From Candidatus Velthaea sp. (lineage in GTDB: Bacteria > Vulcanimicrobiota > Vulcanimicrobiia > Vulcanimicrobiales > Vulcanimicrobiaceae): a stretch of 16,058 nt of DNA. A model generated the notes under the pieces. The model ran no database searches. It was not told the DNA's origin and saw nothing but the letters and a program-made list of their open reading frames with translations. Position numbers and translations under genes: made by a program. Location of the stretch: assembly GCA_050012475.1 (NCBI GenBank), contig JBEKHC010000109.1, forward strand, positions 1-16,058, given 5' to 3'. Below are positions 1 through 16,058 of this stretch, piece by piece. Positions within the stretch are counted from its first letter, which is position 1. The number at the start of each line of letters is the position of its first letter.

Positions 1-1268
1 TGGGGCGACGTCGTTCCGATCGTTTCCTGTACCAGACGTCCCGCCGGCGAGTTCGGATCGGTGGCGATGATGCGCGTCGTTCCGACCGGCTGCGGTGCGT
101 CGCCAATCCGCGTGATGACAAAGCCCTTGCTCGCGAATTGCTGGGCGTAGCGGCCGGCGAGGCCGGGAACGCTCGTCCCGTTGAGGATGACCAAGTGGAC
201 GGCTGCGGGCGGCACTTTTTGAAGCGCGAGTTCCTGTGGCGAAAGGAGCAGCGATGCGAGCTCGGCCTTCTTTTCTTCGTCGGGGACGATCGAATCACCG
301 TAGTCGGGTAAGGCGATGGCTGCCACATAGGGGACCTGCGCGGTCTGGATATCCGCCGCTTTGATGTTGCGGAACGCAAGCACGAGCGCGAGTTCTTCGC
401 GCGGCGTGAGATTCGTTTCGACGTCCTTGCGGACGACGTCGAGCAGTGCCTTGGCATGGACGATCGTGTTCAGCCGGTCGTGCTGAATCTTGTCCACGAT
501 GGCGCGAACGACTTGCTGTTGACGCAAGATGCGGCACGGATCGCTGCACCAGTCGTGACGAAACCGCGCGTAACCGACAGCTTGCTCGCCGTCGAGATGC
601 TGCAGGCCGGGTTTGAGATGGACGTGCAGGTGTCCCCAACTGTCGTCGTAGTCCAGCGGGCCGTTGCTGCCGGTTTGACGCAGAGCATCGGAATTCTTGA
701 CCTCGACATCGATGCCGCCTAGGGCGTTGATGAGATCGCTTGTCGCATCGATACGGAGCACGACGTGACGATCGAACGGCGGGATGCCGAGCCAGTCTGC
801 GACCACCGCCTCCGACTCTTTGATCCCGCCGTCAGACTGGGCCTGATTGATCTTCGCTTTCTTGCCGTCCGGGAGCGTCGCAACCATGTCGCGCGGAACC
901 GACAGCTCGACGACCCGGCGGCTTCGCAAGTCCAGACCGATGGCCATGATGATATCCGAACGCGACGATTTCGACGTTTGCTGATCTTTCGCGTCGTAGT
1001 CGTAATCCAGCCCGACGACCAGTATGCGCAGATGACTCGACCCGAAGACCCGTTCCGGATCGGGAAGGAGCATTTGTTCCATCATCGCAACCGGGTGCGC
1101 GAGCGCGCTGGGTTGACCGATCGCCGCTGCGGGCGCCGACAGTGCCGGCTGAGGCGCGGGCTGCGACTTCGTCGCGTTCTCGGAACGGGAAGTGATGAAG
1201 AAACCGGCGATCGTCGCGCCGGCGATGATGGTTAGCCAAATGAGAATGCGGTTGCGGAACGGTCGCAT
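1..1268 (-). CDS. LCP (LytR-CpsA-Psr) family protein with N-terminal TM anchor and LytR_C-like C-terminal domain; 3' end lies beyond the left edge
   Basis: Not in the ORF track because it has no stop in the window. Manual translation from ATG 1268 (alternative TTG 1271; SD GAGGGAG at 1280-1286): MRPFRNRILIWLTIIAGATIAGFFITS...RILVVGLD...SRSDIIMAIGLD...LSVPRDM...KINQA...LINALGGIDVEV...LKPGLQHLDGEQAVGYARFRHDWCSDPCRILRQQQV...VILNGTSVPGLAGRYAQQFASKGF. These are typical LCP and LytR_C motifs. Confidence 0.93.
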   Translation of the reverse strand, partial: MRPFRNRILIWLTIIAGATIAGFFITSRSENATKSQPAPQPALSAPAAAIGQPSALAHPVAMMEQMLLPDPERVFGSSHLRILVVGLDYDYDAKDQQTSKSSRSDIIMAIGLDLRSRRVVELSVPRDMVATLPDGKKAKINQAQSDGGIKESEAVVADWLGIPPFDRHVVLRIDATSDLINALGGIDVEVKNSDALRQTGSNGPLDYDDSWGHLHVHLKPGLQHLDGEQAVGYARFRHDWCSDPCRILRQQQVVRAIVDKIQHDRLNTIVHAKALLDVVRKDVETNLTPREELALVLAFRNIKAADIQTAQVPYVAAIALPDYGDSIVPDEEKKAELASLLLSPQELALQKVPPAAVHLVILNGTSVPGLAGRYAQQFASKGFVITRIGDAPQPVGTTRIIATDPNSPAGRLVQETIGTTSP

Positions 1269-1332
1269 CAATGCAAATACTCCCTCGCGCGACGGTCGGG
1301 ACCGGCGCGCGCTCTGCTGCTGGGTCGGTACG

Positions 1333-1986
1333 TTAAGCAGCGGCGAGTGGAGGAGCGCGCTCGCCCGTACGTCCGCGGGCAGATGATTGGCTTTTTTGTT
1401 TGAACGGATCGGCCCAGCGCGCGATCGTCAAACGGGGACTGCGCGCCGCCGTTGCGATCAACAGCAAGACGAAGCCGAGAAATCCAACCGCGACGCGGGC
1501 AAAGAAATTGAGCACGTGCACGGCAAAGAACGTCACGCAGATGCACGCTGCGGCGTGCAAGCCGAGGCTGATCGGCGCCGGGCCGCCGAGCCAAATCGTC
1601 CCGCCGAGGGCATGGCCGTCGACAATGAGTTGCTCGGCAGTCTCCATGCTGAAGAGGATGGCGATTTGCGTGACAAAGATTGCCGGAAGCAGACGCACGA
1701 GCGTGCGCGGCCGCACTGCGTCGCTGGGAGCGGCGAGCAGCGCCTTCGGCCTTGCGCGGTACCGGTCGGCGAAGACCGGCCGAAGCCGCACGCACAGATA
1801 GTAAACGCCGATCAGCAGTCCGCCGATGAGCGTGGGCAGAACGTCGAGACTGCTGTGATCGGTGAGGTCATTGCGACCGAAGATGCCGGCGTCCGAAAGT
1901 GATTCCATTGCGGGGTTCGCGACGGCGGCGGCGACGGCGGCCGTGGCCAGGCAAAACCAAATCCGGAGCGACGTAGAGAGGGTCAC
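1333..1986 (-). CDS. Hypothetical polytopic membrane protein (about 217 aa, 4-5 TM) with a C-terminal RAPP motif; candidate ribosome-arrest peptide
   Basis: 3' part of ORF 1333..2211. Likely start is GTG at 1986, 10 nt after the upstream stop. Hydrophobic segments: LRIWFCLATAAVAAAVA, VLPTLIGGLLIGVYYLCV, LLPAIFVTQIAILFSM, ISLGLHAAACICVTFFAV, VAVGFLGFVLLLIATAA. Ends GERAPPLAAA*. Confidence 0.75.
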   Translation of the reverse strand: MTLSTSLRIWFCLATAAVAAAVANPAMESLSDAGIFGRNDLTDHSSLDVLPTLIGGLLIGVYYLCVRLRPVFADRYRARPKALLAAPSDAVRPRTLVRLLPAIFVTQIAILFSMETAEQLIVDGHALGGTIWLGGPAPISLGLHAAACICVTFFAVHVLNFFARVAVGFLGFVLLLIATAARSPRLTIARWADPFKQKSQSSARGRTGERAPPLAAA

Positions 1987-1996
1987 CGCGGGCCGA

Positions 1997-2371
1997 CTAC
2001 GCTCGAACGGGGCGGACGCTTGTCGGTTCGCGCAGGATGCGCGCGAAACGCAGCAGCCACGGGTGGCGATCGGTGCGGGCCAGGGCCATGATGGAATCGC
2101 CGCGTTGGAAACCGAACATGCTGTGCCGGTTGACGAGCGAGCATTCGACGGTGCCGCTCGGCGCCGTCTCCAGCGGCCCGTGGTCCAGCACCAGCGTCCC
2201 GCGCCGAGCATCGATCGTGAGAACCGTTCCGCTCACCGTCATCCACGCGCTCCCCCGAGCGTCCAGCGCGTTGTGCCGAATCGAGACCGTCGTCGGCCGC
2301 GGGTGAGGCGAGCGGTCCGACGACGGTTTGTCCGGCGCCATCACGAGCGCCACCAGCGTTAGTACGAGCAT
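1997..2371 (-). CDS. Exported CusF-like (copper-binding protein family, OB-fold) protein, degenerate
   Basis: ORF 1997..2380; the ATG at 2371 has GAGG about 9 nt upstream. Short hydrophobic N-terminus. VSGTVLTIDARRGTLVLDHGPL...SMFGFQRGDSIMA resembles the CusF pattern G.V..ID...G.VTL.HGPI...L..GD.V.F, but the WPAMTM motif is absent. Confidence 0.6.
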   Translation of the reverse strand: MLVLTLVALVMAPDKPSSDRSPHPRPTTVSIRHNALDARGSAWMTVSGTVLTIDARRGTLVLDHGPLETAPSGTVECSLVNRHSMFGFQRGDSIMALARTDRHPWLLRFARILREPTSVRPVRA

Positions 2372-2577
2372 GGTACCCATCCTCAGCGGCCCGGGAACCG
2401 ATCTTTCGCGGTACGTTCGCGAAACCGTTTCGGCAGCCGACCGCGAACGACCGCGGAGAAAAGAAGGCCGCCCGCTGAGTTCTCAACCGGGGTAACCGAG
2501 CGCGTGAGAGTCCTCGAGGAAGGCCCGGCGAAAGAAGCGCGGTCGGCGCAAGCTCCGAGGAGGCGCATCCGTCCGGC

Positions 2578-2604
2578 CTGGCACTGTGTTTGGTAGAGTG
2601 CTAA
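2578..2604 (+). promoter_or_regulatory. CIRCE-like operator (HrcA binding site)
   Basis: CTGGCACTG-N9-GAGTGCTAA against consensus TTAGCACTC-N9-GAGTGCTAA. The right arm is perfect, the left arm matches 6/9 and the spacer is exactly 9 nt. It lies directly before the RBS of hsp20-lon. Confidence 0.85.
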
Positions 2605-2615
2605 CCACGAAAGGA

Positions 2616-3053
2616 TTGCCGCGCTTGCGTCAAGACGAATTCGCCGCCGAGTTCGATCGGCTCTTTGCCGACCTGGCTCGGCACGCTCATCACTGCCGCT
2701 TCGAACCCAATGCGGACGTCTACGTCGATCGCGAAGGCGATCGGATCGTCGTCGTGGTTGAGTTGGCCGGGGCTGATGCCGACAGTTTGCGGGTCGGCAT
2801 CGACGAGCGGCACTTGTTCATTCTCGGCGCGCGCGTCGACCGCTGCAGCTCGGCCGGATCGATCCATCAAAAGGAGATCCAATACGGGCAGTTCGTCAAA
2901 AAACTGCACCTGCCGGCGCCGGTCGATGACGATCACGGCTCGGCCGTCTATCGGGACGGCATTCTCACGATCAGCCTGCCCCTCGCGCCCCACGCTTCGT
3001 TTCCGACACGCCGGACTGAAATCCGGATGGTCGTCAAAAGGACCCTCGCCTAA
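2616..3053 (+). CDS. Hsp20/alpha-crystallin family small heat shock protein
   Basis: FEPNADVYVD...IVVVVELAG...LFILGAR...EIQYGQFVKKLHLPAPVD...AVYRDGILTISLP is the alpha-crystallin signature. Start is probably TTG 2616 or TTG 2625 after AAGGA; the track's 2586 start falls inside the CIRCE element. The stop overlaps the lon start (TAATG). Confidence 0.92.
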   Translation: MPRLRQDEFAAEFDRLFADLARHAHHCRFEPNADVYVDREGDRIVVVVELAGADADSLRVGIDERHLFILGARVDRCSSAGSIHQKEIQYGQFVKKLHLPAPVDDDHGSAVYRDGILTISLPLAPHASFPTRRTEIRMVVKRTLA

Positions 3054-5521
3054 TGGCTACGCGTAACCCAAAGAGTCCCGATATTCTGGGGATCTTGCCG
3101 CTGCAGGAAGCGGTGTTGTTTCCGAACACCGTGATCCCGCTCGCGGTCGTCAAGAAGCCCGGCATCGCGCTGGTCGAAGAGGCTTTGCGTGAGGGCAAAC
3201 CGATCGGTCTGGTCGTTTTGCGCGACAAGGACATCGAAGATCCCGGTCCGGGCGACGTGCGCCGGGTCGGCACGATCGGCACCGTGCAGAAGATGCTCAA
3301 GGTTCCCGACGGGACGCTGCGCTGCATCGTCGCCGGCGGCCCGGTGTTCCGCATCGACGAGTTCGTCGGCACCGAGCCGTACCTCGCCGCGACGTATACC
3401 GAACTGCCCGACATCACCCGCGAAACGGACGACCTCGTGGCCATGCAGCGCAATCTGGCGACGCTGTTTTCCAAGCTGCTGGGCTATTTGCCGCAAGCGC
3501 CGCGCGAAATGGAGATGGAAGTCAACAACATCTCCGATCCCAACTTGCTGACGTATTTCGTCGCCTCCACGATGCGGCTGGATACCAACGATCGTCAAGA
3601 GATTCTCGAGGAACGCAACACCGAGAAACGCTTGCGCCGCTTGACGATGCTCATCACCAAAGAGCTCGAAGTCGTCGAGCTCGGGCACAAGATTCAAAGC
3701 GACATCCAGCGCGAGATGGAAAAGAACCAGCGCGAATTCTATCTTCGCCAGCAGCTGCGCGCGATTCAAGAAGAACTCGGCGAGACCGATCCGCAGCAAG
3801 CCGAGGCCAACGAACTGCGCAAAAAAGTCGACGAAGCCAAGATGCCCGAGGACGTCAAGAAAGCCGCCGACCGCGAATTGGACCGGCTTTCCAAAGTGCC
3901 GACCGCGTCGCCGGAGTATTCGGTCATCCGCACGTATCTCGATTGGCTCACGCAGTTGCCGTGGTCCAAATCGACGTCGGATCAAATCGACATCCCGCAG
4001 GCCCGCCGCGTGCTCGACGAAGACCACTACGACCTCGAGAAGATCAAGGACCGCATCGTCGAGTACTTGGCGGTCGGCAAGCTCAAGAACAAGCTGACCG
4101 GACCGATCCTGTGCTTCGTGGGACCGCCGGGCGTCGGCAAGACGTCGCTCGGGCAATCGATCGCCAAGGCCATGGGCCGCAAATTCATTCGGCTGTCGGT
4201 CGGCGGCGTGCGCGACGAGGCCGAAATTCGCGGCCATCGCCGCACCTACATCGGTGCGATGCCGGGCTCGATCATTCGCGCCCTGCGTGACGCGGGCACG
4301 AACAACCCGGTGATGATGATCGACGAGATCGACAAGGTCGGTGGCGATTTCCGCGGCGATCCGCAATCAGCGCTGCTCGAGGTGCTCGATCCCGAGCAGA
4401 ACAACTCGTTCCGCGATCATTACCTCGATCTGCCGTTCGATCTGAGCCAAGTGCTCTTCGTGTGCACGGCCAACCAGCTCGACACGATCAGTTCGGCGTT
4501 GCGCGACCGCATGGAGATCATCCAGCTCTCGGGCTACACCGAGTTCGAGAAGATGCAGATCGCCAAGCGCTATCTGATTCCTAAGCAGCGCAAGGCCAAC
4601 GGACTGCGCGACACCCAGGTGCAGCTCAACGACGCGGCGCTCAAGAACATCGTGGTCGATTACACGCGCGAGGCGGGCGTCCGCAATCTCGAGCGCGAGA
4701 TCGGGACCGTGTTCCGCAAAGTCGCGCGCAAGATCGCCGAAGAACCGCGGTTCAAGGCCCGGATCAAACCCGAGAGCCTCGTCGAATACCTTTCCAAGCC
4801 GCGGTTCTACAACGAAGTCAAGAAGCGCGTGGCGTCGATCGGCGTTGCGACGGGATTGGCCTGGACGCCCGTCGGCGGTGACATCTTGTTCATCGAAACG
4901 ACGTCGATGCCGGGAACCGGCAAGGTCACGCTCACCGGACAACTCGGCGACGTGATGAAAGAATCCGCAACGGCCGCGGTGAGTTTCCTGCGCTCGCGCC
5001 AGATCGAACTCGGCCTACCGGACGATTACTTCGCCAAACACGACCTGCACATCCACGTGCCGGCTGGCGCGGTTCCCAAGGACGGACCGTCGGCAGGCAT
5101 CTCGATGGCGACCTCCATTACGTCAATGCTTACGGGGCTCAAAGTCGACAGCGACTTGGCGATGACCGGCGAGATAACGCTGACTGGTCAGGTCCTGCCG
5201 ATCGGCGGCGTCAAAGAGAAGGTACTGGGTGCGAAGCGGGCCGGGATCAAGAAAATCTTGCTCCCCAAACGCAACGAGATCGATCTCGAGGACGTGCCAA
5301 AGGAAGTCCGCGACACGATGGAGTTCGTGCTCGTCGAGGAACTCAGCGAAGTGTTCCTCCATGCGCTGGGCAAACGCGTCATCACGCCGGTGCTGCTGGG
5401 GAACGAAGTCCAGCCGCGGCGCGGAAGCAACGTGGTCGCGCTGCGCCAACCCGCGGTCAAGCGCGTGCGCGTCGAGCGCAAACGCGCGCCGCGCAGCGGC
5501 GTCGCCACGCGTAAGCGTTAA
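3053..5521 (+). CDS. lon: ATP-dependent Lon protease (endopeptidase La)
   Basis: 822 aa. LON N-domain (VLFP), Walker A GPPGVGKTS, RGHRRTYIGAMPG, Walker B MMIDEIDK, catalytic PKDGPSAG Ser and IGGVKEK Lys. Confidence 0.99.
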   Translation: MATRNPKSPDILGILPLQEAVLFPNTVIPLAVVKKPGIALVEEALREGKPIGLVVLRDKDIEDPGPGDVRRVGTIGTVQKMLKVPDGTLRCIVAGGPVFRIDEFVGTEPYLAATYTELPDITRETDDLVAMQRNLATLFSKLLGYLPQAPREMEMEVNNISDPNLLTYFVASTMRLDTNDRQEILEERNTEKRLRRLTMLITKELEVVELGHKIQSDIQREMEKNQREFYLRQQLRAIQEELGETDPQQAEANELRKKVDEAKMPEDVKKAADRELDRLSKVPTASPEYSVIRTYLDWLTQLPWSKSTSDQIDIPQARRVLDEDHYDLEKIKDRIVEYLAVGKLKNKLTGPILCFVGPPGVGKTSLGQSIAKAMGRKFIRLSVGGVRDEAEIRGHRRTYIGAMPGSIIRALRDAGTNNPVMMIDEIDKVGGDFRGDPQSALLEVLDPEQNNSFRDHYLDLPFDLSQVLFVCTANQLDTISSALRDRMEIIQLSGYTEFEKMQIAKRYLIPKQRKANGLRDTQVQLNDAALKNIVVDYTREAGVRNLEREIGTVFRKVARKIAEEPRFKARIKPESLVEYLSKPRFYNEVKKRVASIGVATGLAWTPVGGDILFIETTSMPGTGKVTLTGQLGDVMKESATAAVSFLRSRQIELGLPDDYFAKHDLHIHVPAGAVPKDGPSAGISMATSITSMLTGLKVDSDLAMTGEITLTGQVLPIGGVKEKVLGAKRAGIKKILLPKRNEIDLEDVPKEVRDTMEFVLVEELSEVFLHALGKRVITPVLLGNEVQPRRGSNVVALRQPAVKRVRVERKRAPRSGVATRKR

Positions 5522-5531
5522 GAGCCGCCTC

Positions 5532-5559
5532 GCCGGCCCCGGCTCGCGCCGGGGTCGGC
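5532..5559. terminator. GC-rich hairpin between the convergent lon and small ORF; possible terminator or stabiliser
   Basis: GCCGGCCCCGGC-TCGC-GCCGGGGTCGGC forms a 12-bp stem with one G:U, 10 nt after the lon stop. There is no U-tract. Confidence 0.45.
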
Positions 5560-5614
5560 AGGACAGCACGGCCGGCAGACCGTCAGGTCCAGGAACGGTT
5601 GCTACGTGCCGGTG

Positions 5615-5830
5615 CTACGGTCGCCAGGGCCCGGCCCCCGTTCCCGACCACGCTTCGATGTGCCGTTGGAGCTGTTTGGTGATATCGAGGTAGTACTGCA
5701 AGAGCGCTTCGATTGCGCCGCGCTGCTCCGGCGTGAGCTTCGCGTCGCTGGCGAGTTCCTGGCGCAGTCGTTCGATGATTTCATAAATTTGGCTGAGATC
5801 GTAGTTGCACGGCGGTTGGTCTTGGGACAT
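5615..5830 (-). CDS. Small hypothetical helical protein (71 aa)
   Basis: ATG 14 nt after the regulator's stop, with a purine-rich GAGAGGG upstream. Natural-looking amphipathic helices (LSQIYEIIERLRQEL; EQRGAIEALLQYYLDITKQLQRHI), unlike the Arg/Ala-rich shadow ORFs around it. Confidence 0.7.
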   Translation of the reverse strand: MSQDQPPCNYDLSQIYEIIERLRQELASDAKLTPEQRGAIEALLQYYLDITKQLQRHIEAWSGTGAGPWRP

Positions 5831-5844
5831 AGGGGTGCCCTCTC

Positions 5845-8800
5845 TCAGATTTGCCAGTGAGCTCGATCGAACGCCTCATCGATCGCGGCGTTATAGCGCA
5901 AGCGCCGAAACGTGACGCGCGACTCGGCGTCGGCAATCGTTGCTTCGAGTGTATCGAGTATAGTGCGTGCGCGTCCCAAAAGCGTCCGGGCGCCGTCCTC
6001 ATCGTCCGTAGCCCGGCGGACCGCGGCGACCGTCCAGAGCAGATATTGCCGATGCGGGAAACGCAGCGTCGCGTTTTCGGCGAGCGCCAGGACCTCGGCG
6101 GACAATTCCACCGCGCGCTCGATGCGATTGTTCCGCAGCAGGGCGATGATGAGCTCGCACAGATCCTCGCCCAATGCAATCGTTTCATTCAACTCGCGTT
6201 CGAGCGTCGTACCCCGTTCGAGGTGCGCAATCGCCGCATCGACATTGTCGAGTTCGCGTTCGGCCACGCCCAAGTTGACCAGTGCGTGGGCCCGCACGGT
6301 CGGTGCTTCGAGCGCGTCGACGAGCTCCAGAGCTTGTTTCGCGGACGCTCGGGCGAGCGCAAAGTCGCCCTTGAGGTACGCAGCGTAGCTGATGTTGTTG
6401 ACGCAGGCCACGTGCCCGAAACCATACGAGATCGCTACGGCGAGCGCATCGGCGGCAGCGAAGAGCTCGAGCGCCTCGTCGAATTTACCGAGGTAGGTTT
6501 TCATGTTCGCGATATCGGCGAGCACGAGCAGCTGTTTGAAGCGTTGCCCCATCGACGCGAACATCTCCAAGGCACGCGCGAAGAAATCGCCGGCGCGCTC
6601 GATCTCGAAGAGCTGCCAGGCCGCTCGGGCCGCATACCGGTAGGCCGTCGCTTCGGCCTCGCGGTAGCCGATGGCGCGCGAACAGCGCAAAAGCTGCTCG
6701 GCGCAGGCAGCCAGGGCGACATTGTCTTGAATCGTGTTTGCTGCGCCGCACGCGGTTTCGAGCAGCCGGACCACGCGCGCGGCATCGTATTGACGCTCGA
6801 AGCTTGGAACTTCGTCCAGGAACGCGCGCACATCGGCGACCCGGCCCTCGAAGCAGGCCAAATCGGCGAGCGCGCAGCGGCAATCGACGTAGATGCCCGG
6901 ATAGTCGTGCGGGGAGACGTTCTCGAGGATGTCGGAGAGCACGGCGCGTGCTTCGCGGTATGCATCGACCGACGTGAGGTACGATCCTCGCAACTGCGCG
7001 AACGTCGCTGCCCAGCGCGCGCTCGCACCCGGCAAGGCGGCAGCGAGCGCGTCGATCGCGTCCCGTTCCTGGTCGCGTTCGGCGCAATCGTGCGCGAGCC
7101 GGATTTGGCGCAGCAGCGTTTCGCGCAGGAGTTCGGCATCGCCAATGCTGCCGGCGAGCGAAAGAAGCTGCGCGATGCTGCTGCGCTGCGATTCGCGGTT
7201 GCCTAACCGGCGCGCCGCTTCCTCGATGATTTCGACCGTGCGAAAGCGCGTCAGATCGTTGCCGGCGAGTTCGTAACCGCGCGCCGCCAACGTTCGTGCC
7301 TCTTCGCTGCCGTAGAGCGTGAGTGCATGACGGGCGGCTAGGCGATAATAGTCCGCCGCGTGCTCGGGTTCGCCGCCGCGATCGAAGTGCGATGCGATCT
7401 CTGCTGCGAAGGCCTCGAGCTGTTCGCCGTAGAGTTCCTCCATGACGGTTCCCACCCGCCGGTGGCGATGCTGCCGCGTTTCCGGGCTCAACCCGGCGTA
7501 CACATTCTGCACGATGAGCTGATGCGAAAACGCAAAGTTCGAACCGTTCGCGCCGACTTCGCGGACGAGCCGCCGATCGACGAGTTCGCCCAACGCATCG
7601 AGGGTCGAGCGTTCGTCAGCGCCGCTCACTTCGCGCACGAGTTCGGCAGAGAACGCGCGGCCGACGACTCCAGCAATTTCGGCGATCGTCCGGGCCCGAA
7701 CGGAAAGCCGCTCGAGGCGCGCATTCAACGTCGAGGTCAGCGAGGCAAGCGGGTCGGGCGGGACGTCGCGTTGCTGCCAGTGGCGCAGAGCGACGTCCAA
7801 GAAGCCTGATTCACGTTCGTTGGCGACGACCTCGCCGAGGAAGAACGGATTCCCCTCACTGCGCTCGTGCAGATAACTCGCAATCGCCGTGCGATGCAGC
7901 GGCGCATCGTCGACGAAGTTACTGACGATTTGCTCGATCGCCGGCAGTTCGAGCGGTCCGAGGGCGATGGCGCGCAGCAGGCGCTCGCGCTCGAGCCGCC
8001 GCCGCAGCGCTCGCAGCAAGTGCGTGCGCGGCAATTCTTCTTCGCGATACGAGGCCACGATGAGCAGCCGGTGCTTCGCTGCGTGGCGCGCCAGATGCTC
8101 GAACAACGCGATCGTTGCCGAACCGGCCCAATGCAGGTCCTCGAGCACGAGCAGCGTCGGACGCGCCGCGGATAGCGCGTCGATGGCGACTTCGACCGCC
8201 TCGAATAAACGGGTTCGTTCCGGCTCGGCGTCCAGCGCCGTCAGGCGCCGCAGGTTGGGGAACGCCACCTGCAATTGCGGCACCAGCGAGGCGAGAACCG
8301 ACAGCCAGAGCGGCTCGATCGCGGTCTCGCGCAGGATCGGCAGCGCGCCGCGCAACGCTTCGGAGAACGCCTGATACGGCGCCAGCTCGAACGGTGTCGT
8401 TCCGCCGCGCAGCACGCGTCCGCCGTTCGAGTCCGCGAACGTTGCGAATTCTTCGATGAGCCGGCTCTTGCCGATGCCGGCTTCGCCGACCACGAGCAGC
8501 GAACTCCCGGTCCCGCCCGACGCCTCGTTCCAAGCCGCGCGCAGCACCTCCATCTCGCGTTCACGGCTGACGAACGGCAAGCCGGACGTCTCGCGTTCGC
8601 TGCCCGGCGCCGAGCCGCCCGCGACGGTCGTGTCGGCCAACGCCAACACCCGTTCGTAGGCACAGACCGTTTCGGGCATCGGTTCGACGCCCATCTCGGC
8701 ATCGAGGCTGGTGCGGAAACGCTCGTATTCGGTGAGTGCTCCGGCCCGGTCGCCCGCCGCATACCGCAGCGCGATCAGCGTTCGAACCGCGTCTTCGCGC

Positions 8801-9399
8801 CAGGGGTCGAGCGCCCGCAGCCGTTGAGCGAAGCGAATCGCGGCGGGATAGTCGCGGCGTTGCTGATGCCGCGCGACGAGGTTCAGGAGATTGTTCATCG
8901 CGATCGTGCGCAGGCGATCGCGATCGCGCACGATCCAGTCGTCGTCCAGATCGACGAGCAGATCGCCGCCGTAGAGCGCGTCGGCCGCAGTCGCTTCATC
9001 GGACGCGCTCAAGCGCTCGAACTCCGCGACGTCGAGCCGGTACGGTGCGGCGCTGTTCCAGCCGATGCTGGCGGCCGTCGTCACGATCCACGGCTCGTGC
9101 CGTTCAGGCAGCGCGCGCTGCACCAAGTGCAGCTTCCGGCGCAGGTTCGCCCGCGCGTCGGCTTCGTCGTCGTCGGGAAACAGCGTGAAGGCAACGTGTT
9201 CGCGCGACTGCGTGCGGTCGCGATTCAGCAACAGAAAAGCCAAGAGCCGAACGGCGTGCTGCGGCAGACGCAGCGGCAGCAGTCGACCGCCCTGGCGCGC
9301 GGCAATCGTGCCGAACAGCGTCAGTTCGAGTGGTTCCTCGGGCGCAGGCGCGCCCGCCGGTCGCCGGGCGGAGAGCGGCGCAACGACTGAGTTTCGCAT
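5845..9399 (-). CDS. AfsR/SARP-like large transcriptional regulator: wHTH + BTAD + STAND (AAA_16-type) ATPase + TPR
   Basis: 1184 aa. N-terminal LELTLFG...LLAFLLL...SREHVAFTLFP...NLRRKL; BTAD LDVAEFE...DPWREDA...GDRAGAL...MGVEPMPET; PFVSRERE; Walker A GEAGIGKS; Walker B LLVLEDLHWA; SEGNPFF; FSHQLI; C-terminal TPR-like helices. Confidence 0.93.
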   Translation of the reverse strand: MRNSVVAPLSARRPAGAPAPEEPLELTLFGTIAARQGGRLLPLRLPQHAVRLLAFLLLNRDRTQSREHVAFTLFPDDDEADARANLRRKLHLVQRALPERHEPWIVTTAASIGWNSAAPYRLDVAEFERLSASDEATAADALYGGDLLVDLDDDWIVRDRDRLRTIAMNNLLNLVARHQQRRDYPAAIRFAQRLRALDPWREDAVRTLIALRYAAGDRAGALTEYERFRTSLDAEMGVEPMPETVCAYERVLALADTTVAGGSAPGSERETSGLPFVSREREMEVLRAAWNEASGGTGSSLLVVGEAGIGKSRLIEEFATFADSNGGRVLRGGTTPFELAPYQAFSEALRGALPILRETAIEPLWLSVLASLVPQLQVAFPNLRRLTALDAEPERTRLFEAVEVAIDALSAARPTLLVLEDLHWAGSATIALFEHLARHAAKHRLLIVASYREEELPRTHLLRALRRRLERERLLRAIALGPLELPAIEQIVSNFVDDAPLHRTAIASYLHERSEGNPFFLGEVVANERESGFLDVALRHWQQRDVPPDPLASLTSTLNARLERLSVRARTIAEIAGVVGRAFSAELVREVSGADERSTLDALGELVDRRLVREVGANGSNFAFSHQLIVQNVYAGLSPETRQHRHRRVGTVMEELYGEQLEAFAAEIASHFDRGGEPEHAADYYRLAARHALTLYGSEEARTLAARGYELAGNDLTRFRTVEIIEEAARRLGNRESQRSSIAQLLSLAGSIGDAELLRETLLRQIRLAHDCAERDQERDAIDALAAALPGASARWAATFAQLRGSYLTSVDAYREARAVLSDILENVSPHDYPGIYVDCRCALADLACFEGRVADVRAFLDEVPSFERQYDAARVVRLLETACGAANTIQDNVALAACAEQLLRCSRAIGYREAEATAYRYAARAAWQLFEIERAGDFFARALEMFASMGQRFKQLLVLADIANMKTYLGKFDEALELFAAADALAVAISYGFGHVACVNNISYAAYLKGDFALARASAKQALELVDALEAPTVRAHALVNLGVAERELDNVDAAIAHLERGTTLERELNETIALGEDLCELIIALLRNNRIERAVELSAEVLALAENATLRFPHRQYLLWTVAAVRRATDDEDGARTLLGRARTILDTLEATIADAESRVTFRRLRYNAAIDEAFDRAHWQI

Positions 9400-9440
9400 G
9401 GTCTAGCGCACATCCACCATTGATACCGCGTGTGCCATGC

Positions 9441-9470
9441 AGGATACGGGCGGACCTTCGGACTTGTCAA
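9441..9470 (-). promoter_or_regulatory. Putative sigma70-type promoter for the SARP/STAND regulator
   Basis: Minus strand TTGACA (9470-9465)-N18-TATCCT (9446-9441), about 40 nt upstream of ATG 9399. Confidence 0.55.
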
Positions 9471-9533
9471 GGCCGGGGGACTCGCGGTCCGGGCCATGTA
9501 ACTCCGCTTCAACCTTTTCTGGAGACCCGCTTC

Positions 9534-10700
9534 GTGTCGAAAAACCTGCTCTTCATCCCTGGACCCGTTACCGTCGCTCAATCGGTTCTCGATGCGACCG
9601 GCCGACAGATGATCGATCATCGCGGTCCGCGCTTTCACGAACTGCTCGACACCCTCGCGGCGCGCCTCAAACCGATTTTCGGAACGGCCGTCGCGGACGT
9701 CCTAATTTTGGGCGGTTCGGGCACGGGCGGTTTGGAAGCAGCGGTCGGCAACATGTTCGGAGCGGGCGATACGCTGTTGGCGTGTCCGGTCGGAGTGTTC
9801 GGCCAGCGCCTGATCGCGATCGCGAAAGCGTTCGGCTGCACGGTCGAAGTGCTCGATACGCCGTGGGGCAGCGGGGTCGACCCGCACGCACTGCGCGCGC
9901 GCCTGGAGGCCGACACCGAGAAACGAATCACCGGCATCCTCCTCACGCACAACGAGACCTCGACCGGGGTTCAAAACGTAATGGGTCCCTTGGCCGAGAT
10001 CACGCGCAAACACGGCGCGTATGTCGTCGTCGATTCGGTCAGCGGCCTGGGAGGCAGCGAATTCACGATGGATGCGTGGGGTTTCGACGTCGTGGTGACG
10101 GCTTCGCAAAAGGTGCTGGCGGCGCCGCCGGGATTAACGATGGTTGCCGTCGCTCCCCGAGCGTGGGCGAAGATCGAATCCAACCCGTCGCCCCGCTTTT
10201 ATTTCGATCTCGGCAAAGCGCGCGATTTTGCCAAGCTGGGGCAAACGCCGTGGACGCCGCCGGTCTCGATCGCCTATGCGCTCGATGCGGCGCTCGATCT
10301 CTTCGAAGCCGATGGGCCGCCCGTGGTGTGGGCTCGGCACGCCCGGTACGCCCGTGCGGTGCGCGCGGCATGCGAGGCGCTGCAGCTGGAGATCTTCTCG
10401 CAGGAAGGCGCGCACTCGGTGACCGTGGTTGCGGCGAAGGTGCCGGCGGGTTTGGACGGCGACGCCATTCGCAAGGTTCTGCGTGAGGAACGCGGCATCA
10501 CGCTGGGCGGCGGTCAAAAGGAGCTCAAAGGCAAGATCATCCGCATCGGCACGATGGGCGACTTGTCGCAAACCGACATCCTCGGCATGCTCGGCGCACT
10601 CGAGATTGCGCTGCTCAACGCGGGACAGCCCGTCCAAATCGGCACCGGAGCGAAAGCTGCCCTCGAAGTCTTCCTAATGGACGCCGCCGTCCCAGCCTAA
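9534..10700 (+). CDS. Class V PLP-dependent aminotransferase (alanine-glyoxylate/serine-pyruvate family)
   Basis: GTG 9534 preceded by GGAG at 9521-9524. Motifs LLFIPGPV, MIDHRG, GSGTGGLEAA, HNETSTGV, VVDSVS, PLP lysine in TASQK, QTPWTPPV, IRIGTMG. The track's start at 9330 overlaps the divergent gene. Confidence 0.95.
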   Translation: MSKNLLFIPGPVTVAQSVLDATGRQMIDHRGPRFHELLDTLAARLKPIFGTAVADVLILGGSGTGGLEAAVGNMFGAGDTLLACPVGVFGQRLIAIAKAFGCTVEVLDTPWGSGVDPHALRARLEADTEKRITGILLTHNETSTGVQNVMGPLAEITRKHGAYVVVDSVSGLGGSEFTMDAWGFDVVVTASQKVLAAPPGLTMVAVAPRAWAKIESNPSPRFYFDLGKARDFAKLGQTPWTPPVSIAYALDAALDLFEADGPPVVWARHARYARAVRAACEALQLEIFSQEGAHSVTVVAAKVPAGLDGDAIRKVLREERGITLGGGQKELKGKIIRIGTMGDLSQTDILGMLGALEIALLNAGQPVQIGTGAKAALEVFLMDAAVPA

Positions 10701-10807
10701 CCTGGGATGCACTGGTTTCGCCCTGGACGTCGTCGCTACGCGGCTCATTTGCTCGCGCAAACTTCGCCGCTATGCTCCTCGCCAGGACAAAACCAGAGCA
10801 TCCCAGG
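10701..10807. repeat. 107-bp imperfect palindromic element
   Basis: Nested arm pairs CCTGGGATGC/GCATCCCAGG, CTGGTTT/AAACCAG, CCTGG/CCAGG, GCGGC/GCCGC and TTTGC/GCAAA. Confidence 0.7.
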
Positions 10808-10883
10808 CTTGAACCACAGCCCAAACCGTGCGCGCCTGCCGCCCCCAACACCGCAGGCTCGCCCAAGTCGGTGGGCGTGCGGC

Positions 10884-10971
10884 TTCGGCCCCAAAGGGGC
10901 CGAAACGCCACGGGTTCGGCCCAACGGGCCGAACCCTGAGTGGCACCCATCGGCCGTTCAGGCCGATGGGT
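10884..10971. repeat. Three tandem REP-like hairpins sharing a TCGGCC...GGCCGA core
   Basis: TTCGGCCCC-AAA-GGGGCCGAA (10884-10904), GGGTTCGGCCC-AAC-GGGCCGAACCC (10912-10936), ACCCATCGGCC-GTTCA-GGCCGATGGGT (10945-10971). Confidence 0.75.
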
Positions 10972-11462
10972 CAACGCATGTGACCAGCGCGAGCGGCGGC
11001 GCTGTGAGCGCAAGCGTTTTCGACGTAGTCCGCGATCGAACGCAAGAGGTCGCGCGCCGAGGCGCGTGCGATCCGGCGCCCGAGCGCGGCGTCGATCCAC
11101 TCGCTGACCGCACCGAAACGCAGCTCGTAATGGCCGCTTACCAGGAGCCCGAAACAATCGTCGAAGGGGCTTTTTTCGACGGCAAGCGCGCCCGCGAACT
11201 CGGGAAACGGGGCGCCCGCGCGCGGTGACCAGGTCACCGAGTACGTGGGATGCGGATCGCTGACCGAACGCAGCGGGTAGAGGGTCGCAACGATGCGGCG
11301 CTCGATGATCGATCGCCGTTCCGCGAACAGGTTCAGCGGGAGTCGAAGCGAGACGCTTACCGTGCCGTCTCCGACTTGATGGTCGGCGATGAACGAGCTC
11401 AGGTGACGGGATGCTTCCCGATCGGGGCAGTGAACGACAAGCCGCTCGCTGATGTCCGTCAT
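10971..11462 (-). CDS. Conserved-looking hypothetical protein (163 aa), possibly SRPBCC/START-like fold
   Basis: ATG 11462 with SD GGGAG at 11469-11473. Several beta-strand-like segments followed by a long C-terminal helix (FPEFAGALAVE...LLVSGHYE...DAALGRRIARASARDLLRSIADYVE). The fold assignment is inference. Confidence 0.7.
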   Translation of the reverse strand: MTDISERLVVHCPDREASRHLSSFIADHQVGDGTVSVSLRLPLNLFAERRSIIERRIVATLYPLRSVSDPHPTYSVTWSPRAGAPFPEFAGALAVEKSPFDDCFGLLVSGHYELRFGAVSEWIDAALGRRIARASARDLLRSIADYVENACAHSAAARAGHMR

Positions 11463-11546
11463 CTCGATCTCCCTTCGGACCCTCATTTTAGCGCGAAATC
11501 CGGCGCGCGCAATCATGCCGGCGTGCCTTTGCCGGCGAGCTTTGGC

Positions 11547-12083
11547 TCAAACCCGATGGTTGACGAAGATGGGGTCCGCAAACGGTTTGACCGCTGACGG
11601 AAGCGCGCCCCGCATCACGGCGTCGACGCGTGCATTGGGCTGGGTGACGATCGACGCGAGGGTGGAGTGGCGCAGATCGCTGCGCACGTCGTGGGTGAGC
11701 GGAAAGAAGAGTGCGACGTAGAGGACGGCCCAAGCGCCGACGAGCGCCTTGGCCAGCCCAACCGCCGCACCCGCGGCGCTGTTCCCCAGCGAGATCACGG
11801 GAAGCCGCGCGAACCGTCCGAAGATCCACGCCAGCGCCATCACCGCGGCGTAGACCGCCAGCGCGAACACCACCATGCCGACAATATGCGCCGCGCCCGC
11901 ACTCGCGTGCACGTAACGCTGCGCTAGATCGTCGAGCGACCCCGGATAGCGTAAGGCAGCGACGATCGCCGCGCCGACGGCTACGGCGCCCGAGAGCTCC
12001 GCGACAAAACCGCGCTTCCAACCTTTGAGCGCGAAGATCAGCGCCAGACCGGCGATGACGAGGTCGGGCCAAGTCGGCGTCAT
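11547..12083 (-). CDS. cvpA: CvpA (colicin V production) family membrane protein
   Basis: The ATG overlaps the pheT stop (ATGA). WPDLVIAGLALIFALKGWKRGFVAEL...NSAAGAAVGLAKAL...S.LA matches the CvpA pattern; about 4 TM; position after pheT is typical. Confidence 0.88.
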   Translation of the reverse strand: MTPTWPDLVIAGLALIFALKGWKRGFVAELSGAVAVGAAIVAALRYPGSLDDLAQRYVHASAGAAHIVGMVVFALAVYAAVMALAWIFGRFARLPVISLGNSAAGAAVGLAKALVGAWAVLYVALFFPLTHDVRSDLRHSTLASIVTQPNARVDAVMRGALPSAVKPFADPIFVNHRV

Positions 12084-14470
12084 CCGCGCAGCGTCGCCCC
12101 GTGCGCGGCACCCAATTCGCTCAGCGCGAGTTGCAAGATGGCGTCCGCCTCGCCGTCGGTCAGCGTGGTGTCGTCGCGTTGCAGAACGACGCGGACGGCC
12201 AAGCTCTTCTTGCTCGCGCCGATCTGCGGACCGCGATACTCGTCGAAGACTTCCACGCTGCGCGCGAGCGGCGTCGAGGCGCGAATCGTCGCCTGGATGT
12301 CGGCAGCGCTGACACGCGGATCGACGACGATGGCGAGGTCGCGTTCGATCGCCGGATATCTCGAGAGCGGCCGGTACGGGTGCACGCGGTGCGGCGGCAG
12401 GTCGTCGATGAAGACCACGGCGCACACCGCATCGTCGCCGATGTCGACGGCGCGCAGCAAACGCGGATCGACGCTTCCGACGTAACCGACCGCCGTGCCG
12501 GCGGCGAGGATCCGCGCGGTTTTTCCCGGGTGCAGACCGGACATCGTTCCGCGTTCAAGCCGGGCGTCGCTGCCGGTGATGGTGCGCACGAGCGCGCGCA
12601 CGTCCGCTGACGCGGCCAAGAATGCCGCGTCGCGCCAAGCCGGCTGCCCGGCGACGGGTCTCGTGGTCGCAAGCGTGGTCAGGACGTTGATTTCGCGCGG
12701 AGCGGCCGGTTCGTCGGCAAAAACGTGACCGATCTCGAACGTTCGCAGCGGGCGCAGCGCGCGTTCGCGCGCGGCGTGTTCGAGCAATGCCGGCAAAATC
12801 GAAAAGCGCATCCAGCGTTGATCTTCCGATAAGGGATTGCGAATCTCGACGCAGGCGGGAACGTCGAGGCCGAACGAGCGCCAGCGCTCGGCGACGCTTT
12901 GCGGCTGCAGCGCCAACGTCAGACATTCGGCATAACCCAGACCGGCGAGGGTGCGCGCGATCGCCATCTCGCGGTCGTAGGCGGCGCTGTCGAGCGGTTG
13001 AGCCGCGATCGGCGGCAGCTCCGCTCGCACGTGATCGTAGCCGATGATGCGCGCGATCTCTTCGACCAGATCGGGCGCGATCGTCACGTCGGAGCGCCAG
13101 CCCGGCACCCCGACGCTGAATCGAGCTCCATCGTCCGAAGGGACCGGCGCGACGGTGAAGCCCAACGCTTCGAGCGCACGGCGCAGTTCGTCGGCCGTGA
13201 CGTCGAAGCCGAGCAAGCGCCCGACGTCGCGTTGGGCGAGTTGGATGATGGCCGGCGGCTCGAGCGGTTTTCCGTAAGCGCGTGGCGGCGCGGCCGTTCC
13301 GCCCTCGCGTTCGAGCAGAAACGCCGCGCGCGCCGCGCCGAGGTCGGCCAAGGCCGGCGGCAGATTTTTTTCATTGCGCGTCGAGGCTTCGCTGCGCAGT
13401 CCGAGTTTGACGCTCATGCGCCGGACGCGGGGGCCCGAAAAGTTCGCGCTCTCGATGACGATCTCGCGCGTGCTGTCCGAGACTTCACTGATCAGACCGC
13501 CCATGAGTCCGGCGAGCCCCGTTGCTTGCTCGTCGTCGGCGATGACCAGCGCGGTCGGATCGAGTTCGCGATCGGTTCCGTCCAGCGTCGTCAGCCGCTC
13601 GCGCGGCCGAGCGTCGCGCACGATGATGTGTTTCCCGGCAATTTTTTCGAAGTCGAAAAAGTGCAGCGGCTGACCGAGCTCGAGCATCACGAAATTCGAG
13701 ATGTCGACGAGATTGGAAATCGGCCGCTGTCCGGCGAGCGCCAAGCGAATCCGGATCGCCGCCGTGCCGCGCCGAACTTCGAGATGGGAAACGCGCTGAG
13801 CGATGTACCGTCGCGCGTCCAGACTTTCGAGCGTTACGCGCACGTCGCCGGCCGTCGATGGCGCGCCGTTGGTGCGCTCGGCCGACGCGCCCTCCGGGGG
13901 CGGGAAACGCAACGGCGTGCCAAAGGCGGCCGACAATTCGCGCGCGATTCCGACCATCGAGAACGCGTCGCCGCGATTGGCCCCGATCTCGATGTCGAGC
14001 ACGGGAAGATGCAGCCCGAAGAAGGCGACGACGTCGGTCCCGTTGGGCGTTGACGCATCGAGCTGCAGGATGCCGTCTTCGAACCACTCCGGGACGAGCC
14101 CGAGCTCGTCGGCCGAACACAACATTCCCTGCGAATCGATGCCGCGCATCTTGCGCGGTTCGATCTTCAATTGCGGAAGCTGCGCGCCGATGGTTGCGAC
14201 CGGCACGACCTGATGGAGCGCGACGTTCGTCGCGGCGGTCGCGATGGTCAAGGGTGCCGCGGCACCGACATCCAGCCGGCATACCTGCAGCCGGTCGGCG
14301 TTGGGATGTTTCGCGAGTTCGACGATCGAGCCGGCGAGCACCCCGCTGATGACGGGCCGTTGTTCGACGGTCTCGACCGGAAAGCCGAGCGTCGCCAAGC
14401 GCGCGACGATTGCATCGACGTCGGCCGGCAGGTCGACGTAGTCGCGCAGCCAGCCCAGTGGAACGCGCAT
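12080..14470 (-). CDS. pheT: Phenylalanine--tRNA ligase beta subunit
   Basis: Starts MRVPLGWLRDYV at 14470, overlapping the pheS stop (TAATG). KHPNADRL, MRGIDSQGMLCS, NRGDAFS, GQPLHFFD, WRSDV...DLVEEIARIIGYD, NPLSED, SRYPAIERDLAIVV, ends LRG. 796 aa. Confidence 0.98.
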   Translation of the reverse strand: MRVPLGWLRDYVDLPADVDAIVARLATLGFPVETVEQRPVISGVLAGSIVELAKHPNADRLQVCRLDVGAAAPLTIATAATNVALHQVVPVATIGAQLPQLKIEPRKMRGIDSQGMLCSADELGLVPEWFEDGILQLDASTPNGTDVVAFFGLHLPVLDIEIGANRGDAFSMVGIARELSAAFGTPLRFPPPEGASAERTNGAPSTAGDVRVTLESLDARRYIAQRVSHLEVRRGTAAIRIRLALAGQRPISNLVDISNFVMLELGQPLHFFDFEKIAGKHIIVRDARPRERLTTLDGTDRELDPTALVIADDEQATGLAGLMGGLISEVSDSTREIVIESANFSGPRVRRMSVKLGLRSEASTRNEKNLPPALADLGAARAAFLLEREGGTAAPPRAYGKPLEPPAIIQLAQRDVGRLLGFDVTADELRRALEALGFTVAPVPSDDGARFSVGVPGWRSDVTIAPDLVEEIARIIGYDHVRAELPPIAAQPLDSAAYDREMAIARTLAGLGYAECLTLALQPQSVAERWRSFGLDVPACVEIRNPLSEDQRWMRFSILPALLEHAARERALRPLRTFEIGHVFADEPAAPREINVLTTLATTRPVAGQPAWRDAAFLAASADVRALVRTITGSDARLERGTMSGLHPGKTARILAAGTAVGYVGSVDPRLLRAVDIGDDAVCAVVFIDDLPPHRVHPYRPLSRYPAIERDLAIVVDPRVSAADIQATIRASTPLARSVEVFDEYRGPQIGASKKSLAVRVVLQRDDTTLTDGEADAILQLALSELGAAHGATLRG

Positions 14471-15498
14471 TAGGCGAGCTGCTCCAAGAACGCCGGTTTG
14501 TTTTCGATGAATTCGCGAATATCGTTCACATCGTATTTCTTCATCGCGATTCGTTCCAGACCGCAGCCGAACGCCCAGCCGGTAACGGCATCCGGATCGT
14601 AGCCGACACTGCGCAGGACATTGGGATGCACCATCCCCGAACCGCCGATCTCGATCCAGCCCGAACCGCTGCACGTGCGGCAGCCGCTCCCGCCGCAGCC
14701 GGGGCACGAAACGTCGACTTCGGCGCTGGGCTCGGTGAACGGAAAGAACGACGGCCGGAAGCGGATCTCTTGCGCGGGTCCGAACAGCTCGCGCATCACC
14801 CCGGTGAGCACCCCTTTGAGATGGCCGAAGTGAATGCCGTGCCCGACCATCAAGCCCTCGACTTGATGGAATTGATACAAATGGCGCGCGTCGACGGCGT
14901 CGCGCCGATAGGCTTTGCCCGGCACGATGATGGCGATCGGCGGTCCGCTCGTGCGCATCGCGCGCACCTGCATCGGCGAGGTGTGCGTGCGCAGCAGTAA
15001 ATCGGGGCGCAGATAAAATGAATCGAAGCCTTCGCGCGCCGGATGGTCCGGCGGGATGTTGAGGGCGTCGAAATTGTTCGCGTCGGTCTCGATCTCGGGG
15101 CCGAGCACGATCGCGAAGCCGTGGCGCGAAAAATAACGCGCGACGTCGTCCATGACCGCGCGAACGGGATGCAGGCTGCCGATGCGCGCGCGCGGAGCGG
15201 GAAACGTTACGTCGATCGTGTCGCTCAGCGACGCCTCGACCGCCGCGCGTTCCAAGGCCGCTTGTGCGGCCACCAGCTGCGCCTCCATCTCGCCGGCCGC
15301 GACGTTGATGACCTTTCCGGCGTTGGGCCGTTCGGCGGGCGGTATCGTACCGATGCCGCGGCGCAGCACGGTGAGTTCGCCGGTCCGACCAAGATAGGTC
15401 ACGCGGACGTGATCGAGCGCGCGCTCGTCGCTTGCCGCGGCCACGTCGCGCGCGAAGCGCTCCTTTAACGTACGTAAGCCGGAATCGAGATCGGTCAT
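14470..15498 (-). CDS. pheS: Phenylalanine--tRNA ligase alpha subunit
   Basis: Starts MTDLDSG at 15498. GSLHP, NFDALNIPPDHPAR, LLRTHTSPMQ, FHQVEGL, RFRPSFFPFTEPSAEVD, CPGCGGSGCRTC insert, GSGMVHP, GWAFGCGLERIAM. Confidence 0.98.
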   Translation of the reverse strand: MTDLDSGLRTLKERFARDVAAASDERALDHVRVTYLGRTGELTVLRRGIGTIPPAERPNAGKVINVAAGEMEAQLVAAQAALERAAVEASLSDTIDVTFPAPRARIGSLHPVRAVMDDVARYFSRHGFAIVLGPEIETDANNFDALNIPPDHPAREGFDSFYLRPDLLLRTHTSPMQVRAMRTSGPPIAIIVPGKAYRRDAVDARHLYQFHQVEGLMVGHGIHFGHLKGVLTGVMRELFGPAQEIRFRPSFFPFTEPSAEVDVSCPGCGGSGCRTCSGSGWIEIGGSGMVHPNVLRSVGYDPDAVTGWAFGCGLERIAMKKYDVNDIREFIENKPAFLEQLA

Positions 15499-15547
15499 GG
15501 TCGGTATGAGGTGCTCCGAACGCCAGTCGGAGCACACCGTGCTCCGC

Positions 15548-15582
15548 AAAGAGGAACGCCCGGTTACTACCGGGCGTTCCTC
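15548..15582 (-). terminator. Perfect 14-bp inverted repeat between the yqzL-like gene and pheS; terminator/attenuator-like
   Basis: GAGGAACGCCCGGT-4nt-ACCGGGCGTTCCTC, followed on the minus strand by only TTT (short U-tract). Confidence 0.6.
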
Positions 15583-15624
15583 GCAATTCACTTTGTTACC
15601 GGGCAACTCCCCGGCGGGCCAGTG

Positions 15625-15726
15625 CTACGATGTCGTCGGGGCCGGATGCAAATGGCGGTACATGATGTACGCGTTGATCGATCCGGTGCTGGCGAACAGT
15701 TTCCAGAAAATCTCCGAAGTGCGCAT
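15625..15726 (-). CDS. YqzL-like small protein (33 aa)
   Basis: Below the ORF-track cutoff. MRTSEIFWKLFASTGSINAYIMYRHLHPAPTTS* matches the YqzL pattern FW..F..TG.I.AYL.YK. AAAAGGGG SD-like sequence upstream. Confidence 0.85.
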   Translation of the reverse strand: MRTSEIFWKLFASTGSINAYIMYRHLHPAPTTS

Positions 15727-15810
15727 CTGTCGGCGATACCCCTTTTGTCCAACGTTTCGAGCGTAAAATATTCGGCCGCGAGCGAGGTGGGTTTTGACGT
15801 TGTTGCAGCG

Positions 15811-15839
15811 AGTATATCATCGCGGTAGTGAGCCGCCAA
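15811..15839 (-). promoter_or_regulatory. Putative sigma70 promoter with extended -10 for yqzL-pheS-pheT-cvpA
   Basis: Minus strand TTGGCG (15839-15834)-N17-TATACT (15816-15811), with TGn directly before the -10. Confidence 0.6.
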
Positions 15840-15842
15840 GAC

Positions 15843-15898
15843 TTGACAAGCAACGTTTTTGTGCGGCTTGACAAAGCTATTGACAAGCTATTGACAAG
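15843..15898. repeat. Four TTGACAA copies including an 11-bp tandem repeat
   Basis: TTGACAA at 15843, 15868, 15880 and 15891. AAGCTATTGAC occurs twice in tandem at 15874-15895. Confidence 0.8.
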
Positions 15899-16058
15899 TC
15901 TTGGTTCCGGCGGGAAAGCACGTAAAGTAGGATGGTTCCGGCCATCGCCGCGTTCAAGCTTTGGGCCGGTCCCTGGTGGGGAATCCGCACGCAAACGTCC
16001 CAGCCCGGCAGCCAGTCCCGGACACCTCGCCGCTCGTTGCCCACGGCGAGGATCAGGT
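15877..16058 (-). CDS. TrmH/SpoU family RNA methyltransferase, C-terminal fragment (5' end beyond the right edge)
   Basis: Manual translation LILAVGNERRGVRDWLPGWDVCVRIPHQGPAQSLNAAMAGTILLYVLSRRNQDLSIACQ* shows SPOUT motifs GNE.G and RIP...SLNAA.A.ILLY. Position upstream of pheS is typical. Confidence 0.9.
   Translation of the reverse strand, partial: LILAVGNERRGVRDWLPGWDVCVRIPHQGPAQSLNAAMAGTILLYVLSRRNQDLSIACQ

Follow-up and report, generated by a model that had tools for sequence, protein, structure and literature searches.

A candidate RAPP-type arrest leader upstream of an LCP ligase gene in a family of Vulcanimicrobiota

Introduction

Does a small polytopic membrane protein that ends in a ribosome arrest motif set the translation of the cell-wall gene behind it and, if so, through which mRNA switch and in answer to which signal? 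The question is raised by one end of our window (the whole stretch of 16,058 nucleotides that was analysed), where a reading frame ending in RAPP precedes an LCP (LytR-CpsA-Psr) gene. It touches on what Fujiwara et al. (2025; PMC12992588) leave open in the accessible text of their paper, namely whether RAPP leaders outside Sec/YidC control downstream genes, how they do so and where the releasing force comes from. Judged by comparison with its homologues, the leader most likely switches the LCP gene on by stalling.

Results

The leader and the LCP gene behind it

The locus is laid out as follows:

1 to 1268, minus strand: LCP ligase, incomplete at the contig end, with an N-terminal anchor and a LytR_C domain (PF03816, E 8e-30; LytR_C, E 6e-10)
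1333 to 1986, minus strand: leader ORF of 217 aa, a predicted N-in bundle of four TMs followed by an amphipathic helix, a linker and RAPP (predicted structure, mean pLDDT 83)
1997 to 2380, minus strand: CusF-like protein, small and secreted, whose gene stops 10 nt short of the leader (Pfam E 2e-4, which misses the cut-off)

The leader (1986-1333) starts with GTG and has the C-terminus GERAPPLAAA*. An earlier note on this DNA had given the ERAPPLAAA* ending, RAPP codons at 1348-1359 and 64 nt between the leader stop and the LCP start, all of which the sequence bears out; the LCP ATG lies at 1268, with an in-frame TTG 3 nt before it. Independent DNA contigs match the RAPP region, one (X4) over 1310-1839 with 0 differences and another (X2) over 1289-1589 with 1 other letter. 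The chance of RAPP falling within the last 16 aa is about 0.0005 per gene, and in the 2757 crudely called ORFs of this genome the motif is depleted (21 observed vs 51 expected), AAPP in the same set standing at 99 observed vs 74 expected. Among DNA data, the leader is best represented in metagenomes from peat and soil, and acid soils are a habitat that these bacteria favour. RNA contigs of one study cover no more than small stretches of it, which speaks neither for transcription nor for its level.

No Pfam family (at E 0.1) or NCBIfam family (at E 1) takes in the leader, which by homology is a member of an unnamed Vulcanimicrobiota family. A fold search with its model gave no clear match, as the best, to BceB/FtsX-type four-helix domains (Z 9.2, rmsd 4.6), is within the range common for helical bundles, and all matches in an Atlas structure search stayed below TM 0.45. 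Across 1150-2700, no sigma-70-like promoter was found, and the 2 terminator-like matches are at chance level. The upstream CusF-like gene might hint at copper sensing, but we rejected this reading: the gene's match does not reach the Pfam cut-off, and relatives of it, often found 3' of leader-less LCP genes, go with these rather than with leaders.

The downstream gene, one of 4 LCP paralogues, is an LCP ligase going by its domain, anchor and Asp/Arg set, with a putative role in glycopolymer transfer to peptidoglycan. It carries D88, R103, D105, R126, D127, K139, R235, R237, R246, R249 and Q250, as do 24-25/25 leader-less LCPs, these residues being matched to published catalytic ones by motif, not by structure. 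That an LCP gene follows the leader, as the earlier note had read it, is thus confirmed by PF03816, and the arrangement recurs in the family (see below).

The motif and its distance from the membrane are conserved

The C-terminal part of the leader comprises:

1366 to 1518, minus strand: amphipathic helix (residues 157-180) and linker (181-207), conserved in length and variable in sequence by homologue comparison
1348 to 1359, minus strand: codons of the putative RAPP arrest motif, with a predicted stall when the first Pro codon (1353-1351) is in the P site, a register taken by analogy with ApdA/ApdP

The earlier note had proposed a check on homologues, which we ran and which came out in its favour, both for the terminal motif and for a fixed TM-to-RAPP spacing. 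RxPP stands within the last 30 residues of 152/159 homologues compared with 4/352 neighbouring ORFs, RAPP or RGPP itself in 146/159. The GERAPP codons show pN 0.02 at pS 0.47, while pN reaches 0.36 in the linker (129 pairs). From H144 to the Arg of RAPP there are 64-67 aa in 56/56 LCP-linked leaders and 64-71 aa in 117/117 leaders overall, unlike the cytoplasmic loop, which varies from 40 to 72 aa; hence the linker drifts in sequence while the length from TM4 to Arg stays constant. At the family level this Arg lies ~54 residues past TM4 (117 homologues), so that the 28-residue distance from the last hydrophobic segment, as first described, holds for this orthologue but not for the family. The layout resembles that of MifM.

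In one genus, the core lacks RAPP, is joined to a sulfotransferase-like domain and is kept under purifying selection (pN 0.06-0.11, pS 0.27-0.47), which indicates that the core can work apart from arrest. A stricter first look at 401 Actinomycetota genomes returned 8 weak matches, 3 of them full-length leaders ending RGPP (core only: E about 1e-5 in a 790-ORF set), and this suggests from sequence similarity that the family ranges more widely, into Actinomycetota. No match was found by tblastn of a His-type member against plasmids.

Four helices carry an acidic outer face

The membrane core is divided as follows (homologue comparison):

1897 to 1965, minus strand: TM1 (residues 8-30), whose outer end carries E28 and N24, the latter replaced by Asp in most members and by His in distant ones
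1843 to 1896, minus strand: outer loop 1 (residues 31-48), with D43, H44 and D48 (D43 and D48 each in 56/56 LCP-linked leaders)
1789 to 1842, minus strand: TM2 (residues 49-66), then a cytoplasmic loop that is rich in Arg and varies in length
1621 to 1692, minus strand: TM3 (residues 99-122), with Q107, M114, E115 (115/117), E118 (114/117) and Q119
1519 to 1578, minus strand: TM4 (residues 137-156), with H144 (105/117; 56/56 in LCP-linked leaders)

Across 117 homologues we count four hydrophobic helices and no more TMs. The fifth TM implied by an earlier '4-5 TM' description is a trait of this orthologue only and was rejected for the family, in which an amphipathic helix studded with Arg takes up residues 157-180 (K/R in 57, 68, 32, 45 and 45% at 157, 160, 164, 168 and 171). 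The orthologue studied here has lost the Arg residues of this helix and has N24 in place of Asp.

Charged residues sit inside the predicted TMs. E28, D43, D48, E115, E118, Q119 and H144 are each present in 56/56 LCP-linked leaders. The conserved site is acidic and free of conserved outer-face Arg or Lys; nor do the leaders have a conserved Cys pair, position 148 being Cys in 53/117 only. From clade to clade the site residues shift with the class of the gene behind, leaders of Cu/Ni genes being rich in His there and those of LCP rich in Asp, and a closely similar site occurs in leaders preceding TonB-receptor genes. From conservation and topology, we infer that the cluster is a putative metal site. 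Mutual information pairs loop 1 with loop 3 and Q107 with H144, a weak hint given that spurious pairs turned up among invariant columns too.

Stall codons pair with the downstream Shine-Dalgarno

Around the leader stop, the mRNA holds these elements:

1279 to 1284, minus strand: Shine-Dalgarno (SD) GGGAG(U) of the LCP gene, read from the sequence
1286 to 1347, minus strand: a nested pair of hairpins, 1347-1312 (which encloses the stop codon) and 1311-1286, predicted to place the anti-SD beside the SD
1340 to 1356, minus strand: anti-SD in the A-P-P-L-A-A codons, predicted to pair either as 1356-1351 with 1279-1284 or as 1352-1340 with 1280-1290

Which pairing forms depends, by prediction, on how much upstream RNA is folded. 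Not among the observations of the earlier note, the anti-SD switch is an addition to its reading. In 64 dereplicated loci, the duplex between the codons from RAPP to stop and the SD region comes to -15.8 kcal/mol within a locus vs -12.0 in cross-pairs (z = -12, 0/20000 permutations; LCP subset n=26, z = -7.7). This signal has its maximum at +6 to +12 nt from the Arg codon and almost vanishes at other positions. In 58/64 loci the native codons do better than the median of their synonymous recodings, and an ordinary-gene control (150 of the genome's 772 gene pairs) gave z = -0.57. At least 5 pairs are predicted in 56/64 native loci but also in 61% of 314 chimeric controls. Because codons at and just after RAPP pair with their own downstream SD, stalling should open the SD. 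When a stall is modelled, the mean SD unpaired probability indeed goes from 0.13 to 0.33, up in 40/64 loci and down in 5/64. At family level, then, an SD hidden by a stem under the stalled ribosome, as in SD release of the SecM/CutF type, is what the folding predicts.

In this copy, pairing of the SD to the RAPP codons has P = 0.92-0.95 if folding starts at the Arg codon but drops to P = 0.00-0.11 with at least 30 extra upstream bases. A modelled stall opens its SD only to 0.29-0.40 and leaves the SD opening energy unchanged (9.6 vs 9.5 kcal/mol), and shuffled sequences fold about as well as the region does (z = -1.05). The switch, as modelled, is weak and context-dependent in this copy, albeit clear at family level. 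Taken across homologues, the RAPP motif, its spacing and the anti-SD:SD pairing are evidently under selection.

One leader clade precedes three LCP clades

Genes after the 117 intact leaders comprise 56 LCPs, 35 TonB-type receptors and 26 others, several of the latter for Cu or Ni handling. The downstream listing thus upholds LCP as a recurring neighbour while showing that the family is not LCP-specific. Distant members with His at the site precede CopC/CopD, DUF1007-NicO, a cytochrome c/multicopper oxidase pair, an RND pump or TonB receptors, and the downstream partners (LCP, beta-barrels, CopC operons, redoxin) are unrelated to one another. Among 44 neighbours scanned or the N-termini listed, neither secA, secDF nor yidC was seen after leaders, and neighbourhoods read by eye showed no recurring cation-transport gene beside LCP loci.

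In the leader tree, those linked to LCP group in a single clade (SH-aLRT 98), of whose 40 rows 33 stand before an LCP. The LCPs behind leaders fall into three deep clades with leader-less LCPs in between, and the starred branches force at least 3 changes, in trees (quick IQ-TREE searches, SH-aLRT only, midpoint root) that do not separate repeated LCP capture, leader exchange and leader loss in housekeeping LCPs. Leader identity stays at 0.42-0.48 for partner LCPs of 60% identity and for those of 22-30% alike. Since one leader clade with an invariant Asp/Glu/His set stands before three deeply different LCP clades, the comparison points to a functional link between LCP-type leaders and LCP.

Discussion

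How the leader compares with known arrest systems

The earlier note saw no precedent for a polytopic RAPP sensor of roughly 217 aa or for arrest leaders beyond Sec/YidC and metal genes. Both claims give way to Fujiwara et al. (2025), whose accessible text reports translation arrest in four Streptomyces lividans proteins with 4 TMs and RAPP/RGPP (SLIV_18480, SLIV_27375, SLIV_33595, SLIV_33605) upstream of metal-related, thioredoxin and ECF-sigma genes, and whose discussion states that RAPP alone is insufficient for arrest (PMC12992588). As far as that text goes, the polytopic layout and this kind of stall switch are therefore already known. The LCP target, which the earlier note likewise did not know, was not found in print: the literature searched gave no LCP or LytR under arrest-peptide control and nothing relevant for Eremiobacter with translation arrest, and in PMC12992588 LCP is missing from the top 30 groups downstream of RAPP, from the main text and from those supplements that are readable, the Appendix Fig. 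S2 groups being a place where it may be listed.

Like the leaders defined in Fujiwara et al., ours has fewer than 300 aa with RAPP/RGPP near the C-terminus (217 aa, 4 residues past the motif), TM segments (four hydrophobic helices) and a close same-strand downstream gene of a recurring class, here outside Sec/YidC as in the S. lividans stallers. It also shares with these the conserved polar residues, which in the S. lividans proteins are proposed to sense a ligand. Unlike SLIV_18480-type proteins, whose copper site of three His and Met is absent from LCP-linked leaders, the site here is Asp/Glu-rich with MExxEQ. The comparison family upstream of YcnI, taken from an Actinocorallia YcnI locus and equated with the SLIV_18480 family by layout, keeps H26, H75, H83, M97 and H101 where LCP-linked leaders have D/N24 and the Asp/Glu set. 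HHalign aligns the Q in TM3, the H in TM4 and the RxPP tail of the two families (probability 56%, E 1e-4); probabilities were 56% and 28% with tails but 0.4-9% for the core only, and the TM1 His aligns only in a forced global alignment.

CruR of Bordetella pertussis is a RAPP leader too, with a TonB-dependent transporter as its target, and its arrest keeps downstream genes on until ligand binding relieves it, according to the accessible text (PMC9426467); unlike CruR, which has DUF2946, CXXC and Rho-dependent termination, our leader spans the membrane four times and has neither a match to DUF2946 nor a pair of conserved Cys. CutF of Rhodobacter capsulatus resembles it as a nascent chain for an extracytoplasmic ligand whose stalled ribosome melts an SD-hiding stem, with traits of its own that include DUF2946, secretion, CXXXC, a PPP stall relievable by EF-P and a copper-caused stall (10.1101/2025.02.05.636593, accessible part). 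The leader has no Pfam match at E 0.1 and no conserved CXXC/CXXXC, which places it outside DUF2946. With SecM, ApdA, ApdP, ApcA and MifM it would share the RAP|P stall register and the exposure of an RBS on stalling (PMC10951233, as far as accessible); these monitor and control Sec/YidC, whereas no such gene was seen downstream of the leader family.

A proposed mechanism and its rivals

We favour, at a probability of about 0.7, a RAPP-type arrest leader that sets LCP translation, with the stalled state being on and an outer-face ligand, most likely a divalent cation, as its signal. The ribosome would stall at RAP|P once TM1-TM4 are in the membrane, with about 54 residues between TM4 and Arg, and its footprint over the P-P-L-A codons would free the LCP SD for LCP to be made. 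Less certainly, the cluster of N/D24, E28, D43, D48, E115, E118, Q119, H125 and H144 may bind a ligand, perhaps Mg2+, Ca2+ or Mn2+; binding would complete or tighten the four-helix bundle and change the pull on the nascent chain, so that arrest and accessory LCP output would follow cation supply at the envelope. LCP enzymes need Mg2+ (PMC7831098). That the leader is an arrest switch we consider highly probable; that, given a switch, the signal is a divalent cation falls a little short of even odds.

An unlikely variant keeps the same switch and sees the signal in the LCP pathway itself, be it the pool of lipid-linked glycopolymer or polyprenyl-(pyro)phosphate (perhaps Mg2+-bridged) or contact with, or modification by, LCP. 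A single leader clade facing three deep LCP clades, the flat leader identity and the RAPP-less core fused to a sulfotransferase-like domain fit this, as does the precedent of A. oris LcpA, which modifies GspA, a protein encoded next to it. However, the acidic site offers no conserved outer-face Arg or Lys for holding phosphate and recurs in closely similar form before TonB-receptor genes, and one binding surface common to three very different LCPs would be improbable. We would give still less credit to a general monitor of membrane insertion or pH, in which buried E115, E118 and H144 make TM3-TM4 marginal and Sec/YidC load or outside pH sets the force with no specific ligand. Charges inside the predicted TMs, the constant length from TM4 to Arg and the prominence of peat and soil metagenomes speak for it; no Sec or YidC gene was seen among annotated downstream genes, though, and ligand specificity better fits site residues that change with the downstream class.

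There is a slim chance that the leader is an ordinary membrane subunit or anchor, with RAPP as a constitutive pause coupling its synthesis to the next gene. Purifying selection on the RAPP-less fused core would agree with this, but the leader precedes unrelated genes with no fixed partner evident, and a constitutive pause should need no fixed linker length. That the switch has decayed in this copy, or that RAPP is a chance ending, seems very improbable in spite of the weak predicted opening, N24 for Asp and the Arg loss in helix 157-180, for the motif, its spacing, the other site residues and the SD-complementary stretch are all intact and the motif would rarely arise by chance.

Returning to the arrest switch that we favour, one extension is tentative and, to our minds, rather doubtful: the leader subfamily may serve specifically to monitor the ligation of cell-wall polymers through its nascent chain. 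What it reads would be an LCP-linked state (a cation-bridged lipid-linked precursor or LCP activity), which would explain its repeated coupling to unrelated LCP paralogues, and its Asp/Glu site would have been recoded from a His metal site on an interchangeable four-helix sensor.

What the family may mean

On control of downstream genes and how it is achieved, the leader family gives a comparative answer, in that its stall codons act, by prediction, as an anti-SD co-varying with the SD of each locus. It is also a natural series, one membrane core with varied outer-face residues and different targets (Cu, Ni/Co, TonB import, LCP), in which exchanging a handful of residues could test ligand specificity as well as the transmission of force. 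Should the LCP branch hold, cell-wall assembly would come within the reach of arrest control; a signal from the LCP pathway would amount to SecM-style feedback on cell-wall ligation, and with a dedicated sensor of LCP state, a feedback loop through an arrest peptide would for the first time act on the assembly of the cell wall.

A conserved leader ending in RAPP

The claim of the earlier note that a membrane protein with a terminal Arg-Ala-Pro-Pro (RAPP) lies upstream of the window's LCP (LytR-CpsA-Psr cell-wall ligase) gene is borne out by a 217-aa ORF (the leader), and so is the intergenic distance, which is 64 nt measured to the LCP ATG.

1986-1333, minus strand: leader ORF, 217 aa, C-terminus GERAPPLAAA*
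1359-1348, minus strand: RAPP codons of the leader

The RAPP region is reproduced in contigs from two other DNA runs, and no Pfam or NCBIfam family matched the leader. As the window begins at the start of its contig (C109), the LCP gene is truncated. Divergent from the leader operon are an Hsp20 gene and, directly after it, a Lon protease gene (2586-5521, plus strand); a large BTAD-AAA-TPR (STAND-type) transcriptional regulator of 1184 aa occupies 5845-9399 (minus strand). Upstream of the leader lies a small CusF-like protein (1997-2380, minus strand). In 6 of the 13 loci inspected (L201, L202, L203, L206, L209, L212) its relatives are encoded directly 3' of an LCP gene that has no leader, and its role may be that of an accessory to LCP instead of a copper chaperone.

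Clusters of look-alike proteins and homologues with a named source indicate the phylum Vulcanimicrobiota (Eremiobacterota). Searches with the leader protein gave matches in 23 of 41 relatives, and its profile matched 148 of 301 genomes from this phylum and none beyond three families; both tallies take in unpublished genomes (G011; G285, G247), of which our other claims are independent. Among 1.84 billion representatives the profile found 578 matches at E 0.001, the best 150 of which were listed. Of 159 collected homologues, all matched by a core-only profile, 152 carry RxPP within the last 30 aa (121 RAPP, 25 RGPP, 4 RSPP, 2 RPPP) against 4 of 352 neighbouring ORFs; the exceptions are two proteins with RGPP further inward and five that are truncated, shifted or fused. 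Although the retrieval queries contained the tail, E-values were 1e-19 or better, which four residues cannot yield. For locus analysis, 30 loci from the 41-relative search and 100 more from the phylum profile search (130, plus the window) were used, leaving out many near-redundant loci of one genus, unpublished ones and 112 unlisted matches. They gave 133 ORF matches, 117 of them intact leaders (RxPP at most 12 aa from the stop); the 16 set aside comprise frameshifts, contig ends, fusions, one CAPP and two RAPP-ending ORFs mis-anchored by our script. A different protein that ends in RAPP (L045:11538-12239, minus strand) precedes a CusF-like gene and a TonB-type receptor and is divergent from a CopD/YcnI-like cluster.

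Membrane anatomy and spacing

Structure prediction returned a helical bundle (pLDDT 83) with a low-confidence tail. Column statistics delimit the following segments of the leader:

Residues 8-30: TM1
Residues 49-66: TM2, followed by an Arg-rich loop
Residues 99-122: TM3
Residues 137-156: TM4
Residues 157-180: Arg-studded amphipathic helix, then the linker and (G)xRAPP

A layout of four to five TMs had been proposed; four are found, whereas residues 157-180 form an amphipathic helix. By the positive-inside rule, the Arg-rich cytoplasmic loop implies an N-in topology, which places N/D24, E28, D43, D48, M114, E115, E118, Q119, H125 and H144 on the outer face. The TM-to-RAPP spacing, which the earlier note proposed to check, is constant too: H144 and the Arg of the motif are 64-71 aa apart in 117/117 leaders (64-67 in 56/56 LCP-linked ones), although the cytoplasmic loop spans 40-72 aa. 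Ahead of the motif, amino-acid change is greatest in the linker (pN 0.36, against 0.02 for GERAPP), and we infer that constant length combined with free sequence is the signature expected of a force-coupled arrest peptide.

Pairing of RAPP codons with the downstream Shine-Dalgarno region

From 80 leaders less than 60% identical we kept 64 with a credible downstream gene, Shine-Dalgarno (SD) sequence and gap. In these, a 27-nt stretch starting at the Arg codon pairs with the SD region of its own locus at -15.8 kcal/mol, versus -12.0 with that of other loci (n=64), an excess (z = -12, 0/20000 permutations) also seen in the LCP (z = -7.7) and TonB (z = -3.6) subsets; ordinary gene pairs, our control, have none (z = -0.57). 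Native codons pair better than synonymous recodings in 58/64 loci, and the excess is maximal between +6 and +12 nt relative to the Arg codon, positions that a ribosome would occupy if it stalled at RAP|P, the predicted stall point. Modelling such a stall raises mean SD accessibility from 0.13 to 0.33. In the window, a local fold (P = 0.92) pairs 1356-1351 with 1279-1284 and so closes a junction that contains two hairpins; when additional upstream RNA is included, an alternative fold is preferred. Here the modelled stall brings SD accessibility to just 0.29-0.40 and leaves SD opening energy the same. From the family pairing statistics and these folding results, a putative mRNA switch has good support at the family level and is plausible in the window's copy.

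Downstream partners

That LCP genes follow the leader is recurrent (56 of 117 intact leaders), but leaders also precede TonB-type receptors (35/117) and other genes (26/117). The latter include DUF1007-NicO, a CopC/CopD operon, cytochrome c with a multicopper oxidase, an RND pump and a redoxin, as well as a bestrophin-like gene followed by LCP, and broken LCPs. Read by eye, one leader-LCP locus (L032) continues into a NicO-like gene and kdp genes, and in another genome a leader fragment lies immediately ahead of a KdpD-like gene (L056). The window's genome has four RxPP leaders, three of them ahead of TonB-type genes; these three membrane leaders, on contigs C148, C35 (L164:3376-4050) and C28, end in RAPP, RGPP and RPPP, with the C28 one a putative member of the leader family. 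Of the genome's four LCPs, only the window's has a leader upstream. Since LCPs occur in 40/41 genomes (a tally taking in the unpublished G036, G024 and G022) and are mostly leader-less among those fetched, the leader-controlled copy looks accessory.

LCP-linked leaders group in a single clade (SH-aLRT 98; 33/40 clade rows ahead of LCP), and E28, D43, D48, E115, E118, Q119 and H144 are each present in 56/56. Their partner LCPs fall into three deep clades with leader-less LCPs in between; the window's LCP shares 53% identity with a paralogue in its own genome that lacks a leader, against a mean of 22-30% with the other two leader-associated clades. Leader identity is 0.42-0.48 over all LCP pairings and 0.31 versus TonB-linked leaders. 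The leader may have stayed paired with LCP genes as the LCPs themselves changed, or leaders may have been swapped among LCP loci only, and each of these histories suggests a functional leader-LCP tie rather than inherited synteny; the trees are quick ones, with the order of events outside their reach. The window's LCP retains the full conserved Asp/Arg set, and the other two leader-associated clades (L031/L037 and L033/L052 types) are without D88 and R103 equivalents and may have a different acceptor or activity. Nearly all leader-less LCPs have these equivalents; one of the two clades without them also changes N141, R249 and Q250.

Proposed mechanism and relation to known arrest leaders

Our best reading of motif, spacing and RNA pairing, all established by sequence comparison, is a stall switch with ligand-tuned arrest, in which the arrest, its direction and the ligand are putative: a ribosome stalling at RAP|P would expose the LCP ribosome-binding site, and a ligand at the outer acidic site would alter the pull on the nascent chain and so the arrest. 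A divalent cation is our leading guess for that ligand, since distant members with His at the outer site precede Cu and Ni/Co genes and LCPs are Mg-dependent (PMC7831098). Its main rivals are feedback from the LCP pathway as the signal and a leader that monitors pH or membrane insertion. Against a pure sensor role for the core stands a RAPP-less form fused to a sulfotransferase-like domain, which five genomes within a single genus carry under purifying selection. In these ORFs (L227:2992-4644, L228:1456-3054, L229:3168-4817, L230:1414-3381, L231:1524-3110; also protein P0064) the four-TM core, lacking linker and RAPP, is in frame at the C-terminus of the sulfotransferase-like domain (Pfam E 0.04).

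For ligand-controlled stalling and SD release, CruR (PMC9426467) and CutF (10.1101/2025.02.05.636593) jointly provide precedent. The earlier note was aware of no arrest peptide built on a polytopic sensor of this size and only of targets among Sec/YidC or metal-handling genes; both are found in Fujiwara et al. 2025 (PMC12992588) to be wider than that, as arrest is demonstrated there for four 4-TM RAPP/RGPP proteins of S. lividans and small RAPP/RGPP proteins are reported upstream of TonB, YcnI, PCu(A)C, PepSY, DsbA and thioredoxin genes, so that polytopic RAPP stallers and targets other than Sec/YidC both have precedents. The main text and readable supplements of that paper do not contain LCP, LytR or the phylum names, and LCP is not among its top 30 RAPP downstream groups; our literature search found no paper linking LCP/LytR or Vulcanimicrobiota to arrest peptides. 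Distant His-type look-alikes ending in RGPP occur in Actinomycetota genomes (L219, L220, L222), one ahead of a PepSY-TM gene; in two of them, pairing is predicted between the codons after RGPP and the SD of the following gene. Kinship of the leader family with actinobacterial leaders upstream of YcnI is a possibility: HHalign probabilities are 56% and 28% with the tails included and 0.4-9% for the cores alone. The leader family, as yet unnamed, belongs to this recently described RAPP/RGPP class, and the leader is real, strongly conserved and, judged by its sequences, of the arrest type. New with respect to the literature searched are the cell-wall ligase as a target and the pattern of partner swapping.
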